Shown: positions 1 to 64,000 of the stretch, one piece after another
Layout: the number at the start of each line of letters is the position of its first letter
Position numbering within the stretch: position 1 is the first letter of the stretch
Sequence record: MH595538.1
DNA: 64,000 bases
Reading direction: 5' to 3' (one strand)
The notes under the pieces: generated by a model
What the model saw: only the letters and a program-made list of their open reading frames with translations
Told to the model about the DNA's origin: nothing
Database searches by the model: none
Position numbers and translations under genes: made by a program

Positions 1-2184
1 CAGAAGATAGGTCTGCAAGCTCTGGGCTGGTGCGGCCATTAATCGCCACATTGAACTTAGTGATATTGCGGCCTAGTTGCGGGAGGAGTAAGCAATACAT
101 CCTTTTCCCAGATAGAACCTACAATCTTATTAACTGCATTTACAAAAGAGCTAGAGACTAAAAGCAATTGCTTGCCCAATAAATCCTGTCTTAGGACTCA
201 GTGCTTTCATAAGCAATGATGCAGCAGCTAATCGCTCCTTCATATCTTCCATCTCTTTGGCCATGGATTCATAGCATTCTTAATGTTTCTATGCTCATTA
301 AGTTTACGATTGAGTTCCGATAGCATAGTTTGTAGCTTTCTGGTTTCTTGATTGTACTCTTTAGTTGCAGTGTCCTTAATAAAAGCAATGGCAATTTCGA
401 CATAGGTAGAGTGAGCAACACTAATCTTTCTTTGATGTCAAACAATTCTTGACAAGACGATTATATCCTTCTAATACCTTTTGATCGTCACTGCATTTCT
501 TAAATGAACTATAGGCATCAGACAATTGCTTTTCTAGAATATCGAAAGAAGTCGTCTGTTCATTGGCAGTTATTCTAAGTGTCTCTAGAAGCCCTCTGTT
601 TGACGCTTCTCTTTTACTAGGCCTGAGTATTCAATCATCTTCTGACAGCGCCTTATAGCTGCATCCAGAGCCGATATGAACGTGATAGGATTGCTACATA
701 TATCGAAGGGCCTTTAAACTGAATAAAGACATATCGAGTTAAAGGATGAATACCCATGATATCCATTGTTCCTTTAAGACATGCTTTAAACTCCCGTAGC
801 TTTTCATACTGCTCTGCTATCTTCTTAAAGACTGACTCTGCTTCACTTAGTTTTTTATCGACTTCAGCTTTCTTAGCTTTAGCCGATTCTAACTTAGCTT
901 CAGAGATTCCTTTGGTTGCATGTACTTTATGTCCGCAATTATCACAGTCAAGTGCTTGGGCTAAAAGAGTACTAATGCTAGTAATGGCTGATTCCAGATC
1001 TTCCGAGTATTTTTTAAGACGTCTGATTTCTTCGCCTCTATCATTGTACTCCTTAGTAAGTTCTTCGGCGGACTGCTTGGTAAAGCCAGGATTACTAGAT
1101 AGTTCTTCCATGAAGCCGAGGAATCGGTTTTTGACCGAAGCTAATTCTGATTCATGCGCAGACCAATCATTGATATCACTGTCGTGAGATTCAGGAATTA
1201 TCTTAAGTTCTGCAATCTGACTATCTAGGTTTGCAATCTTTGCCGATAGCATCTCCATACTGGCATCTTCAGGCATTTCTGATAGGCGCTGTCTTAGATC
1301 AGCCTGTGATTCAAGAATGTCTTTAATGTGTTCAATGCGCTCAGAGTGACTTAGTTTATCTGTCTCTAATGATATCTTAAGTCCTTCGATGTGATCAGGC
1401 CCATTGAGTTTAAAAGAGGCAATATCGTGCTTCTTTGCATAGCGAGTAATTTGCTGCATTACTCCCACGCCATGTTCGGTAAGTTTAGTAATCCGGCCTT
1501 GTATTTCTTCGACTGCTGAAAGCACAGTAGGATCTAATGAAAAGTTACTAAGTGGAATAATCGATGCTAGGCGCGCATTGATGCTTTCTATGTCTGCTTC
1601 AATAGACTCTACATCAGAAAGCATATCAAAGCTTTTAGATAGGTCTGCATACTTTGCATTAATATGTTTAATGATCGCCTGCGTATCTCTATGGAGCTCT
1701 CTGACCTTGTCCCAAGTTTTATAAGCATAAGTCATGTCAAGGTTAGAGATCATGACCAAAAGGTCTTCGCGGCCTTAGGGGACATCTGACAGAATGAGGT
1801 CTTGCTCGACAAGATACTATGAATAAATTTAGTGTAATTGAATTTAGCAATAACTAAATCATTCTGTACCGCTCCTGTTCCGCCAGGATTAAGGTTAACG
1901 TCTTCTTCCCAGAATTCATGCTTTGGTGTTTTATGACTATAGTCGCTAACTAGACGATACGTAATGCCGTTGTCATTTAAAATCAGTTCACGATAACCAT
2001 TTTCATCGAACAGCTTTCTGTCTAATGGAGAAAGAGAAAATGCAGAAAGCAGCGCACTCTTGCCGCTGCCGTTATCTCCAATGATTAATTGAAGATCCTG
2101 TCTAGGTTCAAATATAATCTCCTTTATACCTGATCCTATTTTAGTCGGAATAAAATCCCGCAATATAAGCTTTTCTGGTTTCAT
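1..2184 (-). pseudogene. sbcC: SbcC/Rad50-like SMC ATPase (phiKZ gp165-like), broken by several frameshifts and continuing beyond the window edge
   Basis: Walker A GDNGSGKS in ORF 1750-2184. Coiled coil and CxxC zinc hook (CDNC) in ORF 653-1759. Downstream fragments in shifting frames read ...KALSPKTGF... and ...PELADLSS at the window edge, i.e. the ABC signature region. Confidence 0.8.
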
Positions 2185-2240
2185 AATAAGAAAGTGTTAT
2201 TGTTCATCCTATAGTGTTTGACAGAATTGTTAAGTTTGAT

Positions 2241-3119
2241 ATGACTATTAAAGTAAGTTCCAGAAAGTTTATAGGCGTCAGTCGGGTCGCTGAAAATAAA
2301 AAGCGAGGCAGTCACATTGTCGAAGTTTACCCTAGGGAACAGTTACCTACGGTGGACGATGCCATTACTCCTGCACTACAGAAGGTAGAGTTCCAAGGCA
2401 TTGATTGTGGCGAGCGTCCTTACTCTGCTGTATTGCAGCGAGGTTTCACTATCCCATGTAAATGGCTAGGTAGTACTAACCGAGCAACTCCTCCTGATGT
2501 TAGGCGAGGAGAAAGGGTCAACATTTATAGAGATGGCGATAGTCAAAACTATTACTGGTCCGCCATAGGTCAAGATGACCATCTGCGCAGATTAGAAACG
2601 GTTATTCTCACGATCAATGCAAATCCTGATAACTCAGATGTAGAGCCAGGGCCAGATAATACATGGTCAATTGAGATGAGCAGTCATGAAGGCCACATTA
2701 CCCTGCGTACTACACAGGCTAACAATGAAAAGGCTGCATGGATACTGCAGTTTGACTGTGCTGACGGCAAGTTCGTCGTCGAAGATGAAAAGGGCATGCA
2801 CTTTCTAAAAGACAGTGTTAATGACCTCATTCGTCTTCAGAACCAAGCGACATCTAAGATAGAGCTCAATAAGAAAGACATCAATATCTTCTGTGAAGAA
2901 AACATTAACATTAACTCTAAGAATCTGACTCAGATCATTAAAGAAGTGATTAAGACCGAAACAAAAACAATCACTACTCAATCAGAATCTACGTCTTGGA
3001 ATAACAGTAATGCATGGTCATTAGAGACTGGTACCTTTACAGCCCAAGCACAGCAGTCTGCTGAACTTAAAGCCGGTTCCACTGTTACTATTCAAGGCTC
3101 TAGCGTATTCATTAACTAA
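2241..3119 (+). CDS. Tail central spike / baseplate gp5-like protein (phiKZ gp164-like)
   Basis: N-terminal region consistent with an OB fold, then short beta-strand repeats (beta-helix-like). Lies just upstream of a PAAR gene. Start refined to the ATG at 2241. Confidence 0.7.
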   Translation: MTIKVSSRKFIGVSRVAENKKRGSHIVEVYPREQLPTVDDAITPALQKVEFQGIDCGERPYSAVLQRGFTIPCKWLGSTNRATPPDVRRGERVNIYRDGDSQNYYWSAIGQDDHLRRLETVILTINANPDNSDVEPGPDNTWSIEMSSHEGHITLRTTQANNEKAAWILQFDCADGKFVVEDEKGMHFLKDSVNDLIRLQNQATSKIELNKKDINIFCEENININSKNLTQIIKEVIKTETKTITTQSESTSWNNSNAWSLETGTFTAQAQQSAELKAGSTVTIQGSSVFIN

Positions 3120-3128
3120 GGAGGAATT

Positions 3129-3713
3129 ATGTCTACGGGTCCTGTATCGGGCGTAAGCAATCCTTTTTATATAAGCTGTAGTTCACTCGTCATTCCCGAT
3201 GATCCTGATGATCCCAATCCAGATCCTAGGGAACTGACGGAACTAGAATTTATTTCCATTCTAGATCCTGCTTATAATGAGTTCTTTATTGGCGTCTATG
3301 ATGACGGGGATGATGACGATGACGACACTTCATCGGAATGGTACTGTCTAGGCATTGAAGTAAAATCCGTCGATCCTCCTCATCACATGCTGACAGTCGA
3401 TGGACTCAAATATTATGGATTTTATTCATCAACCATCTTTCCTGATTCTTCAATAACTTATCTTGATTCCAATATGGTAAGTCATACTGTCAAGACATGG
3501 GAAGAAATGCCAGAACCCGATGATCCTAACTTCTTTAAGGTCTATAACTTTTCTCCGACTAAGATGGAGAACGTGCCAGTTAAGTACTATGTAGAAGCGA
3601 TCATCCAGCAGGGTTCGAGTGGAACACCGTTCATTATCTCTAAAACCTTAATCCAGCGCGTCGCTAATGATTGGACTAGAGGCAGAGATGCTTTACTCAG
3701 ATACACACAATAG
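3129..3713 (+). CDS. Acidic hypothetical protein between spike and PAAR genes
   Basis: 194 aa ORF with RBS (GAGGA) and Asp/Pro-rich tracts; tightly packed with its neighbours. Confidence 0.6.
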   Translation: MSTGPVSGVSNPFYISCSSLVIPDDPDDPNPDPRELTELEFISILDPAYNEFFIGVYDDGDDDDDDTSSEWYCLGIEVKSVDPPHHMLTVDGLKYYGFYSSTIFPDSSITYLDSNMVSHTVKTWEEMPEPDDPNFFKVYNFSPTKMENVPVKYYVEAIIQQGSSGTPFIISKTLIQRVANDWTRGRDALLRYTQ

Positions 3714-3721
3714 GAGTCACT

Positions 3722-4018
3722 ATGGGACAACCTGCATCAAGAGGTCCTGAGGGAACTACGGGACATGGCTGTTGGCCGCCAACTATTATTAACGGTAATG
3801 CTTCAACGGTATTTATCAATAGCATGCCAGCTATGAAAGTAGGTGCGCCTACTATTCCACATACTTGTGTTGTGCCAAAACACCCAACACACGGATCCGC
3901 ACTGGTGGGAGGCTCAGGCACAGTCTTTGTTGAGAAGATTCCACTGGGACGCATTGGCGATCCAATAGGCTGCGGCGAAGCAATTGCATCTGGATCTTCT
4001 AATGTCTTCGCGGGATAA
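3722..4018 (+). CDS. PAAR-repeat spike tip protein (T4 gp5.4-like)
   Basis: PASRGPEGTTGH, PAMKVGAPTIPH, LGRIGDPIGCG and GSSNVFAG: three PAAR-type repeats with His/Cys metal ligands. Confidence 0.92.
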   Translation: MGQPASRGPEGTTGHGCWPPTIINGNASTVFINSMPAMKVGAPTIPHTCVVPKHPTHGSALVGGSGTVFVEKIPLGRIGDPIGCGEAIASGSSNVFAG

Positions 4019-4026
4019 AGATAACT

Positions 4027-4054
4027 TATACAGGCTCCCTAGGGAGCCTGTATA
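4027..4054. terminator. Bidirectional terminator hairpin
   Basis: TATACAGGCTCCC-TA-GGGAGCCTGTATA between convergent genes. Confidence 0.7.
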
Positions 4055-4657
4055 TTATGTTACGTATTTAACCAACTCAGCTTGAAGCACTTCAACCTTT
4101 TGCAAGGCTTTCTGTAATTGAGATTGCAGCAAGATGTTTTGCTTGTAGTGCGAATCGGGAATGTTCTGCCTGGCCGTGCGTGCTTTGGTTAAAAGCTCAT
4201 GGTCTGAAACACTGATAATGCTAAGCGTCGGTTGTGTGACCATTCGATAGCTAACATCGATACCGACAGAGTTTTCCAAGGCTTCCTTACAGTACTCGGC
4301 TACGCCTGTTACATCAAAAGTTTCAGGCAGTAAACCTAAATCAAACGTCAAGTAGGTTTGTAAATAAGGTATCTGAGCAGCAGTGGGAAACTTAGTGATG
4401 TAGTAAGAAGGAATGATTAGCGTATCAGCAGTGAGTGACATTAAATAAACAATGTCTTCACTATTGTCTCTGTCACGTATATAGTCATCTTGAGTTAAAC
4501 CATGTGGTTTATAATACGTAACATAGACATCAACATCATTTTCTTCTAGTTCATCAAATCCCCGAATCGTTTCACATTTATAGATTGCTCCAGGCTGGAC
4601 TGCAAAAGGAGAAGCAACCTCATACAGTCCAACTGCATTTAATGGAGGTGTTGACAT
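4055..4657 (-). CDS. Conserved jumbo-phage hypothetical, probable virion protein
   Basis: 200 aa ORF co-oriented with the upstream structural gene; C-terminal coiled coil. Confidence 0.55.
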   Translation of the reverse strand: MSTPPLNAVGLYEVASPFAVQPGAIYKCETIRGFDELEENDVDVYVTYYKPHGLTQDDYIRDRDNSEDIVYLMSLTADTLIIPSYYITKFPTAAQIPYLQTYLTFDLGLLPETFDVTGVAEYCKEALENSVGIDVSYRMVTQPTLSIISVSDHELLTKARTARQNIPDSHYKQNILLQSQLQKALQKVEVLQAELVKYVT

Positions 4658-4666
4658 AGATCACTC

Positions 4667-5962
4667 CTATGCGCTTATTACAGTCAAGTAGCTTGATTTA
4701 GTCAGCAAACGTATTACCATTCCGTCGATTGTTTTCTCTAGGTAAATACGAGTATTGGCTTCGTATTCAGTAACTTCTGCCGGGAGAGTTACTGACCCAG
4801 GCGTATAGTCTTCAGCGATGGCCAATAGTGTCTCGATGCCTTGAATGACATTCATGGTCGCCTGCGATATCTGATTCACATTCTGATCATTGAATGACAT
4901 GATTGTAAAATCAGGATATACCTTACTAAAAGCGTTACGTGCAGACGGGTTACCGGAACCTGCAATGGTAAACATTAGAATGTTATTCCAGACATGGACG
5001 GTCGTTTCGCCGTTATCAAAAATTTCAGCCGATGTTCTATCTGGCAAAACCTTTAACATATTGGTTTCGATATCACGTAGCTTAGTAGTTTGACTATAGA
5101 TAGGCGTTACATTAGGGCTGACTTCCTTTGCTGTGTTATCCCAAAGAGGAACAATAACAAAGTTTTCTAGTGTAAGGATTTCGGGAAAGTAAGTACGCCA
5201 CTGCTCTACCGTGTATGCGGTATTATCAGTAAGATAAGTACGAATAGCTTCCAGAATGTTTTCTGAGATAGTCGCTGTTGGGCCATAACAAAGAGCAGTC
5301 CAATAAGTGACAATCGTATTAGCTGGATCAGCAGGATCTACCCAGCGAAGTTCATAGAGGCGTTCTTCGGTAGGAGAAGTATTATCACGAATGGATTCTT
5401 TCTGAGCTAACGCCACAGGCATGGTCACTACATCAAGTGCATTCTTGGCATTGACATAAGTATCGTACAATGAGTTAACAGTACCAAGCGGAGGACTGAT
5501 TCGGATTTCGCGATCTGGATATTCTGTACGGAAAGTACTGTCAGAAAACCACAGTTCAACTTCGGTATCTTCACCAACATCGTTGTAAGTGAACTTTAAT
5601 GACTGAAGATAGAACTTGCTATTAAACTCTACAACTGCACTGGTAGAAACATTGGTTAGTTCAGGATGTACGCCATTAATGAACTCGGTGCCCGTCTGAG
5701 AGTCCGTAAGGTTGGTGATGATGTTGTTTGCAACTTCCAGTATCTTTGTTTTTACGGCGTTGCTGATGAGAGTGCGAACGCTGTTCTGAGTTGCATTGAA
5801 AACAATAAGATCGATGCCTGGATAAGCATCTAAAGAATAGTCTCTTTTATCTGTAGAGAAAGTTCTGGAATAGTCGCTCAATTCACCGATGCCGGCTACT
5901 GCTCCTTGGGCATTGTCGACGAGATCGGTAATCTCTATAAAAGCTTTTACATTAGTTGTCAT
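4667..5962 (-). CDS. Probable virion structural protein
   Basis: 431 aa ORF with RBS GGAG; Thr/Asn-rich composition and structural-region context. Confidence 0.55.
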   Translation of the reverse strand: MTTNVKAFIEITDLVDNAQGAVAGIGELSDYSRTFSTDKRDYSLDAYPGIDLIVFNATQNSVRTLISNAVKTKILEVANNIITNLTDSQTGTEFINGVHPELTNVSTSAVVEFNSKFYLQSLKFTYNDVGEDTEVELWFSDSTFRTEYPDREIRISPPLGTVNSLYDTYVNAKNALDVVTMPVALAQKESIRDNTSPTEERLYELRWVDPADPANTIVTYWTALCYGPTATISENILEAIRTYLTDNTAYTVEQWRTYFPEILTLENFVIVPLWDNTAKEVSPNVTPIYSQTTKLRDIETNMLKVLPDRTSAEIFDNGETTVHVWNNILMFTIAGSGNPSARNAFSKVYPDFTIMSFNDQNVNQISQATMNVIQGIETLLAIAEDYTPGSVTLPAEVTEYEANTRIYLEKTIDGMVIRLLTKSSYLTVISA

Positions 5963-6063
5963 TTTTAAGGCTCCTTAGGCCGGCCTATAATTGAGATCTC
6001 AAATGATTAATCTTGACGCTCCTGTCCAATAGGTTAGAGACATAACTTTACTAAGGTAAACCC

Positions 6064-6510
6064 ATGAAAAAACTACAAGCCCTAGGTGCTTATATTAAAG
6101 AAAAAACTGGCATTACTAAAGGCCATTTCTTCACTGCAATGATTTCACTCGTTATTGGTTTTTCAATCAGTCATTTTACTCAGCCGTCAATTGAAGAGAG
6201 TCCTCAGTATCTTGAACTTCAAGCCAAGGTTACTGAGAGCCTAGAACGTACTGAGGCAGTATTAAAACAATCTCAAGAAAAAGATTCTATCATTGCCAGT
6301 CAAAAACAATTCATTGAAAAACAAGCAAGGGCGCTCGATGAATATAAAGACATTTCAGTTAAATTACAAAATGAGATTGGCGATTATGAAATTGAAGTAG
6401 CGTCTCTGAAAAGAAAGGCGGATCAGTTAGAACTAGAAAGAAAGTATCTGATTGAACAGAATCAACATTTAAAAACTAAGTTGACTAGAAACAGCTATGT
6501 ATGGGACTAA
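6064..6510 (+). CDS. Putative i-spanin (Rz-like)
   Basis: Single N-terminal TM segment (FFTAMISLVIGFSISHF) followed by a long coiled coil; directly followed by a lipoprotein gene. Confidence 0.65.
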   Translation: MKKLQALGAYIKEKTGITKGHFFTAMISLVIGFSISHFTQPSIEESPQYLELQAKVTESLERTEAVLKQSQEKDSIIASQKQFIEKQARALDEYKDISVKLQNEIGDYEIEVASLKRKADQLELERKYLIEQNQHLKTKLTRNSYVWD

Positions 6511-6514
6511 GCAA

Positions 6515-6913
6515 ATGAAACTATTACTTATTATTTCCGTTATCTTCATGTCTGCTTGTACTATACAAGTCGTTCCTCAAGAACCTGAAGTTGAGCAAGT
6601 CGCCGCATCTACGATAGATGAAGAAGCGATGTACGCTCGCTTAGAAGCTCTGGTCTCAAAGAAAGAACCAGAGATAAGATGGAAAGATAAACCCATCTAT
6701 ATAAACAAGCCTTGTAAATTAACTACACTGGAAGACTTTTTCAAACTAGATCCTGTAGATCGGAATCAGTATTTAAGATACGCCGATGTAAAACCAGAAG
6801 AAGCTGAAAGAGATTACATCATGGCTCTAAAAGACTTCAATGCAAAAGCTGGTGCTCTTCAAAAGGATATCGAAAAGGAATATCGAACATGTTTAAAATC
6901 CCTGGGCAAATAA
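6515..6913 (+). CDS. Putative o-spanin lipoprotein (Rz1-like)
   Basis: Signal peptide MKLLLIISVIFMSA-C with lipobox Cys; adjacent to the i-spanin candidate. Confidence 0.65.
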   Translation: MKLLLIISVIFMSACTIQVVPQEPEVEQVAASTIDEEAMYARLEALVSKKEPEIRWKDKPIYINKPCKLTTLEDFFKLDPVDRNQYLRYADVKPEEAERDYIMALKDFNAKAGALQKDIEKEYRTCLKSLGK

Positions 6914-8271
6914 TCGTTGCCTATACAGACGGTAGTTCACACAATCCTAACGGACCATGGCATGGCGGATGGGGTATGCATATCGCCACTGACCTAGGCG
7001 GAGAATATCAGGCATGGCAAGGAATGGTCGAAGGAACGACCAATAACCGTGCTGAAATGAAAGGTCTCGATGCGCTATTGCAGATTGCGGTAGAAAATAA
7101 ATGGCAGCATGTTACTGCTTATCTGGATTCACAAATTGTTATTAAAGGCATCACTAAAAATATCCATAATTGGAAAAAGAATAATTGGATTAAGCAAGAC
7201 GGGAATCCGGTTAAAAACCAAGACTTGTGGATTGAGTTAGAAGCAACCTATTCTGCATTTAAGAAAGCAGGTATTGTTCTAGTCATTGAATGGGTGAAAG
7301 GCCATAATGGCGTAAGAGGAAATGAGATTGCTGACCAGATGGCTAAGCGCGGATTAGCGGCTTCTCTTGCTGGAGACTATACTCCTTATATTGAAGATCT
7401 CAATGCGACCGTTGCACCTACTGATGTGGGTGCTACTGAACCCAAGAAGAAGTCTAAGAAAGCACCTCCTTATAATCCGCTTATCTGTGGATCTTCGGTA
7501 CTCGATACTACAAACTACGGTACTCATGTTCCTGAAGTTGTCTTTACTGCTAACTGGAACACTCCTGATAAAGACGATATTCCACATCGTTTTGTAGGCG
7601 TTGCATCAGCAGATCGTTTTGAAGGAGCGGTTGTTCTTAAAGAGCCTGAACCTATTCTGGAGCTCGTTCGTCAAGCACAGGCCGAAGTCTGTCCGACTGA
7701 TATTCACATTCCGGTTGTTTATAACTGGAGTAAAATTGTATCGGCTAAGAACTGGAAGGTATTTCATGAACAAGGACGCGGTGCTCTATTACCTACTGAT
7801 AGAGGAGATTTAAACTTCTGGGATAACGACACTGAAATAAGCTATCAGTTCTTTGTGCCTAGGATGGCTTGGTTTAGCATTGATTCGATGAATACCCGTC
7901 TATCATTCATCGATCAATATCGCAACAAGTCAGACAATCTTATTGTTGAAGACGTTACTGCTATGTTTGCCGATATTTCTGAAAAAGGCAAGTACACAAT
8001 AACCGATAGAATGAAACTAGCTCGCCGAATGGATCATATTGTCAAACATCCTAAAACCGGAAAGGATCTCATTATCCCTATGGTTCAAGGTAAATCAATT
8101 CCTGACAAGAATACATTCGGTAGAATCATTAAACAAGATAAGGAATTCTCTTGTCATATCATTCTACATTCGGTTACAGCAACGACGATGCGTTGGTCAC
8201 TGATTGTTGAAACACCATCGGGCATTGGCTGTTATGATGGTCCAGACACTAACTTGTTGTTAAGTCCATAA
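6889..8271 (+). CDS. rnhA: Ribonuclease HI with long C-terminal extension (phiKZ gp155-like)
   Basis: YTDGS, TNNRAEM, YLDSQ, NQDLW, WVKGH and GNEIADQMA RNase HI motifs. Confidence 0.93.
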   Translation: MFKIPGQIIVAYTDGSSHNPNGPWHGGWGMHIATDLGGEYQAWQGMVEGTTNNRAEMKGLDALLQIAVENKWQHVTAYLDSQIVIKGITKNIHNWKKNNWIKQDGNPVKNQDLWIELEATYSAFKKAGIVLVIEWVKGHNGVRGNEIADQMAKRGLAASLAGDYTPYIEDLNATVAPTDVGATEPKKKSKKAPPYNPLICGSSVLDTTNYGTHVPEVVFTANWNTPDKDDIPHRFVGVASADRFEGAVVLKEPEPILELVRQAQAEVCPTDIHIPVVYNWSKIVSAKNWKVFHEQGRGALLPTDRGDLNFWDNDTEISYQFFVPRMAWFSIDSMNTRLSFIDQYRNKSDNLIVEDVTAMFADISEKGKYTITDRMKLARRMDHIVKHPKTGKDLIIPMVQGKSIPDKNTFGRIIKQDKEFSCHIILHSVTATTMRWSLIVETPSGIGCYDGPDTNLLLSP

Positions 8272-8275
8272 ATAT

Positions 8276-8302
8276 TATCCTCCTCCCATTGGGAGGAGGA
8301 TA
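8276..8302. terminator. Bidirectional terminator hairpin
   Basis: TATCCTCCTCCC-ATT-GGGAGGAGGATA between convergent genes. Confidence 0.7.
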
Positions 8303-8304
8303 TG

Positions 8305-9162
8305 TTATATATTTTTCTTTAAGATATCAATAGTGTTATTCCATGCGCCTATCGCCTGGTTTGCTTGGAAGAGAACCGAAGTTGCATATTCAGTCTCCAG
8401 CGCCATAGCGCGAAACACTTTAGCCATCTGTACTTTGTTAGCTCGAGAGAATACAAACTCCTCTTCTGGGTCATCTGACATCTCAAGCAGTACATTCATT
8501 TTTTCAATGATCTTATGCTCCATTGTGAGAATGTTGTCAAGATTGAAGTTACTAATCTTTTCATAGAGATCGTAAATAATCTTCTCAGATATATAAAGCG
8601 ATTTTAATGACGGATAGATATTGATGAATTCAATGTTCTCGTTATCATCTGTACGACTAGCTTTAGACTGGTAATGACCAGCCATGCGCTGCTGGAGCTT
8701 CTTCGTATCAGCAAATCCAAGCTTGCGATCAACCCATGGCTTTTCAGCACGGTCAGTATCGTTAACCACGCCCGCTAGCCATTTAAGAGCTGGTAGATAC
8801 AAACGTTGTTCGATGTCATGAATGGCATCGATTTGCGCATGTAACTCTTTCAGGTATTCTTCATTGATAGAGCTTTGTTTAGGCACACGGTAGATTTCTA
8901 GACTACGCAGCTTTACAAGCCCCATGTTATCTAAATCAGAATGCATGCCTGCAATGTTTGTCGGATGATCCATTGCTGCAGTGTCATGATAGTTGGCCAT
9001 TGACTTTAATGCACCAGTAATAGAATCACCTAGGATCTTAAAGAATTCTTCAAATGAAATCATGGACTCCATTGTAAATTCCATTGTTTCACCAGCAGCC
9101 AAGGTGACAGCATCTAAGTCATCTTGTTGAGTAATGATTGACTCAAGGGTAGTTTCGTACAT
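8305..9162 (-). CDS. Probable internal head protein (phiKZ gp153-like position)
   Basis: Acidic N-terminal region with TLE/TME/SFE motifs resembling prohead-protease sites; located between RNase H and UvsX as in phiKZ. Confidence 0.55.
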   Translation of the reverse strand: MYETTLESIITQQDDLDAVTLAAGETMEFTMESMISFEEFFKILGDSITGALKSMANYHDTAAMDHPTNIAGMHSDLDNMGLVKLRSLEIYRVPKQSSINEEYLKELHAQIDAIHDIEQRLYLPALKWLAGVVNDTDRAEKPWVDRKLGFADTKKLQQRMAGHYQSKASRTDDNENIEFINIYPSLKSLYISEKIIYDLYEKISNFNLDNILTMEHKIIEKMNVLLEMSDDPEEEFVFSRANKVQMAKVFRAMALETEYATSVLFQANQAIGAWNNTIDILKKNI

Positions 9163-9268
9163 GAGTATGTCCCTTTGGGTTAGTTTAGTCTCGCTATTCG
9201 ATTAAGCATTATGAATAACAGTTACGATTCATAAGGTAGCGGAAACGTATTTAAAAACGGAGATTTAA

Positions 9269-10744
9269 ATGTTCAACCTAATTAAACAACAAGTACCAGC
9301 TACTGATGCTGTCCATGTCGCTTTTCCTGTGGGCTGTCTAATGGATATTCCAACTGGTACTTTTCACAGAGGCTTTAGAGGCAACTGGATCATGTCTGGA
9401 GGCTATGCCGATATCGATTCAGTAGTAGGTCCAGGCCATACATGGAAGACTGAACAGGCACTCTATCCTATTTTGACAATTCTAGGCCACATTCCTAGTG
9501 CCGGTGCTTTGATATACGACACTGAAAACTCATTAACTTATGAGCGTGTTGAGTTACGTCGTCCATTCTATGAAGGCCTGGAAAACTTTGATCTGCGTAA
9601 AGAACAGTATGAAGAAAGTCCCCGCTTCTATCTGACTAGCAGTGCGAAAATAGACGGCGATGAATTCTTCGAGATCGTTAAGGGTTTTGCTAAAGTACGC
9701 CAGAAAGAAGCCAAGAAACAAAAGAAAATGACTCCTTTCTTGGACCCGATGGGAGAACATCATTACGCTTTCCCTCCGGGCATGTTTGCTATCGATTCAC
9801 TATCAGGCATGAGTATCAGTGCTGTCCATGAAAACATCATGGAGAAGAACAATGTCGGTGAAGGCGGTGCGAACGTTGTCTTCATGAAAGACGGTGCAGC
9901 GAAAACACAGCTACTTATTCAGTTACCTAACCTACCAGCTCGTGCAGGCATCCATGTATCGATGACTGCTCACGTCGGTAGCTTCATCCAGATGGATCAG
10001 TATGCGCCTAAGCCAATTACGTTGACGCACTCTAAGAATGGTACCAAGCATAAAGGCGTTCCAGAAAAATTCAGCTTCTATAATACACATCTTAAAGATA
10101 CCTACAGTGCTACAGTGCTTAAGAACAAGACCACTAAAGCACCTGAGTATCCAGATGGAGAAGCAGATAAATCACCCAACACAGACTTAATGCTGATTAC
10201 TGTCGTTAACTCGCGCAATAAAAACGGCCCTACTGGCGTTACAATGCCGATCGTTGTTTCTCAACGCGAAGGCGTTATTCCTTCATTAACTGAATTTAAC
10301 TACATTAAGAATGTAGGCGTTGCTGGCACTAAGAAGTTTGGCTTCCTAGGCAATGATCAAAACTATCAGTTAGCGCTATGTCCAGATATTAAACTTAGCC
10401 GCACCACGGTACGTCCTAAACTGCGTGCTAATCGTGAGCTACGCGTTGCTGCTAAACTAATGGCTGACTTATTGCAGATGAAACTGCTTTGGGATACGTC
10501 CAATGATCTATGGTGCACGCCAGAAGAGCTGTACGAAGATATTAAGAACATGGGCTATGATTGGAATATCCTACTTAAGTCTCGTTACTGGTGGTGTTTC
10601 GTTGACGAAGAAGACCAACAACCTGCTAATGAACTAACCATCATGGACTTATTAAAAATGCGTAAAGGTGAATATCATCCTTACTGGTTAGAAGACGACA
10701 AGCGTACCGTCAAGAAAGAATTCATGAAGCCTATCTACGCTTAA
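9269..10744 (+). CDS. uvsX: UvsX/RecA-like recombinase (phiKZ gp152-like)
   Basis: Degenerate P-loop GPGHTWKT, IYDTENSL, Walker B FAIDSLS; jumbo-phage synteny. Confidence 0.85.
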   Translation: MFNLIKQQVPATDAVHVAFPVGCLMDIPTGTFHRGFRGNWIMSGGYADIDSVVGPGHTWKTEQALYPILTILGHIPSAGALIYDTENSLTYERVELRRPFYEGLENFDLRKEQYEESPRFYLTSSAKIDGDEFFEIVKGFAKVRQKEAKKQKKMTPFLDPMGEHHYAFPPGMFAIDSLSGMSISAVHENIMEKNNVGEGGANVVFMKDGAAKTQLLIQLPNLPARAGIHVSMTAHVGSFIQMDQYAPKPITLTHSKNGTKHKGVPEKFSFYNTHLKDTYSATVLKNKTTKAPEYPDGEADKSPNTDLMLITVVNSRNKNGPTGVTMPIVVSQREGVIPSLTEFNYIKNVGVAGTKKFGFLGNDQNYQLALCPDIKLSRTTVRPKLRANRELRVAAKLMADLLQMKLLWDTSNDLWCTPEELYEDIKNMGYDWNILLKSRYWWCFVDEEDQQPANELTIMDLLKMRKGEYHPYWLEDDKRTVKKEFMKPIYA

Positions 10745-10745
10745 T

Positions 10746-11108
10746 ATGAAGCTCTACACGGTACAGTTAGCAAAATATCGTTTATGTGGTAAAGTCAATG
10801 CCGAGTTTTTAGATACGACCATAAAGACCGGCGTCTATGCCTTTGCCCCTAACTGGGATATGGTCCTGGCTCACAAAGCCGGGACTATGTCTGACGATGA
10901 GTACGTTGAGTTATTTAAGATCAGGATGATCGAAAGTCAAAAGACTTATCCTGAAATATGGTCAGCATTAGCTCACGTAGACACCTTAGCCATTGGCTGC
11001 TATTGCAAGGCAGGTAAGTTTTGTCATCGCCTGTTACTCATAGACTATTTTAAAACGTACTGTGAAGAGAATGAGATACCCTTCGAGTACATGGGAGAAT
11101 TAGAATGA
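10746..11108 (+). CDS. DUF488/YeaO-like protein
   Basis: FAPNWDMV...EYVELF...IGCYCKAGKFCHRLLL pattern typical of DUF488-like proteins. Confidence 0.55.
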   Translation: MKLYTVQLAKYRLCGKVNAEFLDTTIKTGVYAFAPNWDMVLAHKAGTMSDDEYVELFKIRMIESQKTYPEIWSALAHVDTLAIGCYCKAGKFCHRLLLIDYFKTYCEENEIPFEYMGELE

Positions 11109-11458
11109 CTGAAATAAATCCCCCGGCTAATCTGCTTGATCTCACACATCGGTTTCTTATGGAGCATTGTGACGGGGAAAATGCGAACAACTTTGTGAAT
11201 ACATTAAGAGGGACTCCTTATGACCTCTGTACTCAACAGGGACTGCAATCTTTTAACGTGTTATCATATAGCCAACAAGTTACATTTATCGTTGATTATT
11301 GGATAATGCAGTTCATAGAAGCAGGGCTTGCTTCTTCACCTGAATCTAGGCAGATGATCATTCAACGCGCATTAGGAGATTTCCAAACCTTCTTGCAAGT
11401 CATTCTGCCAGATATTGAAAGGTATGCTCTGCCAAGGCCAGTTCCTCAAGGAGCCTAA
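11105..11458 (+). CDS. Hypothetical protein
   Basis: 117 aa ORF with ATGA overlap to the previous gene. Confidence 0.55.
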   Translation: MTEINPPANLLDLTHRFLMEHCDGENANNFVNTLRGTPYDLCTQQGLQSFNVLSYSQQVTFIVDYWIMQFIEAGLASSPESRQMIIQRALGDFQTFLQVILPDIERYALPRPVPQGA

Positions 11459-11459
11459 A

Positions 11460-12125
11460 ATGAATACAAAGAAAGCCGTAGACTATCTCATTGGAATTGT
11501 GAAGCAATTACCTAACGGTGCACAAAATGCAAAGCTTTATACCGAGCTCTTTAAAGGCTTTAAGGAAGAAGACTTTAGAGCCTTAAAGAAAAGGTATGAG
11601 GAAGAGGACTTTGTCTTTCCTATCTTTGTCTACAATATGGACAAAGAAAAGATCGATGTCGATAAGGTCATGGAGATCGGTAAAAAGGAAGGCGTTAAGT
11701 TCTTCCAAAAGATCACCATTACGGATCCTCTTACTGGAGAGCCTTATCAGTCCCCAATAGAGTATCTGATTTTAGATCTGCCTGTCCGTAGACCAATTCA
11801 ACATCTAGTTAAGAAGATGTCAGTATCAGAAGGGCGCAGTGTTGATCACCTAGCAGGACAAGCAACAGGTGATACAAAAGCAGCGGGTATCTCTAAGACT
11901 GAATTGGTTCAGTTAGATGCACGTAACTTAGAATCTGGTCCTATCGAGTTCATTAAGGTAAGGGGCGGTGATGAAGCAGCGTATCGTCACATGCGTGAAC
12001 AGATAAAACAAACAGGTGGATTCAGCTTAGCTCCTATTATGGATCTAGGTACTAAACCCAAAGCTGTCGATACTCTAAAATCATTCTTGCTAGGTCGCAA
12101 CCTGAAACCAGAAGGATTAGGATAA
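11460..12125 (+). CDS. rpoB: Virion RNA polymerase beta subunit, C-terminal part (phiKZ gp149-like)
   Basis: QHLVKKMSV...DHLAGQATG...ISKTELVQL...EFIKVRGGD aligns with the RpoB C-terminal motifs (LHHLVDDK...TQQP...GEMEVWAL...EMLTVKSDD). Confidence 0.8.
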   Translation: MNTKKAVDYLIGIVKQLPNGAQNAKLYTELFKGFKEEDFRALKKRYEEEDFVFPIFVYNMDKEKIDVDKVMEIGKKEGVKFFQKITITDPLTGEPYQSPIEYLILDLPVRRPIQHLVKKMSVSEGRSVDHLAGQATGDTKAAGISKTELVQLDARNLESGPIEFIKVRGGDEAAYRHMREQIKQTGGFSLAPIMDLGTKPKAVDTLKSFLLGRNLKPEGLG

Positions 12126-12565
12126 TGCCCTTATTCGAAAAAGCACCTGAAGTTACCTACATCGATATCCGTGCTCGCATCAATGCAATGGGCGGTACTC
12201 CTTTTATCGCCCATCTCAATGCGGATATGCTTAAGGCACTCCAGGGGAAAATAAAAGAATACTCTATTAATGAACTACTTGCCAATCCTGAAGCTAGCAA
12301 TAGGCAAATAGGAGATCTAGAAAGCTGGCTAATTACTAACCGAATGCAGACTACTATGATGCGTATCTTAGATAAGATCATTGGAACGTGCATTAACACC
12401 CCGGCTGAGTATGATATCTTTATTTCAGGTCTTGCGACTAACGCACTAGCCTATGGTACGAAAGGCCATGCTAACGCAATGGAATATTACAGAACACATC
12501 CTGAGTTTATCGTTCTTCGTTTAATGGAAACTCTAGAGTTTAGCAGGAAGGTGAATAATGGCTAA
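12125..12565 (+). CDS. Conserved hypothetical protein
   Basis: 146 aa ORF, translationally coupled within the operon. Confidence 0.55.
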   Translation: MPLFEKAPEVTYIDIRARINAMGGTPFIAHLNADMLKALQGKIKEYSINELLANPEASNRQIGDLESWLITNRMQTTMMRILDKIIGTCINTPAEYDIFISGLATNALAYGTKGHANAMEYYRTHPEFIVLRLMETLEFSRKVNNG

Positions 12566-13256
12566 TCCACATACCTTTGTGGATATAGATTGCTTATTCG
12601 ATACACGCATTGCTATTTTAAGTGAACTGTATCCAGACTTGATTGCAGAGTTTATCAATTCAGATTGGTACCGAACCAGACTGAACGATGAGTTCTGGGA
12701 ATATGACGAAAGGATAGATAAAGACGCGTATCTAGAGCGATGGAATAATCGCAATACTGAGGTATTGTTTAATTCGGTTATGACTTCAGTCGTTACAGAG
12801 CTACGTAAACAAACAGCGGAATTAATAGGCCTCTTCTCTCAGATGGAAGAAGACAATCCTATTCATATCACCGTTAATTCATATCCCTATACACTCAGCG
12901 ATAACCTGAAAGAACTATTAACCCACCAGTTAGTGATGACTACGATGGCAGATGAAGTGACTATTCGAAGTTATCTGCCTGACATGGTAACTCCTGAGAT
13001 TGTCAGAGCCTATGGTACGTTCATTACTTACGACCTTGACCTGTGGTTAAATATTCATCATGAGGGATTGATCAAACATCCTTTGTTTGCAACTAAGTTT
13101 GCGGTGCCTTTGGTACTTAAACAGTTGCCTGAGAAACCCACTGATGTCCCTAAGATCATTGATGAAGTAAGATCGAAGTTTGCAGGCGTCATGGATTATC
13201 AGCCACAGCCCTTAGAGGTATTCTCCTTTGCATTCCCAGAAACAAAGAAAGAATAA
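12558..13256 (+). CDS. Hypothetical protein with HAD-like DxD start
   Basis: FVDIDCLFDTR resembles HAD motif I; coupled to the previous gene. Confidence 0.5.
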   Translation: MANPHTFVDIDCLFDTRIAILSELYPDLIAEFINSDWYRTRLNDEFWEYDERIDKDAYLERWNNRNTEVLFNSVMTSVVTELRKQTAELIGLFSQMEEDNPIHITVNSYPYTLSDNLKELLTHQLVMTTMADEVTIRSYLPDMVTPEIVRAYGTFITYDLDLWLNIHHEGLIKHPLFATKFAVPLVLKQLPEKPTDVPKIIDEVRSKFAGVMDYQPQPLEVFSFAFPETKKE

Positions 13257-13262
13257 AAATAC

Positions 13263-13285
13263 TACTCCTCCCGTTGGGAGGAGTA
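13263..13285. terminator. Bidirectional terminator hairpin
   Basis: TACTCCTCCC-GTT-GGGAGGAGTA between convergent genes. Confidence 0.7.
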
Positions 13286-13293
13286 AGTGTAAT

Positions 13294-13764
13294 TTATGCA
13301 TTAGGCAGGTCATCAATGTCGTCATTAAGCATGCGCTCTACGCCTTCTTGGCCAATAACATCCTCAATAGCAGGAGAACCCACGCCTACGGTCATGTTGC
13401 CATCAGAGATCACTTCTGCCGGTGCGATTGACTGAGTTAACTGCGGAGGAGGTGGAGTAACATCCACTGTTGCACCGCCGGGCTGCTGAACAAAAGGATT
13501 TGCTGAAGGAATAGCGATTGCTTCGATAAGCGTTTGCTTAAGCTGCTTATCAGCTTCTGCTGCATTTTCATCTACTGTGATACGCATTTGACCCAACGCA
13601 GTACGATCCGCGTTAGCCATGATTCTTTCCAGTTCTTTATCATGAGGATTATTACCCAGAATTGCTTCCATTCTTTTAGCCTGAGTGACGTTAAGTACGG
13701 CAAGCGGGGAGACATCAATCCCTACTGGTGCTGCTTCGTCTGGTACATTAGTTTCGTCTGCCAT
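13294..13764 (-). CDS. Hypothetical acidic/Pro-rich protein
   Basis: 156 aa ORF with GAGG RBS. Confidence 0.55.
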   Translation of the reverse strand: MADETNVPDEAAPVGIDVSPLAVLNVTQAKRMEAILGNNPHDKELERIMANADRTALGQMRITVDENAAEADKQLKQTLIEAIAIPSANPFVQQPGGATVDVTPPPPQLTQSIAPAEVISDGNMTVGVGSPAIEDVIGQEGVERMLNDDIDDLPNA

Positions 13765-13784
13765 GACTTCAACCTCTTTTTATA

Positions 13785-13802
13785 TCTATATCACCATAGT
13801 GA
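13785..13802 (+). promoter_or_regulatory. Putative phage early promoter motif, copy 1
   Basis: TCTATATCACCATAGTGA; near-identical copies at 34353, 49077, 54948 and 60177, all upstream of + strand gene clusters. Confidence 0.7.
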
Positions 13803-13877
13803 CTTTAAACTTAAAGCCTTATGGCTCTCTACGGGATTAGTCTCTTTGAGGCCTTTAAATACAAGGAGATCAATAAT

Positions 13878-14393
13878 ATGAGTAAAAAATATCCAGTGCG
13901 AAAAGCTGGATTTATTAAGAAATTACATTTAGATTTCATAATATGGGATTTTTTAAGATCTTATAAAAACCAGATTGGAGACAATCTAGAACTGATGTTA
14001 GACGCTACAAATATTATTGCAGCGTGCATCAATTATCGCATCGATCTTCGATGTACCGTAGGTGTAAAAGGAGAGTTTTTTACAGCGAGCTTAAGGGACT
14101 ACATTAGTCACCTGAAGATGCTGAATAATACTATGATTCAAACCTCAGATATTTTCAGTTGGGATAAGAATCGATCACAAAAGATAGAACTATTCAAATG
14201 GTACACAGTTAACTCACAAGAGTGTCCCGCTCATGAACAACTGCTCATCGAAGTCAACGAGCAATTACAAATATTTCAAGACCTAGTCATTCAAGATAAG
14301 CAACACTGGAACGATGTTGGCGCATATAACTCATTAATGTATATCGCTAACGATACAAGTGAACTTATTAAACTTCTAGATAGGGCTTTATAA
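13878..14393 (+). CDS. Hypothetical protein (probable early gene)
   Basis: AAGGAG RBS before the ATG at 13878; downstream of the promoter motif. Confidence 0.6.
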   Translation: MSKKYPVRKAGFIKKLHLDFIIWDFLRSYKNQIGDNLELMLDATNIIAACINYRIDLRCTVGVKGEFFTASLRDYISHLKMLNNTMIQTSDIFSWDKNRSQKIELFKWYTVNSQECPAHEQLLIEVNEQLQIFQDLVIQDKQHWNDVGAYNSLMYIANDTSELIKLLDRAL

Positions 14394-14434
14394 GCTAAAA
14401 CCTCTATTTAGAAACTGAATGAAAGGGAAGTGGA

Positions 14435-15088
14435 ATGTCTATTGCATTATATGCGTTGATGAAAGGAGATTTATACCAGCTCCAAGCCAACTGTATGGTG
14501 GCTAAACTATGGCGAACGATTTTGTATGATTTAAACGTTAGCCCATCTATATGGGAAGAACGACTTAGAGACTACATTGAGAAAGCCGAAGGTATAATAG
14601 GCAAGACAGAAGCTGATCGTTTAAAAGGGAACATACCCAAGTCTCTGATTAACGATCACGTGTCCTTTCAGGCACTATGTCGCGCGGTTACGATATTGCG
14701 CTTTAAGCGCGTTATCTTCACAGTACATACATTCCGAGGAGAAGAACATAAACATAACTCGATTGTCATACCTGAAACCTATGATGGAAAGTCCGGAGGT
14801 TTATACCTGAAGACTCTATGGGTTCTGATCACTCAGGCCTACCCTGAAGTGACAGCTAATTGGTCAGAGTATGTCAAAACATATAAAGAACGAGTAAACA
14901 AAGAGTATGGAGGAGGGGCGGTTAACCTAGGCGGCAATATCACTTCTACTCTTAACAAAGACCGCATTACATGGAAGAACTTCTATGATGGTCTTATGAT
15001 ACATGGTTTTGACAAGATTGCCATCGAAGTTACCTTAGAACGAAGCGCAGGCTTACCGCCTAAGAAGATCGGCATTACTGCATCATGA
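14435..15088 (+). CDS. Hypothetical protein with internal duplication
   Basis: Two similar halves (KLWRTIL...ISF..LCRAV versus LKTLWVLI...ITWKNFYDGL). Confidence 0.6.
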   Translation: MSIALYALMKGDLYQLQANCMVAKLWRTILYDLNVSPSIWEERLRDYIEKAEGIIGKTEADRLKGNIPKSLINDHVSFQALCRAVTILRFKRVIFTVHTFRGEEHKHNSIVIPETYDGKSGGLYLKTLWVLITQAYPEVTANWSEYVKTYKERVNKEYGGGAVNLGGNITSTLNKDRITWKNFYDGLMIHGFDKIAIEVTLERSAGLPPKKIGITAS

Positions 15089-15091
15089 AAT

Positions 15092-15113
15092 TGACTGCCC
15101 TTCGGGGCAGTCA
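15092..15113 (+). terminator. Intrinsic terminator hairpin
   Basis: TGACTGCCC-TTCG-GGGCAGTCA followed by a T-rich tract. Confidence 0.75.
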
Positions 15114-15172
15114 TTTATATTCTTTTTTTTTCTTTTTGTTTGAATCCATTAGAAAGAATAGGAGCATACACT

Positions 15173-16237
15173 ATGTCTGAGGTAGACCTAACTAAAACCA
15201 CCTTTGGTAATTTACCTACTGAAGGTTTAGAAACAATAGATGCATACAGCTCATCTGGGATAGACAGCTTCCTGACCAACCCTTTAGAAGGACTCGCTAA
15301 TAGTTCTTTACTCAGTGATTTATTCCCTGATTTAAAAGCAGATAAAATTGCTGATATGTTAAAGGATGTCTATACGAATGAGTTTCTTGCTGTTCAAGGG
15401 ATGTCCTTTTCCGATCTTGTCAAAGCTGTAAAGAATGCACTGCCTCCAGGTGTTAACCTATACGACCTTGTTACTGAAATGAGGTTACCGGATATTCTAA
15501 GTTTTGCTGATGGACTTAGAGAAAGTTTATCTGTCGATAAATGGCGGGCGCTAGATAGTAACTTCTTCTTAAACATTTATAAGAGTTACAACAAGTTCAT
15601 TGATCGCTGGAGCGAAGGCGGAGATTGGCCACAATATTTAAAAGGTGCCGCTATCGCTGAAATGAACGACATGCTTACAGGCACAGGCTTCACTGTCGAT
15701 ATCCTTATGGACGCAGCATATAAGTTCGGCGTTGTTGATTACCTGATGGAAAATGGCATTGCTGAGAACTTCATTGAGTTTATAGATGATGCAAACTTAC
15801 CTGATGAACTTAAGCAAATGATCTACAGTGACCTTGTAGCTATAGCTGCTAAAACAGGATACAGCCAGTACATCAATGATCTGATTAATCTTGCTCAAAA
15901 GGAATACAAGCCTTGGCAATCGACTCCTACGTTAAGAAGTCTTTTACAGGGTTATCGTAAGCCTAGAGGATATAATTTATCCAAAGCGACTACGGAAGCC
16001 GCTACATTAGTAGATACAACTATTGCACTTGTCCCTGACTGGTATCTCTATGACCGAAACAGTACAAGTCAAGCTAGCACGCAATACATGAATTACGCTA
16101 GTGAAGACGCACTAGATATTCTGCGCTACGATGAACGCACTAGAGTAATGGCCGCTACCTATTATACATGGCGTCAAGAAATTGAGCCGTGGCAATCTAG
16201 AGCTGTTCGTGATTTTCCGTTTATGAATTTGACATAA
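15173..16237 (+). CDS. Probable virion structural protein
   Basis: GGAG RBS; adjacent to the gp182/gp181-like tail genes. Confidence 0.5.
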   Translation: MSEVDLTKTTFGNLPTEGLETIDAYSSSGIDSFLTNPLEGLANSSLLSDLFPDLKADKIADMLKDVYTNEFLAVQGMSFSDLVKAVKNALPPGVNLYDLVTEMRLPDILSFADGLRESLSVDKWRALDSNFFLNIYKSYNKFIDRWSEGGDWPQYLKGAAIAEMNDMLTGTGFTVDILMDAAYKFGVVDYLMENGIAENFIEFIDDANLPDELKQMIYSDLVAIAAKTGYSQYINDLINLAQKEYKPWQSTPTLRSLLQGYRKPRGYNLSKATTEAATLVDTTIALVPDWYLYDRNSTSQASTQYMNYASEDALDILRYDERTRVMAATYYTWRQEIEPWQSRAVRDFPFMNLT

Positions 16238-16242
16238 ATATA

Positions 16243-16269
16243 TTTACCCTCCCCGTTGGGGAGGGTAAA
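16243..16269. terminator. Bidirectional terminator hairpin
   Basis: TTTACCCTCCCC-GTT-GGGGAGGGTAAA between convergent genes. Confidence 0.7.
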
Positions 16270-18384
16270 TTAAATATCGCCTACTTTCTGCATAGCTGAG
16301 ATCAATTGACCAATGCCGGTAGCAGCCGCTTCTTGCATCCAGTAAGAAGGACTCGTAAATGAGGCCCAGTTAGCTTGTTGTGTATTCCATGCTCTAGCGA
16401 CTCGATTTGCCATATAGTACTGATCTTGCAATGGCGTTGAAGCCAATGTAGTCAAGAAGTCAGTTAATGGCGTATCTTCATCGAAAGGAGAGAAAGACAT
16501 GACACTGTCAGCCAATGAGTCCATGATTGGAATTGACATTGTATCATCCAAAGAACTAATTGTGATGCTAACATCAATTGCAGTCGGCAGCTTCTCTGGA
16601 GTACGACCAATGTTAGACGTCCCTATTTCCATGCTGAGATCCGTTACAATCCCTAACTTCGTATCTTGAATGCCCTGCGAGTGAGCATGTACCAAGAAAG
16701 GAGGACCATAGGAATTCTTACCTGTTGAACGAGGGAAAGCCAAGGCCATGATCATACACAGAGGCATGTAAATCCTCGTTAAGATACTAAAGCGGTTTCC
16801 ATACGGAGTCGCTAAACGGATCTTGTATGTATGACTAGGCAGAGTTACTGAGGAGTCATCATAGACATTGGGGATTTGTGCTTTAGCAAGACCCAATAAT
16901 GAACCAGTGATACCTAAGCCTACCGAGTCGGCATTGCCTGCAATAAAGTCTCTTACTGTCCCTAGCATTGATTCAGCGGCATTAGTAAAGATATTATCCC
17001 CTACGTTACCGCCTGCGGTGTTAACTCTCAAGTCAGAAGCAGCAGAAGATGCGCCATTGAGCGCTGATTTAATAGCCGCTTCTTTAACAGAGTTAGAGAC
17101 CGATACTGTCGTTGGGCCAGTATACTCTACATCAAAAGTCGAAAACAACGAACCTTCTCTCAATTCTGCCAAAAGATAATTACCTAAGGTATCATCAGTT
17201 GGCTGTTTAGAAACAAAGTCACGGGTCGTATTGTTTGTCGAGTTGGCATTAGCAGCATCAGTGGCTTCCAGTCCTAAACTACGGCCTTGGTTATCAACAC
17301 CTTGAGCCACATTCTCAGCTGGTAAGTCAGAGAATCGATAAATACCACTCTGGCTATAAGCTTCCATGTAGCTAGGCATATCCAAGAACTCAGGTTCAAT
17401 ACCTGGAGAGTTTTCATTAGGTGTTATCTGACCAGAGTTCTGCAAGGCTCTTAACTGAGTGATCAAATCTTCAGTAGGATCCAGTGCATTGGGATCAATG
17501 TTTTGAATGAGATAATCTATCCTGCTCTCAAATAGGTTTGCCATGCGCTGTGCGCGACTAGAAACCGATTTAACATCAATAATGAACTCTGAGTCACCTG
17601 TATCACCAACAGGCCTTAGAACGTCAGGGAAGCGCGATGCGATAACACCGAGATTACTCTTAGCATCTTCTTTTACGCGCACCTCATCTTCGCCTATGAC
17701 CAGGTCTGCCGGAGTAACCCCTCTAAGGGCACCCATATCTACAGCAAGCTTATTGAAAAGCAATGATACTGAGTTCCAATAGTTAGTTGACTGCGGCTTT
17801 AGATAATAGTATTTCGAATAAGGGACATTCGAAATAAACTTAATTACCCTGTTAACAAACGATGCAATCCCGAATACAGCCTGGAATGGCAGCGTGAATA
17901 AAAAGCCCGTTGCATAACCTGCTTTATAAGCTAATGGCAATCGTCCCTTGTTAACCATCATTGCATGATCTAAATCGATGAAGTTGATAAAGTATCTTGA
18001 AAGAGGGTTATACTCGGGTATTCCAGCACAACAAGATAGTCTTTGCTGATTCTGGAAAATGGCTTCTTTATAATAACGACCCATACCTGCCGACTTAGAG
18101 ATAATCGGGATGTCTTTAGGATCCGCATATCTCGTATATTGAGGAGGAGGGTTAATGGACTTATTCCCTCCCAGGGTCGTATCATAAAAGTTAAAACTAT
18201 TGCGCAGTGATCTAGGACCATATGCCTGGTTTCCCGCACCGCCTAAACGACGACTAGCAGTAATCCCAGACAGGCCTTGTTTAGGTTTAAAGAAAGCCTG
18301 GTTGATCCAGTTACTTTCTTTAACCTCTAGATCATCTACGGCATCCCGACTAGCATTACTAGTGGGTCCGAATAATGAACTCAT
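16270..18384 (-). CDS. Tail/baseplate structural protein (phiKZ gp182-like)
   Basis: 704 aa, directly downstream of the tape-measure/lysin gene. Its C-terminal region (YGPPFLV...GIVTDLSMEIG...PTAIDVSITI) resembles tube-initiator folds. Confidence 0.6.
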   Translation of the reverse strand: MSSLFGPTSNASRDAVDDLEVKESNWINQAFFKPKQGLSGITASRRLGGAGNQAYGPRSLRNSFNFYDTTLGGNKSINPPPQYTRYADPKDIPIISKSAGMGRYYKEAIFQNQQRLSCCAGIPEYNPLSRYFINFIDLDHAMMVNKGRLPLAYKAGYATGFLFTLPFQAVFGIASFVNRVIKFISNVPYSKYYYLKPQSTNYWNSVSLLFNKLAVDMGALRGVTPADLVIGEDEVRVKEDAKSNLGVIASRFPDVLRPVGDTGDSEFIIDVKSVSSRAQRMANLFESRIDYLIQNIDPNALDPTEDLITQLRALQNSGQITPNENSPGIEPEFLDMPSYMEAYSQSGIYRFSDLPAENVAQGVDNQGRSLGLEATDAANANSTNNTTRDFVSKQPTDDTLGNYLLAELREGSLFSTFDVEYTGPTTVSVSNSVKEAAIKSALNGASSAASDLRVNTAGGNVGDNIFTNAAESMLGTVRDFIAGNADSVGLGITGSLLGLAKAQIPNVYDDSSVTLPSHTYKIRLATPYGNRFSILTRIYMPLCMIMALAFPRSTGKNSYGPPFLVHAHSQGIQDTKLGIVTDLSMEIGTSNIGRTPEKLPTAIDVSITISSLDDTMSIPIMDSLADSVMSFSPFDEDTPLTDFLTTLASTPLQDQYYMANRVARAWNTQQANWASFTSPSYWMQEAAATGIGQLISAMQKVGDI

Positions 18385-18392
18385 TCTTACCT

Positions 18393-21300
18393 CTATTGAC
18401 TTAAATCAATGGTTGGCGTAACCGTTGGCGGAGTACGTCTTTGAGTACTCTGGCTTGGAGTCTGTGCTTGAGTAGTATTGCCAGAATCAGTATTCTCGGC
18501 AATCTCAATAAGTCTATCCAAACGAGAGATCATTTCCTTACGCTGCTCAAACGCGGCACTGCCTTGCTTAGACATATCCATCATGATCTTACGGAAGTCT
18601 TTATCCATAGACATTCTTGCCTGAACTTCTCTACGTTCCTCAGACTTGGTCTTTGGTTTGTCGAGAGTTAACTTAGGACGCTCTTGCTTCTTAGGTACGG
18701 TCTGTTTAGGGGCTGCGGTTGACTGAATAGTATCCTCGCCTTCAATAGTTTCATCCAGAGAAGGCGGCTTCTTATTCTCAGTCTTAGCTGCTTTTTCTTG
18801 CTCTTTAACTTGCTTATCTATTTTTCCAGAAGCAATTAGTTTAAGAGGATTAACCGTTTCTGAGTCCCATGCTGCGGTCTTACGAATTTCAAAGTGTAAG
18901 TGCACGCCAGTGGAAACTCCAGTGTTGCCCATGAAGCCAATAAGCTGACCTTGCTTAACAACCGTGTCGTTATGAATACCAGGAGCAAAGTTACTCAAGT
19001 GCGCATAGCGTGTGGCCATGCCATTTTCATGACGGATGTAAATCACGTTGCCGTAAGTACTAGAATATTCACGACGATAGATCTTACCTGCCGCAGCAGC
19101 GTAAATAGGATCTCCTCGCTCGCCATCCCAGTCAACACCCTTGTGATAATGCACCTTACCTGTCTTAGGATGCACTCGTCTTCCATACGGCGAGGTAACA
19201 ACTGCTGTTTCTAGAACAGGCAATATAAACTTCACGCCTTTAAGGGAAGGAGCGTCAGCCTTGAGAACAACCGGACTAATTGCCGCTACTTTCTTAGATG
19301 CCGCGTTAGGATCCAGTGTGCGATAAGCAAAGTTAGTCTGCGTAGAATTTCGAGTTGCTCTGTTAGCTGACCTTAGTGCATACTCAGACACTTCCGGCTT
19401 CTTACGCTCTAGTTTCATCGCTTCATTCATCACCTGCATTTCTTTAGATGATTCAGACTTGCGGCTACCAGAAGCAACAGCCTTCAGGTCTTCATGATAA
19501 GCAATAATGTCATCTCGAGTTGCAAAAGGAGTCTGTCCAGGAATAGGGAATTGTCTTACCTGTAATGGATCGCCTTTACGAGGGTCAGGTATTACCTTGC
19601 TTAGATATGATGATCTTTGAGTCTTATCGGTAAGTTCATCATCAATGTCTGTTAAGTCAACATCAACATTCATTACCTTTAATACGCCCAAGTGAGTCAT
19701 TAGAACAGGAACAAAACGTTTAGAGAACCAAACAGCCCAGTTCATGCCTTCTGCTTCACTATTCATATCAACGCCCCATGACTCGGCATATTCTTCATAC
19801 GCCTCACGAGGAGTCATTTTAAGCATAGGTTTAGTGCCCGTGTAAATAACCTCGTCAATGATCTCGGACTCTAATTCCCTGATGGCAACCAAGTGATCTT
19901 CTCTATCTGGATTTAAGCCATACTGCATGAAACGCAAGCGCTCTAGCGGTTCGGCTTCGGATCTAGCTGAGAAGTACTGATATGCTTTATAGCCGCCATA
20001 TGCTAAAGCAGCGGTAGCGATAACAGGACCAGCGACACCGGTAGTTACAGCACCGAGTACAGCAGCTCCGCCTCTAAGCAGCATTGCACCCGCACCGCCT
20101 GTAACTGCCAGGGCAGTACGTCCGACGGATAGTGCACCACGACCCAGTTTGCCAGCCAATGAACCTAAGCCACTAGCAGCACGACCAAGCCTACCCAAAC
20201 GCCCTCTTCCTCGACTACGGCCTCGGCCACGACGGTCTCCAGACATATCACCGGCGGCATCTGCAATATCAGAAGCAGCATCAGCACCTTTAGAAATACC
20301 AAGAGCTGTCAGTAAGGTTGTTCCAAGTGCACCGAGAGCTGAAACAATGCCAGGACCAATCGCACCGACTAGTCCGAACAATCTACCCCAGATACCTTCG
20401 CCCTTGTCTACCTGTTCTTTAACCTGCTTTTCTTCCGCTTTGGCTTTTTGTTTGCGTCTCGCCATCATTTCTTCAAGCGAGTTATCACGCATACCATCTC
20501 CATCCCGATCACTAGCATTGTCGTCATTGTCCTCATCAGCCAGTTTGGCGTGTGCACCTGGACCAAGTAACTCTGACAATCCTTCGCCGTCTAATGGCCA
20601 TACAGTTGACATATGATCATAGATCTTAGCCAATATGGTCACAGCGGTAATTTCACCATCTCTCAGTTGTTCATCAAGAGGGTTGCCATTAGCTCGACTT
20701 CTTAACAATGCGTTATCAGCGGCTTCAGATACCGCTTCTTTACCACGCTTAAATAATCCGCCTATGCTGCTAAACGCAGAACCTGCCATGTCCTTTGCGC
20801 GACCAGCGATGTTTTTAGCAAAGCCGATAACAGACGACGCCTTGTCTTTGATATATCCGAGTGTTCTAAAGTTTCCTACTGGAACGCCACGAATGTCAAC
20901 AATGCCTCGCTGAATATCATCCAGGCTAAGTACGACATTACCAGCCTGATCCATAATTGGACCGTCGATATCTAACGGAGAATAGATCACCTGTTCTGAA
21001 GCAACAGAGACATAGCCTCCATTGTCCATGACAATAGCTTTAAGTCGAGGGTACTCTTCACCTTCTACATAGACATCAAAAGAACCACGGCGAATATTCT
21101 TTATTGCTTTTATTGCGCGATCTTTTAAACCGCCCAGCGCAGAGAACATATTGCCATAGAATCCAGTCAAGGCATTAAGAGGTTTCTTAGCAAGATTCAT
21201 CAGACCGCTAAGATCATAGTCGTCTTTGCTAAACAAACCCGTCCTGATCTGCTTCATGCTGATCTTGACATTACCGAACTTATCGATGACAGGACCAGTG

Positions 21301-24110
21301 ATGTCTTTAAGGCTAGTGATCGGCTTCTTAGTTTCACGGTCATAGTACTCGCCAGAAAGAAGCTCTTCACGAGTCATGACAGGTTCTTCAAAACCCTCCA
21401 CATAGACATCCTGTGCTTTATCATCAGACTCAACACGACGTCTTCCAAAGATTGTTTTGAATATGTTCCCGCCTGCTGACAGCCCGCCTCCAATGACAGA
21501 ACCGGTACCTTTAGCAATGCCGCTAACACCAGTATACAGTCCTTTAATATAAGAACCGATAATGGACGAGCCACCCTGGATGCCTTTCTCAAGCAAGCTA
21601 GTCAATCCAGATTTAGCAACAATCTCGCCATCGGCCAACGCAGAGGTATTCACAACCACCATTGACATCAACTGACTGAGTTCACTGAATCCTTCTCGAA
21701 TAGCATCTACCTGACCTTCTCCGGTATGCTGGTTCAAGATATGGACAGGCACGCCTTCCTGATCATTGATAGAAACATTGAATCTGCGATGCATTGATTC
21801 TGTCTGAGACATAATCGCATCAATGACGTCACTATTATCAATTCCAACATTGATCGTATTCATCACATCCGAATTAAACGGATTATCTGGTGCCTTGTAG
21901 TCGAAGGTTCCTGATCTTACCGTCCTGCGATTAATGCGATCATTAGCAATCGTCGCCTGTCCAGATACTACTGAGGCGTTATACTCTGATTCTAAGGAAG
22001 TGATATCTTCGGCTATCGATGATACTCGTCTGTCTTTGACAGTTAGTGATTTAAGCTGTTTTAAGATATCGGCATCTTTAATCAGTTTTAAAGCTTCTTC
22101 TCTGACTGCAGGATCAGTGATCATTGCAACAAGATCTTCCGCGGTAGTATCACGCTTGATATTCTTACGGTTATCTTGAAGCACTGTGCCTATTGCTTCT
22201 TTTGCTTTTTGAGAGGTGAAAAGTTTCTCTCCAGAGTCCTCATCTGTGATGACGCCAATTCCACGAAGCAGATCTGACTGGCCAGAAGCATAAAGACGAT
22301 TCAATTCTCGCTGGATGCCTACTTGACCTTCAGCCATATCCATCATGGCGCGAGTAAAGGCTTTTCGTATATCTTGTTTAGAAGTACTGGATGATCTAAA
22401 CCATGATGCTAATGCCAGCTTCTCATTATCACTAAGTGAAGAATCGCTCGATATTTCATCCATTCTGAACGGAATACCAGCAAGTGCTCTATTGAGAATG
22501 ATGTCCCCTAGTTTGTCCTTGAGGTTACCGCTAAGTTCACCGCCCACTTTCTCAACCGCGTCATCAAGAGATCGCTTACGTCGAGATGACAATCCAGACA
22601 ATAGACGATTATCGATATCGGCCGTGGCATCAGAAAGTCGAATAAAGTTTTCTTTATCCACTGAGTAAACTAGGCGATCTTTATCGCCGCCATTTTGAAC
22701 AGACAGTTCATTAAGGATGCGAGATAGATAACCTGGAATGATTTCAATGATACTGCGACGAGTGATATTATCAAACGGCACTGGCGTTAAGGCTTCTTTA
22801 CTTAACGTGTTTGAAACCTTAAGATCTTGATCATCCATTCCTGGGGTCAGTTCTTTAAGCTTATCAGAAATGATCGCCAGATTGATTCTCTCTAAGAAAG
22901 GGAATCGTTCGACCATTGAACCAGGGAAGACATCGCCGTTCCAGTTAGCTAAGAAGTATGTTGCTTCCTGAGGATAAGCCGATAGGAAATATTCGATATC
23001 CTTAGCGTATTTTTCAATAGCCGGAATCTTGCGCAGCATCTTAGCGGCTTTCTTACCTGCTTTACTGGCTAGCCATTTACCTGCTTCAGAAGAGGCAATT
23101 CCTGATAAGAATTCCGTCTTATCTAAATCATCGGCCATCTCCACAGCACTGGTTAAACCATCGGCTAATTCACCTGCTAAACCAACACCTTCTCTAAACT
23201 GACCAATCAGACCGCCAACCATATTGCCGACGTTTTCACGCAGCCTATCTGTAAAGCCACGAGAGTAGTCCGCTACAGAATCCGTGACGCTACCATAGAT
23301 TCTTTGATACAACGATGTCTGCAGGCCCTCAGTGCCCTGTAGCTTAGCAATCTCCGGTAAGGCGGTATTCTTGATGATTGCCTGGTTAGAAACACCTTGG
23401 TCTTCTGCAAAGGCAGTCATAACAGCAAGTAGGTTTTTCTGGACATTGTACTGTCGCATACTAAACTCTAGTTGCTTGCGCTGAGCTTCATAGATGATCG
23501 TGTCATTGAAGCCAACTAAACGACTCAATAACTGGTTAGTCGCCGCTGTGCCTTTAACATTCTCTCTGGAGAGTTGAACATTTAAATCAGCATAGCTTCG
23601 ATTGATATCAGCTTCCTGAGACTGTCTATTAAAGATATTATTGAGCTCAGCCTGTAAAGCTAATTCAGCAGTATCTTCAACACGACGCTCATCGGAATGT
23701 GACTCATCAGGGGTTTCCAAGAAAGGCAGGATCTTTTCTTTAAACTGATCAGAGATCTGATCTGCTAAAGGTCCTTCTTTTACCTGACGACCAATCATTT
23801 TCTTTAGGTCATCGATTGGCTTCTTGATATCTCTTTTAGCATCATCATATAGACGTGCGACATCAGACAATCCGTCATCTACTGCATCGGCCGCTTGTCC
23901 ATATTCATCGGGCAATGCCTCGCCAACGAATGCCTTACCAATGTCGGTTAACGTGTCTCTGTCGCGCAAAGAATCCCACGCACCGGCGGCTATTTTAGTA
24001 GCAGCAGAACGATCATCTTTAACATCGGGATTTTCCTCAATGTCCATAAGTAGATCTAGGTCATCGAGGTTAAGGTCATCAATGTTATCTAAGTCCCATT
24101 CATCGGACAT
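18393..24110 (-). CDS. Tape-measure / tail-associated lysin (phiKZ gp181-like position) with M23 peptidase domain
   Basis: 1905 aa, largely helical. HKGVD, YAHL and HLHFEIR M23 zinc motifs near the C-terminus. Divergent from the vRNAP beta' gene as in phiKZ. Confidence 0.8.
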   Translation of the reverse strand: MSDEWDLDNIDDLNLDDLDLLMDIEENPDVKDDRSAATKIAAGAWDSLRDRDTLTDIGKAFVGEALPDEYGQAADAVDDGLSDVARLYDDAKRDIKKPIDDLKKMIGRQVKEGPLADQISDQFKEKILPFLETPDESHSDERRVEDTAELALQAELNNIFNRQSQEADINRSYADLNVQLSRENVKGTAATNQLLSRLVGFNDTIIYEAQRKQLEFSMRQYNVQKNLLAVMTAFAEDQGVSNQAIIKNTALPEIAKLQGTEGLQTSLYQRIYGSVTDSVADYSRGFTDRLRENVGNMVGGLIGQFREGVGLAGELADGLTSAVEMADDLDKTEFLSGIASSEAGKWLASKAGKKAAKMLRKIPAIEKYAKDIEYFLSAYPQEATYFLANWNGDVFPGSMVERFPFLERINLAIISDKLKELTPGMDDQDLKVSNTLSKEALTPVPFDNITRRSIIEIIPGYLSRILNELSVQNGGDKDRLVYSVDKENFIRLSDATADIDNRLLSGLSSRRKRSLDDAVEKVGGELSGNLKDKLGDIILNRALAGIPFRMDEISSDSSLSDNEKLALASWFRSSSTSKQDIRKAFTRAMMDMAEGQVGIQRELNRLYASGQSDLLRGIGVITDEDSGEKLFTSQKAKEAIGTVLQDNRKNIKRDTTAEDLVAMITDPAVREEALKLIKDADILKQLKSLTVKDRRVSSIAEDITSLESEYNASVVSGQATIANDRINRRTVRSGTFDYKAPDNPFNSDVMNTINVGIDNSDVIDAIMSQTESMHRRFNVSINDQEGVPVHILNQHTGEGQVDAIREGFSELSQLMSMVVVNTSALADGEIVAKSGLTSLLEKGIQGGSSIIGSYIKGLYTGVSGIAKGTGSVIGGGLSAGGNIFKTIFGRRRVESDDKAQDVYVEGFEEPVMTREELLSGEYYDRETKKPITSLKDITGPVIDKFGNVKISMKQIRTGLFSKDDYDLSGLMNLAKKPLNALTGFYGNMFSALGGLKDRAIKAIKNIRRGSFDVYVEGEEYPRLKAIVMDNGGYVSVASEQVIYSPLDIDGPIMDQAGNVVLSLDDIQRGIVDIRGVPVGNFRTLGYIKDKASSVIGFAKNIAGRAKDMAGSAFSSIGGLFKRGKEAVSEAADNALLRSRANGNPLDEQLRDGEITAVTILAKIYDHMSTVWPLDGEGLSELLGPGAHAKLADEDNDDNASDRDGDGMRDNSLEEMMARRKQKAKAEEKQVKEQVDKGEGIWGRLFGLVGAIGPGIVSALGALGTTLLTALGISKGADAASDIADAAGDMSGDRRGRGRSRGRGRLGRLGRAASGLGSLAGKLGRGALSVGRTALAVTGGAGAMLLRGGAAVLGAVTTGVAGPVIATAALAYGGYKAYQYFSARSEAEPLERLRFMQYGLNPDREDHLVAIRELESEIIDEVIYTGTKPMLKMTPREAYEEYAESWGVDMNSEAEGMNWAVWFSKRFVPVLMTHLGVLKVMNVDVDLTDIDDELTDKTQRSSYLSKVIPDPRKGDPLQVRQFPIPGQTPFATRDDIIAYHEDLKAVASGSRKSESSKEMQVMNEAMKLERKKPEVSEYALRSANRATRNSTQTNFAYRTLDPNAASKKVAAISPVVLKADAPSLKGVKFILPVLETAVVTSPYGRRVHPKTGKVHYHKGVDWDGERGDPIYAAAAGKIYRREYSSTYGNVIYIRHENGMATRYAHLSNFAPGIHNDTVVKQGQLIGFMGNTGVSTGVHLHFEIRKTAAWDSETVNPLKLIASGKIDKQVKEQEKAAKTENKKPPSLDETIEGEDTIQSTAAPKQTVPKKQERPKLTLDKPKTKSEERREVQARMSMDKDFRKIMMDMSKQGSAAFEQRKEMISRLDRLIEIAENTDSGNTTQAQTPSQSTQRRTPPTVTPTIDLSQ

Positions 24111-24182
24111 GATCCTCTCCTCTTTATTAAAAGCTATAAACTAATTAATTCGCCATCATCCAAGTTAAAAGGGAGTAGTCCT

Positions 24183-25850
24183 ATGGACTATGTAGAAACG
24201 AGTAAAAACCTGAAGTTGAATAAGGTTCCGTTCAACATCACTTTCTTACCCAATGATAGAAGAGTAGTCGAAGGTTTACTGCCTGTAACAAACATCGCCA
24301 TTATGGATAATCGAACGAACGATTATCACTCGCAAGGTCTTTACAGCACGGCCATTTTTGGTAAGCCAGGGGAAAAGAAAAGAGACAGACAAATGTCTTA
24401 TGTTCCTCTGCGCACTAAGATCTTCCATCCTCTTTATTATAAGGAACTTATTCGCCTAAAAGGACTCTATGGTCAGATACTGATGTCAGAGTCTTATGCT
24501 AAATGGGATGAAAAAGAAAAAGACTTTGTGCCGGCCAAAGACGGAATACTTGAAGGAGAAACTGGTTTTAGTTTCTTCATGCGTCACTGGGATGAACTTG
24601 AATTCAAACAAGGGAAATCTCAAAAGCGTCAATTGCGTATAACCATGCTAGAGCATTACCGCGATGTTGCTCTTATTGACTTCTTCATGGTCATTCCTGC
24701 GGGACTGCGTGATGTAACCCTAGATGAATCCAATCGCCCTATCGAAGAAGATATCAATGGTCTTTATAAAAAGGTTATATCGGCAGCTAACGCAATCAAC
24801 CCAGATCTTGAAGAGCTGCATCCCTCGATTCTCGACTTTCCTAAGAAACAGTTACAGAAGTCTGTTAATGCTGTGGATGATTACATCCATAACATTCTAG
24901 AAGGTAAGCGCGGATTCATCTCTGGTAAGTTTGGTAGCCGTAAGGTATTTGGTACAACTCGTAACGTTCTTTCCTCAATGGAAATGGATGCTGAGTTTAT
25001 GGGCGGACCTAAACATCCTGACCTTAACACTACTATTGTAGGGATGTATCAATTCATCAAAGCAGCAGAGCCATTGGTAGTCGATTATGCAATGCCGAAA
25101 GGTTTCTTGTCTGACTTCTTTGATGGGATAGACAGTTTTGTTCCTCTTGTCAATAAAGACACGTTGCTTAAAGAAGAAGTTCAACTATCTCCGAAAGCAA
25201 GAGAAAAATGGGGAACGACTAAAGGTCTTGAAGATCTATTAAGCGGCTTTAAATACCAGGAGCTAAGACATAACCCTGTGACGATTGATGGCAAGTTCCT
25301 TAAACTTATCTATCAGGATAATGAAAGATATCGAATCATGAATTCGATCGAAGAATTACCTGACGGATGGAACAAGTCTTTAGTTCGTCCACTCACTTGG
25401 GGAGAGATGTTCTATCTTATCGCTAAAGACCAAGTCAATAAGACTCGCTGTTATTGTACTCGCTACCCAGTTACCGGCATGGGCTCTATATTCCCTAATA
25501 AGGTATATATGCGCACAACCGTTAGGTCTCTAGACCTAGTAGAGCTAGATGAAAACTGGAACGCGACTGAAAACAGGGCAATAGAATTTCCTGACACTCT
25601 GAATAAATTAGGCTGGGTAGATACCATGGCTGTCCATACAGCATACCTACCCCACCTAGGAGCTGATTTTGATGGCGATATGCTATCATTTCAATTGGTA
25701 TACTCAGACGAAGCAGTGAAAGAAGTTGATGATTACCTCAGTAAAGTAACTAGCTATATCACTCCTCAGGGTGGTTTGCTCTACGACTCTACGAGTGATG
25801 TTACTGAATGGGTATTGTCCTTTACCACCGGGAACGGATTAGAAGAATGA
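24183..25850 (+). CDS. rpoC: Virion RNA polymerase beta' subunit, N-terminal part (phiKZ gp180-like)
   Basis: Catalytic GADFDGD motif, plus VIPAGLRD and GKRGFI...GKFGSR RpoC-like motifs. Confidence 0.92.
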   Translation: MDYVETSKNLKLNKVPFNITFLPNDRRVVEGLLPVTNIAIMDNRTNDYHSQGLYSTAIFGKPGEKKRDRQMSYVPLRTKIFHPLYYKELIRLKGLYGQILMSESYAKWDEKEKDFVPAKDGILEGETGFSFFMRHWDELEFKQGKSQKRQLRITMLEHYRDVALIDFFMVIPAGLRDVTLDESNRPIEEDINGLYKKVISAANAINPDLEELHPSILDFPKKQLQKSVNAVDDYIHNILEGKRGFISGKFGSRKVFGTTRNVLSSMEMDAEFMGGPKHPDLNTTIVGMYQFIKAAEPLVVDYAMPKGFLSDFFDGIDSFVPLVNKDTLLKEEVQLSPKAREKWGTTKGLEDLLSGFKYQELRHNPVTIDGKFLKLIYQDNERYRIMNSIEELPDGWNKSLVRPLTWGEMFYLIAKDQVNKTRCYCTRYPVTGMGSIFPNKVYMRTTVRSLDLVELDENWNATENRAIEFPDTLNKLGWVDTMAVHTAYLPHLGADFDGDMLSFQLVYSDEAVKEVDDYLSKVTSYITPQGGLLYDSTSDVTEWVLSFTTGNGLEE

Positions 25851-28800
25851 TTACATACGATAATTTCCTAAGGCAGTTTGCATTAAAACCTAGCCAGGCT
25901 TTTAGCGCAGCGCCTATCGTTTCATTAACGGATATAATGCTGCCCCGAGGGGCAGTTTTGCATTACGTTACTGATACCGCAGCTAACTTCGGTATTCGAG
26001 GATCAAACCCTCTTTTAATTGGAGAGGAGGAACGTAAAATACGCATCGCCTTTATACGTGACGGATATGGTACACACGGCCGCACTAAAAACCGCGTATT
26101 CTCTGCTGATAAAGCAATCAAGGACTTCAAGCTTCGTCAACGCCGCTTTACTGTTCAGCGCGATTGGAGCAAGGCGATAAATAGTCGCGACATGGTCATC
26201 ATGGATTACTCTGCTCTTGCCATGCAGCAGACCTATGTACAGTCTATGACTCAGTTCCATGACGAATGGATGAACATGACTGAAGCGATGATGAATAAGG
26301 TTAATCAAGTTAATTCTGATCGTCCGCAATTCATCAATGTCAAACTGCCGAGCACTTGGCCGTCTAAAGCACACTTTGGTAAAGTTGAAGAAAAGTTTTC
26401 TACTGAAGAGCTTGGTCGATGGGTTCAGCCTGGTCACTTCTGGATGCGTGAAATATGGCGTGCTATTAAAGGCATGTCCGACATCTTAAAACTAGATGAA
26501 AGAATAGTACCTAATCTATCTTTTATCTTCTCTCTTAATAACCACTGCATGATCATGTCTCTCAATGACATTCTATCTAGAGCAGAAGAAAAGAATAATG
26601 TCGCAAATGAATGGCACAAAGCCATGACCCGACTATTCCAGAAAGGCACTGGTGTCGATGATTCTATTTCTGAAGAAACAACAGGAGCAGATTCAGAACT
26701 TGACGATACACCTAATGAAGCACTGCAAGAACCAGAACCGGTCACTGAGGAGAAACAGCTTGTTAAAGGTGTGCCTAATACTGCCACTGTCCGTATTGCG
26801 GAACTAGGCCAGGCAGGCAGACTTACTGCTGCAGAGCAAAACCGACTGATCACGATTGCACAGAATGCACCATTACTAGTCGCTCCTGTCTCTTCTGGAG
26901 AACCTATTAAGCTTGGTGAGTTCATCGATATCAAGCCTGAAGAGCTAAAGGTAACCGAAGAACTAAAGACCACGGTTAATGACCTTACCGTTCCTGCTCA
27001 TGCAAAACGCAGTAAGACACTTAACTTAACTAAAGAGTATATTGAAAGAGACATTATCACAAAAGACATTGCCAGTATGATCATGCATACGGCAAACGCT
27101 GGTGTTTTTGTTCAAGACTTTAAAGTCAGTCCTTTGGTCGATGCTCTTAATAAAGGACGTACGTTTGAAATCAAGAACGTGCCAATTCAAGGCAAAGGTT
27201 CTACATGGAAAATTGAACTGCCTGACATCGAACCTGATGGAAGCTTCATGGCCGACGGCGTTCGGTATACGATGGATTTCCAGCGTGTTGACATTCCTTT
27301 AAGAAAGACTTCTCCGCAACGGGCAGCTTTGACGTCTTACTACGGGAAGCTTTTTATACAAAGGGCGGGTGTTGTTAAACACGACTATAGTAAATGGATC
27401 CGACGCAAAATATCTGACGCAGCATTAGACGCAGAAGATAAGCGCATTACGAACCAGCAGTTTGGCGGTAATGAAATCCCTCGCATGGCATTGCCTCGTG
27501 AATACACTGCTTTAATGCAAGGTTTAACTCGCTTTGAATCTAACGGCTTTGTATTCTACCTGGATCATAAGAACCGTGAATCTTTCTTTGGTTCTGATGC
27601 AGTTAAGAAATATGAATCGAAAGACGAAGTCATTATTGCAATGTCTAAGTCTAAAAAGGAAGGTAAACATAAATATCTGACCTTGAATACACAGGGCTTT
27701 GTTAACGGCGATATTGTCACGCCTATTAAGCTACTAGAGTTCCTAGGTGGTGGATGGGGCACTCCTCCAAGAGATGTTGCCGAGATTCTTATCTTCGGTA
27801 AGCGTGTACCGGTTGGCTTGGTGTTGGCTTATTACACTGGCCTAAATGAACTTATCAAACTGACTAAAGCTAAGACTCGTCGCATTCCTGCTAACCAGAG
27901 AGTAAGTAAGTCTGCAATGAATGAAGATGAAATTTACATCAAGTTCAACGATGAGTGGCTAGTAGTCGATGGAACAGATCCTGTCGTTTCTTTGATCTTC
28001 TCTGGTTTTACTGCTTCTGAGAAATTAATCTCTAGTTATAATCTTTCTGACTTTAACAGCAAAGATGTCTATGGTCCTTTGTTCATGAAACTAGGGGCAG
28101 CAAGACACCATCTAACTGAACTCGAGATTCTCAAGGAACTGTACATTGATCCGATCACTCGCGATCTACTTAAAGAAATGAAGCTGCCAACGGAATTAGT
28201 CCCGTTGATGATTGAAGCCATATTCTTAATTAGAAACGATGATTGGTCAGAAGAAACCGATCCTACAATGCAGCGTCGTAGAGGCTATGAGCGAATTGCT
28301 GGTTTTGTCTATAAGAAACTTATTGAAGCAATACGTGAACAGCGCAACAAACCTAATCCATCCAACCATGCGGTTTACATGGGACCTAGAGATGTATGGG
28401 CGCAATTAGTAGCCGACCCTACGGTACAGCTCGTTAAAGATCTAAACCCAATCCACTTCCTTAAAGAACAAGAAGCAGTAAACCTTTCTGGTGATGGCGG
28501 TCGTAAAGGCGAGACGCTGGTTAAGAAATCTCGTTCCTTTAATGCTAAAGACTTAGGTAGTATTTCAGAGTCGACTCCTGACTCAGGTAAAGTTGGTATT
28601 CGTACTTACTTGACAGCTAATGCTAAGACAGCTGGTATTAGAGGCATGTGGGAAGAGTTTGATTTTGAACGTGATGGTAGTACATCGGTACTCAGCACCA
28701 CTGCGTTAACGTTGCCAGCAATGAACCACGACGACGGTTAAGAAAAAATAATTTGGTACAGTACTGCACTTTCATATAGACTTAATCATGCCGAAGGAAA

Positions 28801-30369
28801 AAGATTTCCTGACGGGATTAGGTACTATAAATACCAAACGTACCAAAGAGACGTTGGCCGTCTTAAAACCTCTTTAATTGCGGAGACTCTCTGTAGAAAG
28901 CCATGATTGAATTCTAGTGGAAACACTAGTTGTAAAATCATGACCTGGAGATATCGGACACGAAGTCCCTAGCGCAGCGAAGACCCTAAGTCTATCGATA
29001 AGGGTAACGTTCAACGACTATCGAAAGCTTAACTTGAGAAGAAATCTTTCAGGGGATCATAAGCTTACCTAAGGGTAAGTGAAGCGAGTAGAGTACGGCC
29101 CGAGTGGGTGGGTATAGAATCCCTTAAATGGAAAGAGGAGGCAGGGTTATCATGGTAACAGTGATGGCCTTGAAAAGATAGTCTCAACATCCAGGTAATT
29201 CTGGAGCTGCTCATAAAGAGCGACTATGTCTAACGAACATAGTGAAGATATTGAAACGTCAAAACTTAGCATCGGTGCAAATGTCTGCTATTGTTCCTTG
29301 TGTTGGCTATCGAACCATGGCATTACGCACTGGATATGAATCCGTCATTGCTGCACGTCTAAATGAAATGTATGCAATCAATGCTGAGAAAGAAGGCGAG
29401 ATCATTAAGCTTACGGATAAGATCCTTAAGGTTAAATATAAAGATGGGGAAACTAAAGGCTGGCGTATTGGACGTATCCATGGCAAAGCTGACGGTGAAA
29501 CTATTCCTCATGATATCGTCACTGACTTAGCGAAAGGATATCAGTTTGGTCCAGGTGAAGTATTAGCATGGAACGTTGCTTGGTTCGAACGTGATTTATT
29601 CAGTAAGACTAATGTGTCAATGAAGACAGGTGCGGTTGCACGTACTGTACTGTTAGAAAATAATGATACATTAGAAGATGGTTCACGTATCGGCCCAAGG
29701 CTTAAAGAAAAACTCACTACTAGAATTACAAAACAAAAAGCGATTCATCTAGAAGTTGATCAGATCATTGAAGATCTTGTTAACATAGGCGATGAGCTTG
29801 TTTACGATTCTGTTGTCTGTAAGATAAGAAACCCTGTTTCATCTAACCTGGAAGAAACCGATGCGTCGTTATTAGCTCTGGCTAAACTGTCTGACCAGAA
29901 CCCTAAATCCAAGTTTGCTGGAACTGTTACTTCTATTGAAGTTTATTACAATGCTGAATTAGAAGATATGTCTGATTCCATCAAGGCGATTGCTGAAGCC
30001 GATAACGCTAGACGCAAAGCACTTAAACGTGACTTGGGCGGCAAGGTTGCAGAGACTGGTCAGATTAAGCGCGCAAGTTTCGTAGGCGGGGATAAACTTG
30101 TCCCAGGTAAAATTGCGATCTTGATTAACATTGATGCTCCTTTAGCACAAGGCATCGGAGATAAAGCAGTATTCGGCAACCAGCTTAAAACCATTCACGG
30201 TGGTGAGCTAATTGGCGAGAATTACTCTGAAGATGGTCAGATCATTGATGCATTCTTTGGGTACCGTTCTGTCAACGACCGTATTGTAAACTCTCCTGTC
30301 TTCCAAGGAACCATTAACTCTACAATGAGTCAGGTCACCAAGAATTTCTTTGAAATACTCGGTGATTAA
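25847..30369 (+). CDS. rpoB: Virion RNA polymerase beta subunit (phiKZ gp178-like), two exons 25847-28738 and 29254-30369, about 1335 aa spliced
   Basis: ESTPDSGKVG motif in exon 1. The spliced junction MNHDDG/KRQNLASVQMSAIVP matches RpoB [33 protein letters not shown] at the end of exon 2. Confidence 0.9.
28739..29253 (+). ncRNA. Group I self-splicing intron (IA-like), 515 nt, no full-length homing endonuclease ORF
   Basis: Exon 1 ends in U and the intron ends in G. IGS GCCGTC (28857-62) pairs with exon 1 GACGGT (P1) and GACGTT (28850-55) pairs with exon 2 AACGTC (P10). P3 CCTCTTT/AAAGAGG; P7 GACTATC/GATAGTC; P element AATTGCGGAGAC, R element GTTCAACGACTA. Confidence 0.93.
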
Positions 30370-30477
30370 GGTAATGTCATTTGGCCTACCGTCAAATAAG
30401 GTAGGCCATCATCAAGGTCAAAAAGATCGCTTTTCCTGAATCCGGAACAGGAAAATATTTTAAGAAGGAGCTCTTTC

Positions 30478-30663
30478 ATGCCATCCGAATTACAAAAGGC
30501 AAGATCTACTTGTGCAGTTGCACAAGGTGTTGAATTAGGTCTTCGCATTATTTCAGAAGTTAATGATCAAATCGACCCAGATACGCAGGTAGACCTAGGT
30601 GCTGTATTAGCTGCGGAAATCAACAACGAACTAAATAACCGAGGTTCCCAAGATGCTCAGTGA
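30478..30663 (+). CDS. Small hypothetical protein
   Basis: 61 aa ORF with GGAG RBS, overlapping the next gene start. Confidence 0.5.
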   Translation: MPSELQKARSTCAVAQGVELGLRIISEVNDQIDPDTQVDLGAVLAAEINNELNNRGSQDAQ

Positions 30664-32086
30664 AAAGTCAATTAAACTAGCGGCCAGTATCGCAAATGTC
30701 GGTGCTGCCTCTGGACGTATTTTCAAGCCCTTGCAAGATACGCCTGTTGAAGTTCTTGATTTATCAATGAAACCAATCATTGGCACTAAAGACGTTGTTT
30801 CTGAAATCCGTAATGCTTCTGAAGACTCATTCGACGGTGCCGTTCAATTAAGTTCTCATTCTGGCAACATGACTGAAATGGTCGGAATGTTCGCAGATCG
30901 CTTACGCGGTAACTTGCGTCACATACGCAATGAAATCATGCCATTGGTCAGTGAGATCGATAAGGCTTGTCTAAAGCGTGCTGCTGAGATTCGTTCTGAC
31001 TCTCCAATCAACATGAACATCATTCAAGTTCCAGTGCCGGCTATTTATCAAACGGTAACACTTGAAGAGATGTTAGAAAAGTACGAAGGTCGCCCTAGCG
31101 CAGATCCAGGTCCTCGTGAACAGCTAACTAACAAACTGATGGCTGACATCACACCTGAGATCTATATCGAAATGGTATCGACTCCGTCAAACTCTTTCAA
31201 TGAAGCTGTAGGCGCGTTCGTATCAACCATGGTCGCAGAAATGAGTTATGTTGATCTTTTCAAACAAACTCCAGGCCGCGGACTAAAGCTTTACACTAAT
31301 CATTGCAGCGTTGCGACGTTCTTATTCTTACGTGCAGTTAATGCAGGCAAGCACCCTAAGATCTCACCAAGTGATCTTAAGAGCGACGATTTGATTTACC
31401 TATCTCGTCTACAGGCATTCTACGGTAAGCAATGTGAACTGTTAATGAAAGCCATTGAAGACGATCTTAAGTCTCCTAATTTTGCTTTCCTAGATGCAAT
31501 AGGTGATCGCAAGGTCTATGTCAATGACATCAAGTATCGTAACTGGCTAAAGACTGGCGGTTCTCTGGAAGCGGTCATTGGACATTTCTATAATGTCAAA
31601 GACAATGGCATTGACGTTAATGGCCTTGTTCAAAATCCTGAAAAGTTCGTAGAGCGCTATACCAGAGCTGAGCGCATCTATGCTGCTAACCAAAAGAGCA
31701 TCGGCAATACAGAGATTGCTAACATCACTCGCAATATGATCATCGAGCATATCGTTGAAACTCAAGATGAAGATGAGCAACGCTTAATCGATATCCAAGG
31801 TGTTCGTGACTGGTTTAAACAAAACCGTTTTCTAAGCACTGATAAGCAAGATGCATTTATTGCACGTGCGGTATGTGACACTGTTGGCGCTGGCTATGAT
31901 GCTGGTCTTATCTATACTGAGATGCAATCTTTCATGGACGATCCTGATAACGAAGAAATGCTGCTTGAAGATGCTGCTGCTTATGCAACAACAAAACTTC
32001 TAGCGCGCTGGATCGCTGGTCAAATTGCTTTTGATACAGTTAAGACAGGTGGTCTTCGTAACGCGGTTACTGCACTGTCTGTGTGA
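30653..32086 (+). CDS. Conserved jumbo-phage protein (phiKZ gp177-like position)
   Basis: 477 aa ORF between the RNAP beta gene and the protease operon. Confidence 0.55.
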   Translation: MLSEKSIKLAASIANVGAASGRIFKPLQDTPVEVLDLSMKPIIGTKDVVSEIRNASEDSFDGAVQLSSHSGNMTEMVGMFADRLRGNLRHIRNEIMPLVSEIDKACLKRAAEIRSDSPINMNIIQVPVPAIYQTVTLEEMLEKYEGRPSADPGPREQLTNKLMADITPEIYIEMVSTPSNSFNEAVGAFVSTMVAEMSYVDLFKQTPGRGLKLYTNHCSVATFLFLRAVNAGKHPKISPSDLKSDDLIYLSRLQAFYGKQCELLMKAIEDDLKSPNFAFLDAIGDRKVYVNDIKYRNWLKTGGSLEAVIGHFYNVKDNGIDVNGLVQNPEKFVERYTRAERIYAANQKSIGNTEIANITRNMIIEHIVETQDEDEQRLIDIQGVRDWFKQNRFLSTDKQDAFIARAVCDTVGAGYDAGLIYTEMQSFMDDPDNEEMLLEDAAAYATTKLLARWIAGQIAFDTVKTGGLRNAVTALSV

Positions 32087-32098
32087 CCCTAATAACCT

Positions 32099-32122
32099 TA
32101 GGGGACCCTCCGGGGTCCCCTA
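32099..32122 (+). terminator. Hairpin (terminator or processing site)
   Basis: TAGGGGACCC-TCCG-GGGTCCCCTA. Confidence 0.55.
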
Positions 32123-32134
32123 TGGAGTACTTTA

Positions 32135-32860
32135 ATGGATTTTAATGTTCTTAAAAGAAGTAAGAAAGCCATAGAAGAAGCAGTATTCGATGATGTAAAG
32201 AATGCCGTTTATATCGCTAAGAAAGAAGTCAGCATCGTTTTCCCTAAGCATTACTTAGAAGGTAAGTTAGGTTCTCTGGATGAACGCTTTAATCCACTGG
32301 CTATGTTTGCGATTGTCTCTGGCGACAATTACGCTGTATTAAGCATTCCTTCATTAATGCCGCTTTCTCCTTCTTCTTCGACCGTAATCAAACTTGATGG
32401 GGCTGATTACTATAAACTTAGCTGGCTGCCTGGCGAAGTTATCTGTCCTAACACAAACCTGGTTAAACGTAAGACCCTTGCCTTTGAGATTTATGATGAA
32501 TTCATAGCTAAAGGACGAGTACCACCTTACTTTAACAATAGGGACTATACTGAAATATTCTATCACTTGAAAGATTTCTGTGATGTAGATCTAAAAGCAG
32601 ACCATGCTATTCTATCAGGCTATGGCGCTGCTACTGCTCGATATCCAGGCGATAGAACACGTACAGCGCGAGAGTTCTATAAAGTCCAAGCCGACTTCTT
32701 AGAAATGCCTATTGATCGCATTCCTCTCAGATCTGTTGCCTATGGTGCGGATAACACCATGGCTCGTCTAGATGGCTCTTACCTAAATGAAGGTATGATG
32801 TCTACCTTGGTTAACCGCTCGGTTGAACCTCAAAGCATTGAACAAATGATCATTTCATAA
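32135..32860 (+). CDS. Conserved protein upstream of head protease (phiKZ gp176-like; possible vRNAP-associated)
   Basis: 241 aa, syntenic position immediately before the gp175-like protease. Confidence 0.55.
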   Translation: MDFNVLKRSKKAIEEAVFDDVKNAVYIAKKEVSIVFPKHYLEGKLGSLDERFNPLAMFAIVSGDNYAVLSIPSLMPLSPSSSTVIKLDGADYYKLSWLPGEVICPNTNLVKRKTLAFEIYDEFIAKGRVPPYFNNRDYTEIFYHLKDFCDVDLKADHAILSGYGAATARYPGDRTRTAREFYKVQADFLEMPIDRIPLRSVAYGADNTMARLDGSYLNEGMMSTLVNRSVEPQSIEQMIIS

Positions 32861-32870
32861 GGAAATAAAA

Positions 32871-33641
32871 ATGTCAGTTATCGCACTTTATGAGAGTACG
32901 GTTCTTCAGAAGTCTGGTAAGAAAGGTGATTTGAAAAAGGATGGTGAATACTACGAGATCGTAGTAGGTGCTTTCGATTGCCTTAATAGCCGTGAAGAGC
33001 TTTACATCTTTAACAACAACATCAAGCGCATGTATGATCCAGGCGGTAGTTTCCACCGCCGAATGCATAAAGCCGTATTGCGCGGTGAAGTAGAACATCC
33101 TGAATTCAAACCAGGGATGAGTCTAGATCAATACCTAAACCGTATACGCCAGATTCCTCTAACTAACTCATCACACCACTTTAGACAGATTCGCTTAGAA
33201 TCCGGAAAGGATGAGAACGGTAAACCAATTGTACTTGCGATCGGTTCTGTACGCAAGTCTGGCGAAAAGGGACATGTCTTCCAAGATGCGATTGATAACC
33301 GTGAAGAGAATGTTTGCTTCTCTATCCGTGCAATGTCTAAACGCTGGAATGACATGGGTCAAGTTAAACGTGAGATTACTTCCGTCATTACCTATGACCT
33401 AGTCGGAGAAGGCGGTATTCTCTGTGCAAACAAATACGATACTCCATCAATGGAGTGTTTCAGTCAGGAAGAGCTACCGTTCACTGAAGCAGACTTGGTT
33501 GCTGCTGAAGCATGGGCAGATAAGCTTGAAGAAAAATTGGCCTTGGAATCAGAACCTGAAGTCAGCTTTACGATGATTCGTTCAGCGATGGGCTGGCAGA
33601 AAGTTCAGAAAACCAAGATGCGCGCTATGGACTGGCGTTAA
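32871..33641 (+). CDS. Prohead maturation protease (phiKZ gp175-like)
   Basis: LRGEVEHP (catalytic His), CFSIRA (Ser) and TYDLVGEGGI (Asp); C-terminal SME/ALE autocleavage-like motifs. Confidence 0.85.
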   Translation: MSVIALYESTVLQKSGKKGDLKKDGEYYEIVVGAFDCLNSREELYIFNNNIKRMYDPGGSFHRRMHKAVLRGEVEHPEFKPGMSLDQYLNRIRQIPLTNSSHHFRQIRLESGKDENGKPIVLAIGSVRKSGEKGHVFQDAIDNREENVCFSIRAMSKRWNDMGQVKREITSVITYDLVGEGGILCANKYDTPSMECFSQEELPFTEADLVAAEAWADKLEEKLALESEPEVSFTMIRSAMGWQKVQKTKMRAMDWR

Positions 33642-33650
33642 GGAGCTATT

Positions 33651-33986
33651 ATGGGTACTGTAGAAATTATCGTACTGGTCTTGTGGATACTCGCGGTGTT
33701 TGTCGCCGAGTTCTTGAAGAATGCAGAATTGGATGTTAACACTAATGCATTCTTACAGGCTTATGTCAAAGTAGTCTTTATGTTAGCCGGGAATAAAATT
33801 CTCTTTAAAGCTGCTGATATGAACGATGACGGTCAAGATAACCGGGTGCTTTATTTCAATAAGGAAACCAATCGTTTTGCTAAGAACGAAGATGTTGCCT
33901 TATCAAGGAATCGAGGCACTCGGATAATTCAGGCCATCACTACGGTTGCATCCGCCCTGGCAGGCGGCGGCTCTTACTTACTGTAG
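33651..33986 (+). CDS. Small protein with hydrophobic N-terminus
   Basis: 111 aa, GGAG RBS, N-terminal TM-like stretch. Confidence 0.55.
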   Translation: MGTVEIIVLVLWILAVFVAEFLKNAELDVNTNAFLQAYVKVVFMLAGNKILFKAADMNDDGQDNRVLYFNKETNRFAKNEDVALSRNRGTRIIQAITTVASALAGGGSYLL

Positions 33987-33999
33987 AATCAGCACAGGG

Positions 34000-34305
34000 A
34001 TGTGTACGTCACTCAAGACTAAATCCCGGCATCTGCCGTTACTTGCAAACAAAAAAGAAATGTTAGCTTTCTTTCTAAATTGCAAGAAAAAAATAACGGT
34101 AGATGTTAAAGTAGAGGGAGTGCTATTTAACAATGGCTTTAAACCTCCTCTAATGGGCCTGGAAGAGACTTTAAGACAGTCAGATATACTAGGGTACCCT
34201 GAAGTAGTTAAAACCTTCCTAGCGGCCGCTATAGAGCATAAACGTCTCATTGACTTAGATGCTCAACGCATGGCTAAAATGAAGTGTAATGTTAATACCT
34301 TATGA
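34000..34305 (+). CDS. Hypothetical protein
   Basis: Open frame 33946-34305; likely start at 34000 after the upstream stop. Confidence 0.45.
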   Translation: MCTSLKTKSRHLPLLANKKEMLAFFLNCKKKITVDVKVEGVLFNNGFKPPLMGLEETLRQSDILGYPEVVKTFLAAAIEHKRLIDLDAQRMAKMKCNVNTL

Positions 34306-34309
34306 TAAC

Positions 34310-34335
34310 CTACAGGGACCTTCGGGTCCCTGTAG
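34310..34335 (+). terminator. Terminator hairpin
   Basis: CTACAGGGACC-TTCG-GGTCCCTGTAG. Confidence 0.7.
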
Positions 34336-34352
34336 TTCAAATGTTTTTCAAT

Positions 34353-34370
34353 TCTATATAACCATAGTGA
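34353..34370 (+). promoter_or_regulatory. Putative phage early promoter motif, copy 2
   Basis: TCTATATAACCATAGTGA. Confidence 0.7.
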
Positions 34371-34425
34371 TCTTGTTCGTAAAAGAACGAAACCATTAGA
34401 TGTTTAAATCAAAGGAATCACTAAA

Positions 34426-35097
34426 ATGAAACTACTTTCTAATCTTTACGGCACTGAAGTAAATACTGCAGACATGGGAGACATGCCTGTCATCGCACAT
34501 AAGGTAACGGAACCTACTGTTTTGAAGATCAGCATCAAGTCTCCAGTAGCGAGCATCATAGGTCCTTATGGATGGACGCCTGCGCTCGACATTGAAGTAG
34601 AAATGCCATACGATCTTCCTGTTGATATGCATGACGAAGAACTATTTACAGAAAGTGACTCACTAGGGCTTAACTACAAAGAACACCTCGGAAAAGTGCT
34701 TCAGTCCATCGCTCCAGTAGAGCCATGTGACGTGTACGACGTAGGTCTTGCGACAAAACTATGTAAAGAACATGGGCTTGAGCATTTAATGGATAGTCAT
34801 GCTGACGCGATGATTGCTATTGCGATGAAACTATTTAATGCTGAGAATGGAAAAGATAGCATAACTAAACTGGAATTTGTCCCAGCAGAAAACATTGGCG
34901 GCCTAGAAGGAGCAGCATCTGAAGTAGCACGTATCTATAAAGAACAGTATGCAGAAATGCTAGAGCAGTTACTGGGTCATGGCCGCGTATACTTTAACTA
35001 CAGTTCTGAACTATTAACTATTGATGTATGCATAGCCGGATCTGTTAAAGGACACAATTCTGTGATCCGTCAGATACTTAACAATACCTCAAAGTAA
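34426..35097 (+). CDS. Hypothetical protein (probable early gene)
   Basis: 223 aa ORF, AAGGA RBS, downstream of the promoter motif. Confidence 0.6.
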   Translation: MKLLSNLYGTEVNTADMGDMPVIAHKVTEPTVLKISIKSPVASIIGPYGWTPALDIEVEMPYDLPVDMHDEELFTESDSLGLNYKEHLGKVLQSIAPVEPCDVYDVGLATKLCKEHGLEHLMDSHADAMIAIAMKLFNAENGKDSITKLEFVPAENIGGLEGAASEVARIYKEQYAEMLEQLLGHGRVYFNYSSELLTIDVCIAGSVKGHNSVIRQILNNTSK

Positions 35098-35160
35098 TTT
35101 TTAACTTACCTTAAATATCATTTAGACTTTACCCCATAAAGACATTACAGGAGATTACCA

Positions 35161-35607
35161 ATGTCAATCACATTTGAACGTGTACAAGAAATCGCAGAAG
35201 CAATCGTTGGTTCAGAAGTAGCAGTAGAGAACGATACGGTCGTGCTTAACAAAGATGTCTACTATGCTAACCTCCCAGCAGACATCACTGCAGAACAGGC
35301 TAATGCAGTACACGCGTATGACACGGCGTTCCTAGCAGCAACTGGCCTAGCAGGCGGTCAGATTGCAGCAGAGCACTTTGTTCAAAATCCTGATGTTGAA
35401 TCAGTATCTATCGTTGCGCCATTGGAGCATGCGGAAGTTGCTCACCGAATCTATCAGAACTATGAAGTCGATGGCAATACACATCAGAACTACATTGTTT
35501 CATCATACACGTCACATACTCGCGGCATGCAAGAAGATCTCATCGCTCGCATGCAAGAAACCGTTTCTGGCCTAGCTCCTCAAACAGCGGGACAAGAAGC
35601 AGAATAA
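35161..35607 (+). CDS. Hypothetical acidic protein
   Basis: 148 aa, strong AGGAG RBS, Ala/Glu-rich. Confidence 0.65.
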   Translation: MSITFERVQEIAEAIVGSEVAVENDTVVLNKDVYYANLPADITAEQANAVHAYDTAFLAATGLAGGQIAAEHFVQNPDVESVSIVAPLEHAEVAHRIYQNYEVDGNTHQNYIVSSYTSHTRGMQEDLIARMQETVSGLAPQTAGQEAE

Positions 35608-35659
35608 CAATTCATCATTAAGGGACAGGATTGGCCTGTCCCTTTAACAGGAGACAATT

Positions 35660-36112
35660 ATGGGTTTTAGACATAAACCAGAAAAACGATCAGGACATAA
35701 AGACCGCAATCAAAAGGGCTTTGTTCACCGCAGCCATGGAAACGGATACAAGCCCGTTCCAGAGCATGTTCCTGCTATTAACGAATTGGATCACAACGGT
35801 CGTCTTCGAGTAGCCGAAATTTTACGCGTCATTGAGGCAGGGAATGCAATTAAAGAAATCACCTTTCGAGGCGGCATTGCACAAAAGTATCTAAACGAAT
35901 TCAAAAGTCAGCATCCTGTATCATTCTCTGAAAGACCCAGTCTCGATGAATTGAAACAAATGGCTGATCTAGCTGAAAAGCGATTAGCTTACGTACAAGA
36001 AAAAATGGGCCTTAAGATGGAAGAAGATCTAGACTTTGACGTTCCTGAACCAGAAGACATGGAAGAAGACTATGTCGATGGTGAAACGCTTGCAGTAAAT
36101 CCTGATCTGTAA
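35660..36112 (+). CDS. Hypothetical protein, basic N-terminus and acidic C-terminus
   Basis: 150 aa, AGGAG RBS. Confidence 0.6.
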   Translation: MGFRHKPEKRSGHKDRNQKGFVHRSHGNGYKPVPEHVPAINELDHNGRLRVAEILRVIEAGNAIKEITFRGGIAQKYLNEFKSQHPVSFSERPSLDELKQMADLAEKRLAYVQEKMGLKMEEDLDFDVPEPEDMEEDYVDGETLAVNPDL

Positions 36113-36124
36113 AAACATAAATAT

Positions 36125-36148
36125 ATCACCGGGCAAATGCCCGGTGAT
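36125..36148. terminator. Bidirectional terminator hairpin
   Basis: ATCACCGGGCA-AA-TGCCCGGTGAT between convergent genes, with flanking T/A tracts. Confidence 0.7.
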
Positions 36149-36167
36149 AATAGCTTTATTTTTTTTC

Positions 36168-37040
36168 TTACTGCTGTAGACGAGCTGCCGCTGCGGCTGC
36201 TGCTTTAGAGTAAGATCCGCCTTCTTCAGTCAATGCATCATCACGAAGTGAAGGAGACACTTCAGTAACGAATGGAGTCTGAGAAGTTGGGTTGTAACCG
36301 TACTTATTGATAGAGTTCAAGTACTGTAATGCAAGTGCTTTAACACTGTCGTTAACAATCGTTAGTGCGGTGAAGTTGATCTCTAGGTTATTGATCTCGT
36401 TTGGAGAACCAACCTCGTTAGAGATTTCATCTGGCACTTCAATAGGCATCATGTTTGCACACATGTATGCAGACTCAACACCTGTCAAAGAACGGTTAGG
36501 TTCGATGAACAGAGTAACGAATGAACGATCCGCTGCTGTGATAGGTGGAGAACCTGCTGCAATATATGCGGCTTGATCCATAACACCAACACGGGTTGTA
36601 CCTGGCTCCATGACAAGCTTAGTCTGAATTGTACGGAACAAGTCAGTTAGAGGTTTACCTTCTAGTTCAGGGAAAGTCATTGCTGGCTCTGAACGAGAAC
36701 GAGAAACCAAGGTAGGTGTTTGCATTACCTCACCGCCATAGCCCTGAACAGTATCTTCAGTCTCCATGGTAGTGGTTTGGTTTAGCCCTGTAATACTAGT
36801 CGCCATCGTTTCGATAGCTGACTTCAACAGCGCCGCGTAGTAATCGCCATCATCAAGATAACGGAAACCCGCTGGAGCTTGTAGCAATACCGCAATCAGT
36901 TTCTGCTTTGTATGATACAAAGAAGATTCCCAAGTACGAGTATTTGCCATGTGTCCTTGTTGACCACCTTTACGGCCGTCTACTACACTTGTATATTGAG
37001 CAACAGCACTGGTTGCTGGCAATAGTACATCATTTGACAT
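36168..37040 (-). CDS. Tail tube protein (phiKZ gp30-like)
   Basis: 290 aa directly downstream of the sheath; FVTLFIEP...AYMCANMMP pattern. Confidence 0.75.
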   Translation of the reverse strand: MSNDVLLPATSAVAQYTSVVDGRKGGQQGHMANTRTWESSLYHTKQKLIAVLLQAPAGFRYLDDGDYYAALLKSAIETMATSITGLNQTTTMETEDTVQGYGGEVMQTPTLVSRSRSEPAMTFPELEGKPLTDLFRTIQTKLVMEPGTTRVGVMDQAAYIAAGSPPITAADRSFVTLFIEPNRSLTGVESAYMCANMMPIEVPDEISNEVGSPNEINNLEINFTALTIVNDSVKALALQYLNSINKYGYNPTSQTPFVTEVSPSLRDDALTEEGGSYSKAAAAAAARLQQ

Positions 37041-37088
37041 GGTTTAATTCCTCTTAGAGAAAAGGGGAAATGAATCCCCTTTCTTTAT

Positions 37089-39137
37089 TTACTCAGGGCG
37101 AACAACAGTGATGTTGTACTGACCAACCGTACGGCTTGCGCCTGCTTCTGCATTGATATCCAATGCCCAGCTATAACCACGCGCCAAATCTTCATCATTG
37201 AATACCGTGTTAAAGGTAACGTTGATTAGATTGTCGAAACGGTTAAGAATCAAATCGCCGAAGTCAGCGTCAGACTGTTCGATGAACTCGTCATTGGTCA
37301 GACCGTCGGTATTTGTATTCAATGACCAGTGGTAGTCGGCTAGCTTCTTAAGCGTAACTAGACAAGAAACAACGAGGTCGCTGTTAAGCGCTGAGGTGTC
37401 GTCACTGAAGACAGTCTGGTACATTGGCCAGAAGATCTCAGCGATGTCACGGTACTGCACATAGTTAATGCCGATTTCCCAGTACTGGTTCTTGATATCG
37501 AAAGACTGGTAAGTATGAGTGACATCAGTAAGTTTCTCAACGCCATTACGAGTACGCAATGAAGGCTTGTAAGTAGAGTTAAGAATACCAGTGCCTGCAC
37601 CCATGTAGCGAGCACGCTTGTAGATCATGTCAAACATCAACGGCAGACGGCGATCAAAGACAGAGTCTACGAAAGTACCCATTGAACCCCAGATAGAAGC
37701 ACGACAGGTCTGAGTGCCGTGGATGACAGATTCAGGAGAAAGCAGCGCGCGAATACGTAGGGATTGACCCATTGAGATTTCAGTCTCAATGTCGTTCTCA
37801 TCCAACGCCAAGTCCTGAGTACAGACGTCGACCTTGATGTCATGGCGCTTACTCATTGTCTCAAGGATCGCGTACTTAGTTTCTAGGCTGAAGCCAGTAT
37901 CGTAGATCTGAGAGATAGGGTAGCGCGCAACATCATTAAGAGGCTCATCTGGATTACTCCAGTCACCGCGATAGAATTCGCGAGCTAGTGTATCTAGAGC
38001 TGTTTCGCTTACCTCGCCATCGCTACCGCCAGTTAGATAATGCGTAGTCAATAGGTCAGCAGCGACACCGCCAGCTTCTTCAGTAAGACCGGTGAATGCA
38101 TCACCTGCGAAATCAACGCTTGCCATGATGTTAACTTCATGAATGCCTTCTAGCAATTCAGTGATGTTATTTGCCGTACGCTGAGCGTTTTCGAATTCGA
38201 ATAGTTCAGTAAGTACCGTGTCGATGTTTGCTTCATAGAAATGAAGATCACGAACTGGGCCTGCTACAGGAATGATGCCAGCACCATCACGCTTGTATAG
38301 GTTATGGATACGATTCTTATCGTAACTAACGTTAGTACGAGTATCAGTTGCGCCCTTCAATAGAGAGAAGTCAACTTCGCGTGCTTGCGTTAGAGTCTGA
38401 CGGATAACCGGACTAGAACGTTCGTCTGGACGCTCATACCATGCCCAGCGATACATCATAGTCTTCTGATCTTCAGCAACAAACTCATCAGCTGGGTTTG
38501 CTGTTTTAAGACCAGGTGCTTCCATGCGGAAGCCAACATTGTTACCTAGCTCACCGACATCTGCGATACCAGAAATAAGCGGAACAATTTTAGATGCTGT
38601 GTTGCCGTCCTGGCTAGTCAACGAACCAACCGCTTCAGCCATTGATTTGTAGTTTGCCGCAGTTACGCCGGACATAAGCACTAAGCGCTTACGAATCATC
38701 GGGATTGGAGCAGCACCAGGAACAGGAATTGGATCTTCGTTAACATCCAATATTAACTCGCCGGTTTGGGGGTCGCGTTCATAGACTGGAAGTAAATCAC
38801 TGAGATACTCCATGCCTAGACAGAAACCAGCAGCGGCAGCGTCTGCACTAGCGACACGACGTAAGGCGATCATTTGACCCGCGCCAGCTGTCATTGCAGC
38901 AGCGGCTGTTGAGTGCGAATAGAACTTTTTCGCTTCGTCAAAAGTTGCAGAACCAAACGTAGTGGTCATCGCATCTTCTGTCGTAAAGATCGTGGTCAAA
39001 GGGCCTTTAGCAGCCTGAATTGGAAATACAGGTAAATGCTGTGGAACCTGCGTTCTCTCGACCGGCACTGCGTCCGCCGTAGCGTCCTTGATGCCGTCTT
39101 GATACGAAGCAGGAATACCCTTACGGATAATTGCCAT
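37089..39137 (-). CDS. Contractile tail sheath protein (phiKZ gp29-like)
   Basis: 682 aa; PQHLPVFPIQAAKGP...TFGS, YLTGGSDG and YDTGFSLETK motifs; divergent from the gp28-25 block. Confidence 0.85.
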   Translation of the reverse strand: MAIIRKGIPASYQDGIKDATADAVPVERTQVPQHLPVFPIQAAKGPLTTIFTTEDAMTTTFGSATFDEAKKFYSHSTAAAAMTAGAGQMIALRRVASADAAAAGFCLGMEYLSDLLPVYERDPQTGELILDVNEDPIPVPGAAPIPMIRKRLVLMSGVTAANYKSMAEAVGSLTSQDGNTASKIVPLISGIADVGELGNNVGFRMEAPGLKTANPADEFVAEDQKTMMYRWAWYERPDERSSPVIRQTLTQAREVDFSLLKGATDTRTNVSYDKNRIHNLYKRDGAGIIPVAGPVRDLHFYEANIDTVLTELFEFENAQRTANNITELLEGIHEVNIMASVDFAGDAFTGLTEEAGGVAADLLTTHYLTGGSDGEVSETALDTLAREFYRGDWSNPDEPLNDVARYPISQIYDTGFSLETKYAILETMSKRHDIKVDVCTQDLALDENDIETEISMGQSLRIRALLSPESVIHGTQTCRASIWGSMGTFVDSVFDRRLPLMFDMIYKRARYMGAGTGILNSTYKPSLRTRNGVEKLTDVTHTYQSFDIKNQYWEIGINYVQYRDIAEIFWPMYQTVFSDDTSALNSDLVVSCLVTLKKLADYHWSLNTNTDGLTNDEFIEQSDADFGDLILNRFDNLINVTFNTVFNDEDLARGYSWALDINAEAGASRTVGQYNITVVRPE

Positions 39138-39327
39138 AAGTTGATCCTCAAGCTTGAGATTGAAACAATTGTTTTAAAGATTTTTGTGAGCGCGCGATAG
39201 CTACGTTATGGAGATAAGCAAATCTCATAGGACTGATGTCTCACATGACGTCGTAGCCTACAAGATTATATTAAGTAACAGATATTGGCCATTTCTGTTA
39301 TTATTTTTTACCCCGGGACAAAAAATT

Positions 39328-40278
39328 ATGAACGCATACGATACCCTCGCTCAGCGACCTGAAAAGAATAAAGTCGCCAAAGTGTTAGAAGCTTTTAAAT
39401 TTAATAAAGCAACGAAAGGCAATGATTTTCTACCAGTAAGTTGGGAAAAACCTGACTCTCTTATTTTTAAGGTTGCTCCAGGCATTGGTAACATTCCGCA
39501 ATGGAACCTGCCCATTAGCGTAGATGGCGTTACTCTTGTTGACACTCGAATGTTTGAACGCCCCGACGGTCGAGTAACTAAGAGCTATGAAGTCGATGCT
39601 ATTTATTTGCGAGCAGCACTTGCTAGCGAATGGGAATTCAATCGACCTGCATATGAAGCCATTATCGATCCGCTCACTATCTACTATGCTGAATGGCTAT
39701 CTAACTTGATCTCCACACGCTTTGCCATCAATGCTTCTCAGAAAGCGGTCTACCATGTCATGTTTGCCTTTTACTACTGGCATCAGATCATGGGACAGTT
39801 GAACATTGAAACAATGACTGCTGAAGACCTCAGTATGTTGTTTAGTCGCTTTGCTGAAAGAAAGCTAGGTGTTGGTCGTCATACGGTGAATGACGTCATG
39901 CAAAATGAATCGGCCATTGATCTAGTTAAAAGAATCAATGAAGAAGGTAAGCCGATCAATATTGATCACTTCTTTAAAACAGCGAACCAGATTGTTGATT
40001 CAGTGGCAATCAGTATCGATCTTAACTCTCTTTATGAGTTTGCATTCGCACGAGGCAATCGCAGTTGGTTTGGAGAAGCAGCAACTGACATTGCATCAGC
40101 AGCATTTGAATATCCGCCTATGTTCGCTTACATGGCTTATATGGCTGCAACCAGAAGTACTTATAAAGATACTTATGTGGGCCAAGCTGTGAATTACGCT
40201 TCCCGTAAATTAATGCGCGCGGACGGACTTACGCGCTGGGTGGGCATTACCATGCAAGACTATGCTCTTCAAGTCTAA
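39328..40278 (+). CDS. Virion structural protein (phiKZ gp28-like position)
   Basis: First gene of the operon leading to the terminase; start refined to the ATG at 39328. Confidence 0.6.
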   Translation: MNAYDTLAQRPEKNKVAKVLEAFKFNKATKGNDFLPVSWEKPDSLIFKVAPGIGNIPQWNLPISVDGVTLVDTRMFERPDGRVTKSYEVDAIYLRAALASEWEFNRPAYEAIIDPLTIYYAEWLSNLISTRFAINASQKAVYHVMFAFYYWHQIMGQLNIETMTAEDLSMLFSRFAERKLGVGRHTVNDVMQNESAIDLVKRINEEGKPINIDHFFKTANQIVDSVAISIDLNSLYEFAFARGNRSWFGEAATDIASAAFEYPPMFAYMAYMAATRSTYKDTYVGQAVNYASRKLMRADGLTRWVGITMQDYALQV

Positions 40279-40287
40279 GGAGTTAAC

Positions 40288-42819
40288 ATGGAATCTCTGT
40301 TGCCAGAAGCACGACAGGCGATTATAGACAACATCTGGGCAAACCCTCATGTAGACAGACAATTCATCTTTAAGCCATCCAGACTGACGTACAAGTTTGG
40401 TGAGCGAGGCAGTATACGCATTCCATTTTCCACTATATACATGCCCGATACAGATGATCGATACGTGGTCTATGAAATGGGCCAGTTAAATCCCGCACTA
40501 CTTGGACTTGATGGAAACTACCGCCAATGGGTACGTCTAGACAAAGTCTGTAACAACCAAGAAGCGCTTATCTTCGGATATATCGATAACCGCATCATTC
40601 CTTCAACCACTGTTTATATCAGACGCAATGAAAATCGCAATCTTTTATGCGCAGTGAAATACACGCCTAACCGAGAGCACTTCCTAAAAGAAAAGCCATT
40701 CTATTTAAGAATGTATTCTAACTCCTGGTTTGCTACGGCAGAAGCAGATACGAACGTAGGTGTTGAAGTAAAAGGCGGCATCATAGATGAGCCAGGTTGG
40801 ACGGTAAGCGATATATTAACTCAATGGAATGCTTTTAGGGCGAGGGCTGAGGGTTATACCTTCGCATTTATCAATGGTGTCTATCATGACAAGTTGACCT
40901 CTGCTATTATGACAGAGGGCGATTATCTTGAGATGATTTATGACGGCTCCATCCAAGAGTACTTCGATGTATCGATCGAAGACATGGGTGCGTTTCAGTC
41001 TGATATCGACTTTAAGAGAAAGCTGTTGATTACTTCTCCAGATTCTCTAAACGGTCAGTTCATCTTCCAAGATGATGTCGACTTCATGATCTGCAATAAG
41101 TTTACAGAAAACTTATTAGAGTATACGAAAGGCGTTTATTATCCTCGTGAAATAAGATCTGATGTTAGACAGGTTACTCAACGAGACTGGGCTATCGTTG
41201 CTTCTCGAGTGACCGATGTTATTGTCAGCCAAGGAAGTGACATTCAGTACACTGGATCCTATATTCGATGCTTTGTACGCAAAACACCTGCGCCTGATTT
41301 CTATTCTAATAACGCACAATTCACTTCGGACATGTTCCTTTTAGACGAAGCAACACGTAAACTTCTTCTAACTGGTACTGGTGGTCGACTAGATAAATGG
41401 AAAGCTGAAGAGTTAGAAAAGAGCGCTTGGATTACAATGACAGCTGCACGAGCTGAAACCATTAATGATCTAAGTAACGTTCTTAACTACTATGGTGTTT
41501 ACAAATATCTCGAAACGGGATATAAGCAAGACGATGGTAGTTTTACGATTCCTCCTATTATGAAAGACGGCGGAGTTATTGCTAAACTAGATGCCAACGG
41601 TCACTTAATCGAAATCGATACATTAACCGACATCGAGTATGGCCCAGAACTAGTTCTTTCTGGAAATCCAGAGAAGGCAATTTTCATTCCTGGTGATAAC
41701 ACATTGGATCTTTCAACCATTGATACTCCAAGTTCTTTTGCAAACGATGTTTTAGCGGATACTGCTGAAGTGTTCATGTACCTAGACACGGATGACCAAT
41801 GGAAAACAGCAACTGAAAACATTCAATATTATGTCAATGCCTCCAATGTAGTTACATGGGGTAATGCATATGCAGCGCGAGAGCGTAGACGACGCAATAG
41901 CCGACCCATTGTTAATCGGTCGTTCTCATTGGATCGCAGTGACGTAGGATTGCCGATTAACATAACTGCTAATGGCTCAGTACCGCCTACTAACATAGGT
42001 TTTGCTAAATACGATATCTGGCTGAATAAGAAGAAGCTTGTATTCGGAGTGGACTTCTTGGTTGATTTTCCTAAGATCATCATTCGTAACCAAGAATACT
42101 TCAATGCCGGGGAGAGCACTGCATTAATTGAGATGGTCGCGCATGGAATCCCCCCAGAGCAGAAAGAAGAATCTTGGGGCTTTGTAGAGAATCGCTATTT
42201 GAGCAACGATGATACTTTCAATCTTCATTTCTATCGTCAGAAAGAACTTGTCATCGATGGTGCGATTATCGACATGAGTCGCGCTGCTTTTGCAGAAGGT
42301 TATGCTGGACATAACAGTGATAACGGTAAGTTAGAAACCAGTTTCCGTGAAGGCGGGTTATTTTCGCTATCTTTGCCCGTATCCGCGGTTTCTAATCAGG
42401 ACCAGAATAGTCTTAATGTTGACCGTTTTGACGCACAGACGTCAACTGTGGAAATAGAAGCTTATATGGATAAATACTTCCCGCAGACAGAACAGCCTAA
42501 TGTCAATATCATACCATATCGCCATTCATTGGTAAGTGCATTCATGAGAAGAGCACTGTCCGACATCATGGATGGTATTCTGGTTATTGACCGAACTGAC
42601 TATTCTGACACGGCCATTGGTCTGCTCGTAGAACCATTTAGTGATCTATTGCCGCTAGATGTTGATGAACTTAATGCGAAAGAGGCCTATATCGAAATTA
42701 GACCTCATGCGTTTGAAAGCCATGTTGCATTAACTCCAGAGCAATACAATTTCTTCGTTCGTCTGAACGATCTCTATCTTAAGAGTCGCATTACCTTAAG
42801 TGACTTCTTCATGCAATAA
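40288..42819 (+). CDS. Virion structural protein (phiKZ gp27-like)
   Basis: 843 aa, GGAG RBS, synteny. Confidence 0.65.
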   Translation: MESLLPEARQAIIDNIWANPHVDRQFIFKPSRLTYKFGERGSIRIPFSTIYMPDTDDRYVVYEMGQLNPALLGLDGNYRQWVRLDKVCNNQEALIFGYIDNRIIPSTTVYIRRNENRNLLCAVKYTPNREHFLKEKPFYLRMYSNSWFATAEADTNVGVEVKGGIIDEPGWTVSDILTQWNAFRARAEGYTFAFINGVYHDKLTSAIMTEGDYLEMIYDGSIQEYFDVSIEDMGAFQSDIDFKRKLLITSPDSLNGQFIFQDDVDFMICNKFTENLLEYTKGVYYPREIRSDVRQVTQRDWAIVASRVTDVIVSQGSDIQYTGSYIRCFVRKTPAPDFYSNNAQFTSDMFLLDEATRKLLLTGTGGRLDKWKAEELEKSAWITMTAARAETINDLSNVLNYYGVYKYLETGYKQDDGSFTIPPIMKDGGVIAKLDANGHLIEIDTLTDIEYGPELVLSGNPEKAIFIPGDNTLDLSTIDTPSSFANDVLADTAEVFMYLDTDDQWKTATENIQYYVNASNVVTWGNAYAARERRRRNSRPIVNRSFSLDRSDVGLPINITANGSVPPTNIGFAKYDIWLNKKKLVFGVDFLVDFPKIIIRNQEYFNAGESTALIEMVAHGIPPEQKEESWGFVENRYLSNDDTFNLHFYRQKELVIDGAIIDMSRAAFAEGYAGHNSDNGKLETSFREGGLFSLSLPVSAVSNQDQNSLNVDRFDAQTSTVEIEAYMDKYFPQTEQPNVNIIPYRHSLVSAFMRRALSDIMDGILVIDRTDYSDTAIGLLVEPFSDLLPLDVDELNAKEAYIEIRPHAFESHVALTPEQYNFFVRLNDLYLKSRITLSDFFMQ

Positions 42820-42830
42820 AAGGTAAGATT

Positions 42831-44483
42831 ATGACAGTTACATTAATCGATCCACCAGAAGGACGACAGTTTCATATCTGGCGGATAGACGAATTGTATT
42901 TCGGCGGTACCGTTACTCCCGGCACTCGTTTCCGACCACGTGTTGGAGATAAGATGGTTGACTGGGATGAAGGTGAGTATCGCATCGTAGCAGTAAGCAG
43001 CGAAGGTATTCCAACCTTAGAGAAAAAGATCAGTTACTTACAAGAAGGCTCTTTTGATCCCGAAAGTGTTTCTCTGGTTACTCCTTTTACGGAATACCAG
43101 CCTAATGCAAGTACTGCGATTTTCTTTGATTCAACCACCAGTCCATATACCTGTACGGTGGATAGCCGCTATCCTGTATTATCTCAGGATGCGACATCAA
43201 TGATCTTCTATAAAGGGACTGATGTCTCTGTTAACGGAACGATCATTAGTGAAGTACGTGATATCAATGACAATGTCATCAGTAACGAAATCCCGCTCAT
43301 TGCAATTGATCCAACTAAGCCTGCTGTAAAAAGACCCGTACCGTTTGTGACCTCTACGTTACTAACAGCAGGGGATACAGTAACAGGCGTGGCCTATAGT
43401 GCTGCAACTGGACCTACAACGAAGACTATCTTTGCTGTAGAGGAAAGTGCTGCTATTCGACCTGCTGATCTATCAGGCATCTTCCTGGAAGATATTGAAT
43501 TGGTTTCTGATCTCATCGATCCTAGTGACGACACCTTGTTGCTTAACAAACTAGGTACGCCATTTAGATCTTCGTTGGTTCAAGCGAGACTGAAGTACTC
43601 TGACGGCAGCACTACCGTTATCAATATCGACGGAAACAAATGTAAGCTGCCTGGCGTTGATCGTTTTGATACGAGTTCTCTAGTAAGGCCAACGACCATT
43701 GTTCTGTCTTACTATCCTGACAGTAACGAACCAGCAGTTAACCTGAATGGCTCTACGGCACCTAGCATCTCTAAGATCTATCGCCTTGCGAATATCGTTC
43801 AGGATACTAACTACAGTCTCAAACTGTTCGTTGTTCCTGAATATCAAGATCCTGTAAACGGCTATACACTAAGATGGTGGTTAAACAACTTAGAGCGTGA
43901 CGTTAACCTAGATGTCACGGCTAACGTCGTCGCAAGACGTCCTGATCTACAGAACTTTATCGGCAATGCCTATAATGTAGAACAGGAAATAACCGCGAGT
44001 CTGAATCTGGATGATGTCATTCCGGTTACTTATAACGGATATGTTCACAGCCAGTTAGTGGACATTACTGTAGGACTGCCTAATGGCGCGTCAAATGCAT
44101 TCTTGATTGATTACTTAGGCGACGGGATCAATGTCTTTGGCGATGGCTTGTCTGCGACAGTAACGACCGATGCTGCGGGCACCATCAATCTGTCTTCAGG
44201 TAAGGCAACGCAAACAGAATGGCTAAGCTACATGTTAACTGCTGTTGCTCCTTTGTTTGACACATCTCTGATGACAACACCGCCAGTGCCAACGCACTTC
44301 CGTTATATTTATGATGGAATTGAATCTCCAGAATTTGAGATTACTGATTGGGATTCTGATTTACCTAAGACCGCAGGCATTGCAAACTTTGCAGCTGACA
44401 AGACAGTCGATATTGTTTGGTTAATTCAGGACTCAGGTAACTGGGATGTTCTAGGTCACACGCCGCTAATTACAAGCACGTAA
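42831..44483 (+). CDS. Virion structural protein (phiKZ gp26-like)
   Basis: 550 aa, beta-rich, immediately upstream of the terminase. Confidence 0.65.
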   Translation: MTVTLIDPPEGRQFHIWRIDELYFGGTVTPGTRFRPRVGDKMVDWDEGEYRIVAVSSEGIPTLEKKISYLQEGSFDPESVSLVTPFTEYQPNASTAIFFDSTTSPYTCTVDSRYPVLSQDATSMIFYKGTDVSVNGTIISEVRDINDNVISNEIPLIAIDPTKPAVKRPVPFVTSTLLTAGDTVTGVAYSAATGPTTKTIFAVEESAAIRPADLSGIFLEDIELVSDLIDPSDDTLLLNKLGTPFRSSLVQARLKYSDGSTTVINIDGNKCKLPGVDRFDTSSLVRPTTIVLSYYPDSNEPAVNLNGSTAPSISKIYRLANIVQDTNYSLKLFVVPEYQDPVNGYTLRWWLNNLERDVNLDVTANVVARRPDLQNFIGNAYNVEQEITASLNLDDVIPVTYNGYVHSQLVDITVGLPNGASNAFLIDYLGDGINVFGDGLSATVTTDAAGTINLSSGKATQTEWLSYMLTAVAPLFDTSLMTTPPVPTHFRYIYDGIESPEFEITDWDSDLPKTAGIANFAADKTVDIVWLIQDSGNWDVLGHTPLITST

Positions 44484-44494
44484 ATAAAAATAAT

Positions 44495-44516
44495 AGGGTC
44501 CCCAGATGGGGACCCT
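44495..44516 (+). terminator. Hairpin (terminator or processing site)
   Basis: AGGGTCCCCA-GA-TGGGGACCCT. Confidence 0.5.
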
Positions 44517-44534
44517 TAATAATGGAGATTATCT

Positions 44535-46691
44535 ATGATTCTATTCTTAGATGATTGGAAGAAGTATCCGACTGCTATTTATGACGATACAACCACCAAC
44601 CAGAGTTTCATACGTCTTGTAGAGACTTATTATCGAATGGGAATAAAGAATCACTTATTTCCATTAGCACTCTATCAGCCGGCATTAAAAGGCGTTGATC
44701 CGTTTAGTCCTGACTTGACTATTCAACAGCATGCAATGATTACGGCAGAATGTAAGCATAACCCATGGTATTTCTTTAGAGAAGTATCTAGGGTACCAGC
44801 GGGCGGTGGCGACCCAATTCAATTTAGAGCCAGTCGTGCGAATATTGCGATGTACTGGTCTTTCTTTAACCACATCGATTATTCTAACATTCAACCTCGT
44901 CAGTGCGGTAAGTCAGTAGCAGCGGATGTCTTGAATAACTGGTTATTGAACTTGGCGGCCTATAACGTTAACATACAGTTATATACACACTCTCGTTCAC
45001 TGCGTGCAGAAAACATCGCTCGTCTTAAAAAGATCCGTGATACACTGCCTGGATTCATGAACTATTATGATCCTCGTCGTGATGCAGATAACACTGAGAT
45101 GCTAACATGTCTTGCCCTTAAGAATAAATACCTGACTGCGGTAGCTCAGAAAGATAAAGATCAAGCACACAACCTCGGGCGTGGAATGACAGTACCTATC
45201 TTCCAAGGAGACGAAATTCCATTCTGCCCTAACTTGAAAACGTCTTATCCTGTAATCATGGGTGCGACTACTGCCGCTCGTGAAATTGCACATGAACGTG
45301 GTTCTTTCTATGGTAACCTGATCACAACAACGGCCGGTGACTTATTAACTGAGTCTGGTCGATTTGCATATAAGTTGATAAACAACGGCATGCCATGGGA
45401 CGAAAGAATTCTAGATTGTGCGAACATAGAAGAAGCACATGAAATGGTACGTGCTAATAGTCGCGATCCAGAAGCATTGATGATCAACGGTACGTTCTCT
45501 GCATTGCAGGTCGGTAAGACAATGGAGTGGCTTAAGTCTGCGATCTCTAAAGCGAAAGGTACACCAGAAGATGCTCGCCGAGATTATCTAAACGAATGGA
45601 CGGCTGATACTACTGACTCTCCTTTGCCTAAGAATGTACATGAAGCACTGCGTAAGTCTATCACTGAAAGAATGCATACCGATGCGAACAAGTACAATTA
45701 CATGATGTACTGGTACATTCCTCAGGGCTCTATTCTTAACCGTCTAGATGACTGCTACACTGTATTAACGCTTGATACTGCAAACATGATCGGTCGAGAT
45801 GCCAACGGTCTTGTTCTGCAAGATCTTCGTTCAATGGAAGTATTAGCAACGTCTGAAGTTAAGGAAGGATCACTAACAGACTACGGACACTGGATCTCTG
45901 ACTTGCTGATTGCTTACCCTAAAATGACATTGGTTATTGAGCACAAGTCATCCGCAACCGGTATGATCGACACGATCACTTCGCGCCTAATTGCAGCAGG
46001 CTACGATCCATTTACTCGTATCTTTAACCAGGTTGTTGACCAGCCTGAAAAATACGAGCGTCAATGGCAAGATGTTAGCCAAGGCATCGGTCTTAAAGAC
46101 TATCATTATGCGACTAAGTTTAAGAATACGTTTGGTTTCAATACCAGCGGTAAAAACCGTGATGCTCTATACGGACAAGTTTTACATAGAGCAACGACAA
46201 CCTGTTCTCACTTAGTAAAAGATGAAACTCTGGTTAACCAGCTACGTCAGCTTGTTAAGAAGAACGGCCGTATAGACCACCCAGAAGGCGGTCACGACGA
46301 TTTAGTTATCTCATGGCTACTAGGACATTGGTTTGCGACTAACGCCCGTAATCTACACTTCTACGGCATCCCTGCGGGCTATACACAATCGCTTGTAAGG
46401 GAAAACGGTTCTGTACAGGATGAAGATGAATTAGAGAAACTGCGAGTACATAAAGAGCTCTTGGCTAAAATTGATCTTTTGAAGGAACAGTTGCTTGTTG
46501 AGAAGAATGAGATCGTTAGGCAATCTATTGAACTTAAGGTCCATTCCTTAGTTGATAAGATTCCTGATGAATCAGCACGAGGCAGGATACTGGATGACGT
46601 CTTCAAAGAACTTGAAGAAAAACGTCGTAGTAAAACCAGTCTTAAGGATGCACTTCGTAGAAACCGCAAACAATCTGTTTCATGGTATTAA
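44535..46691 (+). CDS. terL: Terminase large subunit (phiKZ gp25-like)
   Basis: Walker A QPRQCGKS, Walker B FQGDE, ITTTAG coupling motif, nuclease LDTA and HDDLVISWL. Confidence 0.92.
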   Translation: MILFLDDWKKYPTAIYDDTTTNQSFIRLVETYYRMGIKNHLFPLALYQPALKGVDPFSPDLTIQQHAMITAECKHNPWYFFREVSRVPAGGGDPIQFRASRANIAMYWSFFNHIDYSNIQPRQCGKSVAADVLNNWLLNLAAYNVNIQLYTHSRSLRAENIARLKKIRDTLPGFMNYYDPRRDADNTEMLTCLALKNKYLTAVAQKDKDQAHNLGRGMTVPIFQGDEIPFCPNLKTSYPVIMGATTAAREIAHERGSFYGNLITTTAGDLLTESGRFAYKLINNGMPWDERILDCANIEEAHEMVRANSRDPEALMINGTFSALQVGKTMEWLKSAISKAKGTPEDARRDYLNEWTADTTDSPLPKNVHEALRKSITERMHTDANKYNYMMYWYIPQGSILNRLDDCYTVLTLDTANMIGRDANGLVLQDLRSMEVLATSEVKEGSLTDYGHWISDLLIAYPKMTLVIEHKSSATGMIDTITSRLIAAGYDPFTRIFNQVVDQPEKYERQWQDVSQGIGLKDYHYATKFKNTFGFNTSGKNRDALYGQVLHRATTTCSHLVKDETLVNQLRQLVKKNGRIDHPEGGHDDLVISWLLGHWFATNARNLHFYGIPAGYTQSLVRENGSVQDEDELEKLRVHKELLAKIDLLKEQLLVEKNEIVRQSIELKVHSLVDKIPDESARGRILDDVFKELEEKRRSKTSLKDALRRNRKQSVSWY

Positions 46692-46698
46692 AAACATA

Positions 46699-46722
46699 CT
46701 CCTCTCCCGTCAGGGAGAGGAG
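46699..46722. terminator. Bidirectional terminator hairpin
   Basis: CTCCTCTCCC-GTCA-GGGAGAGGAG between convergent genes. Confidence 0.7.
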
Positions 46723-46727
46723 GTATT

Positions 46728-47792
46728 TTATTTCTTGTACTTACTCAAAGACTTTTTACAGTATCCCAAAGACTCGGCGATAATATAATCAGCCATGCGC
46801 ACCATATCTTTTTCTAGTCCGATCAGGAGTTTAAATGAAGTATTTTCCTTGGGACTGAACACGCCTGATTTAGAACGGCCGTGTTTTATGAATGACATGT
46901 CCTTTGCCGCAGACTGCATTGTCTTAGCCGTGGTTTCTATCGCACTTGTGATTTGCAATACATCCTTGGTTGAAAGCACCGGGGCCTCCACGTCGCCTTT
47001 AGCAACAACAAGCTTTTTACCAGATATCGTATCCAATGTTGTCCCGCCTACATAAGTAAGGAACATATTTGCATCGTCAGCATAAGAGATATGATAATCC
47101 GTTCGGTTAATTGCCTGTTTTGTCTTTGTCTCTGTCCCATGAGGGGCGTGGCTATTAGTAAATGCACGTATAGGGTTCTTAGCCGCCAATACCTTATCAT
47201 TGGCCTTACTGGCTTCATTCATGGAGGCAATGAGGGCTTTGCCTCTTGATGCATTAAACTTATTAACCGAAGATAAAAGACCTAGTGTTACAGAAGCATT
47301 AGTTTTAGCGTTTACTGTAATGCGGTGTTTGACAGAAACATCCTTATCTCCTCCCAGCTCCGCATCGCGTAACTCACGAGCTTTGTCAGCGAGGTCTTTT
47401 GCGTTATTGATATAACGCTGGTTACGATCTACCATGCCTTTTAAGAAGTTACCGGCTGAAGTCAAAAAGCTTTCTTCTAGCTTTTCAAGTGCAACATCTA
47501 TATTCTTTATTGCCGTCGGGGCATTGTCGACAGTGATTGCTTCAGGAAATTCAACACCATAAGAAAGAATAGAGTCATTCATCGACTCCATCACAAATTC
47601 AGTACGAGCCTCTTCGTCACTCTCTAGAAGGTTGTTAATCAGAGCCTTGGTCTTTTCAAGAGATGTAATCTGGCTATAAATCTCATCAAGCTCGTATCCT
47701 TTTGAAAGATAGGTTTCTTCAGGGACCTGAATGTCTTCGAGATCCTTAGCCTTGAAGTTTTCATCATTAAAATAATCTTGTAAATTAAACAT
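46728..47792 (-). CDS. Probable internal head protein
   Basis: Acidic N-terminal propeptide with VME/ALE motifs followed by a basic region; start at MFNLQ (47792). Confidence 0.6.
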   Translation of the reverse strand: MFNLQDYFNDENFKAKDLEDIQVPEETYLSKGYELDEIYSQITSLEKTKALINNLLESDEEARTEFVMESMNDSILSYGVEFPEAITVDNAPTAIKNIDVALEKLEESFLTSAGNFLKGMVDRNQRYINNAKDLADKARELRDAELGGDKDVSVKHRITVNAKTNASVTLGLLSSVNKFNASRGKALIASMNEASKANDKVLAAKNPIRAFTNSHAPHGTETKTKQAINRTDYHISYADDANMFLTYVGGTTLDTISGKKLVVAKGDVEAPVLSTKDVLQITSAIETTAKTMQSAAKDMSFIKHGRSKSGVFSPKENTSFKLLIGLEKDMVRMADYIIAESLGYCKKSLSKYKK

Positions 47793-47797
47793 AGTGT

Positions 47798-49027
47798 TTA
47801 CCCGTAATGATTGATAGAAAGCATTCGTAATGTAAGATATATGACCATTGCAATAGTGCAAGATACTTTGACAGAATCTCTAGCTCGAGGGATAGCGTCA
47901 TTAACGATCATTGTAAAATCATTCTTGATTTCGATAACATCTGGTTTCTTAGTCCTAGAGCTACGGAAGATATTTTTAATCCTCGCGACCACCTGAGGAA
48001 TGTTTGAAAGATCGAGATTGGCTACTTTGGCTTCATGGATGACATAGACGACCAGACGATCTAAAGCTGCACGATGAGGAGAATCATGACTCTTCTTATC
48101 CATGGCATTGAAGTTATCGGAAAAGTACTCGAGGGTTTTCTCAAGCATATCTGCATTAGCCGATGTAATCAGATCTGATGTAAAGTCGATTAATTGCTGC
48201 CTGATTAAATCCCGAGGATCTTCTGCGATCTCAGACATTACCCGTTTAAGTTCATTTTCCTTACGTGCGAAATCACGCAATACCTTCTCGCCGTCGATAT
48301 CAGAACCTATAGTAGACATTGACAATATCTTACCTTGCTGGTCTTTAATATCATGGAACTTAGAAGTAAGTAGATTGAGCACGCCGACAATACGGTCCTG
48401 TATATCGCCGGTGGCATAAAGGATACGCTCATCAGGGCTCATCTTAGCGACAAACTTAGAATGTATTCCTCGAGGGCTTATGAAATCTTCGCCTCTTTCT
48501 AAAAGCAGTGACTTCCAATCCCCTAGTCGTTTAAGGTCAGTCTTGTTATCTAGTGACTCATATAACTGAGCAGCGATAGCAGGATCGGCATTAAACTTAA
48601 AACGACGAGTAATTTGTGAACATAGGTGTTTTGTGATTGCCATCGCAACAGTATGAACCATTGCAGGCTCTTTGTATTTTCTATTGACGTTGGAATCAAA
48701 TAGGCGGAATACCGCATACATATAGGCCAGGTTTACAACGTCTGATGCAACCTTGTGATTTTCATCTACTGTCTTTAATGCAAAAAGATCAGTTTGGCAC
48801 TGCACAGGATCTTCAATACCTAACAGTTCTTCTAGAAAGAACATGGCGTCTGAAGTTAGATAACGAATGGGATAAACCCCGACATAGGGACTATTAAAAA
48901 ATTTACTGTGGCTATCACTGCGACTGATAAATTTTTGCCAGGTGACAATCATTGCAATAGCAAACTTATCATCAACCGTAGCCGTACAGTGATAATCAAA
49001 GACTTCTTTGATTGATTTAAAACTCAT
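47798..49027 (-). CDS. Conserved jumbo-phage protein (probable virion protein)
   Basis: 409 aa helical ORF near the terminase/sheath block. Confidence 0.55.
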   Translation of the reverse strand: MSFKSIKEVFDYHCTATVDDKFAIAMIVTWQKFISRSDSHSKFFNSPYVGVYPIRYLTSDAMFFLEELLGIEDPVQCQTDLFALKTVDENHKVASDVVNLAYMYAVFRLFDSNVNRKYKEPAMVHTVAMAITKHLCSQITRRFKFNADPAIAAQLYESLDNKTDLKRLGDWKSLLLERGEDFISPRGIHSKFVAKMSPDERILYATGDIQDRIVGVLNLLTSKFHDIKDQQGKILSMSTIGSDIDGEKVLRDFARKENELKRVMSEIAEDPRDLIRQQLIDFTSDLITSANADMLEKTLEYFSDNFNAMDKKSHDSPHRAALDRLVVYVIHEAKVANLDLSNIPQVVARIKNIFRSSRTKKPDVIEIKNDFTMIVNDAIPRARDSVKVSCTIAMVIYLTLRMLSINHYG

Positions 49028-49076
49028 GACGATCCCTTATATAAGGATAGGACGGACTATTCAATTAGTTCTGATA

Positions 49077-49094
49077 CCTATATAACCATAATGA
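49077..49094 (+). promoter_or_regulatory. Putative phage early promoter motif, copy 3
   Basis: CCTATATAACCATAATGA. Confidence 0.65.
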
Positions 49095-49120
49095 ATTAAA
49101 CCTTAAAATAGGAGATTGAA

Positions 49121-49720
49121 ATGTCTAAGTTAGGTACTTTAGTGAGTGTACACTATACAGAGAATAAAAGGTTCTATGATCAGTGTGATGCGGGACACCA
49201 GCTATCACATGTGGCACTAGTGGCGGCTGAAGCGGACCGTATTAATAAAGAACTAGGTAGTCCTTACTCAACCGAGTTAGTGGTTGCTGCTGCTATGTGG
49301 CACGACATATTTTCTACAAAAGAACATCGTGATGTGCATGAACAGAAAGCAGCCGATTATGTATTAGAGCATCAGCAAGATCATGTCATTTTAACTTCTT
49401 TTACCAAAGAAGAAATAATTCTAATCTCTAATGCCATCCGTCAGCATCGTGCTTCCTATAAAGGAGAGTATTCTTCTAAACTCAGTGAGATCATCGCAGC
49501 AGCTGATAGAGGTAATCCAGATTTAGATAAAATGCTACGTCGTGTAATTAAGATAAAGATGGATGTTTACTCCATGGATTATGATACGGCATATAGCGAA
49601 GGCATAATACACTTAAAAGAAAAGTTTGGTAAGAACGGATATGCGAAATATCCTAAACTCTATCAAGACATGTATTCTTCCGAAATTCAAGATTTACAAA
49701 ATAAACTAGAATCGCTCTAG
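49121..49720 (+). CDS. HD-domain phosphohydrolase
   Basis: H(QLS)H...AAMWHD...QHR...AADR: H-HD-H-D metal-binding motif. Confidence 0.85.
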   Translation: MSKLGTLVSVHYTENKRFYDQCDAGHQLSHVALVAAEADRINKELGSPYSTELVVAAAMWHDIFSTKEHRDVHEQKAADYVLEHQQDHVILTSFTKEEIILISNAIRQHRASYKGEYSSKLSEIIAAADRGNPDLDKMLRRVIKIKMDVYSMDYDTAYSEGIIHLKEKFGKNGYAKYPKLYQDMYSSEIQDLQNKLESL

Positions 49721-49728
49721 GAGGGCGT

Positions 49729-50454
49729 ATGGAATTAGCTCAAATAAATAGCGCTAATAACTTCGTGATTAACGAAGGGATTAAGCGCGTGAGAGATCAT
49801 ACTGAGAAACCTGATAACTATGTTATCATTACACCCAGAATACTCTCTGGAATGAAATACCAGCTTCCGCATGTAATGACATGTCCTGTGATTTTTATCG
49901 ACTTTAATAAATTCAATCCGCTTAAGATACCACATCATGTTATCTTTAAGAAGCGAGTGATTATTGCACAGTCGATAATATCAGCAATGGCAGACTGTCA
50001 CTTCGAAAAGGAATTAGTTTTGAGTGATGTTGATTTCAACTTCTCTCATAACCTTCCTAATGTAGAAAGTTTTATCTTCGTGGATGAACCTGCCCTGCAG
50101 GCCTATATTGAAAAGAAGTCTATTAACCGAGTCAAGAATAATAGAACGTTAATTAAGTTAGAGCGTAATGGCGATGGCTTGACCATGCGGACACTTATTC
50201 TTGATGCTTTCAATAAAATCATCCCTGTTGATATTAAAGATTACCTCAAGCAAACTGGAGTTAACTTTAGGTATATAAAAAGAGAGGACACTTATTATAT
50301 AGATGGAGACCTATTGTTACATGGCCCCATTCCCTTTACGGTACCCAAGGGCTATATAATAAACGGGGACTTAATTATTATTGACGATGCCGGTTTCAGG
50401 CTACCTTCTAAATTAAAGATAGCTGGAGAATTAGATATCAGAGGATCTTTGTGA
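49729..50454 (+). CDS. Hypothetical protein with C-terminal GDL-x-LP solenoid-type repeats
   Basis: IDGDLLLH...VPKGYIINGDLIII...LPSKLKIAGELDI. Confidence 0.55.
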   Translation: MELAQINSANNFVINEGIKRVRDHTEKPDNYVIITPRILSGMKYQLPHVMTCPVIFIDFNKFNPLKIPHHVIFKKRVIIAQSIISAMADCHFEKELVLSDVDFNFSHNLPNVESFIFVDEPALQAYIEKKSINRVKNNRTLIKLERNGDGLTMRTLILDAFNKIIPVDIKDYLKQTGVNFRYIKREDTYYIDGDLLLHGPIPFTVPKGYIINGDLIIIDDAGFRLPSKLKIAGELDIRGSL

Positions 50455-50460
50455 AAAATT

Positions 50461-50766
50461 ATGTTTCTCGAATTAAACGACAATGGCCGAACTATCATTG
50501 CACTCGGCCAATTCTTTTACTATGAAGATAAGTTCTATCATGCAACAATGCTAGGTTATTGCAGTTTCAACAAGGACGTTGTTGCTCAGCTGCGAACTTA
50601 TTTTCTCACTCCTGTACATATACGTCAGGAAACAGCCATGCATCCTAATGCAATCATTCGTCAGTTATGTATGCATAACTTGGCACATCTGGATATCCTA
50701 TGTAACGACCCGTCACAGGTCATTGCAGTAGGTTCCAGAGAAAGACTACATCTCATGGTCGCTTAA
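50461..50766 (+). CDS. Hypothetical protein
   Basis: 101 aa ORF in the same operon. Confidence 0.5.
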   Translation: MFLELNDNGRTIIALGQFFYYEDKFYHATMLGYCSFNKDVVAQLRTYFLTPVHIRQETAMHPNAIIRQLCMHNLAHLDILCNDPSQVIAVGSRERLHLMVA

Positions 50767-50852
50767 TCTTTTTTTTTCATCAAATCTTATGATTTATAAG
50801 GGGATGCTATACCGTCATCCCCGTCAACCAGCTTAAAAAGGAAACCCACAAA

Positions 50853-51800
50853 ATGAGTAACTGGAATAACAACTATGGCCGAGGCGGTAAAAGTTTTCAG
50901 CCTGCAGAACGCCCAGTACTAGACCCTGAACATGAACTGCAAGCAATTGCTGAAGCAGCCATTAAAGATAAAGGCGACTTGAGACGTTACTCTGTTCGCG
51001 GTAAAGATCCGATTACTCAGACTACCGTTCTGAATTCTGATCCATCTCGTAAGAGCATTGTTATTGCACAAGCTGCCCTAATGGTTCACAGTCAGTGCGG
51101 TATCAGTCCTGAGAACTCACGCTTCCCCGCAGTAGGTAAGTTTGATACTCGCTATGACGATAACCAGCACTTTATCATGTACGAAGGCCCTATTCCATGG
51201 CACCATGATTCAAACTGGATTCACATCCCTTGTTGGACTCGCTATGTAATCAGCCGCTGCGGTCAAGTACTTAATGCTAACAACGGTATGGCCGTTAAGC
51301 CTAACGAATGGGGTATGTACGAACTTGTACCAGATGGCCCAAGTAACAAGCTTAAAAAGGTTACAGGCAAAGAACTTATGCGCATGGCATTTGTTCCGTT
51401 ACCTGAAGACTTCCGAGATTACGGAATGCGCATGTATTCTCACGTCTGGGATGTTGATCCTGAGAAAGGCATTGAATGCTGGATTCCTTTACCTCCTGTT
51501 ATGTGTAAAACAGATAACGGTGTTGAAGAATTCCGTAATATTCGCGAAGCAGTAAAATGTTTAGTAGAAAAATTCAATTCTAAGAAACAATGGAACGACT
51601 ACACCTGGAAAGGTAAACTCGACGGACAAACAGTCAACATTGACGGTATCACAGCGAAAGAGAAAACTCCGCCAGCTGAAAAATTACCAATTCCGACGAT
51701 CGCAGCTACCCCGGCAGGTACTCAAGAAACTAATAGTGCTCCTCAGCAAACGGAAGCAGCCCCAGCAGAAGCAGACTTCGATGAAGATTTTTCATTCTAA
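50853..51800 (+). CDS. NUMOD4/HNH-derived protein, catalytically degenerate, with acidic aromatic tail
   Basis: WIHIPCWTRYVISRCGQV (NUMOD4-like), MRMAFVPLP, EEFRNIREAVKCL (NUMOD1-like); ends ADFDEDFSF. Confidence 0.6.
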   Translation: MSNWNNNYGRGGKSFQPAERPVLDPEHELQAIAEAAIKDKGDLRRYSVRGKDPITQTTVLNSDPSRKSIVIAQAALMVHSQCGISPENSRFPAVGKFDTRYDDNQHFIMYEGPIPWHHDSNWIHIPCWTRYVISRCGQVLNANNGMAVKPNEWGMYELVPDGPSNKLKKVTGKELMRMAFVPLPEDFRDYGMRMYSHVWDVDPEKGIECWIPLPPVMCKTDNGVEEFRNIREAVKCLVEKFNSKKQWNDYTWKGKLDGQTVNIDGITAKEKTPPAEKLPIPTIAATPAGTQETNSAPQQTEAAPAEADFDEDFSF

Positions 51801-51808
51801 GTAACCAT

Positions 51809-51834
51809 TATCTAGGTCCTTCGGGACCTAGATA
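51809..51834 (+). terminator. Terminator hairpin
   Basis: TATCTAGGTCC-TTCG-GGACCTAGATA. Confidence 0.65.
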
Positions 51835-51968
51835 AATAATATAAAAAAGCCCCCTCCCGAAGGAGAGGGAAAGATGGAATCAAAAAGAGGAATCAATTGG
51901 CGCTCATCCCAACAGACTCCATTGGGAAAACGTTAACTCGATTACCCACAAGATTAGAGGATTAAATC

Positions 51969-52571
51969 ATGACATTGCCCATGAGAGACGAAGAGTATAA
52001 AGAATACATCGTCGTAAATGCTGTTGATCAGCAACCTAAGGCCGAGAAGCATCTGCCGGAGGCATCTATAGATAAAAAGATATTAGAACGCATAGAGAAG
52101 CTCCCAGAGGCTCTATTGGAAGCACTGGATGATTGGATACTAGTTCCCGATGCTAAGCTCATACCCAAGCTAATGGAACTCTCAAAAGCTATTGCTCCCT
52201 TATACGGGAAACAGTCTCTGAAGTTACTGAGAGGTTTCGGCGGCGCTCCAGAATATCAGGATACAATGGGTTTAGAATTTGAATCTGGGTTTTGGCGCAG
52301 AGGACTCAAAGCTAAGATAGGCGATGAGTTTAAATACGCTAATGAAAGACCATTGTCCATGACGACCGATTTAGATATCGCTGCTGCTTTTGGAGATAAC
52401 GTAGTTAGAACCACGCAAGAAATTAAGATGTTCGATAACAACCTGCCTATCACTAGCGAACTATCTTACATTGTCTCTAAGCGAAGAAACCTTGGTGAAA
52501 CTAAAACGCAGAAAGAAGTGGTCTTATTCCCGGGCGAATATACTTTCTATATCGTACAAAAGAAAAGATAA
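51969..52571 (+). CDS. Putative ADP-ribosyltransferase (R-S-E clade)
   Basis: KLLRG (Arg), PLSMTTDLDIAAAFG (S-x-T/S motif followed by A..F), TQKEVVL (QxE). Confidence 0.6.
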   Translation: MTLPMRDEEYKEYIVVNAVDQQPKAEKHLPEASIDKKILERIEKLPEALLEALDDWILVPDAKLIPKLMELSKAIAPLYGKQSLKLLRGFGGAPEYQDTMGLEFESGFWRRGLKAKIGDEFKYANERPLSMTTDLDIAAAFGDNVVRTTQEIKMFDNNLPITSELSYIVSKRRNLGETKTQKEVVLFPGEYTFYIVQKKR

Positions 52572-52574
52572 AAC

Positions 52575-52602
52575 TACCCCTCTCCCAGACGGGAGAGGGG
52601 TA
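52575..52602. terminator. Bidirectional terminator hairpin
   Basis: TACCCCTCTCCC-AGAC-GGGAGAGGGGTA between the ART-like and Ro60 genes. Confidence 0.75.
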
Positions 52603-52605
52603 AGG

Positions 52606-54225
52606 TTATTTATTTAAGAAGTCATATAAGGCTGAGAAACCTGCGGCGTCGAAGCCAACAAAGTCCATTGAGTCAGGATCCTTAGGATCTGCAATAGACG
52701 CCCTCGTTGCCGTAAAGCCGATAACTGCCTGCTTTACACGAGTGTTTTTAGCACGGCGATAATCACTCAGTAACTTCTGGGTGTGATAACGACCATTGGT
52801 CTCATTGTCCGTTAAGAAGATGATCTCTTCATAAGTTTCTTGCTTACAGACTTCTTCATGCAGAAGAATCTGCAGGGCATTATCTAGATGAGTAGGGCCT
52901 CCAGAGTGACTTTCTACGCCCTTACAGAAGTCGGTCAGGGTCAACTTAGGATCCAACTCATTCAGTCTAAAGCACTGATCGTTAATTAAGAAAATAGTCG
53001 CGTTCGGTTCCGAGCGATACATGATGTAAGCTAAAGCAGCGGCCGCTGTAAAAGCACTAATAGAGCTATCATTAAGTTTATCATGCATTGAACCAGAAAC
53101 ATCGATGAAGATTGCCTTGCGTTTACCGTTACCTTTGAAAGCCTCAAAAGACTTAATTAGGTTAACGCCTAGCGCATCGACAATTTCTTTTCTAACGCCC
53201 CAGGTATTACTGTCTCGGAAACCATGCCCTGCTTCATACTGGCAACGAGCAAGAAATGCCTGCCATGGATGTACACGCAATCCTTCTTTCAGACGATCTA
53301 CTGCTTGGTCGCGCAAATAAGGTTCATCGAATACACCTCGAGATTCTAACGTAGCTAGGTTTCTAATAAAAGCAGTATCTGGCATGCGTTCTTCGAAAAG
53401 AGCTTTCCAGATATAGTTTTTGGATAAGAACTCCTTAGGTAGGAACTCACGAGGGAAGTCATAATGACGAATACCTTCTAGCGCTAGCTGCTGTCCATCA
53501 GCTTGATCAGGATCCATGCTGTATAACAAGTCCTTCATTTTATAGCGCTCTGGGATCAAGGTATCATTATGTTTTGAGCCAGTGACATATCCCATCCAAG
53601 CTTCCATCTCTGGAGAATCCGGCTTGATATGAATATTGCGCAATACATCACGATGGGACCATCCAAAACGAGACTTATACTTTTCACATTGGAAAAGTAC
53701 CTGATCTGGAGTCTTAGAAGTATACCACCATGCAAATGCTTTCTTAACTGCCTTGCCCCATCCACGGAACATAACGACGTAAGATACAAACTCTAAGAGC
53801 AGCGATCCTGTCTTAGCGACTTCTCTAACGCCATATTTGAGAGCTATCTTACGCACTTCTTCTTCCGGATGATTAGTATAATATGCAAGCAAGAATAAAG
53901 TTGGAGAGTTAGAAGGTGCACGTCTGCGCGAAACGACATCCTTAATGACCGTCATCACTTCTTCGAAATCTTCTACCGTTTGTACCTTGGAATTAATAAA
54001 ATCCAGAGCATTTAAAGTTAGCTCTTGTGACGTAGCATAATAGGTTGGTGATGACGTACCTAGAATTAAGAAGCGCTCTAGGAATGTTTTAAGACGTACA
54101 TCGAACACCATGCGTCCTTCGTTGTTTTTGGACATCTCATCCTCACGACCTGGGATCGCTTCTTTTGCATTTACTGACGTAGGTGATGCTGACTGATCTA
54201 CTTTAAAGTTTCCGTAACCGGACAT
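52606..54225 (-). CDS. rsr: Ro60/Rsr TROVE-vWA RNA-binding protein
   Basis: FLERFLILGT...TYY, RGWGKAVKKA..WY, KYKSRFGWSHRDVLR..H, AFIRNL and VHP motifs; vWA MIDAS DVSGSM; IFLTDNET. Confidence 0.93.
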   Translation of the reverse strand: MSGYGNFKVDQSASPTSVNAKEAIPGREDEMSKNNEGRMVFDVRLKTFLERFLILGTSSPTYYATSQELTLNALDFINSKVQTVEDFEEVMTVIKDVVSRRRAPSNSPTLFLLAYYTNHPEEEVRKIALKYGVREVAKTGSLLLEFVSYVVMFRGWGKAVKKAFAWWYTSKTPDQVLFQCEKYKSRFGWSHRDVLRNIHIKPDSPEMEAWMGYVTGSKHNDTLIPERYKMKDLLYSMDPDQADGQQLALEGIRHYDFPREFLPKEFLSKNYIWKALFEERMPDTAFIRNLATLESRGVFDEPYLRDQAVDRLKEGLRVHPWQAFLARCQYEAGHGFRDSNTWGVRKEIVDALGVNLIKSFEAFKGNGKRKAIFIDVSGSMHDKLNDSSISAFTAAAALAYIMYRSEPNATIFLINDQCFRLNELDPKLTLTDFCKGVESHSGGPTHLDNALQILLHEEVCKQETYEEIIFLTDNETNGRYHTQKLLSDYRRAKNTRVKQAVIGFTATRASIADPKDPDSMDFVGFDAAGFSALYDFLNK

Positions 54226-54255
54226 AATGTTTTCCTCTAGTGGGCAGGATATACG

Positions 54256-54290
54256 ACTATTACTCTCAGCCCGAAGGCTGAGAGCATAGT
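54256..54290 (-). promoter_or_regulatory. Stable UUCG hairpin in the Ro60 leader
   Basis: ACUAU-GCUCUCAGCC-UUCG-GGCUGAGAGU-AAUAGU, about 30 nt upstream of the Ro60 start; no U-tract follows. Confidence 0.55.
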
Positions 54291-54326
54291 TACTTGCGTT
54301 TACACCCTAAGGTGCTTAATTGGTGC

Positions 54327-54474
54327 TGATCTTTCTGAAAAGAACAAGTATTTAGCAAAGATACGTTGCTCTACCAACTGAGCTACCCTCCTTGCGGAGA
54401 GACGGGACTTGAACCCGCGACCAACGACTTAGCAGGTATAACCTTCACTATTCGGCTCTTATTCAAAAAGATCA
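54327..54474 (-). ncRNA. Y RNA (YrlA-like) no. 1 with circularly permuted tRNA domain
   Basis: Long terminal stem with GCCGA. Then T arm GCGGG-UUCAAGU-CCCGU, acceptor-like hairpin CUCUCC-GCAA-GGAGGG, and D arm UAGCUCAGUUGGUAGAGC, in the order T, acceptor, D. Confidence 0.85.
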
Positions 54475-54502
54475 ATCAGGGCTGACTATTACTAGTCAAA
54501 AA

Positions 54503-54674
54503 TGTATCTTGTTCTTAACCCAGACAAAAAGGTGTCCAAGGATGGTGTATGGCCTTGTACTCTAACCAACTGAGCTACGGCGATCATAAAGATTCACCGG
54601 CAGGACTCGAACCTGCGACCCCAAGGGTTATGCAATAACCTTAAACAATCGGCCCGGACTAAGAACGAGATACA
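54503..54674 (-). ncRNA. Y RNA (YrlA-like) no. 2 with circularly permuted tRNA domain
   Basis: Long terminal stem (UGUAUCUCGUUCUUAG/UUAAGAACAAGAUACA) with GCCGA. T arm GCAGG-UUCGAGU-CCUGC, hairpin CGGUGA...UCGCCG, D arm UAGCUCAGUUGGUUAGAGU, CCUUG/CAAGG stem. Confidence 0.85.
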
Positions 54675-54682
54675 CTTGGTGT

Positions 54683-54761
54683 ACCAATACGCTAGAACAA
54701 GTTGTGTGCTAACGGGCATTTGACATATGTAACGTTAACACTTCGGCTCTAGCATATTGGT
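54683..54761 (-). ncRNA. Short Y RNA-like hairpin no. 3 (YrlB-like, no tRNA domain)
   Basis: ACCAAUAUGCUAGAGC/GUUCUAGCGUAUUGGU stem, the same AGAGCCGAA motif as RNA 1, and a GUGUUAACG/CGUUAGCAC upper stem. Confidence 0.7.
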
Positions 54762-54947
54762 GAACTCTGTTTTTTATTTGATGTGATTATCACAAGGGGC
54801 TAGTACTTCATCGACTAGCCCCTTGATCATCCACGTCGCGCAAAGCAGTTCATCGGGAGAATGATGATGATTGAAGCGCCCAAACAACAACCGTACTTTA
54901 CAGCATATTATTAGGCGGAACTGGTATTTTTTCTTAATAACTTCAGA

Positions 54948-54965
54948 TCTATATAACCATGATGA
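54948..54965 (+). promoter_or_regulatory. Putative phage early promoter motif, copy 4
   Basis: TCTATATAACCATGATGA. Confidence 0.7.
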
Positions 54966-54989
54966 GTTTAAACCGTAAAGGATATCGAT

Positions 54990-55547
54990 ATGGAACTTAG
55001 AACTGAAGATGTTATAGATGGCATTAAACTTGCTTTATCTCCAAAAGATAAAAATAGTTTAAATGTCAATTTTAAAATTGACTACTATCTAAATGATAAA
55101 GAGCACGGAGTCATTACTCACTTTAGGCAAATGTTTTATGATGCACATGAGGTTGTTCGACATGTTGCTAAAGAGAAAGCAGAGCTATATGATATCAGTT
55201 TTAAATTAAAGAGCTTAGAGCGACTTTACATTAAACACCATGTCAAAGGATCGCTAGACGACGCCTTGGAAGACGATATTAGAATACTCTATATCAAATC
55301 TAGCTTTAAGTTAAAACGCCATACTGTCGAGAAGGCACTGGCCGCAGGCACTGCCGCTAACTACATCGCCAGCGTGGCACATACAGGAAAGACCACCATG
55401 CATTTTCAGATATTGCCCAAATTGGATGAGTTGATCTTTAAGCCACTGGCTCCATTTCTACCTTCGCTGGACCCTAAGTGTCCGGTCACGATACTGGACA
55501 AGGCAGGCAAAGATGTGTACATCATAAGAATGAACTACAAGGAATAG
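54990..55547 (+). CDS. Hypothetical protein (probable early gene)
   Basis: 185 aa, AAGGA RBS, directly after the promoter motif. Confidence 0.6.
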   Translation: MELRTEDVIDGIKLALSPKDKNSLNVNFKIDYYLNDKEHGVITHFRQMFYDAHEVVRHVAKEKAELYDISFKLKSLERLYIKHHVKGSLDDALEDDIRILYIKSSFKLKRHTVEKALAAGTAANYIASVAHTGKTTMHFQILPKLDELIFKPLAPFLPSLDPKCPVTILDKAGKDVYIIRMNYKE

Positions 55548-55550
55548 ATA

Positions 55551-55745
55551 ATGAACCAATTAGAAATACAAGCCTACAATCAATACCAGAAGGGCACATG
55601 TCCCTGTTGCCAACAAGAATCGATATTCGATGAATTCGAAACCATGGATATTGTTATGAGCACCTGTAAGAAGTGCAATGGCTCTTTTAAAGTAGACCAT
55701 GTTCAAAAGAAAATCACCAAAGGACCTTATAATGGCGCAGCTTGA
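55551..55745 (+). CDS. Small zinc-ribbon protein
   Basis: CPCC...CKKC in 64 aa. Confidence 0.6.
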   Translation: MNQLEIQAYNQYQKGTCPCCQQESIFDEFETMDIVMSTCKKCNGSFKVDHVQKKITKGPYNGAA

Positions 55746-55974
55746 TAATCTACTTGTGATCGCGAGACATCTAAGTATGCAGTTTGCTGCTTTGATATCC
55801 CATCACGATAAAGCAGAAGACTTCATCGAGGATGGTCATTTAGAACCATTTGGTGAAGACGACCAAAAGACGATACTGTCAGTCGTTCAATCGATGATCG
55901 ACGAAGTAAAACAAGATCGACTCTATGGGGTGCCTTCTGAAATATTCATGTCCCGCATAAAACTAAAGGAGTGA
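55732..55974 (+). CDS. Hypothetical protein
   Basis: Open frame 55699-55974; likely start MAQLD after the AAGGA RBS. Confidence 0.5.
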   Translation: MAQLDNLLVIARHLSMQFAALISHHDKAEDFIEDGHLEPFGEDDQKTILSVVQSMIDEVKQDRLYGVPSEIFMSRIKLKE

Positions 55975-55978
55975 GGTT

Positions 55979-56242
55979 ATGTCAAAGAACATCTGTCGTA
56001 TGTTAGCAGACATCAGTCAGCATCTACAGGAAGAGTTTCATAACTGTCTTAAAGCAAAGAAACGTGAAGCAATCTTCTTTCTAGATTGTGATGCTTTCCA
56101 GGTACTGTTAGCAGAAAATGAAAAGGCCGCTAATAACGTCCAGGTAGCTGTACAGCAAATGATCGACGATGTGATCTCTAACAATAAGACCATTCGTCAT
56201 CCATATGCAACGTTCAATCTTTACTACGGAAGGCTAGACTAA
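55979..56242 (+). CDS. Hypothetical protein
   Basis: 87 aa, GAGG RBS. Confidence 0.55.
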   Translation: MSKNICRMLADISQHLQEEFHNCLKAKKREAIFFLDCDAFQVLLAENEKAANNVQVAVQQMIDDVISNNKTIRHPYATFNLYYGRLD

Positions 56243-56733
56243 TGGAAAAAATTATACTAGACTTAATCTCCAAGGTATCAAACTATGCTGGCAATCCAGA
56301 TGCCACAGTAGCCTTAATTGCTATTCTATCGATTCTGGCAATGGTCTTAAGCGGGTTCGTTATTGTAATCTTCTTCTTAGCAGTGAGGTTTGCTATTACT
56401 GGCACGACAAAGCCCCTCAAACACGTTGAGACGAACGAATCGATAGAACTCAGGGGAATGCAGCATAATGCCTGTAATCGTCTCTTAGAAGAGCTTAGGG
56501 ACATCGTAAATCATGCAGTCGAAGAAGGTATCTCAGATGATAAGATTCTGAAGATGACTATCGAAGCTGTTGTGCGTAAATCTAAGACGCATCCCAAAAA
56601 CCCATTTATACGAAACCTTAAACGTCCAGAGAACATCAGGGAAGTGACTCGGGAGTTTATTGAAGATGAATTACTCATAAAAGGAATTAGAGATGAACAA
56701 CATCGCAACGATGACATGGAGCGAGATGTTTAA
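56242..56733 (+). CDS. Single-pass membrane protein
   Basis: Long hydrophobic segment VALIAILSILAMVLSGFVIVIFFLAV. Confidence 0.6.
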   Translation: MEKIILDLISKVSNYAGNPDATVALIAILSILAMVLSGFVIVIFFLAVRFAITGTTKPLKHVETNESIELRGMQHNACNRLLEELRDIVNHAVEEGISDDKILKMTIEAVVRKSKTHPKNPFIRNLKRPENIREVTREFIEDELLIKGIRDEQHRNDDMERDV

Positions 56734-56902
56734 TGCACATCCCATTGCTATGTCGATCGTTATTTTTACAATCATTGTCGCTTGCTTAGGAATTGCAAGC
56801 CTGGGTAAATATATCCATAAAAAGAATCAAGCTAAACCGGATGATATTCATTTCTATGAAGCCGCCGGATTGATTAGAGATGACCTAAATAGGAAACTAT
56901 AA
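56693..56902 (+). CDS. Small single-pass membrane protein
   Basis: IAMSIVIFTIIVACLGIASL followed by KYIHKK. Confidence 0.55.
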   Translation: MNNIATMTWSEMFNAHPIAMSIVIFTIIVACLGIASLGKYIHKKNQAKPDDIHFYEAAGLIRDDLNRKL

Positions 56903-56980
56903 ACCTAGGAGGCCAATGGCCTCCTAGTATCTTTGTGCTTTTTTCTTTGAATCCTATGGTAACCAAACCAAGGAGTCCTT

Positions 56981-57319
56981 ATGGATATAGGAGATGTTGC
57001 ACAATATAAGGTAGCGGCTTACTTGCTCGTCGCCTTAGGTGCAATACTGGTTCTTGCTGTTGTCTTTCTATTCCATCGGATGGAAATGCGCAATGTCCGT
57101 ATGGAAAAGCTCAGGGATCGAAATGCGGTTATAGAGATACTTATTAAGATCTGTGTAGCTAAGTTTCGCTCTGGTGATTTCACTACGGTCAATGAGTGCA
57201 CTGAATGGCTACAAAAGGAATCAACAGAAATGGATAAGAAGGGACATACCGTCCTCGGTCCAACCGATTATTATTCGATATCGGTAAAAGCTAAGCAAAG
57301 GTATGCAAGCATGGAATAA
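56981..57319 (+). CDS. Single-pass membrane protein
   Basis: AAYLLVALGAILVLAVVFLF followed by HR; AAGGAG RBS. Confidence 0.6.
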   Translation: MDIGDVAQYKVAAYLLVALGAILVLAVVFLFHRMEMRNVRMEKLRDRNAVIEILIKICVAKFRSGDFTTVNECTEWLQKESTEMDKKGHTVLGPTDYYSISVKAKQRYASME

Positions 57320-57330
57320 GGAGCAAGCTC

Positions 57331-57753
57331 ATGGATGCCAACGATATTATTTACACCTTGGCAGCCCTGGCAGTGGTCTTTATTCTGTTCTTAGTATGGC
57401 AAGCCAGGCGACAAATTAAAGAACGAAGACAAGAAGCGGATAAGGAGATTCAGGAAAAGATATCGTCCTATAAGGAAAGGACAACAGAGACGGTATGTTT
57501 CTGTGCTTCCGATAATCAATACCGGATACTTTACTATCTGCTCTTCACTTCCTATGTGAGTAAGATTGTCTATGACAGACACTCCCTTATAGAATCCGAT
57601 GAAGTTATCGATCTAGAGTCTAACTTTAGAATCGCTTATAACCGTCTGATGGAAGTAGACATCGTTGTTAATGCCGATCACCACAGGGAAGTCTTTAGGC
57701 ACTTAAAACGACAGAACCTTGTCGTCCAGGCTAAACCTCCTTCTGATCAATAA
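57331..57753 (+). CDS. Single-pass membrane protein
   Basis: IIYTLAALAVVFILFLVW followed by RRQIKERR; AAGGAG RBS. Confidence 0.6.
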   Translation: MDANDIIYTLAALAVVFILFLVWQARRQIKERRQEADKEIQEKISSYKERTTETVCFCASDNQYRILYYLLFTSYVSKIVYDRHSLIESDEVIDLESNFRIAYNRLMEVDIVVNADHHREVFRHLKRQNLVVQAKPPSDQ

Positions 57754-57770
57754 AGTAAAAAATAGAATAG

Positions 57771-57790
57771 CTACTCCCGCAAGGGAGTAG
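57771..57790. terminator. Terminator hairpin
   Basis: CTACTCCC-GCAA-GGGAGTAG. Confidence 0.6.
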
Positions 57791-57844
57791 TTGTTCATCT
57801 TCGTCTACTTGCATGATATTGCAATGCACTAGATATATCTGGCA

Positions 57845-58065
57845 GTATACTCTACATTTTACATAGAGTAACATGAATGACTATATGTGTTATTTAGCTT
57901 ATGTCAGCCATGTCCGTCTAGATGCTATTCCTCTACTTGCTGTTAGTAGAGCTAGTCTATGCTATCCCTATAGACTCTCTATGAATCTATAGTGCTATAT
58001 ATTCTACTTCTACTAACTTAGTTAGAGGAATAGAGAAGTCGTATACTCGTTCCACTCGTATACTC
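57845..58065. repeat. Cluster of nested inverted repeats and GTATACTC direct repeats in an ORF-free interval
   Basis: CTATTCCTCTA/TAGAGGAATAG, GTTAGTAGA/TCTACTAAC, AGTCTAT/ATAGACT, TACTCTA/TAGAGTA; GTATACTC three times. Confidence 0.6.
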
Positions 58066-58316
58066 CCCTCTCTGCTAGCTGATTAGTCAGAAAGAGTATT
58101 TTTTTGTTATTTAGAGGGTAAAATTAAATATAGGATTAGGCGATATAGAATTATTTTACATTTAAGTAATATTGAATCAATATAAAGCATTCTAAGCTAC
58201 ATGAAAACAAGAACATAAGCAAGTGCACTAGTTAGCTATCGAAACATCTCTAGAGATCCATACAGGAGCATATAAGGGTAAAACTACCACCTCCCTAAGG
58301 AGGCAGTAGAGTCTAG

Positions 58317-59075
58317 CTATGGCATACCGATGTTCATACGTATAATACGATTCTTGACTTTAGGATCTTGGTTGATCATGATACGACTCCATCGTTCAGT
58401 AAGATCCTGATAGAAGAGCTCAGCAGAGTCAGCATAGCTATCGACAATGTTACGTAGCTGTTGATTGCTATTACCTCGTACAATCGCATCACTATCGAGC
58501 CTAACACTCAATAGGTTATAGATCATCATGCGGGCAGCTAGAACGCAGAGCTTACCAAAATCACGATAGTAGCTTCGATTGAGGTTTGCAAGCTGTTCAT
58601 CATTCTCAAGCACACATCGTAGAAACGCATTGATGCTGATGACTTGTTCATAGATAACCACAACGTTTGGTCCGCGTACTTCAGCCCTAGCCGTACCAGT
58701 AGACTGAGCAGGAGAACTAGCGCTAAGGATGCTACTAGAACCAGACTGGGCAGGACCATAATCAGCAAGCCCCATTTCGACAGAATGGACATTTGAGATA
58801 TGCCGCCCTTGAGTGTGCGATAGAGGGATGTTGTAAACCCAGGCATTGTTAATCTCCCTATAAGGAATCCCTTCCAAAGGAACAGTAACGACATCTCCGC
58901 CGGAGATATCTAATTCAGGCTTGACGACCTTGTCAATAACCTCGTGTTTAATTCTACTTTCCAAAGAAGAATGGAAAGCGTCGTAATACGGATTTACCTT
59001 AAAAGCCATCTCAAGGACTTCTATGGGTATTTCGTTTGATATCCGAGTCAATGCATAAGTGATTGCGTTATTCAT
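58317..59075 (-). CDS. Conserved jumbo-phage protein (probable neck/head-completion type virion protein)
   Basis: Open frame 58317-59111, likely start MNNAI after the GGAG RBS; divergent from phuZ. Confidence 0.5.
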   Translation of the reverse strand: MNNAITYALTRISNEIPIEVLEMAFKVNPYYDAFHSSLESRIKHEVIDKVVKPELDISGGDVVTVPLEGIPYREINNAWVYNIPLSHTQGRHISNVHSVEMGLADYGPAQSGSSSILSASSPAQSTGTARAEVRGPNVVVIYEQVISINAFLRCVLENDEQLANLNRSYYRDFGKLCVLAARMMIYNLLSVRLDSDAIVRGNSNQQLRNIVDSYADSAELFYQDLTERWSRIMINQDPKVKNRIIRMNIGMP

Positions 59076-59156
59076 CGTTAGAAACGCTCCTGTGCGTAAA
59101 TTTAGACACATACGGCGATTACTATAGGGAGAACCTATATACCCTAGTGTAGATTA

Positions 59157-60167
59157 ATGAAAATGGAGAAGCCCAAAATGAACAAAGAGCCTTTAATTCA
59201 AATTTATGGATGTGGTGGATGCGGTACAAACATTGTACAGAACAAACTAGAAGTTCCACGTCACGCGCAATATGGTAAAACAAGTGTTGTTGCTATTGAT
59301 ACGTCAGATGCAAACTATGACGCCGATAAAGGAGTTCCTTTCTATCGGATTCCTGGTACGGAAGGCATGGGTCGTAAACGTGGTTTTGCATTAGATGTAG
59401 CCGAAGATAAAATCGATGATATTCTTAAGCGTCACAAACCTGGTTCAATGAACGTAATCATTGCTTCCGCCGGCGGCGGTTCAGGTAGTGTAATTGGCCT
59501 ATTGCTCGCTAAAGAATTTATGCGTCGCAGCATTCCTTTTGTTGTTCAACTGGTAGCGTCTAGCACTTCCCAGTTGGATGCCCAAAATTCACATGGTACG
59601 ATGTTGTCATTCCAGAAGGCAGTGAATGAGACAGGCAAGGTTCTACCAGTGATGTATTATGAAAACATCGACGGTTCTTCACAACGCGACGGCGATGGGA
59701 ATCGAGATCAAGTTGACGCGGTCTTAGTCAAAGACTTATTGACATTGATCTTTACATGTTCAGAGCAACACAAGGCCCTGGATCGCCAGGATGTAACGAA
59801 CTGGCTAGATTACCCATCAGTTACTAAGATCGAACCAAAACTGGTAGAAGTGAAAGTATTCCGTCACGGCGAGGAGATTACGGATCTTGCTAAGTTCCTG
59901 GATAACCAAGTAATCTCAACTATTTCACTATTACATGAAACGTCACATAGCACTCCTGCAATTCACCAGGCTTATGAGAAGACTGGCTATATGAATGACG
60001 ATGCTAAAGATATTGAACAGAACCTAACATGGACGGTTTCTTCTGTGCATATCACTAGTTATGCAAGTGGTCTAAAGACAAGCGTTGAAGAGCACAAACG
60101 CGTCGCTTCCGAGCTTAATGCAGTGTCTGGCTTGAACCTGGATGACGAAGACGAAGATATTCTATAG
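59157..60167 (+). CDS. phuZ: Phage tubulin PhuZ
   Basis: YGCGGCGTNI, IDTSDAN, GMGRKR and the tubulin signature SAGGGSGS; acidic C-terminal tail. Confidence 0.95.
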   Translation: MKMEKPKMNKEPLIQIYGCGGCGTNIVQNKLEVPRHAQYGKTSVVAIDTSDANYDADKGVPFYRIPGTEGMGRKRGFALDVAEDKIDDILKRHKPGSMNVIIASAGGGSGSVIGLLLAKEFMRRSIPFVVQLVASSTSQLDAQNSHGTMLSFQKAVNETGKVLPVMYYENIDGSSQRDGDGNRDQVDAVLVKDLLTLIFTCSEQHKALDRQDVTNWLDYPSVTKIEPKLVEVKVFRHGEEITDLAKFLDNQVISTISLLHETSHSTPAIHQAYEKTGYMNDDAKDIEQNLTWTVSSVHITSYASGLKTSVEEHKRVASELNAVSGLNLDDEDEDIL

Positions 60168-60176
60168 ATTTTTATA

Positions 60177-60194
60177 TCTATATCACCATGGTGT
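60177..60194 (+). promoter_or_regulatory. Putative phage early promoter motif, copy 5
   Basis: TCTATATCACCATGGTGT. Confidence 0.65.
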
Positions 60195-60219
60195 ATTAGG
60201 ATTCTAAGGACAGTAAACA

Positions 60220-60717
60220 ATGAGAGTACAGCGCGCCATGGTGGTCCGGCTACCCGTTAATATGGTTCAAGAGCTCGATGACTATTTCGAAGAGTCAGGA
60301 GTGCTTGCCTTTGAGACGACTGAGCGAGTTCCTGTTGATGTTAATGGCTTAGGCATCGGTGATTACTTTCATCGATACTTGGCCTCTCTCATTGGAGAGA
60401 TAGGAACGACTCACTATTGGAGGCCCTTTGAGGCAATGAGTCCAATAGAAGCCAGAGAAAAGCTTAAACCCGTAATCGGGTATTACGATCAAGAGTTCTT
60501 GATCTATGCCCGTTTGTTCAATCAACTCAGTCCTTTCTTCAGTATTGAGTTTTTAGATTTGGGAACCATTTTAGTAAAGGAAGAATTTGGTTATGTCATC
60601 TACCCACAGACCCACTCCAACCCAGAAATCAACACCCATCCAGATATCCATACCGCTTCATACTTTTCACTCTTCTATAGAGGACCGGCTAACTACTATC
60701 TCTATGGAGTTCCCTAG
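60220..60717 (+). CDS. Hypothetical protein, post-PhuZ cluster
   Basis: 165 aa; contains IEFLDLGTILV, a motif shared with neighbours. Confidence 0.55.
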   Translation: MRVQRAMVVRLPVNMVQELDDYFEESGVLAFETTERVPVDVNGLGIGDYFHRYLASLIGEIGTTHYWRPFEAMSPIEAREKLKPVIGYYDQEFLIYARLFNQLSPFFSIEFLDLGTILVKEEFGYVIYPQTHSNPEINTHPDIHTASYFSLFYRGPANYYLYGVP

Positions 60718-61156
60718 AGGCAGCCATTGGTTTAGTCACTTCAATCGCGGTGACATTATGGCTATCGTGGCCTATCGCATCAAATACAGTTTAGTGCAGC
60801 GCTTATCTGCGTCCATAAAAGGCATTGGGTTATATGAAGACTATGATCAGTTATTAGAACAGAAGTTTTCAGAAAAGCTTGGCTGGAATGAAGAGCTGGT
60901 TCGGTATGAAGCTGCTGAGATAGAAGAAGTAGTCAGCATGTTATCAGAGCCAATTGTTAGTCAGCTATATGCCGCAATCGAGAAATTGGATCCTAACCCT
61001 TGCGTTGTTTGGTCGATAGAGATAAAGGATCTGGTGATGCATGTACATCACTGTGGTGATTGGCGTATAAATGAATGGGAGTCTCAGAACCTGGATGAGA
61101 ACGGAAGGTATACCGGAGTCGCCAGTTACCGAGATCAGAGTGAACAGTATGGCTAA
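60587..61156 (+). CDS. Hypothetical protein, post-PhuZ cluster
   Basis: Open frame of 189 aa; start uncertain (60593 or 60757). Confidence 0.55.
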   Translation: MVMSSTHRPTPTQKSTPIQISIPLHTFHSSIEDRLTTISMEFPRGSHWFSHFNRGDIMAIVAYRIKYSLVQRLSASIKGIGLYEDYDQLLEQKFSEKLGWNEELVRYEAAEIEEVVSMLSEPIVSQLYAAIEKLDPNPCVVWSIEIKDLVMHVHHCGDWRINEWESQNLDENGRYTGVASYRDQSEQYG

Positions 61157-61577
61157 TATAAGTTATGTCGTAGAGCTATCGCCTGTGATTGCAACTTTAA
61201 AAGAAAACCTAAACAATCAGTTCACTCCTCCGCACGTACCGCTTAACAGAGAAGACAATTTAGAGTTTCCAACGATAGAAGTAGCCGAGCTCGTCCTACA
61301 GACATTTTCAATGTTCATGAGCTGGCCGCTAGAGGAATATCTCACCATGACAGATTTTGTCGGTGATCCTATCGCGGAAGCTCTAGAGCCTTATCGCCCT
61401 GGAGTGGAATATATCCTAGGTACATATCGTTATCTTTTCGCTAGTTTCGATGAAGCAATGAGACCGCACGGCGGAATCAATCGAAACATATTTCACAATG
61501 TTAACCCTTGCTCTCCTACCGCGGTATTGATTGAGGAAGTAAGAGCAGATTTACCATACAGAGCCCCTGGCTTTTAA
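61149..61577 (+). CDS. Hypothetical protein, post-PhuZ cluster
   Basis: Open frame 61071-61577; likely start MANISY. Confidence 0.55.
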   Translation: MANISYVVELSPVIATLKENLNNQFTPPHVPLNREDNLEFPTIEVAELVLQTFSMFMSWPLEEYLTMTDFVGDPIAEALEPYRPGVEYILGTYRYLFASFDEAMRPHGGINRNIFHNVNPCSPTAVLIEEVRADLPYRAPGF

Positions 61578-61592
61578 TGTGAGGATTCCATA

Positions 61593-62051
61593 ATGGAAAT
61601 AACCCAAGTAGTTACTCGTCACATGGGAATCGGCCAGATAATGCATTCGGATCCATCTGCAGCGGCGTTTGCCGCTGTGGATGCTTATAGAATCGTCTAT
61701 CGTGCCTGGTACCTTGGTTACCCTATCTTAGACAATCACAACTTTAGAGAGTTAGTGAGCTTTAAAGGATTGCCGTGTGCAGTAGAAGCAGCGCTATGCA
61801 GTGCTGGCATAGAAGACTATATTGTGCAGCAGCCTTGCTTTTGTACAGAGAATATGGTCTGTGGTTCTTGCATCGAACATGTCAATATAGTGAACCATCA
61901 TAAAAACCTCTGTCATTTAATTGCTGACGGAATAACGTTTGATCCTAAGGTATGGGATATAATCAATCGCTATCCTTCATTTGGCATTGAACTTATTGAC
62001 CTTAATACAATTGTAGTAGGAGCACGCAATGTCCAACCAATCCAAAATTAA
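61593..62051 (+). CDS. Cys-cluster protein, post-PhuZ cluster
   Basis: PCFCTENMVCGSCIEH; ends IELIDLNTIVV. Confidence 0.6.
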   Translation: MEITQVVTRHMGIGQIMHSDPSAAAFAAVDAYRIVYRAWYLGYPILDNHNFRELVSFKGLPCAVEAALCSAGIEDYIVQQPCFCTENMVCGSCIEHVNIVNHHKNLCHLIADGITFDPKVWDIINRYPSFGIELIDLNTIVVGARNVQPIQN

Positions 62052-62457
62052 TTCTGTCGTTATGCCGTTCCCGCATGTAGAAGCTTACATCCTTAACTCA
62101 ACGCCCGAAGCAGAAAAGATGGCACTAGAGGCAGTGTCTCTTGCTATCTCGTCAGTGCTGCACGGAGAGAAGCCAGGAGAGTTAGTCATTGACATTGCTG
62201 AGGCAATAGAACATCTAGAGCCTTTTGCAAAGGAATGTGGAGTGGAAGATGACATGCTCATAGAAGTCATTACAGAAGTACTCACCTGGGCACTTACAGG
62301 AGTGAGTAATATTTCAGCCTTTGCCTCATTAACGGTTCTTCAGGAAGTATTGAAGACATCCGTGCGCATTGGCGAAGAAACTAATCAAATGTTCATTCGT
62401 GCCTTGGATATGAAGAACTTAGAAGTGGGGATCCGTGATGAGACATCAAGTTCGTGA
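62029..62457 (+). CDS. Hypothetical protein, post-PhuZ cluster
   Basis: 142 aa, GGAG RBS. Confidence 0.55.
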   Translation: MSNQSKINSVVMPFPHVEAYILNSTPEAEKMALEAVSLAISSVLHGEKPGELVIDIAEAIEHLEPFAKECGVEDDMLIEVITEVLTWALTGVSNISAFASLTVLQEVLKTSVRIGEETNQMFIRALDMKNLEVGIRDETSSS

Positions 62458-62833
62458 AATAGTAATAACAATACCCGGCATTATGCATTGTCTGGATTTA
62501 GTTCCAGATAGTAATAGTGGATGGATCGTTATTAACGGCACCGAACATGAACAGGAGATTATCGGGGAAGCTGTCTTTGAAATGATCTTTGGTCTGACCT
62601 TTGATCAAGTCGTCGATAAGTTCAGTCCGCTGTTAGATGAGATATCAATTGCCAGACAGGAAGTACTGGGCGATCATCTTTCAGAGATAGCAGTAGGCCT
62701 GGATAATAACCGCCATATGTTCAATGCTTATACACAGGCAATCCAAGTCATCTTTAGTGAACTAGGTCGTGATCTCAAAAATAAATTAAGAGTAATCGAC
62801 CCTAATAATTTAGGATTGATGTTTTACAGGTGA
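62435..62833 (+). CDS. Hypothetical protein, post-PhuZ cluster
   Basis: 132 aa, overlapping starts and stops; ends LRVIDPNNLGL. Confidence 0.55.
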   Translation: MMRHQVREIVITIPGIMHCLDLVPDSNSGWIVINGTEHEQEIIGEAVFEMIFGLTFDQVVDKFSPLLDEISIARQEVLGDHLSEIAVGLDNNRHMFNAYTQAIQVIFSELGRDLKNKLRVIDPNNLGLMFYR

Positions 62834-62836
62834 GTT

Positions 62837-63199
62837 ATGAATAAAGATTTACTTTCAACAGTGATTCTCCCTGACGATGGCTTCATGAACCATATACGTA
62901 TGGCCCTTAGTATTCATATGGATGGACGTGTCAGTTTTGAGACATTGGCAAGAGATTGTCTTTGTTTCAGCTGGCATATGGAAAGAGGCATTGAGTACAA
63001 TCATTGCACTAATAAATATCCAGCACTTGACTATGTTTACTTTAACCAAGTCTTAACAAGGTACGGAGAGATTCTTTCTGCCCCTTCTCTAAATGCATGT
63101 TATATAGAGTTGCGTTTTCACCGTAGTTTAGAAAACGGACTTGAGTTTATGGTCAATGAATATCTGCCAAGAGACACGGCCGTAGGGAGGTTCGCATGA
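62837..63199 (+). CDS. Hypothetical protein, post-PhuZ cluster
   Basis: 120 aa ORF. Confidence 0.55.
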   Translation: MNKDLLSTVILPDDGFMNHIRMALSIHMDGRVSFETLARDCLCFSWHMERGIEYNHCTNKYPALDYVYFNQVLTRYGEILSAPSLNACYIELRFHRSLENGLEFMVNEYLPRDTAVGRFA

Positions 63200-63603
63200 A
63201 GCCAAGAGGACATATTAATTCTGTCATCGTAAGGGTAAAAGACATCACTAAGCTAAAACAGCGCGAAGGACTGATGTTTGAACCTATGCTAGCCTCTGCC
63301 ATGCGCTATATTCTTCAGGGCGAAGAAGATGCAGAACAGATCGTAAGTGAGATGCGTGAAGACGGATTTGAATCTCTAGTCAAACCATGCTCTTGCCATG
63401 GCTATAATCCAGGGTGTGGATCTTGTGAGCATCTTATGCAGCAAGAAACTATCGTCTATAACTTTATCACAGACCTTCAAGAAAATATGATCTTAGGCCC
63501 AGGCTTCAGGGATGAAATCTCTAAGCTGACCATGCGGAATGGACTTTATGATGTCGACGTTGTCATCTTGGACCCAGGATCAATCGAACTTTTACTAGGG
63601 TGA
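63196..63603 (+). CDS. Cys-cluster protein, post-PhuZ cluster
   Basis: PCSCHGYNPGCGSCEH; ends VVILDPGSIEL; GGAGG RBS. Confidence 0.6.
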   Translation: MKPRGHINSVIVRVKDITKLKQREGLMFEPMLASAMRYILQGEEDAEQIVSEMREDGFESLVKPCSCHGYNPGCGSCEHLMQQETIVYNFITDLQENMILGPGFRDEISKLTMRNGLYDVDVVILDPGSIELLLG

Positions 63604-63609
63604 TGTATC

Positions 63610-63981
63610 ATGAACGCAATACTTCAATTGAGGGATCTACGAAGTTTAGTTCGGGAAATGTACGTTGAAGAATGCGGAGGAGAGGAAGCAGCACAGCAAC
63701 TCTCCGATACGCATGTCTATGACGAAGACCAGCTATTCCATAGAATGCTCCATGAGGTCAATCATTATCTAAAGGAAGTCATGGATATGGATCGTGATCT
63801 TAGAGAAGGTAGTTTACTGGAAATGCTACTCAGTGAAGTCGTCGATGACCTACATGAAAAGCTTCCAGTTATTGAAAGGGATTTCTTACGTAAGGAAGGA
63901 GTTCAATATTGTCTTGTGGGAAATATAACGGGAATCACAGTACTGGGTCCAGACGGAACGATCAACGTGGAGTTCTATTGA
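63610..63981 (+). CDS. Hypothetical protein, post-PhuZ cluster
   Basis: 123 aa; ends ITVLGPDGTINVEF. Confidence 0.55.
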   Translation: MNAILQLRDLRSLVREMYVEECGGEEAAQQLSDTHVYDEDQLFHRMLHEVNHYLKEVMDMDRDLREGSLLEMLLSEVVDDLHEKLPVIERDFLRKEGVQYCLVGNITGITVLGPDGTINVEFY

Positions 63982-64000
63982 ATCAGGTAGACCTGCATTA

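Follow-up and report, generated by a model that had tools for sequence, protein, structure and literature searches.

Positions 28,739 to 29,253 of the 64,000-nt window, the whole stretch of DNA analyzed here (Vibrio jumbo phage BONAISHI, MH595538.1), very probably constitute a group I intron, putatively of the phage IA type. It divides a single gene for a beta-like subunit of the virion RNA polymerase (RNAP) and would be spliced out to give one mRNA. The intron is unannotated. It is not of a new kind, and belongs to the family of the gp211/gp210/gp209 intron of Pseudomonas phage PhiPA3. The features located in and around it are listed in Table 1.

Table 1. Features of the interrupted RNAP beta gene of BONAISHI and of its intron (positions in the window)
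Feature	Position	Strand	Basis	Remarks
Exon 1, virion RNAP beta gene	25808..28738	+	ORF list, translation, PHROG 3148, GenBank	ends ...AMNHDDG
P1 exon strand GACGGU	28733..28738	+	sequence	U28738, the 5' splice-site base, pairs with G28857
In-frame TAA	28739..28741	+	sequence	first three intron bases; would stop translation of unspliced RNA
Long P1 loop (L1)	28739..28849	+	comparison of 14 introns, predicted local folding
Endonuclease remnant	28760..28864	+	tblastn, HMM	last ~35 codons, I-HmuI-like HNH (PhiPA3 gp210 type)
Internal guide sequence	28850..28862	+	sequence, P1 comparison
Catalytic core	28869..29183	+	RF00028 alignment, RNAalifold, pair counts, local folds
P3	28869-28875/29135-29141	+		7 bp
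P4	28879-82/28973-76	+
P5	28888-93/28946-51	+		extension P5a/P5b 28902-28943
Extra hairpin	28956-28968	+
P6/P6a	28977-29010	+
P7	29016-29021/29178-29183	+		GACUAU/AUAGUC
P7-P3' insert	29022..29134	+	RF00028 insertion at that junction, alignment, fold	113 nt
P8	29142-29172	+
P9, P9.1, P9.2	29190..29243	+	folds	P9 29190-95/29200-05; P9.1 about 29208-29222; P9.2 29224-28/29238-42
Terminal G (omega-G)	29253	+	sequence	3' splice site between 29253 and 29254
Exon 2	29254..30369	+	translation, PHROG 3148, annotation	starts KRQNLASVQM...

The interrupted reading frame and its intronless homologues

The beta-subunit frame of BONAISHI reads ...CAC GAC GAC GGT TAA, exon 1 ending with NHDDG at 28738, and restarts at 29254 with AAA CGT CAA AAC (KRQN); the insert is therefore 515 nt long. 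The first-pass annotation, according to which a TAA directly follows NHDDG and the frame resumes with KRQN 515 nt further on, was correct to the base. The PHROG 3148 profile (RNAP beta) matched exon 1 over profile positions 376-1050 (E = 4e-222) and exon 2 over positions 1052-1420 (E = 1e-116), and is thus continuous over the insert. In most of the related introns compared, a stop is present at or soon after the intron start. The label 'virion' for the BONAISHI RNAP is a probable one, derived from orthology to phiKZ gp178 and PhiPA3 gp211-209.

In GenBank the gene appears as ORF25 and ORF26, each a CDS named 'RNA polymerase beta subunit', which is the split that automatic annotation had been expected to make. 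The GTG start of ORF26 (29242) lies within the intron, and exon 1 starts at 25847 according to ORF25 and at 25808 in the longest ORF. In different relatives, gene callers have put the start of exon 2 at varying distances from the conserved Lys codon, between 14 codons upstream and 31 codons downstream, and this scatter argues that exon 2 has no start of its own. The word 'intron' is absent from the text of the BONAISHI genome paper. The correct model would be one interrupted CDS, join(25847..28738, 29254..30369), instead of the two beta subunits of GenBank and the genome paper, and the same re-annotation is due for the Vibrio phage C-ZP2022 and many metagenomic jumbo phages. Correct gene models matter here, since BONAISHI is a candidate for phage therapy directed at a coral pathogen.

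The two exons were searched separately and the junction was judged by naturally intronless homologues. The exon matches abut, with zero bases between them, in pir03 (40873/40874), sm033 (150280/150281) and Yong XC31, and five related phages have one uninterrupted CDS spanning the site. At this site Yong XC31 has GAC GGT AAA CGT, identical to the predicted BONAISHI junction. A profile built from the intronless homologues aligned the site to the RpoB motif HDDANR of Thermus and E. coli (1iw7_C, E = 1e-14); this profile was required, since the end of exon 1, used as a single-sequence query against PDB, matched nothing. By this alignment, joining the exons restores the RpoB HDDxxR motif, as had been claimed, in the form HDD-x-(K/N)R. 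Readings of the interruption as an intein or a frameshift were rejected in view of the immediate stop, the lack of a protein-splicing domain and the presence of a ribozyme.

Ribozyme core, splice sites and guide sequence

A search with the Rfam model RF00028, proposed as a check in the first-pass annotation, gave a match at 28798-29206 that covers the full model (model positions 1-253; E = 5.5e-8 for an 801-nt stretch and 4.7e-9 when the whole BONAISHI record was searched), but the 37.9 bits obtained miss the curated gathering score of 50. A default Rfam scan therefore lists nothing, and the match shows only under an E-value threshold. The low score is largely due to long insertions, and the intron family itself passes the threshold through L017, a homologous intron at the same site that scores 68 bits. 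The sub-threshold score is all that speaks for a chance resemblance, in which case the 515 nt would be an ordinary spacer between two genes. Such a coincidence is extremely improbable and already effectively refuted by the E-value of 5e-8 over the full model, the covarying helices, the intronless alleles that abut exactly, and the 13 other phage sequences with a homologous intron in the same place, one of these introns exceeding the RF00028 threshold.

The secondary structure was analyzed with RNAalifold on an alignment of eight homologous introns. Double changes preserve pairing at 20 of the 56 RNAalifold pairs in these eight introns, in P3, P5a, P6 and P6a; in P3 these include CG-to-UA double changes at two pairs. 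According to pair counts P5 and the extra hairpin also covary. P4 and P7 do not vary, and since the P7 strands GACUA/UAGUC are invariant, P7 is backed by conservation only. The R element GUUCAACGACUA and the S element AAGAUAGUCUC are likewise invariant in the intron alignment. The BONAISHI intron has a P3-P8 core with a P3/P7 pseudoknot and the conserved R and S elements, and the earlier reading of the insert as a group I intron agrees with the core identified by RF00028 and by covariation in the homologues. A feature that counts against this reading is the extra hairpin, which occupies the usual place of the short J5/4 junction of group I introns. The 113-nt insert between the 5' strand of P7 and the 3' strand of P3 folds into hairpins and lies in a region that aligns poorly among relatives; it may be a peripheral domain of the P7.1/P7.2 type, a mark of subgroup IA introns. 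Downstream of the core, the P9.2 stem covaries and its loop, UAACGAA, is conserved as far as PhiPA3.

P1 is formed by GACGGU (28733-28738) and GCCGUC (28857-28862), 6 bp that include a U-G wobble at the splice site, and P10 by AACGUC (29255-29260) and GACGUU (28850-28855), also 6 bp. In agreement with the end rules for group I introns, the last base of exon 1 is U and that of the intron is G; with a frame-preserving junction, G is the last base in 14 of 14 related introns. The four pairings named in the first-pass annotation, P1, P10, P3 and P7, were thus all located in the sequence, and the splice sites are fixed exactly, as it had stated, by P1 and P10 together with the abutting exon matches of the intronless homologues. 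A perfect 6-bp complement to the exon is present just 5' of P3 in all ten Vibrio-type introns. Exon and guide covary at position -2, where A-U is replaced by G-C: seven of these introns have the combination GACGAU/GUCGUC, and BONAISHI, L015 and L036 have GACGGU/GCCGUC. P10 is strong in BONAISHI and is not conserved among relatives. No canonical P1 or guide was found in the Pseudomonas-type members PhiPA3, L017, L018 and L020. Searching viral and metagenome contigs for the class-B guide 17-mer gave ten exact matches, all due to chance; the P4 motif follows none of them.

From this anatomy the following course of splicing is proposed. The guide (28850-28862) would pair with the last six bases of exon 1 to form P1, including the pair U28738-G28857, and with bases 2-7 of exon 2 to form P10. 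The P3-P9 core would then bind guanosine, cut after U28738 and join this base to A29254, which follows G29253. The product would be one mRNA encoding ...NHDDG-KRQN..., in which the RpoB active-centre motif HDD-x-(K/N)R is restored and whose translation product would probably be packaged. Translation of unspliced RNA would end at the TAA with which the intron begins, and production of the RNAP is predicted to depend on self-splicing.

In BONAISHI, 118 nt separate the 5' splice site from the P1 guide strand. Among the relatives (14 introns compared), this span is 7-23 nt where no ORF is present and about 1040-1070 nt where the P1 loop houses an endonuclease gene. The unusual 118-nt span could slow P1 formation. 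This bears on the alternative that the intron is spliced in vivo with the help of a protein cofactor, that is, a host or phage RNA chaperone or a maturase, the argument being that the long P1 loop and the peripheral inserts hinder folding. The 118 nt before the guide strand and the 113 nt between P7 and P3' are in line with such a need, and many group I introns require proteins to fold efficiently. On the other hand, no candidate maturase is present in or beside the intron, and phage IA introns such as those of T4 td and Twort self-splice in vitro, so that we regard a cofactor requirement as very unlikely.

The classical phage group IA introns, those of T4 td/nrdB, the SPO1 DNA polymerase gene and Twort, resemble the BONAISHI intron and its relatives in several respects: they are inserted in genes for essential nucleic-acid enzymes at a conserved catalytic motif, have an in-frame stop just inside and exist in versions with and without an ORF. 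They also contain an insert of the P7.1/P7.2 type, to which the 113-nt insert of BONAISHI may correspond. They differ in their host genes, and the endonuclease ORF of the BONAISHI family is placed in the P1 loop, where it runs into the guide sequence.

The endonuclease remnant and the intron family

The P1 loop contains the trace of such an ORF. Neither the ORF list nor Pfam revealed a homing endonuclease gene inside or beside the intron, and its + strand has no ORF of at least 40 aa. That part of the first-pass annotation in which no such gene was visible therefore stands, but a C-terminal remnant of about 35 codons survives. It reads STALSYRLNH...DVGRL and, like the intact genes, terminates within the guide sequence. 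Comparison of five intact intron endonucleases with the BONAISHI intron by tblastn gave a best E-value of 5e-4, and an HMM of their C-termini, run against the six frames of the intron, matched with E = 3e-7 and was aligned to its last profile position. A Pfam search with the short remnant gave no match. The BONAISHI intron hence does not encode an I-HmuI-like HNH homing endonuclease, and represents a derived form of the PhiPA3 gp210-type family that is no longer mobile. The ancestor would have been a mobile intron carrying an endonuclease of the PhiPA3 gp210 type (I-HmuI-like HNH nicking enzyme) in its P1 loop; BONAISHI would have deleted about 0.9 kb of the gene and kept the last ~35 codons.

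The degraded endonuclease could also be seen as a sign that the ribozyme itself is dead. Beta would then consist of two separately translated polypeptides that come together in trans, the second one starting from the GTG at 29242. The RNAP subunits of jumbo phages are naturally split, and intron loss has been proposed as the origin of these splits (PMC7598289); the annotation in such cases is alike, with two adjacent 'beta subunit' CDSs as in the GenBank entry, and the Rfam score of the BONAISHI intron is sub-threshold. In true splits, however, the parts meet at domain borders and each has a start of its own, whereas the BONAISHI break cuts through the active-centre motif that is most conserved, and a ribozyme bridges it. 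Moreover, the core, the guide and the bases at both splice sites are intact, the guide covaries with the exon, and orthologues lacking the insert always consist of one CDS. The GTG at 29242 is not preceded by a Shine-Dalgarno-like purine run, and relatives differ in where the first usable start codon lies. Loss of splicing is consequently very unlikely.

An intron of the same family at this site has been published for PhiPA3 (Birkholz et al., Science 2024; PMC11620839). PhiPA3 and BONAISHI have it in the same host gene, the phiKZ gp178 orthologue, at the Asp-Asp of the same HDD motif, and their ribozyme cores are homologous (they match by blastn and fall in one intron tree). PhiPA3 encodes an intact 330-aa HNH nicking endonuclease, gp210, which was shown to be a weapon in the competition between co-infecting phages (PMC11620839), while BONAISHI retains only the ~35 codons homologous to the C-terminus of gp210-type enzymes. 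The BONAISHI intron is therefore found where an intron endonuclease has been shown to act between phages. The splicing of the PhiPA3 relative was also termed 'putative' (PMC11620839).

Homology of the ribozyme core is seen in blastn matches to C-ZP2022, the Yong phages and PhiPA3. Both C-ZP2022 and PhiPA3 have an intron with an endonuclease at this place. Core identities among family members are 54-74%, the intron endonucleases are 36-44% identical to PhiPA3 gp210, and at deep nodes the branching of the intron tree corresponds to that of the exon tree. A search for related loci in viral contigs with exon 2 revealed no relatives. The closest intron in an isolated phage is that of C-ZP2022 (73.8% identity over 190 nt, about 66% over the core; RF00028 score of 40.2 bits). 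It is unannotated, lies between CZP2022_246 and CZP2022_244 and carries the 'putative endonuclease' CZP2022_245. Its 3' end, GAAGAUAUUG, and the arrangement of its P3-P9 elements are those of the BONAISHI intron, but it is 1439 nt long, encodes a 325-aa endonuclease, and occupies the usual site (GAC GAU/intron/GCG AAG) with the guide GUCGUC instead of GCCGUC. Introns at the HDD motif of the virion RNAP beta gene, with or without an endonuclease and in two registers, occur in at least 14 phage lineages. The HDD site thus lends itself, as a natural system, to the study of how mobile introns are gained and decay in nucleus-forming phages and of the protection that they may confer.

The one-codon shift

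The two registers differ by one codon. The PhiPA3 intron is inserted after the second Asp codon (DD/MKR), whereas that of BONAISHI follows the next codon (DDG/KR) and lies 3 nt further downstream than usual; the matching base change, U to C, is present in its guide. Two metagenomic introns, L015 (SRR22372223) and L036 (a contig of GCA_024449665.1), are present at the same shifted site (GAC GGU, then an intron ending in G, then AAA), have the guide GCCGUC and lack an ORF. They differ from the BONAISHI intron by their short P1 loops (7 and 23 nt before the guide), the lack of an endonuclease remnant and a P10 that is not evident. The three introns form one clade in the intron tree (support 99/97).

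The BONAISHI intron would thus stem from a small sub-lineage that inserted one codon downstream and whose guide changed from U to C to match. The ancestral guide GUCGUC is able to pair with GACGGU through a U-G wobble, and the later change to GCCGUC leaves the amino acid of the overlapping endonuclease codon unaltered (GGU to GGC). Reverse splicing is one possible route of the move. AU tests for discordance between introns and exons, as expected for lateral transfer of the shifted intron, gave p = 0.04, 0.25, 0.036 and 0.0375; as these values are only marginal, we do not claim lateral transfer. More tentatively, the intron of this clade may have left the ancestral homing site for a position one codon downstream, gone on to colonize divergent Vibrio jumbo phages and now give BONAISHI immunity, a combination that we consider possible and rather doubtful. 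The endonuclease-less intron would then persist because it splits the target of the gp210-like 'weapon' endonucleases of co-infecting relatives, and it would be a means of immunity, not a parasite. Within the P7-P3' insert, a hairpin at about 29065-29080 is common only to BONAISHI and L015.

Interruption of the BONAISHI beta-subunit gene

Vibrio phage BONAISHI (MH595538.1, 288,967 bp; the window covers bases 1-64000, with identical numbering in both) is a phiKZ-like jumbo phage infecting Vibrio coralliilyticus. Its ORFs 24, 25, 26 and 92 were assigned to a phiKZ-type virion RNA polymerase (vRNAP) in the genome paper, which nowhere mentions an intron (PMC6207643); the virion location of this polymerase rests on orthology. 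ORF24 (24183-25850), a 'hypothetical protein' in GenBank without a Pfam match, is named the beta-prime subunit there (PMC6207643). As the first-pass annotation had anticipated, GenBank presents ORF25 and ORF26 as two separate beta subunits. Inspection of the sequence and its translations confirmed that the beta gene is interrupted by a 515-nt insert. Exon 1 ends with AMNHDDG, directly followed by TAA (28739-28741), and the frame resumes with KRQNLASVQM at 29254, 515 nt downstream. Exon 1 matched the RNAP beta profile PHROG 3148 (1424 positions) up to position 1050 and exon 2 from position 1052, which indicates that ORF25 and ORF26 are successive segments of a single protein family and that no segment is lost between them.

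Separate tblastn searches with the C-terminal end of exon 1 (200 residues) and the N-terminal end of exon 2 (200 residues) matched ~300 jumbo phages. The two matches abut with zero bases between them in pir03 (40873/40874), sm033 (150280/150281) and Yong XC31, and are separated by one unaligned codon in Pseudomonas phiKZ-like phages and Xoo-sp14. A single CDS with the motif HDD-(A/G/P)-KR spans the site in five intronless relatives. Yong XC31 reads GAC GGT AAA CGT, identical to the splice junction predicted for BONAISHI (GACGGT/AAACGT). When a profile was built from these natural intronless sequences, the site aligned with the bacterial RpoB motif HDDANR (Thermus 1iw7_C, E 1.1e-14; E. coli, E 0.005), in agreement with the earlier proposal that joining the exons restores the RpoB-type HDD motif.

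Group I ribozyme features of the insert

The suggested Infernal search with the Rfam group I model RF00028 listed no match at the gathering score (50 bits), but with an E-value threshold the entire model (1-253) matched positions 28798-29206 with 37.9 bits (E 5.5e-8; E 4.7e-9 for the whole phage record). In the alignment the R element GUUCAACGACUA and the S element AAGAUAGUCUC are conserved, P3, P4, P6 and P8 are displayed, and a 113-nt insertion separates P7 from P3'. P7.1/P7.2 of subgroup IA introns are located between P7 and P3'. Hand mapping combined with local folding placed the helices listed in the table, among them all four pairings (P1, P10, P3 and P7) noted at first reading. The last base of exon 1 is U and that of the intron is G.

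Coordinates of genes, predicted helices and other RF00028 matches
Feature	Position	Basis or remark
ORF25	25847..28741	GenBank 'RNA polymerase beta subunit'
ORF26	29242..30369	GenBank 'RNA polymerase beta subunit'
P1	28733-38/28857-62	hand mapping, local folding
P10	29255-60/28850-55	hand mapping, local folding
P3	28869-75/29135-41	hand mapping, local folding
P4	28879-82/28973-76	hand mapping, local folding
P5	28888-93/28946-51	plus long P5a/P5b extension; hand mapping, local folding
P6/P6a	28977-29010	hand mapping, local folding
P7	29016-21/29178-83	hand mapping, local folding
P8	29142-72	hand mapping, local folding
P9, P9.1, P9.2	inside 29190-29243	hand mapping, local folding
Likely intron, ORF-less	230447-230843	splits ribonucleotide reductase alpha gene (ORF232/233); RF00028 32.2 bits, 230419-230817
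Likely intron with HNH endonuclease ORF235	233063-234230	splits ribonucleotide reductase beta gene (ORF234/236); RF00028 partial, 16.4 bits
C-ZP2022 (OM319461.1)	236444-236838, 189844-190223, 264776-264940	RF00028

In an alignment of eight Vibrio-type introns (mean column identity 62%), RNAalifold predicted 56 pairs, 20 of which stay paired despite changes on both sides, including pairs in P3 (CG to UA, two pairs), P5a, P6 and P6a. Separate pair counts added covariation in P5 and in an unusual hairpin located between it and P4; P4 and P7 do not vary in this set. In each of the ten Vibrio-type introns, P1 forms a perfect 6-bp helix just 5' of P3. At the published insertion site of the Pseudomonas-type introns (PhiPA3, L017, L018 and L020), no canonical P1 of 6 bp with a U-G wobble was found; these introns have a conserved hairpin followed by AUGGU ahead of P3.

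The unusual hairpin (28956-28968) separates the 3' strand of P5 from that of P4; a short junction is the norm at this place in group I introns. Its stem covaries, reading GGAC/GUCC, GGGC/GCCC, GUGUC/GACAC or CCUGA/UCAGG in relatives. The P9.2 hairpin (29224-29242) has a covarying stem but keeps its loop, UAACGAA, across Vibrio-type and PhiPA3-type introns, which suggests a tertiary contact. The 3' half of the guide and the next bases (GUCUUUA; 28860-28865) are complementary to the conserved 3'-terminal UGAAGAY (29243-29249) in six of the eight Vibrio-type introns, with no compensatory changes among the eight; this pairing would compete with P1.

Intron family and insertion registers

PhiPA3 has gp211, gp210 (endonuclease) and gp209 at this site; its intronic HNH nicking endonuclease cuts the phiKZ gp178 gene, giving PhiPA3 a competitive advantage (PMC11620839). 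Phage C-ZP2022 carries a 1439-nt insert there with a 325-aa 'putative endonuclease' (RF00028, 40.2 bits). A word search with exon 2 retrieved another 36 clusters of ORFs that stand alone and are about the size of exon 2. Twelve contigs were examined, and all 11 that extend upstream of exon 2 contain an insert of 336-1454 nt at the site, three with a 325-337-aa HNH/NUMOD endonuclease and eight without an ORF. RF00028 gave 68 bits for the ORF-less L017, above the curated threshold, and 35-38 bits for L015, L016 and L020.

Eleven introns, those of PhiPA3 and C-ZP2022 among them, are inserted after the second Asp codon of the HDD motif (GAY GAU/), and a single codon (G, A, P, M or L) then precedes KR; the guide is GUCGUC in the seven Vibrio-type ones. 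In BONAISHI, L015 and L036 the intron follows the next codon (GAC GGU/), the 3' exon opens with KR and the guide is GCCGUC. Thus, the exon change from A to G is matched by a guide change from U to C.

The only serious alternative is a dead intron, the beta subunit being made as two separately translated polypeptides. Against this, core, guide and splice-site bases are all intact, exon and guide show covariation, and the break falls within an active-centre motif. Moreover, the annotated start of ORF26, GTG 29242, is intronic and lacks an upstream Shine-Dalgarno-like sequence, and the exon 2 start codon is not conserved: measured from the conserved Lys, gene-caller starts in relatives lie up to 14 codons upstream and up to 31 codons downstream. 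Together these data support the view that the insert is a group I intron of the vRNAP beta gene, with splicing predicted.

The BONAISHI intron belongs to the family already described in PhiPA3, but is a new member that lacks an endonuclease and is shifted by one codon. The annotation deserves correction, and the intron adds a useful point for comparative work. The intron tree unites the three introns at the shifted position in one clade (support 99/97) nested among usual-site introns, indicating that the shift is a derived state with a single origin. Their host genes form no clade in the exon-2 tree, which may hint at lateral spread of the shifted intron, but AU tests of this discordance were only marginal (p 0.04-0.25). 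As to how the shift arose, we infer that the ancestral guide could have paired with GACGGU via wobble, allowing reverse splicing into the neighbouring register; alternatively, misaligned repair may have produced it.

Endonuclease loss and further introns

The first-pass annotation saw no homing endonuclease gene. Indeed, there is no intact gene, nor a nuclease domain in genes neighbouring the intron, but a C-terminal remnant remains. Members with an intact endonuclease carry its ORF in the P1 loop, the final codons (...GRL, stop) overlapping the guide; the five intact endonucleases share 36-87% identity among themselves and 36-39% with PhiPA3 gp210. The distance from the 5' splice site to the P1 guide strand is 118 nt in BONAISHI, versus 7-23 nt in other ORF-less members. 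Intron bases 22-126 (28760-28864), frame +1, encode STALSYRLNHAEGKRFPDGIRYYKYQTYQRDVGRL, which matches endonuclease C-termini (tblastn best E 5e-4; HMM E 3e-7, reaching the last profile position). This remnant shows that an endonuclease was once present and has since been lost, probably through a deletion of about 0.9 kb.

Outside the window, BONAISHI contains two further likely group I introns (L006, L008, L038; see table), and the annotation presents each host gene as a pair of separate subunits. Four RF00028 matches, none annotated, occur in C-ZP2022, which has a second intron, with endonuclease CZP2022_247, between CZP2022_248 and the beta gene. Further upstream introns were observed in the same vRNAP beta gene of L016 (2297-2725), L017 (207-549) and L015 (1032-2543). 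Upstream introns of the metagenomic relatives scored 50.3 and 64.8 bits with RF00028, and some carry DUF723-type endonucleases; the vRNAP beta gene can thus be in three pieces. In phage pir03, an insert with an endonuclease lies elsewhere in this gene.

What the first reader, a model, noticed from the sequence alone, without database searches (positions are those of the whole stretch)
52606..54830. Phage-encoded Ro60 RNP locus with three different Y RNAs in tandem
Seen: a complete TROVE-vWA Ro60 gene (minus strand) whose upstream 600 bp has no real ORF but holds three consecutive stem RNAs. All three share a GCCGA motif at a helix junction and an AA(G/C)GUUA motif about 10 nt downstream. Established: bacterial Ro60 (Rsr) binds Y RNAs encoded next to it; YrlA types carry a tRNA-mimic domain; Rsr/Y RNA can be tethered to PNPase; loci often sit beside RtcB; and Ro/YrlA has been reported in a few phages. 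Inference: a nucleus-forming jumbo phage builds several distinct Ro RNPs from one transcript. Possible roles are RNA quality control, steering host PNPase, or tRNA-shaped decoys against tRNA-damaging defences. No RtcB is present in this window. I do not know of a three-RNA array described in a phiKZ-like phage.
Basis: partly seen in the sequence, partly recalled or inferred. Interest (0 to 1): 0.9.

Follow-up and report, generated by a model that had tools for sequence, protein, structure and literature searches.

The report
Phage Ro60 gene with three Y RNAs
Vibrio jumbo phage BONAISHI carries a Ro60 RNA-binding protein gene preceded by three unannotated small Y RNA genes (two of them tRNA mimics); the locus is real, but it is an ordinary example of a system already described in other phages and bacteria.

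Summary
The window is Vibrio phage BONAISHI (MH595538.1). ORF49c (52606-54225, minus) is a full-length Ro60/Rsr: TROVE plus vWA_Ro60 domains, E 3e-55 to D. radiodurans Rsr. The 764-nt gene-free stretch upstream holds three minus-strand Y RNAs. Unit A (54683-54761) is a short hairpin type. Units B (54511-54666) and C (54329-54472) are YrlA type, with T arm, closed acceptor-like hairpin and D arm. They are the published GNCGAA Ro-recognition motif and the conserved YUAY element. The basal bulged-C helix covaries across 20 viral YrlA-type RNAs and 87 short Y RNAs.

The claim of novelty does not hold. Phage Ro60/YrlA loci were reported in 22 phages in 2014. Thermus phage phiLo Ro60 with two upstream Y-like RNAs was characterised in 2025. 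In my survey of 80 IMG/VR Ro60 loci, 37 have at least 2 predicted Y RNAs and 19 have at least 3.

Three things are new. These RNAs are unannotated in BONAISHI. The host phage is a chimallivirus by genome content. The locus is syntenic across the BONAISHI/pir03 clade. Function (tethering Ro60 to host PNPase) is inferred, not shown.

The parts
52606..54225 (-). Ro60/Rsr orthologue (ORF49c, 539 aa): TROVE HEAT-repeat ring plus vWA domain with MIDAS motif DVSGS
   Evidence: Pfam TROVE and vWA_Ro60. PDB 2NVO E 3e-55 over residues 29-533. PHROG 850 'RNA-binding protein' 7e-41.
54683..54761 (-). Y RNA unit A, short hairpin type (YrlB-like). It has a 16-bp basal stem, then bulged C plus GA (GCCGAAG) opposite UUG, a 9-bp upper stem containing GUUAC, and no tRNA-like domain.
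   Evidence: MFE -33.3 kcal/mol, z -6.06. Model R1 of short viral Y RNAs gives 41.7 bits, E 4.7e-7 for the core 54691-54753, but unit A was itself one of the 28 sequences the model was built from. No Rfam family matches it.
54511..54666 (-). Y RNA unit B, YrlA type. The basal stem carries a bulged C (GGGC-C-GA / UU-GUCUGGG). The tRNA-like domain has T arm GCAGG-UUCGAGU-CCUGC, an 8-bp closed acceptor-like hairpin and D arm GCUC-AGUUGGUUA-GAGU. In the whole-region fold the stem extends to about 54500-54677.
   Evidence: Rfam YrlA 35.8 bits, E 5.5e-6 at 54529-54648. Folds. T/AS/D detector.
54329..54472 (-). Y RNA unit C, YrlA type. The basal stem carries a bulged C (AAGAGC-C-GA / UU-GUUCUU). It has T arm GCGGG-UUCAAGU-CCCGU, a 6-bp acceptor-like hairpin closed by a GCAA tetraloop, and D arm GCUC-AGUUGGUA-GAGC.
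   Evidence: Rfam YrlA 59.3 bits, E 8.9e-13 at 54335-54446. MFE -47.4, z -3.8. R1 28.3 bits, not in its training set.
54262..54285 (-). 10-bp GC hairpin with UUCG loop between the Y RNA array and the Ro60 ribosome-binding site. An equivalent hairpin precedes Ro60 in L002, L003 (there followed by U7) and the pir03-type phages.
   Evidence: z -4.0. Its role as attenuator, processing barrier or mRNA 5' stabiliser is inference.
54793..54825 (-). 12-bp hairpin GGGGCUAGU-CGAUGAAGU-ACUAGCCCC upstream of unit A. It resembles a basal Y helix with the interior missing. Whether it belongs to the system is uncertain.
   Evidence: z -5.7. R1 11.6 bits, E 0.017 in an 801-nt search.
54877..54917 (-). Further hairpin in the leader. 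It shares AGUUC..AAUAUGCU with the 5' flank of unit A and may be a decayed copy.
   Evidence: Whole-region fold. AATATGCT occurs only at these two places in the window.
54948..54958 (+). TCTATATAACC promoter-like motif, 31 nt before the ORF50 start codon. It is not part of the Y RNA system unless it works in both directions.
   Evidence: The same motif lies 31-33 nt before the ATG of ORF44, ORF50 and ORF60, and upstream of ORF19, ORF33 and ORF59.

Best explanation
This is a phage-encoded Ro60 ribonucleoprotein system. Shown from sequence: the phage has a full-length Ro60/Rsr ring protein and, directly upstream on the same strand, three Y RNA genes. Each RNA has the canonical Ro60-binding module: a long basal helix, a bulged C followed by G.U and A-U pairs, an internal loop and an upper stem. 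Two RNAs (B, C) carry in place of the terminal loop a circularly permuted tRNA-like domain (T arm, closed acceptor-like hairpin, D arm, possible G15:C48 pair) with no anticodon loop. One RNA (A) is a 63-nt-core short Y RNA. Inferred from established Ro60 biology (D. radiodurans, S. Typhimurium, Thermus phage phiLo): Ro60 binds the basal helix of each RNA on its outer surface. The distal module recruits a partner, most likely the host exoribonuclease PNPase, so that structured or misfolded RNA threaded through the Ro60 ring is degraded. Three different distal modules would then give up to three RNPs with different partners or regulation. Also inferred: the RNAs are probably made as one precursor with the Ro60 mRNA and trimmed by host tRNA- and rRNA-processing nucleases. 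The GC hairpin before the Ro60 ribosome-binding site may set the RNA-to-protein ratio.
For: Ro60 identity. Motif triplet, 3 found against 0.02 expected. Independent folding of A, B and C. Rfam YrlA E 9e-13 and 5.5e-6. The motifs equal the published GNCGAA(N0-1)G and YUAY elements: alignment. Basal-helix covariation in 20 viral YrlA-type RNAs: 7 of 8 pairs change on both sides, and over all three helices 90.3% of cells are paired against 72% shuffled and 35-47% slid. Short class: all 96 R1 hits lie on the Ro60 strand, with covariation score 0.80 against 0.25. Relatives with 42-43% identical Ro60 in syntenic phage contigs also have a YrlA upstream. Phage precedent for Ro60 plus upstream Y-like RNAs plus host PNPase: PMC12135203. 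Bacterial precedent: PMC4201824.
Against: There are no expression data for BONAISHI, so stable accumulation, ends and Ro60 binding of the RNAs are unproven. Both YrlA hits fall below Rfam's gathering score (69). Unit B deviates from the motif (GCCGAU), folds with a weak z-score (-1.8) and is not found by R1. No minus-strand promoter or internal terminator could be assigned. PNPase tethering is extrapolated from three other systems. The T and D stems in alignment A4, and the basal helix in the R1 training set, were partly imposed by my own search filters, and A6 is fitted to the model.
Confidence: 0.8

Rival explanations
1. The tRNA-like Y RNAs act mainly as decoys or sponges for host factors that recognise the tRNA elbow or acceptor. 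Candidates are tRNA-targeting defence nucleases, modification enzymes, RNase P and the CCA-adding enzyme. Ro60 would serve only to stabilise the RNAs.
For: Both B and C keep the tRNA elbow determinants: G18G19, UUCRA T loop, U8, A14, A21 and a possible G15:C48 pair (and sequence). Bacterial YrlAs are substrates of TruB, DusA, RNase P and CCA addition. BONAISHI has no tRNA genes of its own.
Against: There is no anticodon stem-loop, so anticodon nucleases of the PrrC/RloC kind have nothing to cut. Unit A has no tRNA-like part yet keeps the Ro-binding module. The arrangement is the same in hundreds of Ro60 loci of unrelated phages and bacteria. That argues for a Ro60-centred role rather than a host-specific decoy.
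Confidence: 0.1
2. The structured region is a cis-acting 5' leader of the Ro60 mRNA, for autoregulation or stability. It would not be a set of separately accumulating small RNAs.
For: It is on the same strand and directly upstream. No internal promoter or intrinsic terminator was detected apart from one weak hit. A conserved hairpin sits just before the ribosome-binding site.
Against: In other viral loci the same modules lie downstream of Ro60 (L031, L065, L076). In bacteria homologous RNAs accumulate as discrete Ro60-bound species cut from polycistronic precursors. Each module is a closed, independently folding unit.
Confidence: 0.07
3. B and C are decayed tRNA genes, or a chance junction of a T arm and a D arm, with no link to Ro60.
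For: Tandem tRNAs can mimic the T-arm/D-arm order. My detector and Rfam both flagged the real tRNA-tRNA junction in L003.
Against: ARAGORN finds no tRNA anywhere in the window. The segment between the T and D arms is a closed hairpin with a tight loop (GCAA in C). Both units are enclosed by long stems carrying the Ro-binding motif. The detector finds only these two sites in 128 kb of window sequence on both strands.
Confidence: 0.02

Closest known systems
Bacterial rsr/YrlA/YrlB loci (S. Typhimurium, M. smegmatis; Chen et al. 2014, PMC4201824; Rfam RF02553)
   Same: A Ro60 orthologue has Y RNAs next to it on the same strand. The GNCGAA motif lies near the 5' end. One type has a tRNA-like domain with T arm, acceptor-like hairpin and D arm. 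A second is a hairpin type without the full domain.
   Different: There is no RtcB/RtcA next to it and no sigma-54/RtcR control. There are two YrlA-type RNAs instead of one. The scores fall below the Rfam gathering cut-off. The genome is a lytic jumbo phage.
Thermus phage phiLo Ro60 with Yrl1 and Yrl2 (NAR 2025, PMC12135203)
   Same: A phage-encoded Ro60 has several Y-like RNAs directly upstream, found through the CGAA motif and the stem-bulge-stem shape. This is the closest working model: in vitro it forms a Ro60-Yrl-host PNPase complex.
   Different: phiLo Ro60 is too divergent to appear among the PDB sequence hits of the BONAISHI protein. phiLo has two RNAs. That paper describes stem-bulge-stem RNAs and does not use the term YrlA. 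It is not a nucleus-forming phage.
Ro60/YrlA loci of actinobacteriophages and other jumbo phages (22 phages in Chen 2014, including mycobacteriophages, CcrColossus and Bacillus phage G)
   Same: Same protein family at about 30-34% identity, with YrlA-type RNAs nearby.
   Different: The host is a marine gamma-proteobacterium and the phage is phiKZ-like. Iyer et al. 2021 (PMC7824862) listed TROVE proteins only for a subset of jumbo phage groups 2 and 3, not the nucleus-forming group.
Metazoan Y RNAs (hY1 etc.) bound by Ro60
   Same: The basal helix has a bulged C followed by G.U and A-U pairs opposite a 3' UUG. It is followed by an internal loop and an upper stem.
   Different: The distal module is a tRNA mimic or a short loop rather than the pyrimidine-rich loop. 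There is no La-binding 3' U tail and no polymerase III transcription.

Membership tests
Ro60 / Rsr (TROVE family) | TROVE HEAT-repeat domain followed by a Ro60-type vWA domain, full length | tested here: met
   Pfam PF05731 4e-14 and PF25045 3.8e-25. Aligns over residues 29-533 to 2NVO and 25-536 to 9NEN.
Ro60 / Rsr (TROVE family) | MIDAS motif DxSxS in the vWA domain | tested here: met
   DVSGS at residues 375-379, aligned to DVSGS of Rsr. D375, S377 and S379 are invariant in 33 homologues.
Ro60 / Rsr (TROVE family) | Binds Y RNA and misfolded RNA | not testable with these tools
   Needs protein-RNA binding assays.
YrlA (Rfam RF02553; Chen et al. 2014) | Encoded within 4 kb of the Ro60 gene on the same strand | tested here: met
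   Unit C ends 104 nt and unit B 286 nt upstream of the Ro60 start codon, both on the minus strand.
YrlA (Rfam RF02553; Chen et al. 2014) | GNCGAA(N0-1)G motif near the 5' end | tested here: inconclusive
   A has GCCGAAG (exact). C has GCCGAAUAG (two nt before the G). B has GCCGAUUG (U at the sixth position). The GNCGA core is present in all three.
YrlA (Rfam RF02553; Chen et al. 2014) | tRNA-like domain: T arm, closed acceptor-like stem-loop and D arm in that order, with tRNA elbow nucleotides | tested here: met
   Met for B and C. Not met for A, which is therefore not a YrlA.
YrlA (Rfam RF02553; Chen et al. 2014) | Score at or above the Rfam gathering threshold (69 bits) | tested here: not met
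   59.3 and 35.8 bits. The threshold also misses every YrlA-type RNA in 20 other viral Ro60 loci, so it is a narrow model rather than evidence against homology.
YrlA (Rfam RF02553; Chen et al. 2014) | tRNA-type modifications, RNase P cleavage, co-purification with Rsr | not testable with these tools
   Experimental.
Y RNA in general | Basal helix formed by the 5' and 3' ends, with a bulged C in the Ro60-binding site, supported by covariation | tested here: met
   Folds. Covariation of the basal helix in A4: 7 of 8 pairs change on both sides. The same holds in A6.
   Unit A scores 41.7 bits and aligns over all 66 model positions. It was one of the 28 training sequences, so the score is not fully independent. 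Homology to S. Typhimurium YrlB itself was not tested.
rsr-yrlBA-rtcBA RNA repair operon | RtcB ligase and RtcA cyclase adjacent | tested here: not met
   Neither is annotated in the window or listed in the genome paper's annotation table. Only annotation was checked; no RtcB profile search was run.

The most novel reading that the evidence does not exclude
The Ro60/Y RNA locus is an ancestral, syntenic feature of the marine BONAISHI/pir03 clade of nucleus-forming phages. Its RNPs would work in the host cytoplasm, outside the phage nucleus. There they would retarget host PNPase or other tRNA-binding enzymes against host RNA or RNA-based defence, with each of the three Y RNAs recruiting a different partner. 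As a by-product, the roughly 65-nt short Y RNA (unit A type), absent from Rfam, would be a widespread and so far uncatalogued partner class of viral Ro60.
Probability: 0.2. Interest if true: 0.6.

Novelty: new member of a known kind. Interest (0 to 1): 0.35.

Why it matters
It corrects the annotation of a phage proposed for biocontrol of a coral pathogen. The genome paper reports an 'RNA-binding protein' and no tRNA-like genes. In fact there is a complete Ro60 system with three non-coding RNAs. It places Ro60/Y RNA in a chimallivirus lineage, which a 2021 jumbo-phage survey did not list among TROVE carriers. BONAISHI is a cultivable phage-host pair in which the still unknown role of phage Ro60 during infection could be tested. 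The survey done here also shows that arrays of short and tRNA-like Y RNAs are the rule rather than the exception next to viral Ro60 genes. The Rfam YrlA model misses most of them, which is useful for anyone annotating phage genomes.

Tried and rejected
1. Rfam at gathering thresholds found nothing in the window and no YrlA in 20 viral Ro60 loci. E-value mode and my own models were needed.

2. I first read GGTTATATAGA at 54948-54958 as the minus-strand promoter of the Y RNA array. That reading is rejected. The motif read on the plus strand (TCTATATAACC) sits at a fixed 31-33 nt before ORF44, ORF50 and ORF60, and upstream of plus-strand genes that have no minus-strand neighbour. The sigma-70 scan found no promoter. 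The promoter of the array stays unassigned.

3. I tried to fetch the 44-49 kb contig of the closest relative (P0002), which has about 1 kb or more of non-coding sequence upstream of Ro60. No DNA was available. Both metagenome scans found nothing. A lookup with the wrong frame end failed.

4. Close relatives in IMG/VR: none with the single protein, and one truncated locus with the three-sequence alignment.

5. The pir03-type phages (pir03, C-ZP2022, sm033) carry a very divergent TROVE protein at the syntenic site. Rfam, my T/AS/D detector and R1 found no Y RNA in their 340-360 nt upstream regions. This is unresolved.

6. A first naive stem detector (8 bp plus CGA...TT) gave about 85 hits in the window and was discarded.

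7. An alternative pairing of unit C's 5' strand with GCUCU at about 54283 was dropped. The UUG-anchored stem is the one the folding supports.

8. ORF48, the conserved neighbour, looked by eye like an R-S-E ADP-ribosyltransferase. There is no Pfam or PDB support, so no claim is made.
Full report
IDENTITY OF THE WINDOW. The window is nucleotides 1-64000 of Vibrio phage BONAISHI, MH595538.1, a 289-kb lytic jumbo phage of Vibrio coralliilyticus (100% identity, same coordinates). GenBank annotates ORF49c (52606-54225, minus) as 'RNA binding protein'. It annotates nothing between that gene and ORF50 (54990, plus). The genome paper reports no tRNA and does not mention Ro60 or Y RNAs (PMC6207643). BONAISHI groups with the Chimalliviridae and encodes chimallin (ORF71) and PhuZ (ORF59) (PMC10587174). 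Nucleus formation itself has not been shown for this phage in anything I read.

THE PROTEIN. ORF49c (539 aa) matches Pfam vWA_Ro60 (3.8e-25) and TROVE (4e-14) and PHROG 850. It aligns over nearly its whole length with D. radiodurans Rsr (2NVO, 3e-55), Ro60 9NEN (6.7e-53) and X. laevis Ro60 (1YVP, 6.4e-48). The MIDAS motif DVSGS is kept. It is a bona fide Ro60 orthologue.

THE RNAs. Chance expectation is 0.02. Each copy opens an independently folding module:
- Unit A, 54683-54761, MFE -33.3 kcal/mol, z -6.1.
- Unit B, 54511-54666, z -1.8.
- Unit C, 54329-54472, z -3.8.
The same three modules appear when the whole 764-nt intergenic region is folded without constraints.

All three share one plan. 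A long helix is formed by the 5' and 3' ends. Then comes a C with no partner, followed by G.U and A-U pairs (5' GC-C-GA opposite 3' UUG). An asymmetric internal loop and an upper stem follow. This is the canonical Ro60-binding module of Y RNAs.

In B and C the upper stem leads into a T arm (GGUUCRAGUCC), a closed hairpin in the position of the acceptor stem, and a D arm (AGCUCAGUUGGUAGAGC). The closed hairpin is 6 bp plus a GCAA loop in C, and 6+2 bp plus a 5-nt loop in B. By inspection U8, A14, G18G19, A21, G53, U54U55C56, A58, C61 and a possible G15:C48 pair are all present. Rfam's YrlA model matches C at 59.3 bits (E 9e-13) and B at 35.8 bits (E 5.5e-6). ARAGORN finds no tRNA. A strict T-arm/hairpin/D-arm detector finds only these two sites in both strands of the window.

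Unit A lacks the tRNA-like domain and matches no Rfam family.

WHAT THE TWO MOTIFS ARE. Chen et al. [quoted passage not shown] They also describe a conserved YUAY at the start of the variable region (PMC4201824). An alignment of B, C and 18 other viral YrlA-type RNAs shows both as family-wide conserved blocks, G-N-C-G-A and GGUUAY.

COMPARATIVE SUPPORT. The closest Ro60 proteins, at 43% and 42% identity, come from metagenomic contigs. These contigs are syntenic with BONAISHI. Homologues of ORF43c, 45, 46 and 47 flank Ro60 in L003, and an ORF48 homologue flanks it in L002. The large P0002 contig also carries a phiKZ internal-protein domain.
- L003 has two tRNAs, a YrlA (Rfam 37.8 bits) and a weak short-Y candidate upstream of Ro60.
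- L002 begins inside a YrlA-type RNA.

IMG/VR holds 418 viral contigs with a Ro60 relative, and I fetched 80 of them. In the MAFFT alignment of 20 YrlA-type RNAs, RNAalifold recovers the 8-bp basal helix just 5' of the CGA. Seven of its eight pairs show changes on both sides. Over the three helices, 90.3% of cells are paired, against 72% after shuffling and 35-47% when the partner is slid. One caveat applies: the T and D stems were required by my detector, while the basal helix was not.

For the short type I built model R1 from unit A and 27 viral sequences. It finds 96 matches at E <= 0.01 in 562 kb. Every one lies on the Ro60 strand and none on the opposite strand. The hits include many sequences that were not used to build it, among them unit C. 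Both helices covary: score 0.80 against 0.25 shuffled and 0.11-0.17 slid. That alignment is fitted to the model, which favours the structure.

HOW UNUSUAL IS A THREE-RNA ARRAY? It is not unusual.
- All three bacteria studied have at least two Y RNAs.
- Chen et al. list 355 YrlAs in 254 bacteria and 22 phages.
- Thermus phage phiLo has Yrl1 and Yrl2 upstream of its Ro60, and these form complexes with host PNPase in vitro (PMC12135203).
- In my survey, 37 of 80 viral Ro60 loci have at least two predicted Y RNAs and 19 have at least three. These are typically mixtures of RNAs of about 65 nt and about 125-145 nt, with up to five in L039.
BONAISHI's set of one short and two long RNAs is a standard configuration.

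WHAT IS NEW.
- The RNAs are unannotated in this phage.
- tblastn of the BONAISHI Ro60 finds 355 phage records. Nearly all are actinobacteriophages. Only four Vibrio phages, two Agrobacterium phages and one Sinorhizobium phage are from Gram-negative hosts, and no Pseudomonas, Erwinia or Salmonella phiKZ-like phage appears.
- The four Vibrio phages (BONAISHI, pir03, C-ZP2022, sm033) carry their TROVE gene at the same syntenic place.
- The pir03-type protein is only about 20% identical to BONAISHI's. I found no recognisable Y RNA upstream of it.
- The pir03 paper mentions a Ro60-related protein and the YrlA concept but identifies no RNA.
- Iyer et al. 2021 listed TROVE proteins only for some group 2 and 3 jumbo phages.

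TRANSCRIPTION. I could not identify the promoter. The only recurrent motif in the intergenic region, TCTATATAACC at 54948-54958, is oriented for ORF50. It recurs at the same 31-33 nt distance before ORF44 and ORF60. At three divergent junctions it also faces a minus-strand gene, so a bidirectional role cannot be excluded. Between the motif and unit A lie two more hairpins, at 54877-54917 and 54793-54825. The second looks like an empty basal Y helix. A 10-bp UUCG hairpin at 54262-54285 separates the array from the Ro60 ribosome-binding site. An equivalent hairpin is present in all relatives and in L003 is followed by U7. 'One transcript' is therefore plausible but untested.

MECHANISM. Shown: the gene content and the RNA architecture. 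Inferred from the named precedents: Ro60 binds each basal helix, and the distal modules tether a partner, with host PNPase the best-supported candidate. Structured RNA would then be fed through the ring to the nuclease.

The decoy idea is not excluded for factors that read the tRNA elbow. No RtcB or RNA ligase is annotated in the window or listed in the genome paper. I checked annotation only.

VERDICT. This is a real and well-formed feature, and a new member of a known kind. Interest is moderate to low for the locus itself. The cultivable chimallivirus context and the uncatalogued short Y RNA class raise it somewhat.

Noticed in passing
L011-L090 (IMG/VR Ro60 loci); window 54691-54753(-): There is a conserved class of short Y RNAs of about 62-70 nt: 8-bp basal helix, bulged C plus GA, 9-bp upper stem, GGUUAYC, and 3' ACUUG. 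It lies in tandem arrays beside viral Ro60 genes. All 96 model hits are on the Ro60 strand. No Rfam family matched the BONAISHI member in the one E-value scan run on it.
   Followed up: yes
L004 6177-6535(-), L009 2143-2500, L010 2130-2464: pir03, C-ZP2022 and sm033 carry a very divergent TROVE protein (about 20% identity to BONAISHI's) at the syntenic site. Their 340-360 nt upstream regions give no YrlA or short-Y match. The pir03 GenBank record annotates three 30-36 aa ORFs there that are probably spurious.
   Followed up: partly
window 13785, 34353, 49077, 54948, 60177 (and about 59120): A promoter-like motif TCTATAT(A/C)ACCAT(A/G)(A/G)TG recurs in intergenic regions, 31-33 nt before the start codons of ORF44, ORF50 and ORF60. 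pir03 has TTCTATATTACC at the equivalent place. From my own recollection, unchecked here, it resembles phiKZ-type early promoters.
   Followed up: partly
window 54262-54285(-); L002 about 285-310; L003 about 500-530; L004 about 6205-6240(-): A strong GC-rich hairpin lies 25-45 nt before the Ro60 start codon in every member of the clade. In L003 it is followed by a U7 run, like an intrinsic terminator.
   Followed up: partly
window 54793-54825(-) and 54877-54917(-): There are two extra hairpins in the leader. The first contains GU-CGA and looks like a basal Y helix with no interior. The second shares AGUUC..AAUAUGCU with the 5' flank of unit A. They may be decayed Y RNA copies.
   Followed up: partly
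L003 1-141: In the 42%-identical relative, two genuine tRNA genes sit directly upstream of the YrlA and Ro60. This recalls the Yrn2-tRNA-Yrn1 precursor of D. radiodurans. BONAISHI itself has no tRNA gene in the window.
   Followed up: no
window 51969-52571(+) (ORF48): This 200-aa gene is convergent with Ro60 and is conserved next to Ro60 in L002 (45% identity). It is absent from L003 and the pir03-type loci. It has no Pfam or PDB match and only a weak PHROG hit of unknown function.
   Followed up: partly
window 54560-54621: The acceptor-like hairpin and D-arm part of unit B is 84.6% identical over 62 nt to an unannotated stretch of Enterococcus phage vB_OCPT_CCS1 (ON113170.1, 38158-38218). That stretch is probably a tRNA or tRNA-like element.
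   Followed up: no

Follow-up and report, generated by a model that had tools for sequence, protein, structure and literature searches.

The RNAs closest to the one described here are the YrlA RNAs, a class defined by Chen et al. in 2014 (PMC4201824) and whose structure was solved by Wang et al. in 2018 (10.1101/312249). In these RNAs both ends form a stem that binds Ro60 and carries a GNCGAA motif on its 5' strand, and this stem is joined to a permuted tRNA-like module whose acceptor stem ends in a closed loop (PMC4201824, 10.1101/312249). The GNCGAA motif itself was defined in PMC4201824, and its CGAA has been mutated in the Thermus phage phiLo (PMC12135203). The Salmonella prototype has neither a CCA end nor an anticodon loop (PMC4201824, 10.1101/312249). 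A hairpin was named 'V' by Chen et al. and drawn as a variable arm, and a conserved YUAY sequence was described in the same work (PMC4201824). RNAs of this kind adjoining Ro60 are already known from 254 bacteria and 22 phages (PMC4201824, 10.1101/312249), and among jumbo phages a small subset encodes a TROVE protein accompanied by a tRNA-like partner, according to a review (PMC7824862). A tRNA-dimer origin model for YrlA is cited in 10.1101/312249. The only demonstrated partner of such particles is PNPase, and this in other systems, namely Deinococcus radiodurans, Salmonella and phage phiLo (PMC4201824, 10.1101/312249, PMC12135203). The best experimental model of a phage Ro60 RNP is that of phiLo, which binds the host PNPase and slows it (PMC12135203). 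The RNA family is already known; the BONAISHI genome was published later, and its Y RNAs have been unannotated until now.

The window that we analyzed, a stretch of 64,000 nt, is identical to positions 1-64000 of the genome of Vibrio phage BONAISHI (MH595538.1), a phiKZ-like jumbo phage of 289 kb whose host is the coral pathogen Vibrio coralliilyticus. This nucleus-forming phage of a Gram-negative host encodes a PhuZ-type tubulin. All features given below lie on the minus strand of the window. ORF49c (52606-54225) is a Ro60/Rsr orthologue with Pfam TROVE and vWA_Ro60 domains. It matches D. radiodurans Rsr (PDB 2NVO, E 3e-55), phrog_850, and also human RO60 and Xenopus Ro60, and is annotated in the record merely as "RNA binding protein". 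On the strength of these similarities ORF49c is the presumed protein partner of Y RNA 1. The 764-nt gap from 54226 to 54989 has no open reading frame of at least 60 amino acids on either strand and carries three tandem Y RNAs, all unannotated, which stand directly upstream of the Ro60 gene and in the same orientation. The RNA under study, Y RNA 1, is 148 nt long (54327-54474). The Ro60 start codon follows its 3' end on the same strand at a distance of 101 nt, a YrlA gene being expected on the same strand as the Ro60 gene and within about 4 kb of it. A UUCG-capped hairpin of 10 bp, read from the sequence (54263-54284), separates Y RNA 1 from the ribosome-binding site and start codon of Ro60. 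Hairpins are present at the equivalent place before Ro60 in the metagenomic contigs L002 and L003 and in the Vibrio phages pir03 and sm033.

By its sequence and predicted fold, Y RNA 1 is a YrlA-class Y RNA. The YrlA model RF02553 matches positions 54335-54446 over its full length (1-114) with 59.3 bits and an E-value of 8e-13, versus a gathering score of 69. The default Rfam scan, which applies the gathering cut-off, is empty, and YrlA matches appear only under an E-value threshold. The Rfam gathering cut-off is a database convention and not a biological criterion. Two RF02553 matches occur in the whole 289-kb genome, and Y RNA 1 is the best-scoring of the two. A covariance model that we built from 13 Ro-linked Y RNAs, with BONAISHI left out (model R1), also scores Y RNA 1 at 59.3 bits. 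The minimum free energy of the RNA is -51.5 kcal/mol (z -4.6), and none of 200 shuffled sequences folds as well. The element order that marks a YrlA RNA, i.e. a T arm, then a closed acceptor-like stem-loop, then a D arm, is read from both the minus-strand sequence and the fold, as the initial annotation had stated, with a GNRA loop capping the acceptor-like hairpin. The same annotation correctly noted that Y RNA 1 has no CCA end, and ARAGORN finds no tRNA there. Y RNA 1 does not have the combination of an open 7-bp acceptor stem, the cloverleaf order and a closed anticodon arm by which canonical tRNAs are recognized, and the Rfam tRNA model gives a local match over model positions 9-63, at 20.6 bits versus a gathering score of 29.

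Along the minus strand, Y RNA 1 begins with a 13-bp terminal stem, followed by a bulged helix with GCCGAA and by a 10-bp stem ending in GGU. The end-to-end stem thus formed comprises 13 + 6 + 10 bp. The 5' strand of the terminal stem (54462-54474) pairs with 54327-54339 in both the minimum-energy and the centroid fold. GCCGAA (54451-54456), in the bulged helix of the 5' strand, is a putative Ro60-binding motif of the GNCGAA type. It is followed by UAG, so that 2 nt precede the next G, versus 0-1 in GNCGAAN0-1G. On the 3' strand, CUUGUUC (54342-54348) stands opposite the Ro-binding site, and this motif is common to Y RNA 3, the Rfam consensus and viral relatives. A GGUUAU motif at the junction (54438-54443), of which GGUUA is invariant in 31 Ro-linked Y RNAs, includes the family YUAY as UUAU; the conserved YUAY is thus present ahead of the variable region or V stem-loop. 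Then come UAUAC-CUGCUAA-GUCGU, UGGUC, the T arm, the acceptor-like hairpin, UA, the D arm, AACGU and the 3' strand of the stem. The T arm (54402-54418) consists of GCGGG, the loop UUCAAGU and CCCGU, and is supported by sequence, RF02553 and fold. The acceptor-like hairpin (54386-54401), CUCUCC-GCAA-GGAGGG, is a closed 6-bp stem with a GNRA tetraloop, seen in the sequence, in the fold and with model R1. The D arm at 54383-54368 has GCUC, the loop AGUUGGUA and GAGC. Between the anticodon-like segment and the T arm, UGGUC (54419-54423) reads as a 5-nt variable loop, positions 44-48, with C48 available for the Levitt pair with G15. All the nucleotides of tRNA tertiary contacts are present (U8 for A14, G15 for C48, G18G19 for U55C56, U54 for A58, and G46), as are U55, U16, U17 and U20, the substrates of pseudouridine 55 and dihydrouridine modification. 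The proposal that such an RNA could engage tRNA-modifying enzymes is reasonable by homology, as TruB and DusA modify Salmonella YrlA (PMC4201824).

The D arm had been likened to that of tRNA-Lys. The 19-mer made of U8-A9, the D arm and A26 (54385-54367) is indeed the same at every letter as positions 8-26 of lysT of E. coli K-12. The likeness is real but not specific to lysine, since the identical 19-mer occurs in E. coli tRNA-Thr(CGU) and the YrlA consensus D arm is also near to it. These two observations point to a generic bacterial D arm kept in the family rather than to tRNA-Lys, and on these grounds specific descent from tRNA-Lys was rejected. The UGGUC variable loop is also that of E. 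coli tRNA-Lys at positions 44-48.

The architecture of Y RNA 1 is close to that of YrlA from Salmonella Typhimurium (RF02553; 6CU1). Both lie beside the Ro60 gene (rsr) on the same strand, and both have a stem formed by the 5' and 3' ends with GNCGAA, a T arm, a closed 6-bp acceptor-like stem, a D arm and all the tertiary-contact nucleotides, with no CCA end. They differ in several respects. Salmonella YrlA is encoded downstream of rsr, in the RtcR-controlled rsr-yrlBA-rtcBA operon, whereas Y RNA 1 is upstream of Ro60. The terminal stem is much longer in BONAISHI, and where Salmonella YrlA has a 3-nt CUA bulge, the phage RNA has 14 nt with the anticodon-like loop. In addition, neither RtcB nor an Rnl2-type ligase was found in BONAISHI, and rtcA is likewise absent. 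A phage-encoded repair module is therefore not part of the Ro60-Y system, and a link to phage RNA repair was rejected. The V-bearing YrlAs of P. fulva, R. etli, actinobacteria and mycobacteriophages (Chen et al. 2014) share with Y RNA 1 the GGUUAU/YUAY sequence, the V segment, the 5-nt loop and the T arm. Their V segment is mostly closed by 3-4 covarying pairs, whereas the stem in Y RNA 1 is degenerate. Thermus phage phiLo resembles BONAISHI in having a phage Ro60, at least two Y RNA-like genes directly upstream of it (Yrl1 and Yrl2) and CGAA in a bulged stem (PMC12135203). However, the phiLo Yrls have a stem-bulge-stem shape, and a tRNA-like module is not reported for them (PMC12135203); they are closer to Y RNA 3 than to Y RNA 1. 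Yrn1 of D. radiodurans is bound by Ro60, has a T-arm-like stem-loop and tethers Rsr to PNPase; it differs in the orientation of its arms, in lacking a full D arm and in having both strands of the Ro-binding helix conserved (PMC4201824). Finally, circularly permuted tRNA genes and the junctions of tandem tRNAs present their elements in the same order as Y RNA 1. Such genes and junctions yield working tRNAs once processed, whereas in Y RNA 1 the acceptor is short and closed and the ends are predicted to form the Ro-binding stem.

The segment between the GGUUAU motif and the variable loop deserves particular attention. Counting back from the first nucleotide of the T arm (G49, 54418), positions 32-38 read C-U-G-C-U-A-A (54435-54429), exactly as had been proposed. 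By base composition we estimate that about 7% of random 7-mers have the pattern Y32-U33-NNN-R37, and the CUGCUAA 7-mer alone is weak evidence. We consider that it is not due to chance because homologues share the loop pattern. The loop (54429-54435) is part of an anticodon-arm-like segment, the 'V' stem-loop, at 54424-54439. Its stem is degenerate, and the segment is supported by a local match of the tRNA model, by R1 and by covariation in relatives, but only weakly by folding. In strict register C31-G39 and A30-U40 alone can pair, and bulging C41 adds a U-G and an A-U pair. This weak closure with C41 bulged is the alignment given by both the Rfam tRNA model and model R1. In R1 the loop columns are occupied exactly by CUGCUAA and one stem position is deleted, and the Rfam tRNA model aligns the same arm independently in its weak local match. 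ViennaRNA, however, places the cis anticodon-like hairpin of Y RNA 1 at 7 kcal/mol above the minimum free energy, with pair probabilities near zero, and favours instead a small hairpin, ACC/GGU, to which bases of the variable loop contribute. In a tRNA-like fold these bases would be required for tertiary contacts. For Y RNA 1 to pair in trans, as CGUU/AACG with the strand that follows the D arm, would cost 3.3 kcal/mol. The view that there is no closed anticodon loop is hence right in that folding disfavours the cis hairpin, and too strict in that a weak closure by 2-4 bp is possible. In Y RNA 1 the stem has decayed to 2 bp, or to 4 with a bulged C, which probably leaves the loop open or weakly closed.

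The equivalent segment was examined across Ro-linked Y RNAs. Viral contigs were scanned with a pattern that fixed GGTTAY, a gap of 12-24 nt and the start of a T arm and left the hairpin free, and the 24 viral loci also encoding Ro60 were kept, giving 31 distinct Y RNAs. The distance between GGUUAY and the T stem has a sharp maximum at 25-26 nt, which corresponds to tRNA positions 27-48 plus the motif. In the loop, U33 is conserved in 27/31, R37 in 28/31 and A38 in 23/31 RNAs, while positions 34-36 vary freely. When only the RNAs with at least 3 of the 4 pairs 28-31/39-42 are taken (23 RNAs), U33 and R37 are each found in 23/23, and A38 and Y32 each in 19/23. Among the 21 gap-free sequences, pair 31-39 is CG in 10, AU in 8 and UA in 3 and is never unpaired, and pair 30-40 is GC in 12, UA in 4 and CG in 3. 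The two pairs together show 18 double-sided changes, with a covariation score reached by none of 500 shuffles, and sliding the partner by one column lowers the pairing from 85% to 42-48%. The same hairpin was found in 12 of 14 cases at 11 Ro60-linked bacterial loci, which include cyanobacteria and a myxobacterium, and Mycobacterium phage Sparky and Gordonia phage Cashline have the same hairpin layout. 'V' is thus a covarying stem of 3-4 bp with a 7-nt loop, followed by a 5-nt variable loop, commonly AGGUC or UGGUC. Judged by register, it resembles an anticodon arm that precedes a normal variable loop of 5 nt. The loop CUGCUAA itself recurs in one viral Y RNA (L164), where AUCUA/UAGAG closes it, although finding one identical triplet among 23 is not significant given the fixed flanks.

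These comparisons modify several points of the initial annotation. The segment had been described as a single-stranded linker; it is not novel but homologous to a conserved closed hairpin, the published YrlA 'V' stem-loop. Judged by comparison with its homologues, the segment of Y RNA 1 is a decayed version of this conserved closed element and not a new design. As for the conservation of CUGCUAA, U33 and R37 are kept but the triplet varies, and most relatives have a closed stem-loop. The combination of a tRNA elbow with an unclosed anticodon-like strand holds as far as the elbow is concerned, for all its nucleotides are present; the unclosed picture may hold for this copy.

The two other RNAs of the locus bear on the same question. 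Y RNA 2 (54505-54672) is YrlA-like, with a long terminal stem, and was recognized by RF02553 (54529-54648, 35.8 bits, E 5e-6), by its fold and by R1 (54.5 bits). It has a clean 5-bp trans anticodon stem, CCUUG/CAAGG, in exact tRNA register, and no hairpin. Y RNA 3 (54683-54761) is YrlB-like, with a stem-bulge-stem shape and no tRNA-like module. It carries GCCGAAG, an exact GNCGAAN0-1G motif, and CUUGUUC, and folds at -33.4 kcal/mol (z -5.7). A Ro60 homologue at E ≤ 1e-10 is encoded in 352 of 50,697 phage records, nearly all of actinophages, and in this set no Vibrio phage other than BONAISHI has a canonical Ro60 at that threshold. The two closest Ro60 proteins (42-43% identity) are encoded by L002 and L003, which are syntenic with BONAISHI. 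L003 is the closest complete orthologue and has, in order, tRNA-Asn and tRNA-Arg (assigned by anticodon), a YrlA-like RNA, a second Y-like RNA, a hairpin and Ro60. Its YrlA-like RNA has a 5-bp trans stem, GCUUU/AAAGC, in tRNA register and no hairpin. The anticodon-loop signature is lacking both in Y RNA 2 (GCAUAAC) and in L003 (UAAUAUC). L002 carries the nearest orthologue of Y RNA 1, and the contig ends inside the T loop. In pir03 and sm033, Vibrio jumbo phages that are also syntenic with BONAISHI, the TROVE gene is very divergent (20% identity over its N-terminal half), and Rfam detected no tRNA-like Y RNA there. Close orthologues were also sought more widely. A peptide-pattern scan of viral contigs gave none when based on a single protein and, when based on an alignment of 3 proteins, a single locus truncated at the N-terminus. 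A metagenome scan gave none by protein and none by exact 36-mer, and a word search gave no relatives of the upstream neighbour ORF50. No RNA run containing the Y RNA locus was found among the sequencing read runs searched; two runs of one study held fragments 93-97% identical to BONAISHI beside the locus and, over the Y RNAs, only generic T-arm and D-arm pieces.

One alternative is that the permuted topology reflects a precursor tRNA, in which opening the acceptor loop and joining the ends would give a working tRNA-Ser(GCU), as occurs in some algae and archaea. [quoted passage not shown] However, the acceptor of Y RNA 1 has 6 bp and not 7, which is the likely reason why Salmonella YrlA is left uncut (PMC4201824). 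The anticodon stem is degenerate, ARAGORN calls no tRNA, and the 20.6 bits given by the tRNA model compare with a gathering score of 29. A tRNA-Ser requires a long variable arm, whereas the variable loop here has 5 nt. No splicing endonuclease is known from bacteria. A working permuted tRNA-Ser was rejected on the basis of the 6-bp acceptor, the degenerate stem, the 5-nt variable loop and the lack of a tRNA call, and we regard such a precursor as highly improbable. Just as improbable is that Y RNA 1 is functionless, decaying debris of a former tRNA cluster, unlinked to Ro60. Real tRNAs do stand at the same place in the relative L003, and BONAISHI has no tRNA genes at all by ARAGORN, by the Rfam tRNA model and by the genome paper, which reports no tRNA, calls ORF49 just an "RNA binding protein" and does not mention the Y RNAs (PMC6207643). 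Against decay stand the perfectly kept elbow nucleotides, the closed GNRA hairpin, the fold (z -4.6), the 13-bp terminal stem with its Ro-binding motif and partner 3' motif, the full-length match to the YrlA model and the occurrence of three Y RNAs in a row beside Ro60.

It could also be that the V loop is selected as a mimic of an anticodon arm with interchangeable 'anticodons', the phage Ro60-Y RNP acting as a decoy, a sensor or a docking site, and Y RNA 1 being a variant that presents the loop unclosed. Candidate enzymes would be the t6A machinery, whose substrates are tRNAs with U36-A37, and the tRNA nucleases of antiphage systems or toxins. The combination of invariant U33 and R37 with a free triplet suggests a preserved U-turn loop pattern and not a mere spacer and gives the hypothesis of an action on anticodon nucleases a little indirect support, and U36-A37 occurs in 12 of the 23 loops with a formed stem. 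The commonest triplets among these loops are UUU (4), UGU (3) and GUU (2), i.e. 9/23, on two stem backgrounds; AriB, the PARIS nuclease, has these three as its main targets (PMC12409363), and phages counter tRNA-cleaving defences with tRNAs of their own (PMC11464382). However, the nominal P of 5e-7 for the triplet enrichment is invalid, the sequences being related and differing by single substitutions in a U-rich loop. Because of this relatedness, the apparent enrichment of Lys/Thr/Asn triplets is kept only as a lead. AriB cleaves the stem at 40/41 and needs U39, whereas Y RNA 1 has G39 and the triplet GCU. Furthermore, its stem is degenerate, Y RNA 2 and L003 lack the element, and the loop shape could equally serve RNA folding or contacts with Ro60 or an effector. 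Selected mimicry is therefore unlikely in our opinion, although it is worth keeping in mind.

We consider it very likely that Y RNA 1 is a tRNA-like RNA of the YrlA class that docks on Ro60 and in which CUGCUAA is the relic of the anticodon-arm loop of a tRNA dimer. The V hairpin is read as a retained anticodon arm because of its register, the 5-nt spacer, the conservation of U33 and R37 and the covariation. In addition, R1 scores the junction of the two real tandem tRNAs in L003 at 56.9 bits, about as high as Y RNAs, and this is what the tRNA-dimer origin model predicts. On this view, the upstream tRNA of the ancestral dimer would have left its anticodon arm behind as the CUGCUAA hairpin. The sub-gathering Rfam score, the 2-nt spacing after GCCGAA, the near-zero probability of the hairpin and the absence of the element from Y RNA 2 and L003 are counterpoints to this reading. 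By analogy with the family, Y RNA 1 would be co-transcribed with Y RNA 2, Y RNA 3 and the downstream Ro60 gene, and would bind the ring of the phage Ro60 through its bulged stem. Its tRNA-like module may be recognized by tRNA enzymes. It may also dock a tRNA- or RNA-handling host factor, which the RNP would then tether or gate.

With its Ro60 gene and three Y RNAs, the BONAISHI locus makes up a complete Ro60 RNP cassette, and it does so in a jumbo phage that forms a nucleus. This raises the question of where the phage Ro60 RNP acts, as the DNA is in the nucleus while translation and the host tRNAs are outside. If anticodon mimicry were true, phage Ro60-Y RNPs would engage enzymes that read the anticodon arm, for example against tRNA-cleaving antiphage systems. 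The drift of the triplet in a V hairpin that otherwise retains the hallmark features of an anticodon loop bears on the tRNA-dimer origin model, and also on the effector of the tRNA-like module.

Besides Y RNA 1, the Y RNA locus of the phiKZ-like jumbo phage BONAISHI contains a third member, Y RNA 3 (54683-54761, minus strand), which lacks the tRNA module. This RNA is predicted to fold with a z-score of -5.7 into a terminal stem of 16 bp and an upper stem of 9 bp, with an exact GCCGAAG motif facing ACAACUU-GUUC on the other strand, and it is similar both to YrlB of Salmonella and to the Yrls of Thermus phage phiLo. Directly before the ribosome-binding site of the Ro60 gene lies a strong 10-bp hairpin with a UUCG cap (54263-54284, minus strand). 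A hairpin at the same position is present in the syntenic metagenomic contigs L002 and L003, which encode the closest Ro60 proteins, and in the syntenic Vibrio jumbo phages pir03 and sm033. This element may serve in processing or stabilisation, or it may be a leaky terminator that separates the Y RNAs from the mRNA. Tail to tail with Ro60 is ORF48 (51969-52571, plus strand), which has a counterpart of 199 aa at the same position in L002 and no match in Pfam or PHROG. Contigs from two public sequencing runs of one 2019 study are 93-97% identical to BONAISHI at 53900-54113 and 54664-54888, flanking the Y RNA genes on either side, and thus a close relative of BONAISHI exists in that sample.

Phages pir03 and sm033 retain at this locus a gene for a TROVE-like protein of 516 aa (L094:7163-8713 and L095:7149-8699, respectively), which across its N-terminal half shares only about 20% identity with BONAISHI Ro60 and in which a vWA match is not recognisable. 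No tRNA-like Y RNA was found by Rfam upstream of this gene in either phage; the pir03 annotation places small ORFs of 30-36 aa in that region.

In L003, the complete locus most closely related to the BONAISHI Y RNA/Ro60 locus, the Y RNA is immediately preceded by two real tRNA genes with anticodons GUU and UCU (L003:1-141). The junction of these two genes matches the Y RNA core, with 28.7 bits for the Rfam YrlA model and 56.9 bits for R1, a covariance model of this core built from 13 Ro-linked Y RNAs without BONAISHI. An array located 5' of the Ro60 gene in the viral contig L071 (IMG/VR 3300038492_000235, 3880-4800) can be read in two registers, one giving a series of Y RNAs and the other a series of tRNA-like units. 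Each of these units has its own acceptor stem of 7-8 bp (e.g. GCUGUCUG/CAGACAGC), a D arm, a T arm and a perfect anticodon arm with the loop CUUCUAA, and the Ro-binding hairpin is inserted at position 26/27. The units of this array look like interleaved tRNA/Y RNA chimeras. In Streptomyces phage Sham, two Y RNA cores (134-215 and 1206-1290 of L217; 57 bits with R1) are located amid annotated tRNAs with odd labels, and one of them overlaps a 62-nt feature annotated as 'tRNA-Ser(cga)'. Certain annotated tRNAs of actinophages close to Ro60 may in fact be Y RNAs.
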